Positions 1-63,983 are shown, numbered from the whole stretch's first letter. The stretch: DNA of 63,983 nucleotides, filler included, from Ionaspis alba (GCA_964255285.1; 3 parts of 3 records of this genome joined end to end with filler, not necessarily neighbours in it); one strand, 5' to 3'. Notes: generated by a model not told the origin, from the letters alone. A program made the numbers and translations.

Positions 1-378
1 GATCGGAGACATCGGAGAGTTCAATTGGTTTCCTGGACAAGATGTAACATCGTCAATAGCTTAGCTGATGGCGGGAGTTCCAGCCCTGGCGGCAGAAGAG
101 GAGGGCGAGGAGGAAGAGTAGAAGTATGTCGCGCCGGCATACTATGGAATTTCCTGTGATTTCTGAATCCTATAATCTAGGTGCTGACCATGATAAGACA
201 AGAGGGATTTGTTGAAGATCGTCAATGTTTGGCGGTCATCGGCTAAGTGAAAGTTGTGCAGTTGAAGAGGTCGATAGGGCTCGGAGTTGCTGCCTGCCTG
301 CCGACGTCAGCCTTTGAGCAACAGCAATATCTACCCGCAATGGAAATACCTCTTTCACCGAGGTAATCATTGAGCAAG

Positions 379-2723
379 ATGAAGCTCACCGATCTGCCGA
401 CCGATATAATTGTCTCGATATTCCCATATCTCAATGCCGCAGATTTTCTCTCAATCACAAGCTGTACCCCGTCATTTCTTGCCTACAGGCAGGAACCAAG
501 TTACTGGCGAGATTTAACACAAAAGACATTTCGTATTCCTCCACAACCTCTTTTGGCCTCGGATGGAGCACGTTGGCAGAGAATCTTCAAAAGTCTACTT
601 ACTCAAACCCATGTCTTCACGTGGGGAAATAATGGGCAGTCCAATCTCGGCCACAGCTTCCTCGTGGCGCCTACGGCCGGCCGCAGAATTATATACAATG
701 CTCCACCTCATCGAATTTCATGGCCAACGGAAATGGAAAACATGGATGAGGTTGGTGTGGTCAGTGATGTGCAGGCGGGGTGAGCATTTCCATTGCGTTA
801 AATGTATATAACAAAGTCATTGCTGACGAAATTCCAACGACAGTGGCTGGTCTACTGTTGTTCTGAACTCGATCGGGCAATTATTTGCTGTTGGTATCTT
901 GGACGGGCAGAGATTTCAGATGCCTTGTAGACATCCCACGCGAATGAGATTTACAGCTGGTTATCCACCAACGACGAGAGAAGAATACCATTCGTCAACA
1001 GCGATTAAGCAGTACTCCGTGGGTAGATGTCATGTAATGGCTCTTGCTGATTCTGGAGAGATCTGGGAATGGTTTGAGGTTACCATGCAAGGACAGCGTT
1101 TCAGTTCCTTGAATCTTAATCTATCGATTGGGGGGTCGGACTCTAGAGAGGGTAGAGCCACTCGTGTTGTCGCTGGTATGTTCTTCGAGTCCTGCCTTCA
1201 GGAGATGTTCCTAACAAGCATTCGAAGGATGGTCTAATAGTTCTGCTTATATCAATGGCAAGGGCATTATCTATTGGCCCGCCACACAAGTGGCAGCGAC
1301 TGTTAGCGAAACGACCACGCCGGTAATAGAGACCTTTACTATCCCAGGGACCTCGTACTGCCGGGCCCAAGCTCAACGCTGGCCGAGCTCATCACTAGAA
1401 GCCAGTATAGGCGAAGTCATTACCCACATCGTCCTTGAGCTCCACATCGTATTCATCACGCATCTCAACAAAGTCTTCGCCTACCGCGCCAACAGCTCCC
1501 TCGACGCAGCCCTTGTTCCTACGGAGCTGACAACTTTTGCCCTCCAAGATCCTGATTTCCAGATCCAAGACATCCAGGGCTCTTTCAATAAGTTTGGGAT
1601 TTTCACGAAATCTGGCAAGGTTCTCTTTGGTAACGAGGATCTCCTCGATGCTTTCACCTCCTCCGCTCCTCGACCTTTTCTTCCACAGCCCCTCCTGCCA
1701 CCCGCTCTGCAATCCGCTCAAGTTATTTCACTAGCCTTCGGTGACCACCACTACCACGCTCTCCACGCTAACGGAACCATTACCTCCCACGGTAATGAGC
1801 CCGAACGCTGCGGTGCATTTGGTCTGGGCAACCCTCGCATTTCGTGGTTTCGAGGGATGATCCTTCAGCCCAACCAGGACGGCACCATTGGTACCCCCTC
1901 ATGGAGCGACGGCCGTCGAACGATCTGGTTCGAGCCCGAAAAAGCCCTTTGGCTCGAACATCTGCACCTCGAAACTGTAAAGGACGAGCCAGCACCCCAG
2001 GCTGTGCTAGCTTATAATGACCAGGAAGCCAGGATCGTGTTTGGGGAGTGGATGGAAAGAGAGGGAAGAGCTTGGTCGCAAGGACCTCAGAAATCTTCCC
2101 TGAATTCCATAGCCGAAACTCCTGGTCCTGATCCTTCAGAAGAGCGAGAGCTTCCAGATACCAGGGACGTAGATCTTTCGAACAACGCCGACCCTGATGC
2201 TGGGGCCTTTTTTGCCCTCAAGATTACCGCTGCCGGCTGGCATAGCGGCGCTCTCGTGCTGGTCGATCATGAGAAGGCTGAGCGCGTCAGAAGGAAGTGG
2301 ATCGTTCCTCCTCCCCCTCCTTCTCCTCTCCCGGAGCCAGCACCTGTCGCTGATCCCATCCCACAACCGCGGCACGAAAACGTTGGTGGTGAGGAAGCTG
2401 AGGGTGATGAAGTTGCCGCACCCTGGGATCAACTTGCTACCGCCATTCGCGGAATTGGGAATTGGTTCTATGAGAAGGGGAGGTGGTTTCTTGGGTTGAA
2501 AGCGAGAGACGATACTGCCACGAGAGAAGGAGAGAGAGGCCCCGAAAAGAGGACGGAGATGATTGGCGGGCCGCTTATCAGGGTTATGGACGAAGAGGGG
2601 CGCGGCACGGTGTATGCCTGGCATGGGAAGCCTTTTCCGAGAATTGAGCTCCCAGGTGGAGTTATGCCTGGAGATGATGAGATTACGCCGTGGAGAGGGG
2701 GACGTCCTGATTGGTCAGAGTAG
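379..2723 (+). CDS. SAF1: F-box protein with RCC1-like repeats (SAF1/Pof9-like SCF-associated factor); 3 exons, introns 780-843 and 1176-1227
   Basis: N-terminal F-box LTDLPTDIIVSIFPYL. RCC1-type motifs VFTWGNN, QAGGWST (across intron 1), VGRCHVMAL, VVAGWSNS (across intron 2), LAFGDHHYHAL and ITAAGWHSGAL. GT-AG introns join ORFs 370-783, 899-1237 and 1290-2723. Confidence 0.8.
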
Positions 2724-3055
2724 AGGGAGATTGAACGAGCGTGGACGGTGAGGTAAGCTGGGAATTTCATTTCTGTTGTCACTTGAAGATTTGTGGCTTT
2801 ACGATCATTGGACATTCTTCCCATCTCTGTAAGAAAGCACACTCTTTTTGAGAGCTTAGGTTAATGGTTGATAATTCAAGCTGCTGATGTTTCCATCGGC
2901 AGGGTTATTCTGAAAATGTCCTACTATGCTTGAGAGACCNNNNNNNNNNNNNNNNNNNNNNNNNNNNNNNNNNNNNNNNNNNNNNNNNNNNNNNNNNNNN
3001 NNNNNNNNNNNNNNNNNNNNNNNNNNNNNNNNNNNNNNNATCTCCGAACAGCCAC

Positions 3056-5475
3056 TCATTCGCCCATGGGCATATTCTCGACCTCCTCACTCAAAGCTCT
3101 CCAGTTGTCTGCCTGCAATTCTGCATATTTGACACGCTCCTGACTCCAGTCCTGATGAAGCTTGCTGACATGGTACTGTGATTGCTGGAAATAGAGCAGC
3201 TCGTCACGAATGCATTCTTTGATGAAGACACCACGGGCATGTTGGGCAACAATAGATTGTTTGTCCTGACGATAGGTCAATATAGCACCCACAGATAGAA
3301 GTGCAGAAAATCAAGACTCACATTCATGATCGCTTGCTCGAGCTTTTCGATCTCGCCAGGCTTTACGAGACCCTCTGGCTTTGCACGCACAGCAATCAAC
3401 TTTGTCTCGTTACTCTCGATTCGGCGCTCCAATTGTGGGATGTTATCTTTGGCATAGCGATCTCTCCGATCAAACATGTCTCGCACACCAACCAATGAGT
3501 CGCGCTGTCTCTTGAAATCCTCTAACACGCCCTCATCCCATGCGTGAGCCTCGTCTTCAAGGAGGCTGCGACTCGTTTCGAAATGCTTTGCTGTCGATTT
3601 GATCCCTTCGTTCAAGAGAGGGACATCGTTCGTGTCAGCAGCATAAGTGGATTCGGATTCTTCGGTAAGGGATTTGAGAGTCGTGGCGAAGCGCGTGTAA
3701 TCTGCGGCTACACCTTGATTACGTTTGGAGAGTCGCTCAAGGAGGTTGCAAAGACCGATATAGGTCTCAGCTGATTTCCTGACGCCCGAGCGAACTGTAT
3801 CGAAGGTATCCATAAGGTTCGTGGGAAGAGAGTCTTCAAGACCTGGTGGAAGAGCCTTTCCCGTGAACTCCTCTTGTACAGATATCGTAGCTTGCTTTCG
3901 CCATACGGCGAGTTCCTGGAAAGACTCGTCAGACGCTTTATATTTACTCTAGAAGTGATACTCACTGTAGGAACAGTCAAGAACATCACAACGAGCTGCT
4001 CCTGGCTCAAGACGGGATGTCTGACCAAGGCATTTGTGAATCTGACCAGTCCCCGCCTTCTCTTCTCAACGAAGGTCGTGTCCGAGGACAAGTGGCGCCC
4101 ATTGACTGCTCCACGGCATCATTAGCTTTCGAATAGGTGATGTGGTAAGAAGGCTCACCTGCGACCCTCTTCGGAGGCAATAGCGGCAACTGTCTGAAAG
4201 GATATCTCTTATACAAGCAGTCTAGTAACCAAACGAAATCGCTATATCGTCGGACCACCGTGCTGCCTCTCCGTGCACTCTTGACCTCATAATTGCGATG
4301 CTGAAACATGAACATTCCCTCCTTCTCTGGAAGCAGTGTAATTGTAACCGTTTCCTCCACTCCACGGCTAGTCGTCCTTCCTCCACCGAGAGACCTTGTG
4401 TTTCGCCCAGTAGGATTGCTTGAATCATCTCCGCCCGATCCAAATCCTGAACCACCCAATCCAGCCTGATCTCCATTGGGGTAGTCGGTGCCAGACGTGT
4501 CGTAGGTTCCCCATCCGCCACCAGCTGCAGTAGATGTGGATTCCGTGGGTTGAGATTCCCCGGGAAGATCTGCAGCGGTGGATTCTGGAGCTTCGGAATG
4601 CGTGGTAAAAGCACTTGTTGTCCGGGAGGCCGCCAACTGACCATTCGAGATTGGCCGGGCCGCTGTGACACCATTTGTCTTCCTTCCAGCGTCATTATTG
4701 ACAGCTTGAGTTTGTGCCTTCTGGATAGCTGGGCTAGCCCATGGGTCAGATTCTAAATCTGCAAGCGAATCTTTACGGAGTCGCCGAGACTTTGAGGGCG
4801 TTTCGGCAGGCTTGGGGTCCTTGAGGGGAGGGCTCGGTCTTCGCTGCGGAGGAGTCCTATCGTCGAAGGAGTCTGACGCTTTCGCATTCTTCAGCTTCTG
4901 TAGATACGGTATCGACGGTTCCGGCAGATCTACGGTATCGTCAGATATCTGGAACTGCCCGAAACAACTAGGTGCGCTTTACTTTTGCGTCTCTCGTCGA
5001 CACCATCCAGTGTAGCTTCTTCACCTTCCTGAGATAAGGCTAACAACGCAAGCAAGACATTAAATTCACTCCGGCTCAGTCCATTGGCAATCCCGTTTGG
5101 CGTGACGAGTTTCAGCAGTCTCTCTTGTTCGCTTTCACTTATCTTGCTGCTTGCCAGCAGCTTTTTTACTCCCTCAAGGCTAACTCCTGAGCCTGACCGA
5201 TCCCCTGAGTCAAGTATGGTATCAAATGTATCGATATAGCTTTCGGGAACATCGGACGCAGGGAGAAGGTTTTTGATGAGGTCGCCCCGCGCAGCTTTCT
5301 TGGGTGTAGGCAAGCCCCAAGGCGAAGCATTGCCATTTTCCGCGTCATCTGCAAAGAGAGAAGCGTTTGCTGTAGATCCAGGAGTAGGCTCGTCGTCGAA
5401 AAGAGACTTGGACTGTGGATGAGCTGGAGGGTTTGCTGGACTTGAGTCGTCTGGGGAACTTCCGAAAAGGGACAT
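3056..5475 (-). CDS. MVP1: Sorting nexin Mvp1/SNX8 (EH-like N-terminus, PX and BAR domains), multi-exon
   Basis: Starts MSLFGSSPDD. PX motif EKEGMFMFQHRNYEV...RRYSDFVWLLDCLYKRYPFRQLPLLPPKR. C-terminus LHQDWSQERVKYAELQADNWRALSEEVENMP. Confidence 0.93.
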
Positions 5476-5845
5476 TCTATCGCTCTGGAGTGTGGGAATA
5501 GGTCAATGTACAGTATAGAACTCAACCGCTTCACGAATCCTTCTGCAGAATTAGAAGGCTGTTGCTTGATAGACCACGCATGGACTAAGACTCCAACAAC
5601 AAGTTCTAGCTCTCTGCACTTGCCTCATCCAACCTTCAGCCACAAATTGCCGCCGAAACTATTATCCGCGAATGCTGCCTTGTCGAAGGTAATTTACCCT
5701 CATGTAGATCCGATTTGCGAAACCCTAACCTGCCAGCATCTCATCCAACCATACAAGACGGAGCCGCCTTCTTCCAAGCTGGAACTGACCTTTTGGTCTT
5801 CCTCCTCTTTTAATGTAGCTACAATTCAAGACTACAACCAGCAAT

Positions 5846-8800
5846 ATGCCTCCGGCATACACCCAAGCACAACGAAGTGCTATTGCTCAGTTTGTGAACT
5901 TCACCTCAGTCAAAGAAAGCGTTGCAGCCAAGGTGAGCGGCCAAAAGTTTCCCTTCCAATCAGCAATCACTCCCTTGATGATTCCTGCCATATGGTGTAG
6001 ATCAAACATCTAATTTGGCAAGAGCAATCACTGATGTTAGCGCATCTAGCAACTGAAGGCCTCTGGTTGGAATGTTGAACAAGCCGTAGACACGTATGTA
6101 CAGAACGATTTCTTAATTTTGAATACTTATGTGCATTTCTCTCATATTGTCACTCGTGTATCTTTTTCCATTCTCGAAGGTCAAGCACATTTTACTCTGT
6201 CTGGCTCGGACTGCGAAGACTTTTGTGACACCAGCTTTGCCCTTATGCGTTTGCTGCAAAGTCTACTATGGATAACCCTCATGTGGCGGATTCAAATCAT
6301 GGGACAATTTCAACGCAGCGAACCTCGCCCCCAAGGCTACGCAAAACGTCAGACTTGCCTGCTACAACCCCGATATCTCGTTGGATCCAACGCAACGATC
6401 GGCTTCGGAGGAGGTGGCCCGACACTATATACGATATTGTAGAAACAAGACGTTACAATGCTAGCGCTCGGCTTGAACGCTTTATCTATGAGGGTATGAA
6501 GAACGCAGATGGAGTGAAGATGCAAGATGCCAACGACGAAGAAATTGATCAAAGCCTGCTGATATCTGGGCCCACTGCCAAATTACACTCCTCGCTCTCG
6601 CGCTGCTCTTCTCGGTTAGATGTCAGAGATTTATTTGAGGACTCGATAGCAGATCAACTTTGCCTCGAGCAAGAACGTCGATGTCGTANNNNNNNNNNNN
6701 NNNNNNNNNNNNNNNNNNNNNNNNNNNNNNNNNNNNNNNNNNNNNNNNNNNNNNNNNNNNNNNNNNNNNNNNNNNNNNNNNNNNNNNNTTTGAGGACTCG
6801 ATAGCAGATCAACTTTGCCTCGAGCAAGAACGTCGATGTCGTAGGCGGCAGCGCTCCTTGACTGAGCGGTTTCATCGACAACTTCAGAATTCTTTCTTAT
6901 ACTGGATTGAAGCAGCGAGGAGTGGCAAATACTGGATACAGTTACAGCATCTACCTCAACTCTTCAGGTTCGTCTTGCGACGCCCTCTTATGCCTGAGTT
7001 GGAATTCCGCAACTTTCTCCGAAACATCGGAGATGATTCGGAATTCGATTATGATAGGAACCCTTTCAACAACGTGGAAAGGAAACCATCAGTTGCCCTG
7101 TACGCTTCGTACTATGAGACGACTGGTAGTCATGTCAGTTCCTGTATGGACTTACTACCAAAGGGCTATGGCGTAAAACACTCCAGTTGTCTCGAAAGTC
7201 CCATTGAAGGAGGAACTGCGATTATTCATGATGAATCTCCGTGTCTGTCGCGACGAAAGCTCTGTTCCTCGAGAGTTGCAAGGATCGAAGCTGCACCTTC
7301 TGCCTCGCAGGTGCAAGACCGTGAACTCGAAAAAAATGATGAGCACCTCCAAGAGGTAATCGAAGACCTTTCCAACGCAATCACACTATTTCGGAATGGG
7401 ACATACAGCATCCAGCAGACTGTGGAAGCGCTTCTGGACTGCACTGTTGGCCTCGTGATAGATCTTGACAGCTGCCTAATGCATATCAAAGACCTAAATA
7501 CTGATCCTCGCAATGCGGCTATCGCTATAGTTGACGAAACATTCTCTAACCAGCCTTCACCCAATGGCTCAGAGAACAATGAGGATGAAGAAAACACTTC
7601 GCAGTATCAACCTGCAGATGAGACTAAACCGTCGTCACATAAGCCCAAACTTTCGATCAAGTATGACATCGCTTCCGGGTTAATGTCGATCTATCTTGAT
7701 TTCCTCGAAGGCCTTACGAATGTTCGAGATGTTCCTGAAAAGTTTCGTTCTGCTCTTGACAAACCCGACATGCCTGATTGGGAACTGTCTTCTATCCTTG
7801 CTGAGCATGACATTCCACCAGAGTTGTTCTTTACCGAAGCTATGATGAAAGTGCCCGCGACCTCACTCTCAACATCAAAGCTACGTTCCACGGAATGTAA
7901 CGCTGCTACGCGACAGGTCCATGACCCGCTAAGAGAGTCCTCGAAGTCAACCTCAGGGCCAGGCAAGCGCGAGATTCTCATCGAAAACACTCCGCCTAGC
8001 ACGATCCAAGAGGAAGGAGAAGCAGAAACTCCTGCATCGTTTGAATATGATCCTACTATAGTGCCACAAATTTCAGGTCCGTCATGCAAACATCCATCAA
8101 TATCAATGGCCTTGGGAACAAGCGCTTCGATCTCGACAACCGGCTCAGGTCGGGGGACTCTTCCAACTACTGGCGATACGAGTCCAACCACCGACCCAAT
8201 GCCACGTTCCACAGAGGTTCAGCACATTTCTAATAGCACTCCTCCAAAATTCATAGTCAGTCCAATCACTAGAAAGAAGATATACCGCGAGGATTATTGG
8301 CCCAAAATCGGCACTGCAGGTTATCCAACCGTAGATCAGGTTGTCATTGATAATCGTTCAATCTCACCAGAAGATGGCGTGACAGAAGCGTTGTGGGGCT
8401 TGCCGATGCCGACTCGTCTCGCAAGAGAGTGGTGCCAAGAACACAATCTGCCGACATCGTTCATCCAAGACGGAGTGAAATCAACCACTCCCCAACGCCG
8501 AAAAGAGAAGAAGGCAAGCAAGCTTAGGAATACTGTCTGCCTTGTTCCGCCTGAAACGCGTGAGAAGCGCCGGTTGTCATTGTCTTCAGCGGGTAGTCGT
8601 GAACACAAACACACGAAATACCACAGCGAACTGGCTATCTTTGCCGAAAAAGGTGAGACCCAGGAGTCCTTTGTGGCCCGCTGTTTTGACGAGCGGATCC
8701 TTCATGAAACAAAGGCTGCAGCCAAACTCGGACTCAAGCAATCTCGGAATCGGTGCTGGGGATGCGGGCATTCTAGTTGCAGATGTCGTGATGATTACCT

Positions 8801-11289
8801 CGATCGAAGCTCCACAGACAAAAGTCATCGGCACATAGAACATAATAATAGAAGAAATTCGGTACCAGCACGCCTTTCAACGCCAAGTCGCTCACGACGT
8901 GTCTCTTCGGTGGTGAGCGCTTTCGGTGACGATAGAGAGTCTCTCCAATCGCTCAATCAGCTCGCCGATGCCAAATTAGAAGCTGATATCAAGCGTGCCA
9001 AGAGCGAGCCCTTAACTTCTAACAAAGAGAGGCTGCCTGCCCTCGAAAAGTGGAAGACTGATCCAAGGCGAAAAGAAACCACCTGCAATACTCCTCCGTT
9101 AGCATCGTCGGACACTGGACATGAAGCAGGCACTTTGGTCGAGCATATCGAGAATGTACAACCAGACTTCGAAAACCGGGAAAATTATCGCCTGACTGAT
9201 ACCCTTCTACAGACTGTCCCGGATAGCAGGGCGGATGATCAGGTAGCGAGACCCTCATCTCTTCTTGTTGACGGTTCGGGCTTTTCCGAAGAGACGAAGA
9301 CTGTGGATAGATGCCCAGGAACCGCGACTCCAGTCATTTCGGGCTCTGCGTCTACATTCGAGTCCTCGACAGCGGTCTCTCCGCGCGTAAATACCCTTCC
9401 CGGAGCTTCTGATCTGCAGCTCACTTTCGTAGACAAAAATGCTCATACTGGCTCTGCTCTATTCGAGGCAACGGTCAAAAGTCCCGGAACAAGATATGTA
9501 CTTGGAGGCGGCTCTGACTCTGTTACCAATGAACCGGGCGACGGTCATATTCTGCCGAGCAATATCGCTAAGCAATCAAAAGCTGCTCCGCATTCAACGG
9601 CCCACAAAAAGCATCCATCTATGTCAACAGCTCTCGGGACCCTGAGTTTAGAGCCCGCAGAGTCATCTTCTTCTGAAGGAAAGGAAATGCAGATTGCTAC
9701 TAGCAACGCTCAATCATCAGAATCTGACGGTTTCAAGAACGCTACCGCGCAAAACGCCGGTATTAGCGTTCCTGAAGATGCAGCTGTTCGGCAGGTTGAT
9801 GTGAATCTTAATCCATTTTTGCCACCAACACCACGACCAGCAAATATATCATTGCCACAATCGCCACGTCCTGAAAAGCAGACACTGCCGCCAACACCAC
9901 GTCCTGCAAACGTGTCACTCCCCCCGCCTTCGCGGCCGCGGCCGCGGCCGCGGAACAAGGTTCTCCCCTCCAGTCTGAAAGTTGCTACATCGCCATTGCC
10001 TCCATCTAACGATAGACGGGGCCCACGAATGAAGACCACAAGACAGCAAGTGTCCTCGGATCTCGCTCCACAAGCTCCCTGTCTCGACCATATGGATTGG
10101 GATCAGACATACGAGGATCTTGAAGGGGAGGGAGAAGATTGTCCGGAGTTAGATTCGTCAAGCGATTCTCCGCTAAGCCCTCCTCCACTTCCCTTATTCA
10201 AGCCTACGCCACGTCCAATCATGTCGGTGGCAGAGCAATTGGCTTCCATTGATGCAAACGTGAAAGCAATAGAGAAAAAGGCCAGAATAGCTCGCGTTCG
10301 CGCCAAAAAAGCCGCCAAAGAGAAGAGCGGGATGAAGGATATGACTGCCAAGGAGCCAGTGGAGAAGAGGGATACCAAAGACCGATATACTGGGAAGGAA
10401 AAGGCCGATGGTCGTCCTCCAAGGACTAAGGCGAACCGAACTTCACCTCTTGAGCATTTATCTGATTCTGTCTTTTTGCCCTTAAGCTACTATTGTGATC
10501 AGAGTGATACATCATTTAGCAAGACTGACGAACGACGTGGCAATAGTTACTTTCAAAGCACAGTCCCTGCAGCCGGTAAATCTGGGTCGAATTCCACTCT
10601 CAACAAGCTATTCGACAAATATCGAGGTATGCTCCGATCCTCCCATAGCTCTCCAGGAACTAATTGCCTCGAAATCCAAAGACGACCCCTCCAATAATCC
10701 CGATGTAATCGGTACCACGGGAACAATGAAATACCTCATGGACCTTGGCGTCCAACTCGACGAACCAGCCACCTTCGCCATCCACACCGAGCTTTCAGCT
10801 TCCACCGTGGGCGAGCTTTCCCGTGAAGGATTCATCTCCGGTTGGAAGGCACTGTCCGCAGAAAACATTTCGAAGCAGCAAGCCGCCGTGGCCAACATTC
10901 GATCATCACTTACGACCTCCCAAGAATACTTTCAGCGTGTCTACAAATATACCTTCCTCCTTGCACGGACGCCTGGTCAGAAAAACGTTGCTCTCGATGC
11001 AGCAACGGAATACTGGCGGTTACTGTTCGGTCCCGGTGGCAATCCATGGGCTACTGCGACTACGAACTGGTTGACTCTTTGGATTGACTTCTTGCTGTCG
11101 AGCTGGAAAAAAAGTGTGGGTAAGGACATGTGGGATCAAACAGGAGTTTTTGCCAAGAAGTGTCTGGAGGATGAGTCCATGAGCTGGTGGAGCGAGGATG
11201 GTGCGTGGCCTGGGGTCTTGGACGACTTTGTGGCGTATGTGAGAGAGAAACGGCATGAGGACGGTGGTGCGGAGGCTATGGTATTATGA
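5846..11289 (+). CDS. DCN1: DCN1 (defective in cullin neddylation 1; UBA-like plus PONY domains); exons 5846-5932, 6050-6093, 10547-10626, 10682-11289
   Basis: Exon 1 MPPAYTQAQRSAIAQFVNFTSVKESVAAK, exon 2 QLKASGWNVEQAVD(T) and exon 3 YFQS...LNKLFDKYR give the UBA-like N-terminus. Exon 4 has PONY motifs GELSREGFISGW, FQRVYKYTF, KDMWDQT and WSEDGAWPGVLDDFV. All junctions are GT..AG and phase-consistent. Confidence 0.9.
6268..10697 (+). CDS. ~1,424-aa low-complexity S/P/T-rich ORF nested in DCN1 intron 2 on the same strand and in frame with DCN1 exon 3; possible alternative first exon
   Basis: ORFs 6268-6804 and 6660-10697 become one frame when the 100-N gap and its 55-nt duplicated flank are collapsed. 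There is no stop codon over ~4.27 kb. Confidence 0.75.
9819..9955 (+). repeat. Coding tandem repeats in the nested ORF: 2x LPPTPRPAN(I/V)SLP and a CGGCCG run encoding RPRPRPR
   Basis: Directly visible in the DNA and the translation. Confidence 0.7.
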
Positions 11290-12074
11290 GGCGATGATGT
11301 CCAAAGGCGATAACGATGAACTTCTGCTTGCATATGTCTGGCGTTCCTGGATTAGAAAGTTCGTGCATCTGGACTGCATAGTCACTTAGGGAGGTTGAAT
11401 GCCAATAGAGCTTTTGTTATTCTAAGTCCGGTCCGTCGATTCCTCGGGGCGAGGCCGCGTGGCGCGGGACTGCTTAGGGACATGACTTGCTAAGGGGTAC
11501 CCTTATCTTCACCCCGTGCTCCCCGGCTGGGGGCTCCCTCAGGGATTTTTTAGCTGCTAAATTGTGCCAATAATTAGGTAAGCTCGTCAACGATTTCTGC
11601 CCATGAGCCTTGGGGTTGGATCAGATAACCTTAAACGTGCCCGTGCAGTAAGAGTGCTCCCGAGGTTCCCTAGATTTTGTGCAAGTGTTGTGGAAGGGTT
11701 CAACGCTCAGCTTCAACTGTTCCTTGATGTTACTGATGAGNNNNNNNNNNNNNNNNNNNNNNNNNNNNNNNNNNNNNNNNNNNNNNNNNNNNNNNNNNNN
11801 NNNNNNNNNNNNNNNNNNNNNNNNNNNNNNNNNNNNNNNNTGTTGTGGAAGGGTTCAACGCTCAGCTTCAACTGTTCCTTGATGTTACTGATGAGTCAAA
11901 GCGATGGCTACCTTTGGTAGTCGATTTCGAAGACGAGGCTTTTACTTTTCACCACTACAGCATCACTCCTTGTTCTATGGCTGCAATTTCGCCCACAACT
12001 AGCTCCTCGAGATCCTAATTATGGCCGTCTCAAAATGGCTTCCTCCTCCTCCAAGTATGCCATTGTAACCTTCC

Positions 12075-12638
12075 TTGCTGGCAGCTCCGTCAGACCTCTC
12101 AGTAACGCCTAGTATGAAGACGATTTCTACTGCATTGCAATCCGTGTCTGTGCAGAAACCTACCGGCACTATCTCGAATCGGCCCGCCGACGTCAAGACT
12201 GCCGAATATCTTCTACCAGCTCGGTACATGCTCGCTGCACGCTCCGACAACGCCATGACGGGAGAACGAGACGATCCCTTTCCTCCTTTGCCATCGGAAG
12301 TTTTCACCGCTAGGTTTTGGATCATGGCACCATCGTGTGCAATATACGAGTATTTGATCTCCGTCATGGCCCAGTATGGGCGTCTTGACCCATACGCGAT
12401 GAAGCAGATTCTGACGAGTTATGTATAACGGCCGGAAGGCGCCATGCCCTGCGCTACATAGCCAAACACGAAGGATTTAGAGCGATAGGTGGCTACTCTG
12501 CATGAGGACTTGTGGAAAACCGGACCGCAAGAGCTGATGAATCTGTTGTGGGAGTTCAAGAATGGGATGGATAGATACTATAGCGAGAGAGGTCGAAACA
12601 ATTGGATAGATATATATTGCTGTACAGCGGAGGACTGA
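12075..12638 (+). pseudogene. Degraded C-terminal fragment of a fungal GT8-like (nucleotide-diphospho-sugar) glycosyltransferase
   Basis: The frame reads YMLAARSDNAMTGERDDPFPP...F..RFWIMAPS...YLISVM...RLDPYAMKQILTSYV*RPEGAMPCAT*PNTKDLER*VATLHEDLWKTGPQEL. This matches recalled GT8 C-terminal motifs, with in-frame stops at 12426, 12459 and 12486. Confidence 0.65.
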
Positions 12639-12725
12639 GGGTCGATTGCTTGACCAACCACAGTTTCAAGCTTTCATCAAACATCTGCTTGCACTATATC
12701 TCCCTTGTCGTGTTGTTGCTATCTT

Positions 12726-13792
12726 CTATGCAACCAATTGCATCTCCCCAGGAACGAACGATCCATTCTCGATGGCGGCCCCATGGCCTCTGGCCACATA
12801 TCCATAAGCCGGCATATATCTACTGAGGTGTCAGTACCTGTCGCAGGCTTCCCTCTAAGATTTATGTCCTCATCTCTCAGAGGCTGGAAATGAAGCACTT
12901 ACTGATCCAACCAGGGAAGCACGTCAGCCGATCCTGGCGTGTTGCGCCAATCGCGCATCAGATCACACACAATCGAGAACATGCTGACAAGCTGCACACC
13001 TGCTGCTTGCATGCGCAGGTTGGCTGTTTCGGCGATCAAAGCCGTGGTGGTGCCGCTTGCTTCGACGTTCGCCCAGACGGAATAGCCCTCCGCGCGGAGG
13101 GAGAGTGCTGCGAATGTCGTGCCTTTTTGTGTGCCTTAGTAGGAGCTATATCGGGGAGTGCGGGAACGGGCTCTGGATCGATCCTTACAGACGTCCGTTA
13201 CAATCCCAGCAACCACAATCTGCTTCCTTCCACTCGCTTTTACGGCGGCTCGGAACTCGGCGTTGTCCCAGGCATTGACCTCGCCTTGGCGTTTGATGAC
13301 CGAGGTCTTTGGATACATGGCGAGGATTTCTTTCGGCAATGGTCCGTTTGGTCCTAAGCCAGAGGAACATTTCAGTCAGAGAATGCCTGTTGAACAGGTT
13401 CGAAAAGTGGGAGAACGGTGGATCTGGATTACCTTGCTGAGCGGAAGTCGTCATTACGACTGGAAGGTTGAAGAGCTTGCCGATTGCTGCGTGCGCTAAC
13501 ATGTTGTTGCGGTAGAGGGTTGGATCGAAGTCCCGCACCACATCATAGAGCCCGACCTGGAGGTCCAGGATTACGAGGAGCTGTGAGGAACTGGTGTCAG
13601 AGAGATAGAGATGCAATCGGGTCGGGAAGAAGCTAGTACGCACTGCATCCTTTTTGTCGAGTCTTTCCCAGGGCACCGCTGTTGTCTGGTCAGCTCGAAT
13701 CTGGGTATTAGAGATTGCAGGGTCTTGCCGGAAGAATCAACGATGCCGAGGAGGGCCAAAAGGATTGAGAAGATTGCATAATTGAGCTTCAT
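12726..13792 (-). CDS. Secreted YcaC-like isochorismatase-family hydrolase, multi-exon
   Basis: Signal peptide MKLNYAIFSILLALLGIVDS. Motifs PWERLDK, ILDLQVGL, LPVVMTTSAQQGPNGPLPKEI, RQGEVNAWDN, AGIVTDVC and NVEASGT. The last exon ends PGEMQLVA*. Confidence 0.88.
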
Positions 13793-14561
13793 GATGAGAA
13801 AGTATTACAATCAAGAAATATCTGGTAAATCGGAAGTGGTGTTTTGCTCGTACAACTCTGCCATTTTCAAAGACAAGTAGACTTTATATACCCTTTCTGC
13901 CGGGGAAGCTCTGCCTCGAGAATCTGGTCAGCTCGCTTACAGATAAGTTGGTAAACATCAGACATCGAAGCTAACCATGCCGTACTGTGAATAATCATAT
14001 TGCACATCGTATAGAGTCTGAATACCAAGCCATGAACCGGTTGCGCTTGTCAGGAATCAGCATATAGCAAATCTCTGGAGCGGGGCAGGAGGCTCGAAGC
14101 GAACTCTTGTAGTCATACTATGGTCAGCAAATATGTGCAAGGCATCGCCAGATCTCGCATTCAAGCAATTGACGAGTAAGAGATTGCTAAGACTCATCTA
14201 CGAGATCCCTGGTTTACCAGAAGTGATTAGAGCGTGCTTCTACGGGCTCGCTAGGAAAGGAGTCAAGACCCGAACTTTGCGACTAGATATTGATTATCAT
14301 GCAGACTCGTCACGAGCGATCTCGGAATGGCCTGCAACACCGATGCGAACCATCCCTTTCAAGTTCACGCAGACTAGATTTAGTGAATCTGATTGTGGAG
14401 TACATATTCGAAATAGAGTGTCTTGGAAAATAAAATGATCAAGCTGGGGGCGATATCCAAAGCCCTTCCCAGCAGTGCTCTATGGCTAAATTCCCCGTAG
14501 TTTACCCATACCATACCCCTCGCCATGATGAAATGAAAACAAAAATTCTGTCCACATGTGA

Positions 14562-15959
14562 CTAGACATGCGCCCACCCATTGGAAATCAGAACCTGCAT
14601 CTCATTGATCAGACACTGAGTGCCAGGTTCACGACGAGCAGCCTCATGACGTGCCGCGCCCTTCTTGCGCCAATTTTCTAGTCGTCTGTTCACAACCCAC
14701 GCTTTGTGAAAGGTGAAGGTGAACCACCGGCGAAGGCGGTTCTTCCAGATGCCTTTGATCCGTTCCAAAGTTGGAGGCCAGAGTTCTGGTGGGGTGTGCA
14801 CTGCGTTGTATGCGTCAAGGTGGTACCCAACTCGCACGTCTGGATTCAGCCATACTCCGCGTGACTGTGTCAACGGATTATCGGCATGGATAAGACAGCA
14901 TTCGGATCCCTCCAAATGATATTCCGCGAGTGAATCGGGAATGCCTCGAAATTGAAGGGGTGGGGCTTTGTTGTAGAATGGTTCTGCATCAAATGCCACT
15001 ATGTAGACAGGAAATCAACTACTGACTCCCATCGCCTGTTGCAATATGCGGAAACTAAATTGACGTACCAATGCCATTCCAGCAGCTTGTCACAGGAACA
15101 GGATGCCCACGTATCATGGCATTGCGAGATGCACTTGACCTAAAGTAAGGGAATGTTGGCATGACTGCTTCATGCCCAGTGGAATCTCTCAATGCAAAGG
15201 TATCATAGTAGTTGGGGGGCTTCATGAAATCCAAAGAGCATGCCGCCGCGTAATCACCGTCTCGAGTATCCAAAAGAGTCATGATATCCTGTGTCTATGG
15301 GTTATGGTTAGCATTCAGAGCGAGCTCTTAAGAGGAATGATTGGACTAATACTTACGGTAAATGCAACGTCGTTTAGAAAGAGCACCTTATCGAACCTGG
15401 TCCCGTTATCGGCAAGTTCGATCATTGGCTTCAATGTAAGATTTCTTAATCTTGATAGAAAGGGGATTCGCCGCAGCTCTTTTCTACCTCTAGGAGTATC
15501 GATCCACCCCGATTGGGAAGGCGTTTTGGTGATCTCGTCCTCATGGGTAGTCTCATCGAGTACAATAGTGCGGTGAACTCCAAGAATTGATAGTTCTTTA
15601 TCGAGTTGTTTGAGGGCATCTTTGGAATTGTCCCAACTTCCACTCTCATAGACAGACACATAGAGATTGTCTGGTCCGACATGATGTGCCAAGTCTACAA
15701 CGGCCTTGTTCCAGAACCCTCGTAGCGCAGGTTCGTTGTTCCAGTGTGTACTAGAGATGAAAAGTTTGGAAGAAGTCTTCGCTAGGGAACGATGCTGCTG
15801 TGAAGCCTGGCTAGAGAAATTCCAGACAAAGAAAATCGAATCGAAGGCCGCTGCGATGATAAATGCAAAAAAGATTAATCGAAGCAGACGGGATCGAGTA
15901 GAGCGACGGCGCAATAAACGGGGCATGACAGATATAAATTCATCCAAAATTGATTTCAT
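14562..15959 (-). CDS. CAP59/CMT1-like alpha-1,3-mannosyltransferase (GT69), type II membrane protein, 3 exons; start may be the second Met (~15926)
   Basis: N-terminal TM helix. Motifs VSVYESGSWD, RRIPFLSRLRNLTL, VLFLNDV, AACSLDF, YYDTFALRD, SCWNG and EGSECCLIHAD. Confidence 0.9.
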
Positions 15960-16996
15960 TCTTTATGCAAAGTAGATACTCCATGGCACTTCTTTTCAGC
16001 AACTGGAAGACGCCACAGCTGTATCGTGAGCTCCTCCGAAGGAATACATTGAAAGATCTGTAACAGTATTGTTGCGTAAAAGAAGCTGCCTTGTGCCGTC
16101 TGCTATTTCTGCCTAAAAGCACGAGAATAAAGATTGTTTCAGGGGTATAGCTGACACAGTTCTGGGCGTTTGTGGACGATTGGCCGCTCGGAAGTATCGG
16201 CCCGACGGCACTAGCGGGTAATGCTAATCTTAGAGGCTGACAGGGAGAGCTACGCGTCTGCAGCGGCACTGAAACTTCACACATCCAACAAAAGAAGGAT
16301 GGGGCATTCGATCCAGTTGCAGTACACACTCTCTACAGCGCAACACCCTCATGTACCTCACTGTCCCAATCATGAAAGGGTGATGCCGTTGCGAGATGGA
16401 GGTACTGACGCATTCCCCTATCGCGGGAGCGGCTGGGAGGGTGCCGATGGAGGCGGTTTTTGTGGCACAATTGATATTTGCTGCCCTGTGATTTGCTGAA
16501 GAAGTGCATTCTGCAGCCACGATCACAGCAGATGTCTCGAATCCCTGTGGGGATGGGTGAGCAAAGCCTTCGCAGAGATGATGCTGCAAGATCCCGCGCC
16601 TGTGTTTCTGCATCCTCCGATGTACTTTGTGTTCTATTCCAGCCTTGTGTTCCTCGAGTCTTTCTAGCAATATTCTTCGTCAGCCTCCCAATGCGCTCTT
16701 TGCTTTGGTCGAAGAACAATGAAGATCTTTCTGTAAGATATGAAGTCTTCATGATTGAGAAAGTCTGAATTGCTCTCTTTTCCTCGTTTTCGGTACCGTT
16801 TTGTTTTATCAATCATGTCCTCAGCGAAAGTTCATCTGTTGAGCCCCTACAATAGAGCAGGTGCACCCTTGACCCGGCGCAACGACTGGTAAGAGATCCA
16901 AGGTCCGAACAAATACTACTACTCAAGCATGTAGCTTCCTAACACCTCTGTCTTCCGTTCCTACAGTCATTTGTTCAATAATGACTACACTGGCTA

Positions 16997-19195
16997 ATGG
17001 AAAACCTTTCAAACAGGTCGAGCGATGCCAGTGGAATGCCACTGGTTTCAGATGCGAGATATACTCCTCGGTCTACATTCGAGAAGATATGTCGTGCAGC
17101 TGGTCTTAGTGGCCCGTACTTCGCATGGCGCCAGCGTGGAAAGCGCCCTGGAAAGGCCTTCGAAGGTCGAAAGATTGCGCTCTATGGAGATCGCACATCA
17201 GCTGCTCTCTCGGCCCTCATTCACGTGCTTCCTGTTGGTGCTAGCCTTGCGATTGTGTCACTCAATCTACGAAAGCACTACATCGGGGGCGAGCTCGCAG
17301 GTCTTTCGGGCCAGGACAACGAAAAATTCGCCGGCTTACAGCTAGCAGCAAAACTTCATGAATTGCTGATTAATGCATCTTTGGCGTCTATTCTGTGGTC
17401 ATATATCCGGTATCAGATAGCACTTGGTAGCGGTTTACCATTTGGTGCTGTTTTTGCCGGTCTTCAATTCAAAGATTTGAGTTTCTTATGGTCCAGCGAA
17501 TTTTGGGGTGCTGCTCGTGCTCGATTCTCTCATCCAAAGCAGCGATGGATCTTACTCACATTGATTACTATCTTCACATTGCTTGGCCTGAGTGTTGGAC
17601 CGTCGAGTGCGAACATCCTTAAACCTCGCCTTGATTGGTGGGAAGCCGGAGGGACAACTTTTTGGATGAATGCTACGTTCGATGACCTTTTCCCTCGCCA
17701 TTATACAGGGTCTCAAGTATCACCATCTTGCGCGATCGATACAGGTGACGCGAGCTGTCCGTCTGGAAATTGGGAGATAATAGGCCAAAACTATTTATCT
17801 CACTGGACGCATTTTCGTGCAGATAGTCTTGAGGACGCGATTCCAGAAGTTATGTACGTCTCCGGGGTTAGATCTGTGCGAGCCTTGCAGGTGAAAGGCC
17901 GAAGTCCCTTCGAACTGTATCCACATGATTTTGCCTGGGCTTCTGTGCCGTACTCTGCACTTGGTGATGGCATTGCCGAGATTGGAAGATTCTGGTCAAA
18001 TGCGGCCTTGCGTACCACGAAGAACGGTTGGCGGTTCAACTCTCGAATAGATGCTGTTTATCAAGTATCCGCCACACAACCTGTTGTGCATGTTCGCTGC
18101 AGACAAAGCGATTGGCCAAATCCCGAAAGTGGCAGCAATACAACCGACTACTCTTTAGGCTTTTACAATCTTGCCGACACGGAAATGTACATGAATCCAT
18201 ACGGCCATGAATTTCCTGTCGTAGATTACCACAACGATTCCTTAACTCCTGTTATCTTGGAGGCTTTCAATACTTCAAGTCCGTCTCTATTCTGGATCGA
18301 TCTCCCCGGGGACAAGTTTGGCAACGCGTCGATCGGTGTAGCTGTGGTTGTTCCATCCCAGAACAATGCCACAGCTGCCTTGAATCTTTGCGCTGTGGAC
18401 GCCCGTATAGGTCCAGATGATATACAGAGTAGCAGGGGCCATTTGAGATACGTCACAGATGTGCTGAACAATGACGAACCCGTTAAGATCACCAAATCTT
18501 GGTCTACACTACCCATTGATGCAGCGTGGGCGAGCTATTTGTTCCCCAACGATCCCACACTCAATCGTTCTGTCTTCGATCGACTACTGGTCGCCGCCGG
18601 GATTTGGAATTTCACTTCAGTTTCTCCATTTGGTGTGAAGAATGTGCCGTATATACTAGAAACTTTGTTCGCGGCTTCCATCGCCAATGGTTTGTCTCGT
18701 GTAAACTACAACACCACTCTTGCGGGACAATTGAAAGAGCCTTATGACGAGTGGCAACGTCAAATGATGCCAGTAGGGAGTTACATCGGACCGGGCGGGG
18801 ACGCTTTCGAACTTAGAGATCAGTCACCAGACTCCGTTACGAAGTTTACCGCACAAGTCACGGTCAACGGCTATGCTTACAGTATGGATGGCTTCACAAC
18901 CTGGGGATCGGTATTGATTCTTCTGATTTATTGCACACTCGCGATTAGCCATATCGTCTACCTGCTCTGGTCCGGCATCAGTTCCGGTAGCTGGGACACC
19001 ATCTCCGAGATCACGACCCTTGCCATGAACTCGAAGAGAACGGATGTCCTACACAATACAGGTGCTGGCATCGATACAATTGCAGTGTTCCAGGAGAATG
19101 TTCAAGTCATGGCAAGGGGCGAGCATCTTGAGTTTGTGTTTCAGGATCCGAGTCCTGGTATGGATAGGGTTGAGAAGGACGTTCCTTACAGTTGA
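16997..19195 (+). CDS. Intronless 732-aa fungal membrane protein of unknown function (N-terminal TM helices, large N-glycosylated luminal domain, C-terminal TM)
   Basis: Long ORF with hydrophobic segments (HVLPVGASLAIVSLN, LQLAAKLHELLI, LLGLSVGPSSA, VLILLIYCTLAISHIV), many NxS/T sequons and a C-terminal SWDTISEITTLAMNS motif. Confidence 0.8.
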   Translation: MENLSNRSSDASGMPLVSDARYTPRSTFEKICRAAGLSGPYFAWRQRGKRPGKAFEGRKIALYGDRTSAALSALIHVLPVGASLAIVSLNLRKHYIGGELAGLSGQDNEKFAGLQLAAKLHELLINASLASILWSYIRYQIALGSGLPFGAVFAGLQFKDLSFLWSSEFWGAARARFSHPKQRWILLTLITIFTLLGLSVGPSSANILKPRLDWWEAGGTTFWMNATFDDLFPRHYTGSQVSPSCAIDTGDASCPSGNWEIIGQNYLSHWTHFRADSLEDAIPEVMYVSGVRSVRALQVKGRSPFELYPHDFAWASVPYSALGDGIAEIGRFWSNAALRTTKNGWRFNSRIDAVYQVSATQPVVHVRCRQSDWPNPESGSNTTDYSLGFYNLADTEMYMNPYGHEFPVVDYHNDSLTPVILEAFNTSSPSLFWIDLPGDKFGNASIGVAVVVPSQNNATAALNLCAVDARIGPDDIQSSRGHLRYVTDVLNNDEPVKITKSWSTLPIDAAWASYLFPNDPTLNRSVFDRLLVAAGIWNFTSVSPFGVKNVPYILETLFAASIANGLSRVNYNTTLAGQLKEPYDEWQRQMMPVGSYIGPGGDAFELRDQSPDSVTKFTAQVTVNGYAYSMDGFTTWGSVLILLIYCTLAISHIVYLLWSGISSGSWDTISEITTLAMNSKRTDVLHNTGAGIDTIAVFQENVQVMARGEHLEFVFQDPSPGMDRVEKDVPYS

Positions 19196-19642
19196 ATTTG
19201 GCACCGATATATGGCGTTGGGGAGTGGAACTGGAGGGTAAGACATAGGCTTGGATGTATGGGTCACGGATGAAAAATGGATATAGATTACGAGTCATGAC
19301 GGCGACTGGACTCTGCTTTCTGCTGTGTTATTTTCAGTCATCGAGTATGGCAGCCGAAGGAACATGCTATGTACCATAGTTAACCAGAAAATCTTACAGA
19401 AGCGTCACACAGAGTTGAGAAGTGTTTATGATGGTTCAAGAACATATTTTCCTTTCAAGCACTCAGGCCTCGGTCGTAATCCACAACATTGTATTGGCAA
19501 CAACTCTCAACACACTTTACTCTTACTCCTTTGACTTGCAGCTGTATCGCTGTCAGTCCGGGAGTGGAACGAAGTGAGGTACACTTCATATTCAAATAGC
19601 ATCGACGTTGAGTAAAATATTAGGAATGCCTCGATTCATCGT

Positions 19643-21322
19643 TCAATTATAGCAATACTGCTTAAAACAGGCAGCACAAGCGGCTGGTAGCGTCCCGCCG
19701 GCTTTCTTCACAATACCACACCCTAGACACGTCGCCCACTGCGGATCGCCCCCTTTGCTAGCAATCTGTACTCCATTCGCGATCATCCCTAAACCTCGTC
19801 AGCACAGTCCCTGCGCCCCCCCCCTTGTAACAGAGCCACAGCATCACATACCTCTGGTTTCATCCGGAAAATACTGCAGCTTGGCCGTCGGCTGGTTACT
19901 CGGATACGTATAATTCACATTCGGCAAATACACAATCGTAATCTTCGCATTATCATTACACCCGAAGAACGTCGGCCGTTTGTTCAAGCCCTGGCTGATG
20001 AACGTCTCCACGGACGGGATCACCGGCATGCGCGTGAGCCCCGCATTCAATGATTGCACATATGTCGTCAGGATCTCGCTACCGTTGGGGAAGTTGTTTG
20101 AATCCGCAGAATTGTCGTTCACGATCATGACGTCCACGCCGCGAGCAGGCTGCAGCATTGGGAAGATGGGATTGTTTTGCAGTGCCTCACCGCCATCCAC
20201 GAGGGAGAGTTCTTTCTGGGCAGACACGAGCGACGACCGTGGGTAGTTGTAGAAGGGATTGGGGTAGATGGCGTATTCATCGCGGGTGCCTATCGAGTGT
20301 GCGGCTGTGAGGATGGTGGAAAGGATGCCGGTCAAGCCCGTGGTCATGTTCGTCGAGGATGGAGCGGCTACACAGGCTTCGTTGAAGAGAGAGCTCGATG
20401 TTCCGAGCGCGTATCCAAGGTTGTCGTAGTTCACGATGCAGGATCCTGTGGTTGGCTGGCCGTTGCTGAGTGCTGAACCTAGGTATTTGCTTGGGGTGAA
20501 GGCACTGACGCCTTGATCCCAGCTGCCGAACTCGAAGGGAGTCAATTCATAGGTTGTGGCATTTGGACCTGGAAGACATTCCCCATTGAAGGTTTTCACA
20601 CCAAGACCGGTGATGATGGGGTAAGGCGTATTGTGCTCTGTGAAGTTGGATTGGCTAGTGAGTCCAGAGAGGGTCTTGGCTACGCCTCCATCGGGACCAT
20701 AGAGAAGTTGGTATGACAGTAGTCTTCCCCACGGATCCGTCAACGTTGGCGGAAATCCTGCGGTCTGTTTTGCTTTGATGTCGTTCGTAATCTCGACATA
20801 GGCCGGTGCTGCGAGCAGGAAATTTGGGAGAAGAAGACTTTCTTGGAAGGCCTGGATCCACAGATTGTCTCGTAGAGACGAGATCGTGGGATAGTTGTTG
20901 CCCGCGAAGGAGGAGAGCAGCCATGCTCCGCCTGACAATCCAGCCTGGTATGTCATTCCCTGGAAAAGCCCACTCGTACTAACATTGCTATCTCGTACAT
21001 CAAATCCCTGGATCACGCCTGCACCGCAGAGGAGAGATCGATACCCGCCTCCGCTGGTTGTCAATGCCACCGTGGGCAACTTGCTTGCGTTGAAACCGGC
21101 ATTGGTCTTCTGGAGCCAAGCCTTGAGTGCCTGTGAAGCCTTGGCCTTTCGCGCCGTCAGGAAAGCCGCCTCTGGTGAAGATAATCTAGTCGCCGGCCGT
21201 ACTAGAGGCGTCGCTGGACAGGCTGCTGGGTGAGGAGCATATCCGGAGGGTAGGACTTGGCGCAACGTTAAAGCGGAAGACACGGAAATGAAGAGCGCAC
21301 AAATTACCCAAAATGAAAACAT
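19643..21322 (-). CDS. PLB: Secreted lysophospholipase / phospholipase B; one intron near the 3' end
   Basis: Signal peptide. Motifs SGGGYRS, GLSGGAW (catalytic Ser), PFEFGSWD, GTSSSLFN and LVDGGE. Last exon CLGCGI...CAACFKQYCYN*; no GPI tail. Confidence 0.93.
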
Positions 21323-21942
21323 GATAGAACGAAACGTAGGTGTGCAAAGTCTGGCACCACTATCCAAGACCTAGATCCCATCTCAACGGCAGGAGATCCC
21401 ATCTTAATATGTCTCTTGCGTCCCTAGTCTCCAGCCAAGAGGAAAGCAGTCTCTGCGACGTCGATCTGCTCTTGGTTTCGTCGTGTAGACGGTATGACGA
21501 CGTTGGACATGGATGGATTGGGTTGAGGCTGCGAGACAGGGATACACGTGGAGGCAGGGTTGGTCGATGGTCGCCTCCGGCCTTGCGGAGAGAACTCCAG
21601 TGCCTGTGGTACTTTGCTCCATGGGGAAAGTTGATGGAACCTTGGAGGTGAGCTAGTCCAGCGGAGAAGGCGTCTTGCAAGCGTGGGCTCACAATGCGCC
21701 CCGATTGGGCTCACAGCGTATGTAGCATAAGTAGTGAACCCGGTCCGAGACTTTTGCCATCTGGTCTTGCGGCTGCGCCCTTGCAGAGGGATGATCAATA
21801 GAACTTGCGGAGAATGCATGCAACGCGCACTTTTGACAGGTTACCGTTCATTATTGCATTTAATGCGTAGAAGATCGCCTGTCCTATTTTTGGTCTGCCT
21901 CCCAGCCCTTAACGCCGTCCAATTACCGAGAGTCTCAGGGCC

Positions 21943-22042
21943 NNNNNNNNNNNNNNNNNNNNNNNNNNNNNNNNNNNNNNNNNNNNTTAATTAATTAANN
22001 NNNNNNNNNNNNNNNNNNNNNNNNNNNNNNNNNNNNNNNNNN
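21943..22042. other. Artificial contig-join linker (44 N + TTAATTAATTAA + 44 N)
   Basis: A six-frame stop linker embedded in Ns. DBP7 is cut here and does not resume on the other side. Confidence 0.9.
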
Positions 22043-23533
22043 GGGGAGGATGGTGGAAAGGGGAGGAGCGGCGGGTTTTGGTGGGGTGGTTGAGGAGGTG
22101 GAAGGTTTGGAGGACGTGGAACTGGAAGTGGAAGGAGTTTCCGAGGGTGTGGGTTGCCGCGCAAAGACTTCGAAGTGGAAATCTACGCTGTCGGCACAGG
22201 ACAGGAAGACGATCGCCTTCGTGACGGACCCTTTCCGGGCGAAAGAGCGTTGGAGGAGGGCGGCGAGCGTGACGAGGCGTTGTTTGGCAGGGGCTAGGAT
22301 ATAGGACTGCTTTAGCTGGGCGGGGGCCGAGAATGGCTTCTCCTTCTCATCTTCTTCCATGTTGTTCTCCGGTGAGGCTTCCACTTTGATGTGCACCGCA
22401 TCCTTGAGACTGATGTCCCCAAGCCGCTGCACGTTCATCTTCATCGTCGCCGAGCACAACACCGTTGTCCTGCGCAGCGGCAAGCCCGGAATAGGCTTCG
22501 CCGTCGACGAGCGTCCACGCTCTTCGAGCTTTGTCACTATTCCGCGAATCTCCTCTTCAAAACCTAATTCCATGAGCCGATCGCCCTCATCAAGCACCAG
22601 CCATCGAACTCTGCTCACATCGAGCACTTCTGTATGCGCCAAATGATCTGCTAGTCTGCCCGGTGTCGCAACCAGGATGTTCAGTCCCTTCCGCAACCGC
22701 GCTTTTTCCGACTTCTTCTTTTCGCCTCCGATTACCGTGCCGGCTACGATCCAGTGTGCGCATCGTAGGAGGGTGTCAAGAACGACGAATATTTGTTTGC
22801 AGAGTTCTCGTGTGGGCGCGAGAATGATGGCGAAGAGACCTGAGTCCCGGTGGACTTGGGCTTCTCCTTCACTGCCTCTGTCCACTTCTTTGTCTATAGT
22901 TTGTGGAGGCTTCTTGGAAAGGGTCATGATACGCTGTACGATTGGCAGGAGATAAGCAAGGGTCTTTCCGGACCCGGTCTCGGCTTGAATGAAGGCATCG
23001 GAGTCTTCGGCAATAAGTTGCGTTATAGTCGCCTTTTGGATGGCGGTGGGGGATTTGAGATTGAGTTTTGTGAGGAGATGCGTCGCGAGAGTGGGCGAGA
23101 GGCCGAGCGAAGTGAAGGTTGAGAGGCCATCGAGGAGAGGCGCATTGGAAGGGATGGTTGGGGTGGAATCTTCAACCACGGGCTGTGACGTGGGAAGCGA
23201 GCTGGTTGGGTTGGAAGTAAAGAGGGAGGAGATGACTTCGTGTTGGGGTTTGGAGGATGTGATCTTGTTTGGAGGAGCTGGCACCGTTTTCTGCCGCTTC
23301 GATGGTCGTTCAGAAGTCTCGATAGGGTTCAGAGCTTTTGTAGGTGCATAGCCATTAGTAGTCGAGCTCAATGGCAGAGTGGTTGCTCCGCCGGTGGGGT
23401 ATTTTCGTGAACGGTTCTGAGCGGTTTTCTTTGCCTTCAGCCGATCTTTCCAACGGCCGCCTCTGAAGACTGCTGAGGAACTGAGAAGACCATCGGCTAG
23501 CGAAAAGTTCATCAACATCCCGTCGTCCGCCAT
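22043..23533 (-). CDS. DBP7: ATP-dependent DEAD-box RNA helicase Dbp7, 3'-truncated by the contig end
   Basis: Starts MADDGMLMNF. Motifs GGRWKDRL, AETGSGKT, APTRELC, GGEKKKSEKARLRKGLNILVATPGRLADH, DEGDRL, SAT and FSAPAQLKQ. Confidence 0.95.
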
Positions 23534-24018
23534 TTCGTGCGCTCACCTTTCACTCTTGCAGGAAAAAATTCGAACACCGAGACACCAACCGAAGTGTCCA
23601 ATCTTTTGGTTGGCTTCGCGTGTGAGGATAGATAGAGCTCGAACTTTTTTTAGGCGAGCGCAGGGATGATGCTCGGCTTATTCTGATGGGGAGTGCACGG
23701 GCCATAATCTAACTTCTACTCCTACTCGAAACGGCGACCTCAAGGCAAGTATGGAAAGCTTCTATCACAAATCATGATAGATGTAGGAAGTGCTTCGCTA
23801 CTATGAATCTTCTCGTTGCTCAACTTTCTTCGAGGTGAAGATACCAAACAGTTATTCGGAGCTGGATTCCAGGCTTCAACATTGATCAAAGTTCAAGCAA
23901 CAGGTTGAACATGCTAGTAGCCGAGGATCATTGGGTATAATCTGCTAATGAAGAGCCTTCTTAGCTGAACGAGATGCCTGTCACATCCAGCTATTCTGCA
24001 TTATCTATCCTCTGTCCA

Positions 24019-25316
24019 TTAGAAGTCAAGTTCTGTCAAAACAACACCTTGACGACGATGATGTTTGCGCCCAAATCTCTTAAATAAGGCACCAATACCA
24101 GACTCTACTGCATTGACTACTGTCCCTAGCAAGCCTTTCGACTTGTGCTTGGAAGTTGACGTTGAATGCGTAGACGCCGGTGGAGNNNNNNNNNNNNNNN
24201 NNNNNNNNNNNNNNNNNNNNNNNNNNNNNNNNNNNNNNNNNNNNNNNNNNNNNNNNNNNNNNNNNNNNNNNNNNNNNNNNNNNNNAAGCCTTTCGACTTG
24301 TGCTTGGAAGTTGACGTTGAATGCGTAGACGCCGGTGGAGGTGGAGCTGGTTTCGCGACAGCTGGGGCCGGACGTGGAGGAGGGACAGGTTTTGCTGCAG
24401 GTGGAGCTGGCTTTGCTGCTGGTGGAGCTTGTTTTGGAGCCTGTGGCGCTGCTGGTGGCGATTTGGGAGCTGTTTTGGCCTTCGGTGGTGGTACCGGGTG
24501 TCCTTGAGCTGCAGGTTTACTCTTTTTGGGTGCTGCTGTCGGAGCGCCAGACTTTGGTTTTGTGTCTCCTGCAGCCTTCGGCTTAGCCGGAGCATTAGGC
24601 TTCTTGCAAGCTACGCGTCTCCTGAATTTCGCGGAAGACTTCCGGATTTCCGGAGCACAGTCGGTGATGCCAAGCGTCTCCAGCATGTCATGGCATCCAA
24701 ATTGTCCGGGCTTCTTGCTTTTGCAAGCGTCTGTCGGACCGTTCCCCGTCGCTTCCCCTGCCTTGCCGTAGGAGGCCATCTTACCTCCCTTGAGATCCTC
24801 GACCTTTGCATTGGGATTGGCCTTGAAGTATGCGTCCAGTGCACCTTGCTCGGCACATTTACCATTGGAATTGTGCTTGGGGGAACAACCCATTAGGGCC
24901 TCTTTGTGAGCTCGTTCCTCCGGGGTCAAGTCTGCTTCATTCTTTCCCATGATGTTCTCTTTGAATCTGTCTCCGGTCATTTTCAAGGCCTGATTGGTCT
25001 GTTCATGATGGTTTGGCTTTCCTCCGCCGCCTTTCTGCGATGATCCAAAGACAGTCTGGTCGCCTTGGTTAAATCCGGCCATCATACCTGGTTTTTTGTC
25101 GGGCTTCTTTCCCGCATCATCGTGCATTTTCGACATTTCTTCTGATTTCTCCTTCGCCTTGTCCATCAACTCATTTGGTTGATGAGGACCGGACTGTTCG
25201 TGCCCAGTGTATCGGCTGACTCCACTCTTATCCGGTTCCAACCCCCCCAGGACCGATGCACTGAGGTTGAACCATACTAACACCACGACTAAAGCATTAT
25301 ACCAATTGAGAAGCAT
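24019..25316 (-). CDS. Secreted ~380-aa protein: deaminase-like CAE/C-x9-C domain, Pro/Ala/Lys-rich linker and C-terminal dibasic-flanked peptides
   Basis: Signal peptide MLLNWYNALVVVLVWFNLSASVLG. After collapsing the duplicated-flank gap (24131-24285) the frame continues ...HKSKGLLGTVVNAVESGIGALFKRFGRKHHRRQGVVLTELDF* to TAA at 24019-24021. Confidence 0.8.
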
Positions 25317-26351
25317 GATGATTCAGGACGCTAGTATCTGCTCTGAACCAGTGTAGATTATTGATTAGGAAGTTGAATGAAAGGAGTACACAAGGAAAAG
25401 CAAGTGAGACCGGCTCAGATGACGAAAAAGAAATGTTTGAAATAGATAGAGCCTCGCGCACGCGGTTAGTGTGAGTGAGGGAGAATTTTGTGTCTACAAT
25501 TGACGATTTTGAGAAATCAGCGAAATATATATACTCGAAAGTCATGGCATAACCCCATTGCCAAGCACAGATTGTATCCAAAATAGTTCCTGAATCACAC
25601 ATGTTGCCTCTAAGAGTCAAGAAACAAACAAAACAGTTGTGCTTCAATCAAGCCAAGAGCTAGGCAATTCCGTGTAGATGTACTAAGAAGAGTCTTCTGA
25701 AGCATGGGATTTAAACCTGTTGTCACAGCGTGATGACCTGGAGTCGAGTCTTCCAATCAGAAGATCAAAACTTATTTGGGAGGCCTCCTCCAAATTTGCA
25801 ATGGTACCACACGAAACAGAGAGTTTTCTAGACATGCCCACGATCTTGATGTTGGCATCAAGATCTGATAATACCGTTATGCCTCGCCAAAGGCATCGGC
25901 GTGCAGAAGAAGGTAGGTGCCAAGAAACGTTGTGCTAAGCGAGGGACAACGGGTCTTGGCATGGGGGATCAAAGGAGGCTTCTTCAACAATCGTTGGTTC
26001 CTGTTGGCGCTACAGGCAGTCATGCTGAGCTCACAAGCACATCAAGCCAGGTTGATAATATTCCGATAGGTTAGACAACTTCAGATGTCTTGGATGAGCT
26101 GAAATCCTGAAGACTTCCCGTGAAACTGAGACGCGTCTGAATATTCTTCACTACTTCTGTTATGGTTGCAACACCAAAAGCTCGCTTTTCATGAACACAA
26201 ACATTGTGCTCACGGTTTGATCAAGTCACCCATTTCTTATCTTCCCACCAAAACAATTTTATCCTTCATCACAGGCACAAAGACATTTCCCACAGCTTCC
26301 TCACCACCTTATTCGGAATATCAATCCTCATACGGTGACCTTCACGTCACA

Positions 26352-27884
26352 ATGATTGGCACGAAATCATTCCTTGATCTTCCACAGGAGCAACGGATCA
26401 AGATCTATAGGTTATCAGGGCTCACTCGTCCTTGTCCCATAGACTTGATCAAGGAGAGCAGGAGAAAGTCCATCACCGAATCAGTCCCAGAGCTGCAGAA
26501 GACGAGATACCCTCTACCAGACTGCCGTTTCCACCCCTATCCACTACAGCAAAGGACCATAGCTACTGAGTTGCCTCAGGACTTCGAATGCTATTGTGAT
26601 CCCCTACCTCTACAGCTTCTCTTATTGTGCCGCAACATCCACGATGAGGGTCTTCCAGTTCTCTTTGGTCAGAATGTCTTCAAAGTATCCTGGTCCCATG
26701 AAGGATGCCATAATTTCGATTCCTTGAACGCTAAGGCGCAGGCTTCTATCACTTCTCTACAAGTCAATTTTGGTCGATATGACGCGGTTTCGGGTGAATC
26801 CCTGGGGCTATTTGAAGAATTTGGATCCTTGCTCACGAGACTTTCCAGAAGCTGCAATCTCACAAAACTCGATCTCGCCTTGGATTGGGGAGATTCGAAT
26901 ATGAAAGACCTTGGAAGGAAGCCTCCACCGTTGTTAGACCTGTCGAAGCTCAAGAGCTGCACCGTTCGCCTATCCAAATCGCCAAATTCTTTGCTGAATA
27001 AGCTCGCCAGAGATATGGTGATTGAGGCAACCACGGATAAGAACATTCGTGATGGTGGTTTCCAGATCATGGGTTTACCAAAAGAACTTCGACTAAGGAT
27101 TCTGTCACATACAGATCTTGTAGCACGGTGGCGGCCAGGCTGGTGGTCTGACGGGTTATCCATCGAGGATGGAAAACTAGTGCTGGATGGATCGGCTCGT
27201 CAATGTTGTAACAACTGCGCTATATCTCGTGCGATCTGCTGCTGCCCAAAGCTTGGTGCCTCATACTCGACCACATGCACGTGCTTTACATTTCCCTCGG
27301 AGGTATTCAGTGTTTCACATCAATTCGCGACTGACGCTCGTGAGGTTTTCTTGTTGCGGAATCGCTTTATCTTCCGTGGCCATCCGGCGAAGACTCTGTC
27401 CTTCCTTTGTCAGCAGCCACCGGAGTTGCTGAAGCTCATACAGACTATTGATTTCCAGTTTACCCATGATGATCCTGGGTGGTGGAGTCAAAGCTCTGAT
27501 GCAACTGAGAGTTGGCAGAACGTTATCTCGTTCCTATCCCGGAACCTCAACCTACCCAATTTATCCTTGACAATCGATGCTGGAGTCGCTTATGAAATTT
27601 ACCAAGAGTGGACGATTACTGAAATGCATCTCGACCATGTGCTCGATTTCTACCGGTCAATTGTTACACCTTTGAAGGAGAACAAGCAATTCACGTCACT
27701 ACGGAGCTTCCATGTCTTCCTACCATGTTTCCATCATTTCGAGACAGAGGCCGAAAAGTCAGTGAAAGGTTCAGACTACGATAGCGCCAAGGACGGGAAA
27801 ATTCCATTTACGAAGCGGAATCCTTACTTTCCACATGGAGTTCCAGATCCGAGCTTGGAGTGGGAGGATGGGATGGAATTGTGA
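26352..27884 (+). CDS. Fungal hypothetical protein with two tandem F-box-like modules and a Cys-rich insert
   Basis: Intronless ORF with the first ATG at 26352. Repeated motifs FLDLPQEQRIKIY and IMGLPKELRLRIL, paired C-x-C..P/LL segments, and CCNNC...CCC...CTC. Confidence 0.75.
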   Translation: MIGTKSFLDLPQEQRIKIYRLSGLTRPCPIDLIKESRRKSITESVPELQKTRYPLPDCRFHPYPLQQRTIATELPQDFECYCDPLPLQLLLLCRNIHDEGLPVLFGQNVFKVSWSHEGCHNFDSLNAKAQASITSLQVNFGRYDAVSGESLGLFEEFGSLLTRLSRSCNLTKLDLALDWGDSNMKDLGRKPPPLLDLSKLKSCTVRLSKSPNSLLNKLARDMVIEATTDKNIRDGGFQIMGLPKELRLRILSHTDLVARWRPGWWSDGLSIEDGKLVLDGSARQCCNNCAISRAICCCPKLGASYSTTCTCFTFPSEVFSVSHQFATDAREVFLLRNRFIFRGHPAKTLSFLCQQPPELLKLIQTIDFQFTHDDPGWWSQSSDATESWQNVISFLSRNLNLPNLSLTIDAGVAYEIYQEWTITEMHLDHVLDFYRSIVTPLKENKQFTSLRSFHVFLPCFHHFETEAEKSVKGSDYDSAKDGKIPFTKRNPYFPHGVPDPSLEWEDGMEL

Positions 27885-28428
27885 GAAGCACAGTGAAGAG
27901 ATAAATAAGGTTAGGAGCTTAACGCGACGGCGCTCATTACCTCAGAGGAGAGACTAGTAGATATTGAAGCTCAAAAAGTGATTCTCAATCATGCAGTCGT
28001 GCTTGGAGCGTCGGAATGTGTCAGCTATGTGCTAACTGTAATTCCTTGTGCAGATTGGGCTATCACCGTGAGCAACAATCAAATGTACTTCTAGCTATGT
28101 AGGAGATTCTGCAAATATCTTAAGTGTATGAATCTAGATTCCTGGTAATGGTATTGATTCAGGACTTTATATGTGATCTAGACACTCGGGGATTGGCCTC
28201 GGACATAAGCAAATCTAATGAACGTCTCAGTTCTCCGCAGGACTTTTCATCACGACGACACCAACAAGCGGTGATGAGCAATCACCCCCCGGAGAGCTGA
28301 ATTCAGGATGATTTCGATCCGTCGTCCGTCTCCTTGTGCTCTACTCGTTCCTGGAGCTTTCTCGAACGGCTTGAAAACCAAATCCCGCTGTCCGCGAAGA
28401 CCCTGATAGCATTGCTTTCTCGTCAGAG

Positions 28429-29583
28429 ATGTATGGCGTTCTACACACCAATGGAGTCAGGAGAGCCTCCTCACGTACTTTCTCGACTATCATCAGATAC
28501 GCGACCAAGGGACCATTTATAGATGATCCAAATCGTATCCAGCCGGTCCCGCAGGTCGTTCACAGGGTTGAAGAGCTCAGGAAAACGCGGGATTTAGTAC
28601 GTTCGCTGGGGAAGAACATTGCGTTTGTTCCGACCATGGGCGCTCTACATCAGGGACATTTATCCATGATTCGTCACGCTGCAAAAGGGCACAACGAAGT
28701 CTACGTTTCGATCTATGTCAACCCCACCCAGTTTGGCCTGAACGAGGATCTAACAACATACCCGAAGACGCTCGAACAGGACCTCAGAGAGTTACGATAT
28801 ATAAACGAGAGGTTGAAGGTTGAGAAGAGCATGGGTCGTGTCACGATGCTGTTCTGTCCCACTAATGAAGAAATGTATCCTGGCATACCGCCCACCTCGG
28901 ATCCCAATGGTGATGGTTCCTTTGTCACCATCACACCCTTGGGAAAATTACTGGAAGGGGCGTCGAGGCCTGTGTTCTTTCGAGGAGTAGCTACAGTCTG
29001 TATGAAGTTGCTGAACATCGTTCAGCCCGAGCATGTCTACTTTGGTCAAAAGGACATTCAACAATGCATCATCATTCAGCGTATGATCAAAGACTTTCAC
29101 ATTAACACCAAGATGTATATCCGGCCGACTTCTCGAGAGGCCGATGGCCTAGCTTTGAGCTCACGCAATGTATACCTAGGTGCGCGCAGGCGTGCTGCCG
29201 CAATCGTACTCACCAAGGCTATCCAGGCGGGCCAACAAGCCTTTCAGGATGGTAAACGAACTCGAGACGATGTGCTCGGAAGTGTAATGAGAGTTACATT
29301 GGGAATGCAAGAAGCTCAAAATCAACTACCTCCGAGTGAGCGAGCTCGATTTGAGGTGGATTATATGTCTCTTGCCGATCCTGTGAGTTTGGAAGAGATC
29401 CCTCGGCAAATTGGTGAGCGCGGAGCCATCCTGAGTGGAGCCATAAAGATGCTGCCACTAGAAGAACCTCAAGAGAGCGAAGATGCAGGTATCGGAGGCG
29501 GGAAGAGCACGGTGAGGTTGATAGACAATGCCGTATTGTGTCCATTTAGTCGAATTATTGGCAACGTCATTTCTGGCGCTTAA
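28429..29583 (+). CDS. PAN6: Pantoate-beta-alanine ligase (pantothenate synthetase)
   Basis: Motifs FVPTMGALHQGH, SIYVNPTQF, LEGASRPVFFRGVATV, FGQKDIQQ, READGLALSSRN and RLIDN. The Arg/Ser-rich N-terminus resembles a mitochondrial presequence. Confidence 0.96.
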   Translation: MYGVLHTNGVRRASSRTFSTIIRYATKGPFIDDPNRIQPVPQVVHRVEELRKTRDLVRSLGKNIAFVPTMGALHQGHLSMIRHAAKGHNEVYVSIYVNPTQFGLNEDLTTYPKTLEQDLRELRYINERLKVEKSMGRVTMLFCPTNEEMYPGIPPTSDPNGDGSFVTITPLGKLLEGASRPVFFRGVATVCMKLLNIVQPEHVYFGQKDIQQCIIIQRMIKDFHINTKMYIRPTSREADGLALSSRNVYLGARRRAAAIVLTKAIQAGQQAFQDGKRTRDDVLGSVMRVTLGMQEAQNQLPPSERARFEVDYMSLADPVSLEEIPRQIGERGAILSGAIKMLPLEEPQESEDAGIGGGKSTVRLIDNAVLCPFSRIIGNVISGA

Positions 29584-29636
29584 TACAGTGGAGCCCATAG
29601 CTAAAATAGGTACATATGTCTTGATTCAAATCATCA

Positions 29637-30446
29637 TCAAAGCTCATCCATTCTCCTTTGTTTGAATTTCTTGGTTGCTCGATCTGTAGCTCGAACCTCG
29701 AATTGTGATCCATGAAGCTCAAAGATCAGGTTCTTGTGTTCTCTTGTATCTGGGCCCGTGCCACCGACGCTTGTTGCTGGCGTCTCTGGACTTTGAAAAG
29801 GCTGAGGCACTTCAAATTGGAAAATGGTATGTCCCTTGGGGATCGCTACAACTTGAATAAGCATACAATACCCTTGCAGCATTTGTCAATGCGTACTTAT
29901 CAGGATGTTTTTCTTCGTAATCACTTCAAAGGTATACTTTGTGTCCTTAACCACAATCCCCTTGCAGCCAACTCTCCCACTGCACCTACTCCTCACCACT
30001 TGCAACTCAGCTCCGTGAAAATCCGCACTCGCCAACTTGCTACCTACAGACTGTGCCGTCAAGTAATTCTTTTCGCCTTCCTTCAAGCCTAAGATCTCCC
30101 ACATGTAGCCTACCCACAAGTGGTGTAGAGGCGCGTAGATCTCATACTTCTGGGCGTTTTTGGGTATATCGTAGATTCCTAGTTTACGTTTCTCTTTTGC
30201 CGACAAAGGCTTTGGTTTTTGGCGACGAAGAATGTGCTCTTTCTTCCGGAGTCGTTGGCTACGCCGCTTTGCTCTGGCATCTTGGGACGTTAGGTCTGGA
30301 GATGTGGGACGAAGGTTGAGGGGTTTGTGTAGGACTTTATCGGTGAAGATAGTAGAGGCAAGATCTGGAGGGTGCGCACGAGCAAGTAGAGTGCGGGCGA
30401 AATGGTCGGGAGGGTTGTCCGTTACCATCGTTGGTCCTGCCTGCAT
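29637..30446 (-). CDS. POP4: RNase P/MRP subunit Pop4/Rpp29, 2 exons; start at 30446 or 30428
   Basis: Motifs KPKPLSAKEKRKLG, PLHHLWVGY, KLASADFHGA, VVRSRC, IPKGHTIF and ELHGSQFEVRATDRATKKFK. Confidence 0.92.
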
Positions 30447-30710
30447 GACNNNNNNNNNNNNNNNNNNNNNNNNNNNNNNNNNNNNNNNNNNNNNNNNNNN
30501 NNNNNNNNNNNNNNNNNNNNNNNNNNNNNNNNNNNNNNNNNNNNNNNNNGGGCGAAATGGTCGGGAGGGTTGTCCGTTACCATCGTTGGTCCTGCCTGCA
30601 TGACTTGTAATGTAGTTGTGGAAAGAAGGTTAGCTGTCCATTGGTCCCGCCAAAAGTCCTGGTAGGGCCAGAAGTGGATTTTCCCCTAATCTAAGGTTAA
30701 GCGCGATGTG

Positions 30711-30726
30711 ACGCGTTTCCACGCGA
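30711..30726. promoter_or_regulatory. Tandem MCB-like elements (ACGCGT, ACGCGA) in the divergent POP4 / SNF2-ATPase promoter
   Basis: The motifs are seen directly; MBF binding is inferred from yeast knowledge. Confidence 0.3.
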
Positions 30727-31039
30727 CTGCGGATTTTCAGAAAGTTTGTCAAACCCTCCCCTTGGGACCAATACGTCGAGGTTAGATTGACAACCCACAT
30801 TCGCACTTTTTGACTGTGCAGCTTTTCTTAGCAAGACATTCCAGCACTGTCTGCTTATAATTCGCTCGCTTGTTTGTTAGTGAGCAAAACGATGTTGCTG
30901 CGCTTCCAGGCTCAATCTTAAACTCGAACTTTCCCGTGCATTTGCTAGTGAAAATAGGTAAGACCTGAAGTTTCCCGGCAAGCCTCACAAAGGGCTGTTT
31001 ACAGAAATATCGTTCTCATCGTTCTGAACCAGATTCCAC

Positions 31040-34000
31040 ATGCATTCGCTCGATACTTCTCTACCGACACCTGGTGCGTCTCCAAACACGCAAAAGCCAC
31101 CACTTCCAGAGTCGATCCTATCAAGTCCACGCATTGATATCAGCAAGTGTACTACTGCATCAGAGATTCTTGCGGCATTCGCTCCACGACCACAACCTCC
31201 AAAGAAGATACCGAGTTGGACATCGCCTCCGAAGTTTGAGATTACAATGTCCACAGGACGGGGTTTGCGTCACAAACCACGAGTCTCTTACACTATATCG
31301 GACGACTCGGATGAGCCTGATCCTCTGTCTAGTCCTTCATCTACGTTTACCACTCCACAGAAACCGACTCGAGGTCGTAAGGTCATTAACCTAGAAGACG
31401 AGGATGACGAGATCGTGGAGGTTGAGCGCCCAAAAACACCTCCGCCGCGAGTCTCATCTGCCGGTCACTCACTACGCCAGCACAAGGAGCTACATCTTTC
31501 ACTAAGAGCGCAGGAGAATGGAGACAAGCCAATTGTCAAAAAGCAAAAGCTCTCGAAGTCAAGCAGGAGGCAGTCTATTCCCAAAATTGTGTCTGATGCT
31601 CCCAGTGAGCCTCACGTAAGAACGGCTCGCAATGAAGTCCGCGACACTATCGCCACAGAGACAGCGGCCAAGAGGACGAGATTCTTCGTCGCCAAGAAGG
31701 ATTACTTCCTACCCTTGCTTCCAGAGAGCAACCATGTGAAGAAGATGGTCGATCTACAGCATGGTAACGGCCATGCTGCAGGCGACATCTTACCTTATGA
31801 GGCGCTTGAAAGCCAGCCAGCAGGGTACGTTGAAGACCCCAAGCAGTGCAAGAATGCACTGACCGCTTCCGTAGGGTTAAAGCAACCATGAAACCTTACC
31901 AGCTTAGCGGACTCTCTTTCTTGGTATATCTGCAGCGTAATGGTCTTTCAGGTATTCTAGGCGATGAGATGGGACTCGGCAAAACTCTACAATCACTCTC
32001 ACTCATTCAACACCTCAAGGAGAACCGAACGTCCAGTGAGCGTAATTCTCAGCCTCGTCCGTCACTCGTTGTATGCCCTCTGAGTGTTTTGAGTTCCTGG
32101 ATGGCCGAGTCTCGGAAGTGGACTCCGGGTCTAAAGGTTCTGCGATTCCACGGTCCTGTCCATGAGCGAAGCAGGCTGAAGAGAGTCGCAAGTGGTGAGG
32201 AAGACATGTTCGGAAACGATACTCGACTGGCGCTGAAGAAGAAAAACAAGCGTCTTGCAAATGCTGGCAAGGACATTATCGATCTTGATCCTGAGGATCC
32301 AGAAGACGATGCAGGAGTTGACCTTGTTGTGACCACTTACGAAACCTTTTCAGCTGAGCAGGGTTGGTTTAAGCGAGCATTCGTCTGGAAGTATGCCATT
32401 CTCGACGAAGGGCATAAGATCAAGAACGACCTCAGCCAGATTTCCACAGCATTGCAAGGCTTAGGTGCGGAATATCGCCTTATTTTGACAGGAACGCCGC
32501 TCCAGAACAACCTGGTAGAGCTTTGGGCGCTTCTTCACTGGTGCGTGCTGAATGATTCATTCACTACAGAAGCTTATACTAACATTTTGGGACTTCAAGG
32601 CTTTACCCGGAGGTCTTCACCGACCGGACCTCGGACCTGTTCAGAAACTCCTTCGACTTGGCTCGTGGCAAAGTGAGCACCACGGTCATGGATGACGCGC
32701 GCCGTCTCCTGGAGCTGATCATGATCCGTCGGATGAAAAACAGCCCTGGCGTGGAGCTCAATCTTCCTCCTAAGACTGACATCCTGCTATTCGTTCCACT
32801 CACTCCTCTGCAGCGATTCTGGTATACCAGGCTTTTGACCCGTGCAGACAAAGGCCTCTTGGAAGAGCTGTTCTCCGGCGCCAAAGCCAAAGAGGCAGCT
32901 GCAATCGAGAATGACATCAAGACTAAACACCAATGGGAGGACAAGGCTATAAATGAGCTAGAAGAGCTTGACAAGGAAGATGGCTCAACGGCTATGGATT
33001 GGAAAGAAAGCAAGGAAATCATGAGACAGGCTATTGAACAAGAGCAGCTAGACGAGAGTAAGAAATCGGCATGGAAGAAGCTGATGAATCTGTTGATGCA
33101 GCTTCGAAAGGTATATTTTTTGTGATTGGTATCTGTAGAAATGGCCCACTAATCTTCTTACAGTGTTGCAATCATCCCTATCTTCTGCCCCATGCTGCGC
33201 CTGATCCTTATTACCTGGGTGACCACGTCATTCATGGCTCCGGCAAGTTCATCGTACTTGACAAGCTGGTCGAAGAGCTGGTGGTAAGACAGAAGAAGAA
33301 GATTCTAATCTTCTCCGGATTTACTCGAATGCTGGACTGCTGCGAAGACTTTCTTTCCTTGAGGGGCGGCAACGGGGAAAAATTCAAATATCTGCGCCTG
33401 GATGGAGCTACTGGTAGAGCGCGACGCAATCTCGGCATTCGCATGTTCAACGATTCCAATTCGGAGTATCGGGTCATGTTGATTTCTACCAGAGCAGGTG
33501 GTCTCGGAATCAACTTGGCCACAGCCTCTGATGTTATCTTGCTAGACCAGGACTGGAACCCTCAGATCATGCTTCAAGCAGAAGCACGTGCTCATCGCAT
33601 TGGCCAGACGAAACCGGTTACTGTTTACAAACTTTGCACGCAAGGTACTGTCGAGGAGCAGATGATGGGACGGATCCAGAAGAAGCTTTATCTTTCGGCA
33701 AAAGTCACCGAGTCCATGCGCGACATCCATTCCTCACTCAAAGCTGGCTCCAAGAAGAAAGGCAGAGTTAGTACCGCGGCTGACGAAGACATGCCTCAGT
33801 TGGACACGAGCCAATTGATGTCTTTGGTTCGTAGGGGCGCGCAAGCACTTTCGCATCCAGATATCAATGTTAACGAGATGCTTGATTGGAATTGGGAGAC
33901 AATGCTCGAGAAGTGCAAGGATAAGCCAGCCGACATTCATGTCGCAGAGCAGACTCAATCAGCCGTGGTTGTTAAAGAAGAAGACGAGAAGAAGTGGCTT

Positions 34001-34972
34001 TCTCAGATGGAGCACGTCGAGTCCCGGGTATTTCAGGGCAAGAAATTCTTCAAATCCAAAGCCGAGGACAGCTTTGAGAAGCTCAATCAGGATTGGACAA
34101 GAGAGCAGAGACGAGTTGGTAAGAATACGACAGTGATGGTAGACGGTTATGCTATTAGCAAGGAAAGTATGAGTTGTGGCGACTGGGAAGCAGTACCAAC
34201 GATGGCTGGCAAAGATCCCCGCTTGGCTGAGCCTAAACGCGAGAAGAAAGCTGCTATTGTGAATCAGGAGGTAAGAAGTCTTGTCGCCGTGCGTTCGATC
34301 ATTGCTGACATGGGCCTTCAGCATTGCCAAGTCTGTTGGGATGGCGGCGACGTTGTCCTCTGCTCAGGATGTCCTCGCTCGTATCATTACAAGTGTCTGG
34401 ACAAGGATTTCAAGGCTCAAGCTCGAGCCAAAATCCAATTCTATTGCCCTCAGCACCAATGTGCGGACTGTCTCCAGAAGACCGGAGATGCAGGCGGTTT
34501 AATCTACCGCTGTCGTTGGTGTGAGCGTGGGTACTGCGAAGACTGCCTTGATTGGGACAATACCAGTCTCATAGGAGATTCCTTGAAAGAGTACGAGCTA
34601 CTCAGATTCCCTGCCGTCAATCAAGCCTTTTACGTCCAATGCTCGAATTGTACACAGCATCACCTAGAGGACGCACAAGCAAAAGTCTTCTGCAGCGATA
34701 TGGCAGCACAAATCGACGAACAGCACAACGAGTTCGTGGAACAGAGAGCGCTTGTTGCCGCGACAGCTGATGAGGCCGGGAAAGAAGCAATGCTGGCTCC
34801 CAGCAGAGCTGAATCCATGACTGATGCGACTACGCTCAATGATTCTGGTATCAGTACTCCACAAGTCGAATGCTTGGATGGTGCTCTCACGTTGAACAAG
34901 CGCAAGCGCAAAGCTGCACCAGATTCGTTCAAAACAACACCGTCTAAGCGTTCATCACGGATCACTATGTAA
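31040..34972 (+). CDS. SNF2-family (ISWI-like) chromatin-remodelling ATPase with C-terminal PHD-like zinc fingers, multi-exon; start may be 31247
   Basis: Motifs GILGDEMGLGKTLQ, LDEGHKIKN, LTGTPLQNNL, LMQLRK/CCNHPY, STRAGGLGINL and QAEARAHRIGQ. C-terminal CQVCWDGG...CSGCPRSYHYKC, CPQHQCADC and CRWCERGYCEDC. Confidence 0.92.
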
Positions 34973-35490
34973 CTTCCCTCATCCTAGCTTGTTCCGACTA
35001 CAACATTCGATAGTGGGATTTTCTGAAGCGTTCAGGGAATGACGGCCACCTGATCCCCAATTTTCGGCATATAGAGTTCTAGGTACTGTGACTGGCGATT
35101 TGAATGAATATTTGAAAGGCTCTGTAACGAAAGTCAACACCACAAAGATGTACGAGACAATACTAGACATGATAGTACGACTAGTATCGGTACAGAACAG
35201 CATTCTCGGTCTATTGAATCATCAGATGAACAATAATGAAAACCAACATGGAACGTGTTAATTGTTGAATATATGAATTAGTCTTTCTTGGTTGTAATTA
35301 CAGTGTCAGACAGTGTGAATATCGAAGGCGACCTCTGAATGAATGCCCCTCGTTTCGATACGCAGCCAGTAACCGTATTATATACGCAGGGATGTTTGGA
35401 GCTCAAGATAAGACACGTCCAGTAAACATTTTTAATCACATCTCCAAGTTGAATTTTCCACCATCAACAGTCGACAGGTAGATAATCGCC

Positions 35491-37598
35491 ATGGTTGCCC
35501 TGATAGAACTGTTTATCGCCCGCTCCGATGGGAAGCAGGAGATTATCTCCACCAAAGGCGGCACTCTTAACAATGGACCTACAGCGAAGCAGCTGAGTAA
35601 GGTTCAGGGACAAAATGGTAGCTCTGGCTACTATCAAGCAGTTGAGCATTCCGATAGCAAGTCGGTCGAGTGGAGAAGAAAGCTTGGGGGTTTACTGATG
35701 CGAGAAGTGGGTGCACCAGGTGAGATCATTTTGTGCCCTCAAGCACGACGTTCTCAACACTGACATGACTATAATATCCAGACAAGCAGTACATCCTCGC
35801 AGAATTGCCAGAAAACTACCGTCTCTTTGAGCACCGTCGAGCTAGCGGAGATCGTAATGATGCCTATCTGTACGGCTATCCAAGGGGTGGAAAAGTGCAA
35901 CGATTCAGGAGCCCTGCGGAATTCTTGCCTCACTTGCTGTGGATGTCCATGGATGAAAAAGCGGATTACGACAACTGCCCTTGCAAACTCTGCACACCTG
36001 AAGACTTTTTGAAAGCAGCAGAGGAGATGAAGGCCCTACAAATTGAGCACTTCGGGCCTAGGGTCAAGACGGAGAAGAGCCAGGCTAGTAAGAGCTTAGG
36101 CGCGAAACCAGTTCCCACCAAGGAAGAGAAGAAGAGCTATGGTGAGAAAATACCTGGTGCGAAAGAAGAGAGGAAGCATCAGCAAGAAGGATCCTTGGCC
36201 AAAGTTGAGAAGAAGGCTACTATTGTGCGCACAAACCCTGCCGTTGTTGTACCAGCACGCTCTACATCTCAACCACAAGAGAGGCGTCTAGAACCTCAAT
36301 CTGGAATGCTACGAGCCCCAAATATGAACAGGACTGCCTCATCATCGTCCACAGGGTTGACTAGATCCCCTTCTGCCACCGGTCCTCCACCAGCAATTGC
36401 AACAGCACTACCACCAATGCTGAATGAAGAGCAACGCCTCGACGCTGAGTCCAACCAGCTCATCTATCGCCCCGGAGAACTAGTCTGGAACGATCGCTCC
36501 GAAGGGCAAGCCGTGTCATGGGGCCTCTCCGTCATCACCAAGCGCACTCTTATCCGCGACAGCAGCAACCATCTGCACCCCCAATACACCGTGCAACCAC
36601 TCTCCCACCCCTACCACAACCCACCCGCCCTCACTCTCTCCGAACCCAAGTCCCTCCGTCCCTTCCTAGCCTGGAGCACTCCGCCAGCCACGCACGACTT
36701 CCTGCAAAACAGCACCCTTTCCTACGACAAAGTAGACTGGGTCGGCATCCTCCAAAACCACTACGGTCCCGGCGACGCCCAAGTCGACGGCAGCATCTTC
36801 GCCGCCAAAGCCATCGACGCAAGCTACACGCTGATCCAACCGCTCACAACTCCGAACCCCTCGAACCCCAGCGCACCCATCCACTACAACGGCATCTTCC
36901 TCGGCGCCGAGAAGATCTGGCTCGGGGAACCCATCCGGCTACGCATCGGCACAGGCCGCGACCTCATGATCCTGCACCAGCTAACCTCGACTCCTGTCGT
37001 CCGCCCCAACGGCACTCGCACCTACGACATCCACGTCATCGGCGACGTTTACACCTTCACCACCATGCCGTACGACGGAAGCAACATGCCAGTCCCACAC
37101 AATGCCCATCTCCCGCGGCGTCTCCTGGCCGACCTCGCCGCTCGCAATAACCCCATCGCGCTTCACCGCCGCCATACACTCTCCCTGTGGACGCTCGTGC
37201 ACTCCCAGCTGCGCCTCAACGTCAGCCAGGTCAAGGGCCGCTGGTACGAATCCAGCTTACTACTGCCCGTACTGCAGCGCGAGGAAGACTATCAGAGCGC
37301 GTTGCGGAACGGCGAGTTGGCGGATGTGGGCAACTTGTTGAATCCGCGCGGATTGGCGACGTTGACGGTGGATTCGCCGCCTGGGAGGTCTGAGGATCGA
37401 GTTAGGACTTTTGGCCAGGCGGTGCCGGCCGGGTTGGTGGTGAGGTTCAATACGGCGGTTGAGGATGGGAGTGTGGGTGGTGGGTTGGTGGTGGATCCGG
37501 CGTTGATGGATGTGGATGGAGATGGTGATGAGGGGAGGGGGAGGGGGAGACAGGAGGCGAGTTTGGAGGAGTTTATGGATGTGGAGCAGATGGATTAG
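35491..37598 (+). CDS. clr2: Clr2-like transcription-silencing protein (cryptic loci regulator 2 family); intron 35720-35781
   Basis: N-terminal ARSDG, WRRKLG and LPENYRLFEH...DAYLYGYP...FRSPAEFLPHLLW...CPCKLC. C-terminal YNGIFLGAEKIWLGEPIRL and VKGRWY. Confidence 0.85.
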
Positions 37599-38417
37599 TA
37601 GGGGTGTTGGAGTGGGTGTCGTTTTGGGAGGGTTTGTCTGTTGTGGCGAAGGTCGAAGCGTGATAAATGGGTGTCTGTCGTGCTTTTCTTATGGCGTCTT
37701 GCTGATTTGTCTAGAGATACCCCCAGTGGACGTGCTTGATACTAGAAGTAGAACGAGCTTGCTTGGTCCGTTGTGATGAGCTGTTTCTGTGTCGACAGAT
37801 AGACTTCCAATCACTCAAATGCATTTAGTAAATGCTTGAAGTGACTGATATCTGTAATACTCTGATATGGGTCCATGTATTAGGCTCAACTGGGACTGTA
37901 GGATCTCACACCGCGTAGGAATCCACAAAACATTTCGCTTATCATGATCATATTACCTATTCGACACTGCTTTCACTCATATGAGCAACGCACGAGAAAA
38001 CTGGCACAGGTGAGCTGGAATTGCAATGACACACTTTTGCTACAGAGCTCAAATCGAGCAAATCCGCTATCCTGCTTCCCATTGCAAGACTCCCCGCAAG
38101 TATCCCGAACAAGTTTCCTCCCCACCAGCTTCCACAAAAGTCGCCAGTAAAGCCCCTAACAAAGTACTTCAACTTTGCAAAGTACTGTGAATCGAAGAAG
38201 AAAAAAACAAAGAGCCCTGCATTACGCATTTCATAGTAGTTTTCCACCCCCAGATGCACCTTGCATTCAGCACTCTCTCCATCATATACATATCACAAGC
38301 ACGTATACCGGGCATACCAGGCATATCAAAGACAAAGAAACAAACACATTACCACAACCACCAGTACTCACACCCCCTCACCCATCTGTGCACCGCACCA
38401 AATCCTCCTGCTACTGC

Positions 38418-40220
38418 CTAATGCAACGAAGCAAAAGTAACAACCACCCACTTCACGGCCCCCCCCTCATTCTTCAACGGCGTCCAATGCGTCGCGAACT
38501 TCTCACTGCCCCTACTGATCAAGCTCCTCCTAGTCGCCAGGCTCAAATTCGCGCTCACGGCTTGCCCCGCTTCGAGGGAGCTCTTGACGCTGGATTTGTA
38601 GTCCGAGGACATGTTGAGGGCGTATTGGGAGAGGACGCGGAAGATGTTGTTGCCGACGAAGTTGAGGTCGAGGGTCGGGTCGATGAGGAGCATTTCGATG
38701 ACGCCCGTGCTGAAGAATTCGACGGTTAAGGTTGGGTAGGAGAGGACGAGGTACTGTTGATGATTTGGAATTAGTTTGAGAGATTCGAGGTTGGGGAAGG
38801 GAGGAGAAAAAGGAAGGAAGGAAGGAAGAAATGGGAGAGGTTTGGGATGTATCGTACCTTGGAGTAAGCGGTATAAAACATCTTAACCTGATTCTTGAAA
38901 TCCATCTTCGCGATCTGATTGATCAGATCACTCTCCATGCCCGCATCTCGATTATCCAGAGTCTTATTCTGCTTGTTCCGGCGGAAGGCGCGGAAAAGCG
39001 TGCTACCGAAGCTCTTCGATTCGGTGGGTTGTGGAGCCGAGAGGTCGAGCCGGTCGTCTTCTTCGTCTTTGTCGGACATGGAGAGCACGCGTAGGATGTC
39101 GGAGCGGCCGTGGATGGTGGTACTGCAGTTGATTTGGCCACCGAGGAAGAAGACGACGTCGCCTTTGGAGTTGAAGAGAGGGGCTTTTGGAAAGTGTGTC
39201 AGTACAGTACAGAGATTACGCTGACAGGTGAGAAAGAGAGATGTGGCTTACCGACGTAGAGCAAGTTCCAGAAGGGCTCGCCGTTCTTTCGGTAGTTGAG
39301 GAGGAGCTCTACTGATTCCTGATTGGCGAGAATGGACTCTTTGAGACGGCGTGAGGCGGCTTGATCCGTGTATTTGCCTTGCAAGAAGCGACAGTTTCGC
39401 GGGATGACATCGGTTCGCGAGTAACCTGTGACTTTGAGGAATCCATCTGAGGCGAAGGTGATGGGGTTGTCCGCTTTCCTGGAGGTGGAATTAGCTTTGA
39501 CCCTCGCTGTGGAGGCAGGTAATGTGACGGAGCACTCACAGAGGATCGGTCAAGCAGAAACAGTCACCAAGACCGGCATATTTACTGCGTCCCACTGAAA
39601 GTGCTTGCTCCGCACTGACAGTCATCTGATGCTTGACGAATCGAGGGTAGACGTCTGTAGCTAGTATATTCTCGATGCACAGTTGGGCATCGGAGAAGAT
39701 CAACTCCATGGCTGGAAGAGTCGTCAAGGTGGTCTCCTTGATATCCATGTTCATCCGCTTCATCATCGGCTGATTGAGATTCAACGGCCTGGGCGCATCG
39801 GGAGAAGTGAAGTTGCGATAGATTTCGGACAAGGTCTTGGTCAATTCGTCAAGAAGAGTATTGCACCGATCGACCTGAGGCGCAAAGTCAACATCTGATC
39901 TTGTAACGATGACTTCAATAGCGCGTTTCTTCTCTTACCTTTTCCAAGAACTCCATGTTCTCTCCACACATGCGCGACTGACTGAACCTGAGAAGCTGAT
40001 GGGAGGTGGTGGGGTTGTGGAGGACAATTTGGAAGATTTCCGGACCAAAGAAGTCGGCGACACCCCATGATTGTAGCTGCTGCTGGCGTTGAGAGGAGAC
40101 AAAGGAAGCGGCATCGTGACCGTTGGGTTCGTCCATGACGACGTCCTGCCACTTCTTGAGGGCGCGCTCGTTGTTGGTGTTGTCGCCCGAGGTATTGGGC
40201 CGATGACCGTGGATGCTCAT
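38418..40220 (-). CDS. RGS-LOV-DUF blue-light photoreceptor (BcLOV4-like), 5 exons; start uncertain
   Basis: RGS-like LLRFSQSRMCGENMEFLEK. LOV motifs GDCFCLTDP/ADNPITFASDGF...IPRNCRFLQG...LLNYRKNGEPFWNLL...FFLGGQIN. C-terminal HWTPLK...WVVV. Confidence 0.9.
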
Positions 40221-41940
40221 GGCAGTTGGGTCAATGTCAACAATGGAAAGAAGCTTCGCGACAAAGCGTTATATCACTTGACTGTTGACAGTAGCGAGAG
40301 AGACAGAAAATCTGAAGTGGTGACACAATGTACGAGTGACAGAGACGAGCAATTAGTCGTTAAAACACAGAAATTATTTGTTTCGAGAGTAAAGTGGGTT
40401 GCACGAAGGTCTGCAAGCTCCCGATAGCTAGGTACTAGTACGACATACACTATCGTTATTGGCTAGCCATTAGCAATAACATTTAGGGTAAGTTCCGTTA
40501 GCTGAAGGTACATCATGGTGCAGACTCTGAATCCTAGTGCTAAGCGTTCCTGGGAGAGGGAGAGAGAAAATTCCTAGTGGATGGTAATTGGGCGGAAACG
40601 CGACATGGAGCCCCCCAGGGAAGGAGAACTGCGAAAGAAGAAAAAGAGAAATGGAATTGAATTATTATGGCGTGAACTCGTTTAGCACGTCCAAGCATTA
40701 TCATTGGTTCGTGGTGAGAATGATCCCTCGTCTACAATATCTCCAGCGAGGGAAATGGGGAGGTTGGAAAGTTGTGGCGGTTCCAGCCGAAAGTCTGATA
40801 CGAGTCGAGTCAGTCACAATCGAGCCAGGCAGGCAGTTATCTGGAATACTTCGCACTAGTCTTCCCCTTCCCCCTGTCCCCTGGCTCGACACGCCTCAGG
40901 GAAAGTCAAAATTGACGACATCCCTGTCGATCATAATGAAGAATCCACGCGAAGTCAAAGAAGAGAGTTTGACCCTTTCTCCGACGCATGGACTGGAAAT
41001 CAAACTGGAATTGCGTCTATCAGTAGCGGATGATAACGGTCGTCTTTCTCGAAGTTACACCAATCTACCCCTCATTCTGNNNNNNNNNNNNNNNNNNNNN
41101 NNNNNNNNNNNNNNNNNNNNNNNNNNNNNNNNNNNNNNNNNNNNNNNNNNNNNNNNNNNNNNNNNNNNNNNNNNNNNNNCCCCCCGGTCATCTTCCCCGC
41201 CAGATCCATGGTTGCCCTTCCCCTTTGAGCCAGATGCCCAGATCCTTCGCGTTACAGAAAGTATCGACGTAATATATTATTATTCAGCCATTATTGGTGG
41301 TGGCTTCGAGATGGCGTACGGTCGTGTAATTGGACGCCGAGGAATCATACGAGTAGAACTAGCTACCCAGCATGCAGGAAGAAGACGAGACAGCAGCAGC
41401 CATCTCATGTTACTCCAGCAGCTCGGCCAGCTGCTTGTCCCCATTATTGCGCCACCCGAGAGACCCTTTCACGTCTCCCTTCAAGGGTGGGTTTGCCGGA
41501 ATGCCTCGCTCGGACTTGCTGCTGGCTTTGATGCTGCTGTTGTGATTGTGATACTGGGATTGCATGTAATGCGTTATTCTCCCACGTGAGAAGGTAAATC
41601 CATGTCCCACGGTTCATCGACTAGTCTTTCCCTCTCCAAGATAGCTTTGACAGATGTCGTACTACTTACTACTGTCGCCTCCCCGGAGAGCCCCACGGAC
41701 TTGACTTTCCAACCGCCCTTTTGCTCCACATTATTCATCATCGTCACCATCTCTCTAGACCGTCAGTGACCCTTCCTCAAGAAAACACCAATCCACCAAC
41801 ATCTGAGACTCGAGACTCGTTGATCGAGTAGCTGCCATCTATTGAAATCTATTAGCCACCATATTTACTGCTATGACTTTGTAAACCAATAAGGGAAGAA
41901 GGAAAAAAACACTCCATATACTTACCTACCTCACTCGGTC

Positions 41941-43760
41941 ATGGAACCGAGTCAACGGCGGACCGTTGTGAATGGAAGACAACCAGCAGCGCAAGTCGAG
42001 TCCAACCCGCGCGAATTTTCCACAAACCCTATGACGAATGGAGACGATGCTCCGCACAGAGAAATCGAAAGACTCAAGGTGACCGAATTGTCTGCACCGA
42101 GACCAAGAAGATCCATTGAATCCGAACGAGGAGAAAGAGAACACAAAATCGCCAAGACCAGTCCCCGATCCGCGCATTTCTCTTCTCGCTTCAAGTCAAT
42201 ATCACCAATCGTTCGAGTAAATCCACCGAGTAGCGACGGGCACTACACCAACGGGAACAGCGGCTTAGGGCAAGCCGCAACATTTCGCGTCGACGATGGG
42301 TCGGACCACAAAAGTTCGCGCGATGGCTCTCTGTCCTCCTCGAGCGAAACCTACGAAACCAATGCCACATCCTCACCGCTATCCCTCTACGCAACTCCAC
42401 AACAACAAGGCAGGATGTTCCGCAATGGCGAATCGCTCGGCGCTCTGGCGGAGGACTATGACCTCGCTGCACCGATGGATGATGGCACCAAGCTTCAAGC
42501 CGTGGAGATGGTCTCCAACGTCCTCCTCTCAGAGGACCATCTGCAGACCATTTTCTCCGATCCCTCCTCATTGCTCAAATTTACCTCCTTTTTACGTCTC
42601 TATCGACCCAAGTCCCTTCCTATACTCATCTACTACCTCGATGCTACCAAAGCCATGAAGGCTATCAGCTATGCCAATGCTATTGCAGAAACCCTCGAAG
42701 CCATCCCTGACCATGACCTTACCTCTGTCAAGTCTACAACTCTGAACTCAGAGCTCAAGGAGAAGGCGACGAAAGCATTCAACTTGCTCGTCGAACACGA
42801 CCTACCACATTATGTCACCCACATGTATATTCGCGTGGTCAAAGCCAGCATGATCAACTCAGACACCTGGGTCTCGCACTCTCAAGAAACCTCGGATGGA
42901 TTTGCAGAAGTCTTCTGTCTGACAGATCCATCGCGCCCTGACAATCCTATCATATTCGCATCTGAAGGTCAGTAGATCTAACTGGAGTATGAAAGCTGAT
43001 TTGAGCTGACATGGCTTCCCATCTAGCTTTTCAGCGCATGACACAATATGGCATGAACTACATCATCGGTCGAAACTGTCGTTTCCTGCAAGGACCGAGA
43101 ACAAATCCCTCGAGTCTAAAGAGGATACGAGATGCTATAGAAGCAGGCAATGGACACAGCGAAGTTATTCTCAACTAGTAAGCTCCACCATGTCCTATAT
43201 GCGAGACCTGTATCAGACACTGACATATTTCAGTCGTCGCGATGGATCCTCCTTCCTCAACCTCCTCATGCACGCCCCTCTCTACGACCACACCGGCAAA
43301 GTCCGCTACTTCATGGGAGCTCAATTGGACGTAAGCAGCGCGATCGAAGAAAGCACCGAGCTCGAGTCCGTGTCGCGAACGGTCAAGCGACTCGACCGTC
43401 AGAACAGCCCCCGTGGCAAGAACAAACAGGCGAAGGAGGGAGACAAGGATAATGAGTTCCAACAACTGGTCGAGATGCTCGATATGCAGGAGCTGAAAGC
43501 TGTCCGCACCTGGGAAGAGCGTATGCTCCAAGAGACTCCTGAAGCGAAAGCCGAATCAGATCGATCCAAGAGTCAACGCCCAGACATGCTCTCTCGAGTC
43601 AGCACATCCGCAAGTATGAAAATCGGCTCATCCCCTCCCCTCGACCTAGCCTACCTCCACGGCCTATACACAAACGTAAGTCCCCTCTTCTCCCTCCCTT
43701 CTCTCGCCCCTTCTCCGCCCCCCAAAAAAAACCAGTACTAAAATCAACCCAGTACCTCCT
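41941..43760 (+). CDS. Second RGS-LOV photoreceptor paralogue, 3'-truncated by the contig end
   Basis: RGS-like HLQTIFSDP..LLKFTSFL...YYLDATKAMKAISYAN. LOV motifs AEVFCLTDPSRPDNPIIFASE, IGRNCRFLQGPRTN and RRDGSSFLNLLM.APL...YFMGAQLDVS. Confidence 0.9.
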
Positions 43761-43860
43761 NNNNNNNNNNNNNNNNNNNNNNNNNNNNNNNNNNNNNNNN
43801 NNNNTTAATTAATTAANNNNNNNNNNNNNNNNNNNNNNNNNNNNNNNNNNNNNNNNNNNN
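43761..43860. other. Artificial contig-join linker (N + TTAATTAATTAA + N)
   Basis: Same linker as at 21943. The genes on both sides are truncated. Confidence 0.9.
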
Positions 43861-44991
43861 TGAACTCAAAAGGACAACGGTTTGCTGATGAACTCGGTCA
43901 TCGCGATTACGTTTCTGGTGAGATGTGGAAGCAAAAGGAAGCCAAACAATGGCCAATTCGTCTCGTCCTCAACTCAAAGGCCTCCAATGTTCTTGACTTT
44001 CACACCCGCCATTACTCCGGACGTGGCTTGATGAAGAAGATGAGTGGCAAGGAGCTTGCCAAGGAAATTGGATGTGGCGATTCCGCTCTGCAGACCACCT
44101 TCAAAGATTATAACGATATTGCTGATGGCAAGAAGAAAGACCCCTTCGGCAAGAAATTCTTTCACAACTTGCCATTTGACATCAACGATACGTTCCATGT
44201 CGCTGTCATGGAGCCTGTCCTTCACTTCACCATGGGTGGAATCGAAATCAATGAGAGGGCACAAGTTCTCAACGCAGAGCACAAGCCATTTGAAGGCCTC
44301 TATGCCTGTGGTGAGCTTGCGGGAGGCGTACACGGCGCTAACAGACTAGGAGGCTCCTCACTTCTCGGTTGTGTGGTCTACGGTCGTGTGGCTGGCGACT
44401 CTGCTAGCGAGTATCTCTTCCAAAAAGTGCTCAGTGGAGGCATGTCCACTGCTGCCCAACGTCTCGGCCAGATCTCACTACATATCGATCCAGCCACGCC
44501 TGGCAAGATCTCGATCGAGTGGGCCAACAGTGGTAGTGATGGGGCTCAAGCTCAAGATCAGGTTTCGCAGCAGAGCCAGAAGTCCGCTGCCCCAGTCATG
44601 AAGGGTGATAAAGCTGACGACAAGGACCCGGGCAAGGTGTCAAAGCCTACGGATCCGATCGCTGACTTCAAGGTTCCTGAGAAGGAGTTCTCAATGGACG
44701 AAGTCAAGAAGCACAACAAGAAAGACGACTTGTGGATTGTTGTAAAGGGTGTTGTGCTCGACGTTACAAATTGGTTAGATGAACATCCCGGGGGGCCACA
44801 AGCTCTATTCTCCCATATGGGGAAAGATGCTACTGAGGGTAGGTTTAATCTATTCGTTTTCGTTATAAAGACTATCAGCTCACCGTGCTACAGAGTTCGA
44901 GATGCTTCACGACGACGAGGTGATTCCTAAGTACGCGGCAGACATTGTGATAGGACGGGTACAAGGACAGACACCGAGTTTGGAATATTGA
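43861..44991 (+). CDS. OSM1: FAD-dependent fumarate reductase (Osm1-like) with C-terminal cytochrome b5 domain, 5'-truncated; one 3' intron
   Basis: Motifs DELGHRDYVSG, VLHFTMGG and GLYACGELAGGVHGANRLGGSSLLGCVVYGR. The b5 domain shows KHNKKDDLW...LDEHPGG...GKDATEEF.MLH. Confidence 0.9.
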
Positions 44992-45978
44992 AGGGAAGTT
45001 GAATGATTGCGGGATGTATGTTGAAAGTGGGGCAACTGTCGGCGTTAGGCTTCTATTCATGTACTGATAGCACTTTTCTCCTTATCCGTACGGAAGCATT
45101 GTAAGAAATCTTCATGGAAAGCGTGACGGGAGGTTTATCTAGATACATGTTTAGGAACACGATTTCTAGCCGTGAGCTGAGTAAAATTCAAGCTATAGAT
45201 TCCGGACGGAGGCTGACGTAGAGAAGAATCATGCTGCTTCTGACCTCCAATAGTACTATCAACGTATCCGGATCATCTTTTGGTAACTAATATTATGAAA
45301 AGGATGGCACGTGGGCTGCTGTTGGCAGAGTTTTGTACGACTCCTATGGACGACCTTTTGCCGAGCAGCTACATGGTGTAGTGGCAGAGGACACCGTCGT
45401 AGTCTAAGCAGTCAACACTGCCCATTTTTTTTACTACAGCAGAATGTACACCTATGTCTATTGGGGATATGATTGGTGAGGGTCTACATCCATTGCTTGG
45501 GTCATTGGTATCCCTCGAAAGAATAAGTCAAGACTACGATGCTCTGCACCAAGGCAAGCCCATTGAGAACAAATTGATAGGCACATTAGGAGAATGTTAC
45601 ATCATCTGTCGAAACCAACCTCCAACGTTCGTCGCGGGTGTTTGCCTGATGCATAATACACCGGTACACAACCATAGAGTTTTCAAAGTATGATTTCAAA
45701 CACAGAGCTTAGCAAGATGAAGATTGTTGGCTATAAAATAATACAACAAGCTTGTGCTGACCGTAGCGTTAGAATNNNNNNNNNNNNNNNNNNNNNNNNN
45801 NNNNNNNNNNNNNNNNNNNNNNNNNNNNNNNNNNNNNNNNNNNNNNNNNNNNNNNNNNNNNNNNNNNNNNNNNNNAGATTGTTGGCTATAAAATAATACA
45901 ACAAGCTTGTGCTGACCGTAGCGTTAGAATCTGAAATGGCATATCTGTCATGCTTTGAAAGCCTCGAAGAAAAATATT

Positions 45979-47736
45979 CTAGTGAGCTTTGATGCCGTTC
46001 GAAGCATGCCCGTTCATCACTTTCTCGGAATCACCCGCTGCCTTAGTAACAGGACCTCCGTTTCTGTGCATTCCGCTTGGACCGACATCTACATTCATTC
46101 CATTCGCGACACGGACTGCGTCTTTGGCAGCCATGCCGTTGTGGGTTCCGTTGAAACGGAGCTCGGAGATACCTGGGTAACCTTTGACTCCTGTAGCCTT
46201 CTCGAGCCGAGTAGCTAGATCTTCAGATACTTCCCGGAAAATTGCAATCTGACGCTTGATAATTTCCTTGTCGGTGCAATTTTCCATATGGCCTGACACG
46301 TTCTTGACAAAACGCTCCTTGGCACCGTCGTCAAATACCTTTTCCCATAGCGCCCGCGGAGCCTTGAAATCTTCGGGCCGAATCTCGGTCATGAATGTTA
46401 CGGCTCGCCCGATGAATTGACCGTGAGTCTTGTTCAGGTCCACATCACGCTCCCTAAGGTTGATGGGCTCCAATGATGATAGATAATTTGGTCTAGACCC
46501 TTGGTTGTAGAGAGCCATTGTACCATCTCTTTGGAAGTTGGCCATGTGATACTTGACCCTTGGGGCATTAATTGGTAGCTGCTGATAGTTGGTCCCAAGA
46601 CGGTATCGATGGGTATCAGGATAAGAAAAGAGTCGGCTCTGCAGGACGGGATCCGCAGATGGTTCGATTCCAGGGATGAGATGGGAAGGGCTAAAAGCAG
46701 CTTGCTCAACTTCTGAGAAATAGTTCTTGGCATTCTCATTGAGTGTGAGCTTGCCAACCTCACGAAGCGGGAATTGCTTGTGAGGCCAGACATGAGTCAT
46801 GTCCAGCACGTTGATCTGTTGTTCTTCCCAAAGCTTCTCGGCTTCTTGCGCAGACATGGTCTGCACCATCATAGTCCACGAAGGAAATTCGCCTCTCTCA
46901 ATGGCGCCATAGAGGTCTTTCTGGGAGTAGTCCGGACCCTTGGAATGGCTGTCTTCCTGTGTGATGAATTTGGTGCCTTGATCCGATATCAAGTGAATCT
47001 GATTGTAGACCCAGTCTCCATTCTTGTTGACGAACTTCATGGTGTGCCCGAGATATCCGTGCATGTGACGATAGCCATCAGGAATACCGCGGTCACCCAT
47101 AAGAATCATGACTTGATGAACAGATTCCGGGTTCTGCGACAAATAGTCCCAGAAGATGGTGGAATCGTCTGCATGAGTGAGGTGCGTAGAAGGGTGGCGC
47201 TTTTGGGTGTGTATGAAGTGAGGAAATTTGGCAGGATCCCGTAGGAAGAAGACGGGCGTATTATTCGCAACAATATCCCAATTGCCTTCTTCCGTTCTAA
47301 ACTTCACAGAGAAACCCCGGGGATCTCTCGCGCAATCATGCGAGCCGCTCTCGCCTCCAACAGTTGAGAATCGAATGGTAATGGGACATTCGTTCCCTTC
47401 TTTGCTAAAGATGCTGGCCAAGCACAGGTCGTCCAGGGGCTTCGTAACCTTGAAGGTACCATGAGCTCCACTGCCCTTGGCATGGACAACCCGCTCAGGA
47501 ATTCGCTCCCTGTCGAAATGAGACAGCAGGTCGATTAAGTGGAAATCCTGGAGCAGAAGCGGACCGTTCTCGCCGGCTCGTTGTGTTTCGTACGGGAAAG
47601 GCTGAGGAGCGCCATTGCTGGAGGTGTAAAGAGTCTGTTGAGCAGGTGTGTTCCGGTCCTCCTGGTATGTCATAGGACTATCCACAGCGTGGATGTGCTC
47701 TGTACTGCCACCATTCTGCTGTGCTGTTGGAGACAT
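45979..47736 (-). CDS. Small-subunit monofunctional haem catalase (clade 3), intronless
   Basis: Motifs HFDRERIPERVVHAKGSGA, RFSTVGGE, RDPRGF, NNTPVFFLRDP and QSRLFSYPDTHR (proximal Tyr). Confidence 0.96.
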   Translation of the reverse strand: MSPTAQQNGGSTEHIHAVDSPMTYQEDRNTPAQQTLYTSSNGAPQPFPYETQRAGENGPLLLQDFHLIDLLSHFDRERIPERVVHAKGSGAHGTFKVTKPLDDLCLASIFSKEGNECPITIRFSTVGGESGSHDCARDPRGFSVKFRTEEGNWDIVANNTPVFFLRDPAKFPHFIHTQKRHPSTHLTHADDSTIFWDYLSQNPESVHQVMILMGDRGIPDGYRHMHGYLGHTMKFVNKNGDWVYNQIHLISDQGTKFITQEDSHSKGPDYSQKDLYGAIERGEFPSWTMMVQTMSAQEAEKLWEEQQINVLDMTHVWPHKQFPLREVGKLTLNENAKNYFSEVEQAAFSPSHLIPGIEPSADPVLQSRLFSYPDTHRYRLGTNYQQLPINAPRVKYHMANFQRDGTMALYNQGSRPNYLSSLEPINLRERDVDLNKTHGQFIGRAVTFMTEIRPEDFKAPRALWEKVFDDGAKERFVKNVSGHMENCTDKEIIKRQIAIFREVSEDLATRLEKATGVKGYPGISELRFNGTHNGMAAKDAVRVANGMNVDVGPSGMHRNGGPVTKAAGDSEKVMNGHASNGIKAH

Positions 47737-48701
47737 TGTGAAAAGATTGGTGAAAAAAGGTTGATACGAGAAATGTATAATGTCAAGGGAGAATGGAGTT
47801 GTAGACAAGGGAAATGTAGAAGGGCTGACACGGAAAATTTAATCATCGGTAATGGTGGGGTTAATGCGAGAAGTGGTGACTTCATCATGGAGTCGAGGAG
47901 AAAGCATAAGGTAGGTATGTGTAACGGAAATGGAAGTGATATGATTGGTCTAAAACCCGCTAGTCAATGACGTCGCTTACTCGATGATGGGCAATTGTGA
48001 ATTGCCATCTTTCACGCCACATTAGGTGGGTAAAATAAGTGCATTGGAAATAATTGTGCTCTGGAATAACTAAGAGACTTAGCACCAATGCACATATTAT
48101 GGTGATAGAAAGGCATGACAACTTCGTACTTGAGATCCGACAATACATACGTCCAGTCACTCCCGCAGCCTTTCTCCACCAGACCAACAACCCTGCTACG
48201 GGGGGGACGGGCGGCTCCTAGACAGTCAAATAAGTTGTTTCTGAGTGATCAAGGACACAGTTTACAGTGTGCCTGAAGCATTGATAGTAATCCAGCAGTG
48301 GTCACAGTGTGGCGAAATAGAGACCGCGACGTATCGGCAGTATCCTAACCCGCGGGCTGTGCTAACACGGCCAACAAGCATCCGCTTGGCCGAGACCTAG
48401 TTCCATGGAATATTCGAGACAAACTGATGGTGAATTCCTATACGAGCAAGTAGCGAGCAGGATGGTTCCCAGATGCATATTTCAACAACATGTATTGCGG
48501 GGTGAGCTGGAACATTGGATTTTGGTAAACACGGTTGTGCAAGTGGAGGTGTGGACAACTAGATTGGCTCGGCCGTGTATCTTCCTCCTCGTCCACGTTT
48601 GAGACCATTCTCTCAGAACCTCGAACCAGTACTGCAAGGTGGTCCTCGAGAGAGAGGCAACCAGAAATTAGGCCACGTTGCTCTCCGAAGCTGGATGTAG
48701 C

Positions 48702-49241
48702 CTACTCCGTGCCTAGAAGGGCAAGCGCACTTTCAAATGCCTTGACGACTTTCACATCTTGAGAAGGTCAGTCATCTTGCAACGCGATTAGTGAGGTCGT
48801 TGCAGGACACGGACAGTGATGCTTTTTCTCTTCGAGACGATTTTCAGCTCCACGCACATAAGTCATCCTAGTTTTGAGCCTGTATGTATTCAGCGGTTTG
48901 TTGGGGGCCATGGCGAGACCTTGTACAATGACCTTTTGGACGATCGGTCAGCCTCATGAGCTGCACTTGCTGTGGCCCAAGTATCAAAGATCTGCATCTG
49001 ATGAGTAAATGCTCCAAAATCGAGTGCTTGGGTTGCTGACCTTGATCCAACCATTGAAATCTTCAAGTAGACTTTCCTCAGCTGAAGCACATTCTTTCAT
49101 GCTCTGCTCGTATCTCTGGTCGAGATTGGCCCAATCAAAGCTTTGAACAGGCTTGTTCGGGTCCATGGTACTAGAGCGAACGAGATTCTCAGAAGACCTT
49201 GAATGGTCGTTTGTTCCATCTTGCACGTTATCCGCGGCCAT
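48702..49241 (-). CDS. Small conserved fungal coiled-coil hypothetical protein, 4 exons
   Basis: Spliceable exons give ...FDWANLDQRYEQSM...FNGWIK | IFDTWA...HEADRSSKR | LKTRMTYVRGAENRLEEKKHH | VKVVKAFESALALLGTE*. Confidence 0.7.
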
Positions 49242-49612
49242 GACTAATTTCCGCAATCAAGAGGAGGTCTCTTTGGTTCTATTTAGCGCTAAAGACCCTG
49301 GTTGTGACACATTCTCCGGCCTGATGTTCGTGTTATTCACAACAAATACGTAATATTAGATTCCTTTCAGGCATGCTACACAGCCCGAGAAATTCTTTGT
49401 GTGGTGGATTGAGCGATGAATTATATTGAGATTCGCCAGTGTCCACTTTGACCGATCGGCTCGCTTGACCCGTCCTGAAGCGCGTTTGCCGTCCATGGCC
49501 CGTTAGCGCTGTTTTAGGACCTTATTGCCCGAACCTTGTTGCCCAGACCTGGACAACCACAGAAGTCATTGAAGTGTTATAGCTCTACCGATTCATAAAG
49601 AAAACATCTGGC

Positions 49613-50625
49613 ATGGATGATACACCAGGCGACGTTGACCAGGCCTTACTAGCACGGCTCAACGCGTTGGCAAAATCAAATGTTACATACTCGAAACCAC
49701 CGCTGGTGTCAGTAAAGAATCAGTTCCAAAAAAAGGGAAAGACGAGAGGGAAGCTGAGTTTTCTCTTAGATCTCAAGATACTTCCGTCAATGATATAGGT
49801 TTGAGATTTCAGAACCTGAGCGCTGGTAGGAAAAAATTGCCTCTAAATATTGATGAATCCGTGGAATATCAGTCAGAACACGGGGATAACGACGAGTTGG
49901 AGCAATTGCTCGCTGAATTAGAATCTGAGAAGGAATGGGTCAAAGAGTCAGCGAAACTTGACCCCCTCGAATCTCTGCTTCGTGAAGCTAGGGCTACTCT
50001 CGACAAGGATGCTAAAGGGCCCGTAGATGATATGGAGCTGAAAACATTAGGATCACGCACCGATGACAAACAGCAGCAGCCGGCCATCATGAGTTCTACA
50101 TCGGACCAAGATGTCCAACCGGATCTCGCATTGACCGAAGATGAAGAAGCTGCGGCTTATCTACAGCAGATCCTTGAACAAGTAGAACTCGAAAAGCGCC
50201 AAGATGATACAAGTAGAGGTGGAACTCCTGTTTCCGTGAGCGAAATCAAGTCAGTTAACACAAGCAACGCTACGAATGTTGCGTCCTGTGCCTCTTCCGA
50301 TATGCCTTCAGCACCCACAACAATCCCAACCTCGGATCAAAATGATTCTACATCAGCTCTCCCTTGGCTTGATCTCCCAGATGTTCCAAGTACCCCCCCA
50401 ACTCGATTTTCAGCTTCTAATGCTACCAAAACCCAGGACCAGCAATTTACGGACACGGAAATCGACTCTTGGTGCATTATCTGCACCGATAACGCCACCG
50501 TCAGATGTTTCGGATGCCAAGGGGATCTGTATTGCGCTAAATGCTGGCGGGAAGGCCACGTTGGCCCTGACGCTGGACTGGAGGAGAAGCAACATCAATG
50601 GAGTAAATACCGCAGGCCAAAGTGA
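49613..50625 (+). CDS. ZFYVE19/ANCHR-like protein with a C-terminal B-box-type zinc finger; intron 49708-49769
   Basis: N-terminal LLARLNAL and an acidic middle region. C-terminal WCIICTDNATVRCFGCQGDLYCAKCWREGH. Confidence 0.75.
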
Positions 50626-50854
50626 ATAGTCTTGGACCGAGCCACATAATATCTTCCTTATACTAGGGTCCTTGTTTGACAACGAGAAGTACAGATGCTG
50701 AACTAGCCCTACAATTTTGTGTTAATTAGAAACATAACCAGCTTGTTCCAACAAACCAGACCGCAACACCGAAACAGAAATGCGATCACTCCTAAGAGAC
50801 CAGACCAGCTGCCGACCCAATTCTGCGATTGCCTCTGAACTGTCAATTTGGTGC

Positions 50855-52736
50855 TCAGTGCTCCTCGTCTCCACACGGTGCGACCGAAGGTTTGCTCGCT
50901 CTTCCTGTTATGTCCTGCCATGTGGCACCAAATCTTCTGCCAGTACTGGCCAGAAGCCCTTCCTCCTCGTCCTCTTCCGCATCCTGGTCCATGTACTCGT
51001 TCATTTTGGGTGTGCGGAATAACGAAGTAACAAAGAGTATGAGGAAGACAGCTTTCGAAAATTAGCTGACGGAGTAAAAAGATTTGATCATGGATATGGA
51101 TGCCTACCAAGGAATCCAAATTGAGCCCAGAAATCGACCACGCCAAAGAATGAATAATTGACCGTAATGCGATCGATAAAGGTACTGACAACACTCGGGG
51201 TACAAGTGTTCTTTGCGGCAGGATTGTCTGTTACCTCTGAGCAAGGGCGAATATGATTCGGATGATCAGAACAATCAGGCTTTTCACCAGGATGTCGAAG
51301 TGGGTGATCACAAAAAGTTTGAGGTCCATAGTGAGAGTATTGAGGCGCTACCATCATTGCCATGGAATAATTGATTGCCAATGCCATGAGGGTCAGCATG
51401 ACTGTTGCCATCAAGAGTGCTTGGGGTGAAGTGTGACCCTTTCGAATCTGGAAAATCTTCAACCAGAGGAATCGGATACCAATGCTAGCAATCCCAACGA
51501 TCGAGCTTGCGAAGAAGAGTAGTACGAGGAGGAGAAAGAGAACGTAATCGATGGGGAAGATTTTGGCAGATTTGACGAAAATCCAGTTGATAGGATTGAA
51601 TATCTGAATGTGGGCAAGGACATAGCCGCAATGTCGTTTGCAGATCGAGTTCTTTGCTTTGTCAATGCCAGTCAAGAGCATTGAAACCCAGATGAACAGC
51701 GTGACCAGCATCAGCAGTAAGCCACCGATCAGCTTTATGGGACGGAATACGGCCTCTATTTTCATCCACGTCTTCATCAAGAACGACTGATTCTCACCAC
51801 TAGCTTCTGCAGCCAAACGTTCACGGCGAACAAGGGTCCTCTCTTCTCGAACTAGTGCATCAAGCTCCCGGCGATCTTTAGGAGGTAAGCCAGTCTCACT
51901 CCCAGTGTTTCGACCTTCTAGTTGACGTTGCCTCTCGCGGTTTCGTTCTAGCTCGGAGGCAGTGGTAGCGGTCAACGTTGGCGCTGACATGGCAGGAGCT
52001 GATTTGATCATTGCGATAGGGAGGAGAGCTAGACCGGCAGAAGTGTACAGGACGTAAATCAGCGTTCCAATGGTCATGAGGAGTCCGAGGGTAAACGTTA
52101 AGGCTCGTTCGGGACCTGCAATGGTATGTCATTAGATATAAAAGCACATGTGAACGGGGGTACTTTGGGACATCACATACGACCTTCGGCCAGGAGATTC
52201 TTGAAGAAGTCCAGATCATAATGACCGCCACGCCGATCCTTGGCTATTGGAACGAAGAATCCAACTAGGAACAAAATGACAACCAAAGCTATGAAGGCAA
52301 TGGTGTATTTAAATGCTCCCCAGAATCGCTGTCCAAAGGTCTGAGAGCCTTCTTCCGTGGCGACCTCATCGTATTCCTCGTACCAGAAATAGGTGAATGG
52401 AACAACCAGGAGACAGAGCAGAGCATCGAGCGAGAAAAGTGTGTAGTAGACGATCTTGAGAGTCAAGAGAATCTCGTCAACTTTTTGCTGATTCGCCCAA
52501 TCTTTACGCCGACCTAGTTGAGAGGACGTCGTAGAAGAAACTAGAGCTACATCGACCGGAAGGAGGAGCACAGTTGCCAGCAGAGCAGTCAGCGTAAATA
52601 TGCAAACTGCTGTAACAATGGCAGACCTCTCGCGAGGAGACTGATAGACGTAGACAAAAATCGAAGCGATCAATGCTAAGAGCGCGATCACAACGCCGTA
52701 CACGACCCATATGAGGGCGATTTGGATCAACGCCAT
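50855..52736 (-). CDS. LMBR1-family membrane protein, probable lysosomal cobalamin transporter (LMBRD1-like), 3 exons
   Basis: Multiple TM helices. Motifs [43 protein letters not shown] and [12 protein letters not shown]. Acidic C-terminus with [10 protein letters not shown]. Confidence 0.9.
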
Positions 52737-52973
52737 TGCGTTGGTGTAGCGTACAGCTCTGACTAGATGTCGGCTCGTCAAGTGTTTTGAATGAGTTGCA
52801 AAGTGATGGTGCAGATCCGTCGGGTCTTAAACTATATTTTGTATTTGAACAATGAGGTAATTGGACACGCCCCGCGTCTGATTGATTCGAGAATCAGGCT
52901 TTCGAGCAGCACACTTTGTGAAGTAATAGATAAAAAAATATGAGCACTTCTTCTCACTTGGTCCAAAAAATCA

Positions 52974-53059
52974 TCCTCCGTGGCGCAATTGGCTAGCGCG
53001 TCCGGCTGTTAATTCACAGTTTCACCGGGAGGTTCGAAGTTCAAGCCTTCGCGGGGGAG
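52974..53059 (+). tRNA. tRNA-Asn (GTT) with a ~12-nt intron (53012-53023)
   Basis: Acceptor stem TCCTCCG/CGGGGGA, D arm TGGCGCAATTGGCTAGCGC, anticodon arm TCCGG-CTGTTA, T loop GTTCAAG, and a downstream oligo-T Pol III terminator. Confidence 0.93.
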
Positions 53060-53521
53060 ATTAAACCTTTTTTATTTTTTACTTTTCCATGCATTATTTC
53101 TGAATTTGCATCGTGAATCTCCTTTTCGACATAGGCCTCTTACAAGGTGGCCTCTAGGTAAGCTGGCACGGGTTTGACAAAAAATCGGCACACCAAGCGA
53201 ATTATTTTACTGGGTGACCCGGAGGCCCTTGGAATTTTAGCTTCACATTTGGCTGGCATTTAGATCTTCAAACTCTTAACTGCCTTGAAATTTTTGAGCA
53301 ACATATATATCCTCCTGTGTACACCACTTTTTTTGTCGAATGGGTGGCTGGACGATAGGTATCGACAAAGGCTGAATGGAATGCGTACATCGCGTCTATG
53401 AACGCCAAGACTCTACGCGTTTATCTACGTTGATTTGAAGCTATTCATCTTCAAGTCAAACACTGTTGAAGTGGTTGTCCCTGCCAGGTAAGACTATGCC
53501 GTAAGGGTCTCTACCATAATT

Positions 53522-56500
53522 ATGCAGTGCTACACACAGCTCACTCTACCGACGGCGGTCACCCATTCACTTTCGCTTCCCTTTCTTGCAGCAGCTGCAA
53601 ACAACCTCATCGTCGCGAAGACCTCTCTACTTCAGGTATTCGCCCTCAAGTCTGTACTCGAAGAAATCAAAGTTGATGGCACAAACGGACTTGCTGCTTC
53701 GCGGCAGCGGGGAGAAAGAACACAAACCACGAAACTCGTGCTCATCTCTGAGTACGAGATACCTGGTACAATCACAGCCCTTGCTCGGATCAAACTTCTC
53801 AAGTCAAGGTCAGGTGGTGATGCTGTTTTGGTGGCCTCGAGAGACGCAAAAATAAGTTTGATAGAGTGGGATCCCGAACAGCACACCATCTCCACCATCT
53901 CGATCCACTATTATGAGCGGGAGGATTTACAATGCTCTCCCTGGGATCTCGGTGCAGGAAATTTGCCTACCTATCTTACGGTTGATCCAGGCAATAGATG
54001 TGCCGCTTTGAAGTTTGGTGCTCGCCATATCGCCATACTTCCATTTCATCAGGCTGGAGATGAACTTGTCGCTGATGAGGATGATCATCATGTCAATGGA
54101 ACCGGGTCCAGTCGACATGGCTCGATAGTCAAGATCACGAATGGGGACTCGACAACGCTGCCTTTGCCATACGCACCTTCATTTGTTCTCTCACTTCTGG
54201 CGCTGGACCCTGTTCTTGCACATCCCATCCATCTAGCATTCTTGCATGGATATCGCGAGCCAACATTTGGAATTTTATCATCGCAAGCCGCTGTCTCTTC
54301 AGCCCTGCTCCACGAAAGGCGAGATATGCTCTCGTACATCGTCTACACGTTAGACCTTGAGCAACGTGCCTCTACCGCACTGCTTTCCATCACTCATCTC
54401 CCTTACGATCTACATAAGATCTTACCCCTTCCAGCCCCAATTGGAGGTGCACTCCTCTTGGGCGCCAATGAGATCATACATGTTGACCAATCTGGGAAGA
54501 CCAATGGTGTCACTGTCAACGAGTTCGCGAAAAGATGTACTACCTTCCCGCTGTCGTCCCAGGCTGAGCTGGGTTTGAGGCTTGAGGGATGCTCTATCGA
54601 GCAGCTCGGTAACCAGAGCGGTGATATGTTGATAATACTCAATACCGGGGATTTTGCATTACTGCGCTTCCACATTGACGGCAGATCTGTGTCGGGCTTG
54701 TCGGTAAAGCGAATTTCTCAGCCAAGCAACTCTCAAGTCATGTACACTGCCGCGTCTTGTGTCTGTACTCTTGGTCGTGGCAGACTATTTATTGGTAGTG
54801 AGGAAAGTGACTCGGTCGTTGTTGGATGGACTTTGAAGTCGTCGAAGCATCGGAAACGCCAGGAGTTTGCGGCTGGAGAGCGAGATCAGCTTGACAACGA
54901 GACCGATGCGGACGATATGGAGGAAGAGGAGGAAGATGACCTTTACTCTTCCGAGCAGAAGGAAGAATATTCGCAGGCTACGAGCAATACCGAGGAGGAC
55001 TTGGACTATTACGTGTTTCGAATCCATGACTTGTTGACTAATCTTGCACCTTTGCATGATCTCAGAATCTCTGTTGCCAACAATCCGGAGGGACGTCCGG
55101 GTTTTCCTCTTTCACAGACGGAGCTCTTGGTCACAAATGGCGGTAACCGAAGTGGGGCATTGACGAGGATTAGTTCTAGAATCAACACAAGGTCCAAGAA
55201 AAGGTACGATCTTTCCCTTGTGCGCAGAGTGTGGTCAACCTCTATGAAGAAGGCAAATGCGCCCAAAAACGGTGCTGCAACCCAGGGGAAATATATGACA
55301 ACGGTCATAACTTCAAATGTGAATGATGGTGGCGAAGACGAATCCCGCGCATACACTCTGGCTGGTGGAGAGTTCCAGGAGATCCAAGACAGCGATTTCG
55401 ATCCTAGCGCTGGCGGAACGGTCGAAGTTGGAACTCTTAACGATGGTGGGAGGATTGTGCAGGTCCTCAAGAATGAGATTCGTGGATACGATAGTGGTAA
55501 GTTTGAGCCTTTCTATTCATATATACCCTTCTTAGCCTGGATGTCCCAAATTAGGGGATTGCGGAGGACCAAGAGACTGGGACCATGCAGTATGAAATAT
55601 TATCGTGCTGGTTCATCCGGTGTGGCCGTGTCTGACCCTTTCCGGCTCAGACTGCGATTAGAAGAAGTAATGGCAGTGTATGTTCTGCTCCGTGAGATGA
55701 GCTTGTTTTATAGTATCAATATAAATCTTGGTTCAACCATCCATGCTATCGATATGTTTCGTGTGAACGAATACCCAGCCAAGTGCGAAGACTGACCTTA
55801 CGCTAGACTTCGGTCTTGCACAGATCTTTCCATTGTTAGATGATCCATCTCCAAATGATCCAGACATTGTTTGCGTCAGCTTCGCTGAGCCTTATATCTT
55901 CATCCTTCGAGAAGATTCGGGAATGATGATTCTCAAAGCTGACGAGTCTGGGGATCTCGAAGAATTCGAGAAGTCCGACCTGTTATCAGCCGGGGAATGG
56001 GCATCAGGCTCCTTGTTCGACGACTCAAACGATCTCTTTTGTCTTGAATCAGACTTAGACGACGAAGCAGAAGATGAGAATGTTCTGCTGTTCCTTTTAA
56101 ACGCCCAAGGCGGACTGCAGGTGAGTACACATGAAGCAATAGAGGAGTTACCAACTCAAGTTGAACTGCGATAGATCTTCCGGCTGTCCGATCTGTCTAA
56201 GCCTGCCTATATAGCTAATGGCTTGAGTTTCCTTCCACCATTCCTCTCTAGTGACTTCACAGTACGACGCTCTACGGCAAGAGACATCATTGTTGAGATA
56301 CTCGTGGCTGAGATCGGAGAGAGTACATTCAAGTCCCCCTACCTCATTGTAGGATCCTCCAATGGCTTTGATATTCGCAGCTGATGATACCAAGCTTCGT
56401 TCTGCCAGTGATACTTTGACGATTTATCAACCATATCAGGTTCCCTCTCATGACACTTTTCGTGGGGAGCTGAGGTTCTTGAAAATCTCAAGTCCCGCGC

Positions 56501-58246
56501 CCGCTAATTCGATGGCTACCAACGGACAAACGCGGCTTCAATCACTACGGCTTTTGAGTGATGTGGACGGCTACAGTGCTGTCCTCGTTACCGGGCTGTC
56601 TCCATACATCATCCTCAAACCGGCCGCGAGTCAACCGCATATCATTGAGCTTTGCGAGGCTGGGGTTAGGTCTATTAGCGGATTCCATACCGATGACTGC
56701 AGTAACGGCTTCATATGGAGTGACGAAGAGGTATTTCCTTCCAGGTATCGAAATCTGTTAGTGCTAATTCTAGTAGGGTACCGTCTATTCTGCAAACCTT
56801 CCATTAAATAGCAGATACGAGACTGGTTGGGTTGTTCAGTGTCTATTCTCTGGATATGAAGTAGTAGCTTTCGATTACCATGAGCCTATGGACCGATATG
56901 TCGTTGGCACAGGAGAGAAAAAGTCCTACAAGCTGGCTGAAGATGAGCTGCATCCTGAATGGAGCAATGAAGGTATGAATTGGTCAAGCGCCTTCGGAAT
57001 CAAACTGATTGTCATAGCTGCTGAACTGTTACCACAATTGGAGCGAGGCAAAGTCATGCTCATCGATCCTTCGACGTGGACAGTGACCGACATGTAAGTG
57101 TCTCCAATATCAAGCAGGAAGCTACTAACGCGTCCAGTGTCCTACTTGATCAAGCCGAGGTTGTCACTTGCATCAAAACAATGCTCCTTGAGACTTCCGA
57201 GCATAGTCAAGCACGTCGTCCACTCGTCGTCGTTGGAACAAGTCTCATTAGAGGCGACGATCTTGCCACACATGGCCGACTATATGTCTTCGACATTATT
57301 GAGGTTGTACCTGAACCTGATCGTCCAGAGACAGGACGTAAATTTAAGCTCATCGCAAAAGAAGAGGTCAAGGGTGCGGTGACGGCAATTGATGAGATTG
57401 GTACAGAGGGTTTCTTGCTTGTGGCCCAAGGACAGAAATGCATGGTCCGAGGTCTGAAGGAGGACGGAACACTCTTGCCTGTTGCTTTCATGGACATGCA
57501 GTGCTATGTTACAGTGGCAAAAGAGTTGAGAGCAACCGGACTTTGTGTTATGGGCGATGCCATCAAAGGGGTCTGGTTTGTTGGATATACCGTGAGTCTT
57601 GACCCGGCTGAGGTTGCCGTTCTAATATGTTCCAAGGAGGATCCTTATCAGTTGAAGCTCTTTGGTAAGAGTTCAGAGAACATCGAAGTCGTGGCTGCAG
57701 AGTTCCTCCCGGACGCCAAACAGCTTTACATCGTTGCCATTGACGCCGACGGCTGCTTGCATGTATTACAGTTCGAGCCAAGTAGTGAGTGAGACTCCTA
57801 ATATAGTGATTTGGCTTACGTCAATAGACCCCAAATCACTCGCCGGCCAACGACTTCTACCTCTAAGCTCTTTTAATACTGGATCGTATCCTTCCATCAT
57901 GAAGCTATTGCCCACGGATTCAGGCGCACCGGATGGCCGAATATTGATCGCTTCAAAGAATGGGTCTCTCTCGCTTCTTTCGACTGTCGAACATTCTGCT
58001 TATCGTGCCCTTACCGCACTACAAAGTTACCTGACAAGCACACTTTCTCATCCTTTGGGCTTGAACCCTAGGCTGTATCGAAGTGTTGAGGCAGATATCT
58101 CTGTCGGTGGTCGCGCAGTACTCGACGGCAATATTTTAAAGACATGGAATGAGCTTGGGAGCTGGAAACAGGCTGAGGCGATCGACAGGACCGGGCTATC
58201 TGCATGGGAGTTGAGAGAGCTACTGAGTAAGACTTGTGTTTTGTAA
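53522..58246 (+). CDS. CFT1: Cleavage and polyadenylation factor Cft1 / CPSF160, multi-exon
   Basis: Starts MQCYTQL..PTAVTH. Motifs [69 protein letters not shown] and GLNPRLYR. Confidence 0.95.
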
Positions 58247-58442
58247 GTAGGAATGTAGTTGTGATTCTATCTAGACTATCATTAGGTGTGCCAAAAGTAA
58301 GTGTAGTGTCGAGAGGTGGAGCGTAAAATAAGGTTTTACCGCNNNNNNNNNNNNNNNNNNNNNNNNNNNNNNNNNNNNNNNNNNNNNNNNNNNNNNNNNN
58401 NNNNNNNNNNNNNNNNNNNNNNNNNNNNNNNNNNNNNNNNNN

Positions 58443-59163
58443 AACTTGATGATCTTCTTGATGCCCATGTCAAGCGCTCGCGGACTGAGAACGTCCTCGT
58501 CGTCAGCAAGACTTCCTCTCTCCAGAGGACCCTTCCTCGACCCTTCAAGCTCCCAGAGCTTCCCACCGCTCTTTACAAAACTCACAAAATGCCCACCGTT
58601 ACGCTCACTCGTCGGATCCGCATAGCTATCGCCGGCCTGCTCGACCGACTTGTGAGCAAGTTCGAATGGCTCGCTGTTGTACAGCATTTCGGCGCGCTTA
58701 GTCATATCCAGCGGTATGGCAAGGCTTCGTATCGCCGCGAGATCGGAATCACGCTTGATAAATTCGACGGCCGGACCGTTAATCAAGCTATGGAGCAGAC
58801 CGATCGAGCCGCAGGCGTGGCCGATGGTCTGCTTGAACCAAATGACCGGCTCGTCAGGGCCGGAGCCAGTGTAGGGTTCTTTGTTAGCGTCTTCGGCCTC
58901 GCGACTTCGATCCCAAGCTGGTGTAAGTGGAATAATGACCAGCAGAGCCAGGGCAGGTCGAGGGATATGTGCGAGTTGTTCGGGTTCATCAAAGGAATAG
59001 ACGTCGTAGAATTGGAGCTCGGACGATAGACCCAATTTCGTTGCCAATTGATTCATTACATCGGGGTTGTTCTCTGCCATCTGCGATGAGTTTCTACTCA
59101 AAGACAAGTGATCCATAAGGGCTTAGGTCCCTTACCAAGCATTACCCATATCTTCTTTTCCAT
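58443..59163 (-). CDS. Ubiquitin C-terminal hydrolase (UCH-L3/Yuh1 family, peptidase C12); 3' end lies in a gap
   Basis: Exon 1 MEKKIWVML, then ENNPDVMN, FYDVYS, WFKQTIGHACGSIGLLH, HFVSFV and LWELEGSRKGP. Confidence 0.9.
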
Positions 59164-59764
59164 TTTGGGGAATCAATAGATGGAGGACGTCAAAAAATCA
59201 GAAATGTTGGCAGAAAGGAGATGATGTAGACATTGCAGAATCTGATTCCTAGAGCTATCAGAAAATAGGAGCCCACAGTAGCTGTGAGATGATCAAAGAC
59301 TACCATTATTGCGGGAAACTGGATGTTGTGATACAAGTGGAGAGTCGTACTGTAACCTTCGGGGAATACAGCCCCCGGGGCCAACTGGGCCAAAAGCACA
59401 CTATAGTTATCCTTGACAGGAACCGTGTACGGTTTAGAGGGTGTACCACGGAAGATATGATAGGCCATCCGATCGATTGACTAAGCCGCTAATTCATCGT
59501 TGCTGGGCAACCGCTCTCGGCTTCCTGCCCAATCAGGAAACGCGACAGCACTTGATCTTCGATAAACCACAAACACTTCAGAGACATATTCATACACCGG
59601 CTTACATTCATCAAGTCAAGGCGATAACGTCTACAGCAATCTCTGCGCTTGCAGTGGCCTGAATTGTTACCCTCGTGAAGTGATAAATGCTGTTCAGATA
59701 CAAGGGCTTTGCGACGGCGGTCGCGAGATTCGAACCTCTAAACCAATCTTAACAAGCTACGAGA

Positions 59765-62700
59765 ATGGCAGCGCCGGAGACTGCTAGTTCTATCAGTGTC
59801 TGCGTCCGCGTTCGACCATTTACCGTTTGTCCCCATGTACTGAGTCCAGCCTTTCCAGTCTGATAACTATTAGGTTCGAGAAGCAGCACAGTTGACCCAT
59901 ACACCTGACGGTCCCCTCTTCCTCGGCGATGGCTCCCTCGCAGGAGCCCCTACACCAAGATTGCACCAAAAGGGGATCAGATCTGTTATCAAGGTAGTTG
60001 ATGACAAGTGCCTGTGAGTCTTATACCAGCTGAGCGTATTATCCGTCTAATGCTTCATGAGTGTATTTGATCCACCTGAAGACAACCCGGTCCAAAGACT
60101 CTCCAAGTCTATGGGCCCCAACGGAAAGCGGGTGAAGGACCAAACATTTGGGTTCGATCGCATCTTTGACGAGAATACTACACAAGCGGACGTGTACGAA
60201 GCAACAACGAGAAACCTACTGGATAGTGTTCTTGACGGTTACAACGCCACAGTCTTCGCCTACGGTGCTACTGGATGCGGGAAGACACACACAATCACAG
60301 GTACCATTCAGCAGCCTGGGATCATCTTCCTTACCATGCAAGAGCTCTTTGAGCGTATTACGGAAAGAATGGAGGAAAGGGTCACAGAGATCTCGCTCTC
60401 GTACCTTGAGATCTACAACGAGACAATCCGAGACCTACTGGTACCCGGAGGTAGCAAAGCTGGTTTGATGTTGAGAGAAGACGCCAATCAGGCTGTCTCA
60501 GTTGCAGGGTTATCTAGCCATCATCCGCAGAACGTCCAAGAAGTGATGGACATGATTGTGAGGGGTAATGAATATCGGACCATGTCGCCAACGGAAGCAA
60601 ATGCGACTTCCTCACGATCCCACGCAGTCATTCAGATCAATGTTTCACAGAAAGATCGAAATGCAGACATCAATGAGCCTCACACCATGGCAACATTGAG
60701 CATAATTGATCTTGCGGGTAGTGAACGAGCTAGTGCTACAAAAAATCGAGGAGATAGGCTACTAGAAGGAGCCAACATCAACAAGTCACTTCTCGCTCTG
60801 GGCAGCTGCATCAATGCTCTGTGCGACCCAAGGAAGAAGAACCATGTGCCTTATCGGAATTCGAAGCTTACGCGATTGCTGAAATTTTCGTTAGGCGGTA
60901 ATTGCAGAACGGTTATGATCGTTTGTGTGAGTCCTTCGAGCCAGCACTTTGACGAGACACAGAACACTCTTCGTTATGCAAACCGTGCCAAGAACATCCA
61001 GACAAAGGCTACCAGGAACGTTTATAATGTCAACAGACACGTCAAGGACTTCTTAGTCAAGATCGATGAGCAAATGGCCCTGATCAACGAGCTCAAGCAG
61101 CAGCAGAAGGATTATGAGAGTCTGGCATTTACAAAATTTCGAAAGCAGAATGAGAAGAGGGAGTTGATAGCTCGGGAAGGTGTGGCACGAATACGAACAG
61201 CTTACGAGAACTCGTCTTCCGAGCGTCTGGAGAGAGCTAGCAGTATGAGCAGGCTGAGACAAATTGAACGGAGGATATCCTTGATATCCTCTTGGGTGAT
61301 GGCCTTCGACCACGTTTGCGATGCCGAAGAAGATGAGCGCCTTCTCCAGAATCTTGCAGCGATGCGGAAAACAGCACAAGGGATTCTTGTTGAGCTGGAG
61401 AGTAGTAGGCATCACTATCATCAACGACTGGCGAAGTGCAACTGGGAGCGCGCTATCGATTCCGCCTTGCAAAGTGGCCTGCGTCAAATGAAAGATCTTG
61501 ACGGAGGAGCGGATGGCAGGGAACTGGCCAATCTCAATAGAGAAGCAGAGCTGCTGAAAGCAAACGCAGATCGGGAGGCTCTGATGACGACAGCAGAGCA
61601 GGAGAAAGGAAGCGAAGCGGCCGTGGTTCGAGTACTCTTGCAAGCTCACTTCGAGACGATGGCGGCAGTCCAAAAGTTGCTCAGTATGGATGAGCAGGAA
61701 GCCGTTGAGACTGCTAAAAGCATACTTGGGAAAATTCTACACTTTACTGCAAGGGCAACATCTCATATCATCAAGCCTGATGGTAGCATCGCACCCGTCG
61801 AACTCTTCCCGCCCACTCGTCATGGCACTCCCAAACGGAAGAAACAGGCGAAACTGGTTGGAGAAACGCCACTCAAGCCAGCAAATTTAGCGGTACTTGC
61901 AGCTGCGCCGCATCTCAATCCTTCGCCCATTAGATCTTCACCGAAACGACGGAAGCTGGGCGGCGCTAAGAAAGGAGTTTCTTTTACTCCTAAAAGAAAA
62001 TCGCCTGCTAAAAGCCTGAAAAGAGGCGTTCGGTGGAGGGATGATACAGAAGATGGTGTCTTGGCTGAGTTCGACAAAACCCCACAGCGATTAGAGTCGA
62101 CGCCGGACCTGTCATCCCCTGACAAGAATGGAGGAGCCACGTTGTCAAACCCTTTGTGCGCATCACCGCCTTCACTGGGCTTAGAGCCGTTCGATTCCTC
62201 TCCAATTCCTGCTCCACCGGAGCCGACTCTTGATCCGAGGCCAAGGCACAATAGATTCAAGACTGGCTTCCTTGCCAAGAAGACGGATGGCTCACCTCCT
62301 CCGCCTACAATCACAAGCTTTTCCTCAGATTCGGACCACTCACCGCTACGAGACCTTGAACCTAGCAAAGCCATCAATCGTTCATCACTAAATCACGTGC
62401 GCAATCTGTCACCGGACTCGACTCCGCAAGATACCGGTCAAAGCTCGAATTCTGAAGCTGACGAGCGTTGGCGAGCAGATAAGCAAGATGTATTGAAGAT
62501 CAAGAAAGCCATCAGACGGGCCTCCTCGGTAGCTCCGACCAATGCAGCTTCCATGCGCACGCAGCGGAGACGAAGCCCAACGGCGACCGGCGGAGGTAGT
62601 CCACCCAATGAGAATACATTGTTCACTGCTTCCCACGCACGTCGAATGGTGAAAAGTGATAAGGAGAATGAATGGAAGGGTAGCGTGCTAAGTCCGAGGA

Positions 62701-62870
62701 CCGCGCCGGTCACGAAAAGTTCTAGCCGGAGGACAACTATGAGTGAGAGCCGGCCGGAAAAGATTTCCAGTCATAGTCGGGAAGGAAGTGTGAGGTATAG
62801 CAGTGTCATCAACGGAAGCGGTGGCAGCGTGCGGGGAAGTTTCATGGCTGGGAAAGGAGTCTGGCGATGA
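59765..62870 (+). CDS. KIP3: Kinesin-8 (Kip3/KipB), with two short 5' introns
   Basis: Motifs SSISVCVRVRPFT, YGATGCGKTHT, NATSSRSH, DLAGSERA and VPYRNSKLTRLLKFSLGGNC. Confidence 0.95.
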
Positions 62871-63371
62871 AATCACGGCATCGAGCGAAAGTCGGTGAAC
62901 TCTTTGTTGGGTTGCCAAACGCATTCTCACCGGCGTTTTGCTTCACTTTTGGAGCGGCGGCGTTCAGCTTGGAAAGATGGAGTTCTCGGCCTAAGCATAA
63001 GCAGCTACATTCTCACGAGCCATAGGCAAACAGTCCAGGAATGCCAATTCAAATCAAAGCAGAGATCAGTTGACCAATTGAGGCCGGAATAGGACATCCA
63101 TTACCATTCGGCCAAAAGATCTGCTGTCCAGCAGAGACAACAGTTCTACGCTAGAATTAAGTTACCGCTGATGTGTTTCAAGTGCCTGCAGGCTGATTGA
63201 TATCCGTGCTAACAGCACGGTGTGTATCTTTTCCATTCCAGAAGAGAATGAACGAAGGTACACTGAGCCCGAGGATTAGGCATATCTCTGTAGCTTTCCT
63301 GTACTTACCGGATAGGTTTTCCTGAAGCCATGCTTGGCCCTTGCTTGCTTCCACTTCCCCATTTCACCTGC

Positions 63372-63905
63372 TTATGCTCCGGACTCGTACCACCTTTCCA
63401 TGACACTCTTCATCCAGACTCGAGGTACACCTTTCTCCCCTGCCTCTTGAACACCTCTCCTCATTCTGTCTACATACTCTTTCTTCACGGTGCCCTCACC
63501 GGTTCTGAGCGTATCGACATAGACCAAGGCTTCGATTCTCCTGCCCTCCCCTCCCACGTTTTGCGTATCTTCCCAGATTGTAACCGACAAATTCTCCTTC
63601 TGATAGGCCCACGGTACCCCTTCATACATATCCAAGAGAGCCTCATCTTCTGCACTCAGTGCGTAGACTATTCCATAGACCCTGTATGCCGTGTCACAGA
63701 GCTCCTGGTGTAGAGACGGATTGGCGATGATATTGGCGTATCCACGTTCGCCTATGATCCACTTCCAACCCTCGAGCAATGCCACGCCCAAGTAAGCAGC
63801 TGTTGGGCACCGAGCTTTCATTTGTGATGTAGATAGATTGGATCCGTAGGCAAAGTAAAGGGTCGACGACTGTCGTGTCGACGATGGAGCTGGGTTTTGG
63901 GTCAT
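63372..63905 (-). CDS. Gamma-glutamylcyclotransferase / AIG2-like protein
   Basis: Motifs LYFAYGSNL, RGYANI, VYGIVY.L, LDMYEGVP and ALVYVD. Confidence 0.88.
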   Translation of the reverse strand: MTQNPAPSSTRQSSTLYFAYGSNLSTSQMKARCPTAAYLGVALLEGWKWIIGERGYANIIANPSLHQELCDTAYRVYGIVYALSAEDEALLDMYEGVPWAYQKENLSVTIWEDTQNVGGEGRRIEALVYVDTLRTGEGTVKKEYVDRMRRGVQEAGEKGVPRVWMKSVMERWYESGA

Positions 63906-63983
63906 GTTATCGATAAACAGATTCAAGGAGCTTTTCAAGCCAGCAAATGAAGAAGAGGGGAAAGAGACGAGGAGCTCAGCGAT

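Follow-up and report, generated by a model that had tools for sequence, protein, structure and literature searches.

A conserved long reading frame in the second intron of a fungal DCN1 gene suggests two PONY-domain products from one locus

Anatomy of the DCN1 gene

The window (the whole stretch of DNA that was analysed, 63,983 nucleotides with filler, from Ionaspis alba, a lichen-type ascomycete) contains the gene DCN1 (defective in cullin neddylation 1). Its upstream neighbour is a divergent Mvp1/Snx8-type sorting-nexin gene, identified by minus-strand ORFs at 3280-3948 (Snx8_BAR_dom, E 1.5e-96) and 4010-4978 (PX, E 5.6e-8); the ORF at 4930-5475(-) begins with ATG 5475. The features of the DCN1 gene are as follows.

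5476-5845, no strand: intergenic region between DCN1 and the sorting-nexin gene, candidate short-isoform promoter
5846-5932, +: exon 1, translating to MPPAYTQAQRSAIAQFVNFTSVKESVAAK; opening portion of the UBA-like domain, aligning with canonical DCN1 N-termini
5933-6049, +: intron 1, 117 nt, GTGAGC...CTAG
6050-6093, +: exon 2, translating to QLKASGWNVEQAVD plus 2 nt; remainder of the UBA-like domain, ending in phase 2 (AC|)
6094-10546, +: intron 2 of the short isoform, donor GTATGT at 6094, acceptor TAG at 10544-10546
10525-10529, +: branch site CTGAC, read as Thr-Asp (ACT GAC) in the long-isoform frame
10544-10546, +: 3' splice site TAG, its AG supplying the first two bases of the long-isoform Ser codon AGT (10545-10547)
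10547-10626, +: exon 3, common to both isoforms, reading (T)YFQSTVPAAGKSGSNSTLNKLFDKYR
10627-10681, +: intron 3, 55 nt, GTATGC...AAG, phase 1, with normal splice signals
10682-11289, +: exon 4, PONY/Cullin_binding domain and stop codon

A re-reading of the sequence agreed with every exon, splice-site and phase position in a preliminary description of this DNA, including its ~4.3-kb second intron, which measures 4,453 nt in the window as assembled and 4,298 nt once an assembly artefact (see below) is removed. Its remark that most other introns are 50-120 nt long holds for this gene's own two (117 and 55 nt), the sole introns checked.

Canonical Dcn1 and its relatives DCUN1D1 and DCUN1D2 combine a UBA-like domain with a PONY domain and act as co-E3s for cullin neddylation, and the protein predicted from the four spliced exons (272 aa) has the same architecture. 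It aligns colinearly with 10 canonical DCN1 proteins (all listed with PF14555 and seven also with PF22566) at 42-63% identity, with no gap at the exon 2-exon 3 junction, in keeping with the sequence ...AVDT-YFQS... that the preliminary description had rebuilt there. The UBA_4 match of exon 1 by itself is weak and falls under the Pfam cut-off (E 0.02), and the PONY domain in exon 4 is complete (PF03556, E 4.7e-33; 114.5 bits, the cut-off being 27.9; profile positions 1-118 of 118). Compared with known structures, PONY (residues 6-188) matches human DCN2 (4gao, E 8e-23), human DCN1 (3tdu, E 7e-22) and yeast Dcn1 (3o2p, 2is9 and 3bq3, E ~3e-20 to 7e-20), and in these alignments the KD.W, GAWP and DDFV stretches, which are candidate positions of the cullin-binding "DAD patch", are identical to those of human DCN1/2.

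Two other loci, L001 and L008, share with the window the UBA exons, the phase-2 donor and an acceptor of matching phase, and exon 2 in both has the same phase and a GTACGT-type donor. UBA+PONY proteins of 255-277 aa from relatives lie on contigs of 998-1,295 nt (~1.1 kb), which are therefore intron-less and cDNA-like, and which would indicate that a short mRNA is made in those relatives. One such short protein (P0040) has a 24-aa exon-3 peptide identical to that of a member of the long-ORF family described below (P0184). What distinguishes the gene from canonical Dcn1 and DCUN1D1-2 is that this short product needs a 4.3-kb intron that doubles as conserved coding sequence and shares its frame with the exon that follows.

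A conserved reading frame within intron 2

The preliminary description called this coding sequence an uninterrupted ORF of ~1,420 codons. In the window as assembled it is interrupted, because a run of 100 N (6689-6788) between two identical 55-nt copies (6634-6688 = 6789-6843) shifts the frame and splits the ORF in two. In a 544-nt contig from run X1 (depth 95), 6633 is immediately followed by 6789, so the intervening 155 nt (6634-6788) are a scaffolding artefact. Collapsing it restores a single open frame, stop-free for the 1,374 codons between ATG 6268 and the acceptor; the two alternative frames contain 45 and 96 stops. The chance probability of such a frame is ~4e-29, and the next longest stop-free stretch within the window is 939 codons. 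If only intron 3 is spliced out, the model is 1,603 aa long, close to the ~1,600 aa anticipated. The features of the ORF are as follows.

6226-6228, +: TGA stop in the ORF frame, 14 codons upstream of ATG 6268, with equivalents in L001 and L008
6268-10546, +: long-isoform-specific coding part, 1,374 codons after gap collapse; ATG 6268 with A at -3 and G at +4
6634-6788, no strand: scaffolding artefact, 55-nt duplicate plus 100 N
6858-7037, +: conserved N-terminal helical module including FRFVLRRPLMPE (6963-6998), from alignments; AlphaFold2 pLDDT ~90
7302-7562, +: helical module 2, pLDDT 91-98
7665-7862, +: helical module 3, pLDDT 94-97
8355-8537, +: most conserved block, SPEDGVTEALWGLPMPT..ARE..NLP...S.TP.RR, with invariant columns; pLDDT 85-97
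8640-8786, +: FAxxGE helix, then the Cys motif CWGCGHSSCRC (8754-8786), from the alignment and the AlphaFold2 model
9822-9905, +: proline-rich stretch with three P(P/Q)(T/S)PRP repeats, from the sequence; similar motifs in relatives

The ORF is predicted to encode a member of a conserved protein family, which we define here. A search of 1.84 billion sequences with a core profile (A2) built without the C-terminal region returned 105 representatives (50% clustering) at E<=1e-3, 61 of them at E<=1e-30, with a score of 650 bits for the ORF from the window itself. Dozens of lineages, at 20-45% identity, keep an open frame of 900-1,900 codons and have conserved blocks in it, and four family blocks, W..LP..FRFALRRPLMPE, SPE.G..LWGLPMPT..AR, FA..GE and C..C...C.C, are all present in the window. 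In the closest two relatives (P0006 and P0127), which are 42-44% identical over the core, the ORF is intact. The family has no match in Pfam, NCBIfam or PDB, and none of the libraries searched allowed a function to be assigned to the N-terminal region. Fold searches gave only weak helical-bundle matches for module 2 (Z 6.2 or lower) and no match for the block at 8355-8537. The region had been characterized as a huge disordered region, which is true only in part: AlphaFold2, applied with 59 relatives, predicts five confident helical modules separated by disordered stretches.

Codon usage agrees with coding, the log-likelihood being positive in frame in all four quarters of the ORF and negative off-frame. 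A point against coding is that GC3, at 0.46, falls below that of the window's other long ORFs. Short-term constraint on the ORF is weak, with a pN/pS of 0.65 (42 synonymous and 89 non-synonymous) in polymorphism of the L005-L013 species. Run X1 also contains minor variant contigs; these show 7 synonymous and 17 non-synonymous differences, located in two variable segments in which no purifying selection is visible, and carry a single 1-nt insertion that is offset 6 nt downstream and creates no stop. Among seven haplotypes the sole indel within the ORF is 3 nt long. Degenerate second copies (L002-4 and L014-17), in which PONY is broken too, contain several frameshifts in the ORF and provide a contrast case, one that shows how quickly the frame decays without selection.

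Splice signals and start codon in the frame

The ORF family continues in frame into exon 3. The exon-3 motif ..(Y/F)FQ..LNKLFDKYR is reached by 67 of the 109 members other than the window's own, and by 65 of the 74 that are at least 700 aa long, the remaining nine long members being truncated or weak hits. PF03556 is present at the C-end of four members (P0129, P0153, P0185 and P0008), and in L001 the ORF, starting at its own ATG, crosses exon 3 and enters the PONY region with no intervening intron.

At the junction in the window, the frame reads ACT GAC ... AAT AGT TAC TTT CAA, and the layout is equivalent in all 66 relatives scored. Every one of these has R (47) or S (19) immediately ahead of the junction (four rows mis-anchored by the regular expression were read by eye), and a [SPTA][ND] dipeptide lies 6-8 residues upstream in 65/66 by pattern and 66/66 by eye, compared with 26% of background windows. 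In DNA, the window, L001 and L008 have AGN codons and CTGAC or CTGAT. An AGN codon, which can specify only Arg or Ser, is explained by the 3' splice AG that it contains, and the Ala/Thr-Asn/Asp dipeptide by an in-frame CTRAY branch site. The branch site and AG are thus conserved within the relatives' frame, and the segment is conserved both as intron and as coding exon. The locus is an unusually clean natural example of sequence serving as splice signal and codons at once, and the double constraint is visible from protein alignments alone, as the AGN Arg/Ser position and the CTRAY Ala/Thr-Asn/Asp dipeptide.

At the other end of the ORF, all three loci with DNA (window, L001 and L008) have a stop in the ORF frame between donor and ATG, and in each the ATG is flanked by A at -3 and G at +4; the UBA frame differs from the ORF frame. 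The initiator Met is conserved, with 10 clusters beginning with a homologous M(S)LTAEEQW and three with M.(E/G)DEV.R, and only two of the ORF calls, both automatic gene models, open with UBA sequence. The conserved initiator Mets and upstream in-frame stops argue for a separate start for the long form, and the anatomy of the ORF points to an internal transcription start. A further ATG, at 6245 and out of frame, precedes ATG 6268 by 23 nt and would interfere with initiation unless transcription begins downstream of it or scanning is leaky.

Two proposed products from one locus

We consider it most likely (probability roughly 0.7) that the DCN1 locus encodes two proteins with a common exon 3 and PONY domain. 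For the short isoform, transcription would begin upstream of 5846, presumably from a promoter in 5476-5845, and exons 1 and 2 would be joined across the 4.3-kb intron to exon 3 to give the 272-aa protein. The long transcript would begin downstream of the exon-2 donor, leaving the acceptor at 10546 without a partner donor, so that the "intron" would stay exonic and only the 55-nt intron 3 would be spliced out. Translation from ATG 6268 would then read across the embedded branch site and AG and continue with exon 3 and PONY to yield ~1,603 aa, with the UBA-like domain, which is present in the short model only, exchanged for ~1,370 residues comprising five helical modules, a Cys4 motif, proline-rich repeats and disordered linkers. 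The preliminary description had proposed that one locus makes two PONY proteins through alternative promoters or first exons; the core of that idea stands on the conserved ORF, the in-frame junction, the embedded splice signals and the relatives' short form, and an alternative promoter is its more conjectural part. The long form is presumably translated in Ionaspis alba, and the role suggested for it below is likewise presumptive.

The same ORF could instead be reached from the single upstream promoter if exon 2 had a choice of two acceptors: a proximal one close to where the ORF begins, which would produce a giant protein of the form UBA-big region-PONY, and the distal one at 10546, which would produce the short form. 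Two automatic models, P0008 (Umbilicaria vellea LQ347_002647) and P0185, do join UBA exon sequence to the ORF, phase-compatible AG sites occur in its first 70-400 nt (for example, an exon start at 6336 in the window), and the ~35 residues after ATG 6268 are poorly conserved. However, the joins in the two models (after AWNA in P0008, after exon 1 in P0185) are non-homologous and both cut the UBA fold, and the candidate acceptors are mostly RAG, with none conserved among the window, L001 and L008. Since the homologous initiator Mets in 13 clusters and the stops just 5' of the ATG at three of three loci also oppose it, we regard this arrangement as unlikely. The preliminary description's other proposal, an independent gene nested in the intron, would have intron 3 retained and the protein ending at the stop at 10695-10697 without PONY. 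In most relatives the unspliced ORF does end 1-37 residues past exon 3. Of the 67 members extending into the region, however, none ends before the acceptor, as a stand-alone gene could; the L001 ORF enters the PONY region intron-free; and intron 3 has normal splice signals and a conserved position (the G after ..KYR in 62 of 66 unspliced relatives), making a nested gene very improbable. Least credible of all is that only short DCN1 is functional and the ORF an untranslated relic or chance-open frame, as the weak constraint might suggest, given its conservation across dozens of lineages, the single 3-nt indel set against the frameshifted degenerate copies, and the minute chance probability of the frame.

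Our preferred two-isoform reading bears similarity to known systems. Metazoan DCNL3, DCNL4 and DCNL5 have a constant PONY domain and differing N-termini (a membrane anchor or nuclear signal), and in both cases one cullin- and UBC12-binding PONY module is combined with alternative N-terminal targeting regions. By analogy with these paralogues, the long N-terminus probably targets or regulates NEDD8 co-E3 activity. The difference is that here the alternatives would come from one gene rather than from paralogues, and that the N-terminus is ~1,370 residues long, with its own conserved modules and no known domain. Genes with intronic alternative starts, such as those for the TA and deltaN forms of p63 and p73, likewise produce N-terminally different isoforms, a downstream start swapping the N-terminal domain while the remainder of the protein is retained. 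Unlike in p63/p73, the proposed alternative first exon at DCN1 has no donor of its own and is continuous with the shared exon, and it is for this reason that the nucleotides of the branch site and of the 3' splice AG have to specify amino acids as well.

The place and time at which cullin-RING ligases become active are set by DCN1, and in animals this specificity comes from five paralogues with different N-termini. If our reading is correct, a fungal lineage with a second, very large N-terminus from one gene would represent an independent solution to the problem that animals solved with DCNLs, and the long region would be a new candidate targeting module for neddylation. We further think it probable, if a little less so than for the locus itself, that DCN1 is a two-product gene across the lichen-type ascomycete group, with a 3-6-kb intron/exon segment whose branch site and AG are doubly constrained in ~100 clusters, and that its long product may constitute an undescribed NEDD8 co-E3 class in which a new scaffold of ~1,300-1,900 residues, made up of the five helical modules, the Cys4 motif and proline-rich repeats of phospho-type, replaces UBA and directs PONY-dependent neddylation to a specific place or partner.

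A literature search, at the level of listings, found no description of the LQ347_002647 protein (P0008; "hypothetical protein", partial, 1,580 aa). It belongs to the same ORF family and is fused to PF03556, and thus the fused reading frame is already in public annotation; its model differs from ours in joining a truncated UBA to the ORF, a join without support here. Automatic annotations of lichen fungi are inconsistent at DCN1, with short, truncated and chimeric UBA-big-ORF models, and a correct two-isoform model would repair them.

DCN1 and its two predicted products

We consider it well supported, on comparative sequence grounds, that the DCN1 locus would give rise to two isoforms. The short one is a four-exon DCN1 with a UBA-like region and a PONY domain; the long one joins a large open reading frame resident in intron 2 (the "big ORF") to exon 3 and the PONY domain, and would thus be a DCN1-family protein whose alternative N-terminus is supplied by an intron-resident exon. 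Full-text literature searches on Dcn1 and neddylation, extended to Aspergillus and lichens, brought up no description of a long fungal DCN1 isoform among the papers listed. The exons, donor, branch site and acceptor proposed in the preliminary description were all located in the sequence.

DCN1 features in the window, with the predicted isoform-specific peptides
5846-5932, + strand, DCN1 exon 1
6050-6093, + strand, DCN1 exon 2, ending in phase 2
6094, + strand, intron 2 donor GTATGT
10525-10529, + strand, branch site CTGAC
10544-10546, + strand, acceptor TAG
10547-10626, + strand, DCN1 exon 3
10627-10681, + strand, intron 3 (55 nt)
10682-11289, + strand, DCN1 exon 4, PONY
Predicted junction peptide specific to the long isoform: ...GNSYFQSTVPAAGK
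Predicted junction peptide specific to the short isoform: ...AVDTYFQSTVPAAGK

Exon 4 encodes a complete Cullin_binding/PONY domain (PF03556, Pfam E = 4.7e-33), and its product matches the solved PONY domains of human DCN1/2 and yeast Dcn1 over residues 6-188. The four-exon short model is 272 aa long, and the AVDT-YFQS junction that splicing was said to rebuild aligns without gaps to 10 canonical DCN1 proteins. Among 114 PONY relatives surveyed, several UBA-plus-PONY proteins of 255-277 aa (P0013, P0018, P0027, P0039, P0040 and P0053) lie on contigs of just 998-1,295 nt; they must therefore lack introns and are cDNA-like. In one of them, P0040, an exon-3 peptide of 24 residues is identical to that of the big-ORF family member P0184, indicating that a fungus bearing the big ORF also yields a spliced short mRNA.

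Public DCN1 models in lichen-type fungi disagree around the UBA/exon-3 junction (P0017, P0019, P0021 and P0035, from Sarea resinae, Lecanora helva, Lobaria immixta and Letrouitia); some begin in the apparent tail of the big ORF (...EEYANKTSGENS/FFQ... in Sarea) and others carry additional residues between the AVDA and YFQ motifs. The divergent upstream neighbour (3280-5475, - strand) is a Mvp1/Snx8-type sorting nexin (PX, E = 5.6e-8; Snx8_BAR_dom, E = 1.5e-96), with only 370 nt between its ATG and that of DCN1.

A conserved reading frame within intron 2

The big ORF extends from ATG 6268 to the acceptor at 10546, but as assembled in the window it is broken by a run of 100 Ns at 6689-6788 that has an exact 55-nt duplicate on both sides. 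Because a 544-nt contig from X1, one of two contig-type sequencing runs of a single study (X1 and X2) with DNA-like contigs, connects 6633 directly to 6789, these 155 nt are a scaffolding artefact. The "one uninterrupted ORF" of the preliminary description therefore does not exist in the window as assembled, where the gap splits the frame, and is recovered once the artefact is collapsed. Intron 2 then measures 4,298 nt, and the frame holds 1,374 open codons from the ATG to the acceptor, against 45 and 96 stops in the two alternative frames; the probability of such openness by chance is ~4e-29, and the second-longest open stretch within the window is 939 codons. Codon-usage scores are positive in frame and negative off-frame in 4/4 quarters of the big ORF. 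Splicing intron 3 alone gives a long model of 1,603 aa, in agreement with the ~1,600 aa anticipated.

A further 100-N gap (11741-11840) lies just 3' of DCN1, flanked on both sides by the duplicated sequence ...TGTTGTGGAAGGGTTCAACGCTCAGCTTCA..., and 100-N gaps in this scaffold look like overlaps between contigs that were left unmerged. An all-frame stop linker, N44-TTAATTAATTAA-N44, occupies both filler joints (21943-22042 and 43761-43860), which makes the window a chain of three or more contigs; its first piece, of 21,942 nt, is as long as the contig given for P0005, a protein of the window itself. Minor variant X1 contigs over 5759-7361 (depth 30-68, versus 86-157 in total) diverge by ~6% in short segments and carry one extra nucleotide after 7061, compensated by the loss of one at 7067; the sample may thus contain another haplotype or a strain closely related to the main one. 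The main X1 contigs end at 8186 and restart at 8227, inside the big ORF, and at position 8207 X1 has 38 other letters at a depth of 42; local variation or an assembly bubble may account for this break (8187-8226).

An initial homologue search returned five relatives of 1,189-1,580 aa, one of them a PF03556-bearing NCBI model from Umbilicaria vellea, and 5/5 terminate with the DCN1 exon-3 sequence ...(Y/F)FQ...LNKLFDKYR. A search with alignment A1 returned just two proteins, low-complexity words having probably swamped the candidate list. Profile A2 was built from the conserved core only and stops well short of the C-terminus, so that the exon-3 test is non-circular; searched against 1.84 billion representatives, it matched 105 proteins at E<=1e-3, 61 of them with E<=1e-30. 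The non-own members (A2 matches, the first five relatives and one further protein, P0011) number 109. The exon-3 motif is reached by 67 of these and by 65/74 of those of at least 700 aa, the remaining nine long members being truncated ORFs or the three weakest matches; the in-frame passage into exon 3 claimed for the window is thus common to its long relatives. Judged by these matches, the big ORF is a conserved protein family. Its range appears to be lichen-type ascomycetes, as indicated by the only named member (P0008, Umbilicaria vellea gene model LQ347_002647) and by the named PONY relatives.

The splice signals themselves can be read in the family's protein sequences. The residue preceding the (Y/F/H)(F/Y/L) pair is Arg in 47 and Ser in 19 of the 66 scored members (four junction rows, mis-anchored by the regular expression, were read by eye); Arg and Ser are chemically unlike and have AGN codons in common. 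An [SPTA][ND] dipeptide, the translation of NCT-RAY and hence of an in-frame CTRAY branch site, stands 6-8 residues upstream of the junction in 65/66 members (66 by eye; AN 45, AD 15, TN 3, SN 2), whereas just 26% of background windows contain one. Where DNA is available (three loci), branch site and AG have the predicted nucleotides: ACTGAC...AATAG/T in the window, GCTGAC...GCTAG/A at metagenome locus L001 and GCTGAT...GACAG/G at L008. Since branch site, AG and phase are kept while coding runs through them, the segment is evidently conserved both as intron and as coding sequence. The position of intron 3 is likewise conserved, because Gly follows ..KYR in 62/66 scored members, as expected from read-through of the GT of that intron.

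The long N-terminus

AlphaFold2, with 59 relatives, confidently predicted five helical modules, and about 40% of the residues between the modules are of low confidence; the description of this N-terminus as a huge disordered region is therefore right in part.

Features of the long N-terminus
6858-7037, helical module, confident prediction
7302-7562, helical module, confident prediction
7665-7862, helical module, confident prediction
8355-8537, helical module, confident prediction
8640-8732, helical module, confident prediction
8754-8786, Cys4 motif
9822-9905, three P(P/Q)(T/S)PRP repeats

Of two query sequences, P0001 was assigned no family by Pfam and P0002 had just sub-threshold chance matches; in 30 relatives Pfam found nothing besides PF03556 and UBA_4. 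NCBIfam matched in 0/6 cases, and a PDB sequence profile search of the N-terminal region gave no match at E<=1. A 652-residue AlphaFold2 model had no Foldseek match in the PDB at E<=1e-3 (best 1.3), and a wide VIA-align search returned helical bundles only (best Z 6.2). When the most conserved block is modelled by itself, its core reaches pLDDT 91-97; the idea that it is a SAP/HeH-like helix-loop-helix gained no support from fold searches with the 156-residue model (best Z 3.1; best Foldseek E 9.4). By analogy, we propose that the long N-terminus may act as a targeting or regulatory part on a constant PONY module.

Proposed start of the long form and related loci

Scanning metagenome contigs with A2 identified 17 loci, of which L005-L013 are seven haplotypes of one species. 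L001 and the L005-L013 group repeat the full architecture of the window: UBA exon 1, a short intron, UBA exon 2 (ending GC/GTACGT, phase 2), an in-frame stop, the ATG (A at -3, G at +4) and the big ORF, followed by the acceptor, exon 3 and PONY domain. Donor and ATG are 188-235 nt apart, versus 174 nt in the window.

For the long form we favour a transcription start 3' of the exon-2 donor, because the UBA frame differs from that of the big ORF, a stop lies between donor and ATG at 3/3 loci (window, L001, L008), homologous ORFs begin at corresponding Met residues (M(S)LTAEEQW in 10 clusters, M.(E/G)DEV.R in 3) and no ORF calls begin with UBA sequence besides two automatic gene models. If transcription initiates downstream of the donor, the acceptor has no donor to pair with. 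The ATG at 6245, which is out of frame, speaks mildly against such a start. Alternatively, exon 2 could be spliced to a proximal acceptor, so that the long protein keeps the UBA exons, as in those two automatic models; their joins differ, however, and both cut the UBA fold, and enumeration of acceptors between exon 2 and the big ORF yielded chance-like RAG candidates only, none conserved. Given also the stops and the initiator Met residues of the 13 clusters, we regard this alternative as less likely.

At L001 the intron after KYR is absent, so that the big ORF physically continues into the PONY region for its initial ~65 residues. The ORF there (L001 13928-14233) stops just past ..GW, the same place at which the P0146 ORF diverges, which suggests that L001 has a different intron near ..GW.

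Across the seven haplotypes, the sole indel within the big ORF is 3 nt long, and of the substitutions 42 are synonymous and 89 non-synonymous (pN/pS 0.65); short-term constraint on the big ORF among them is weak. L002-4 and L014-17, from the same metagenome series as the intact L005-L013 locus, are degenerate second copies, and either are a pseudogene paralogue of the whole locus or come from a second fungus. Their PONY domain is interrupted by a stop (EK*NKGVSKDMW) and lacks the C-terminal WWSEDGAWP part, and their big ORF shifts frame three or four times, showing what this frame looks like without selection.
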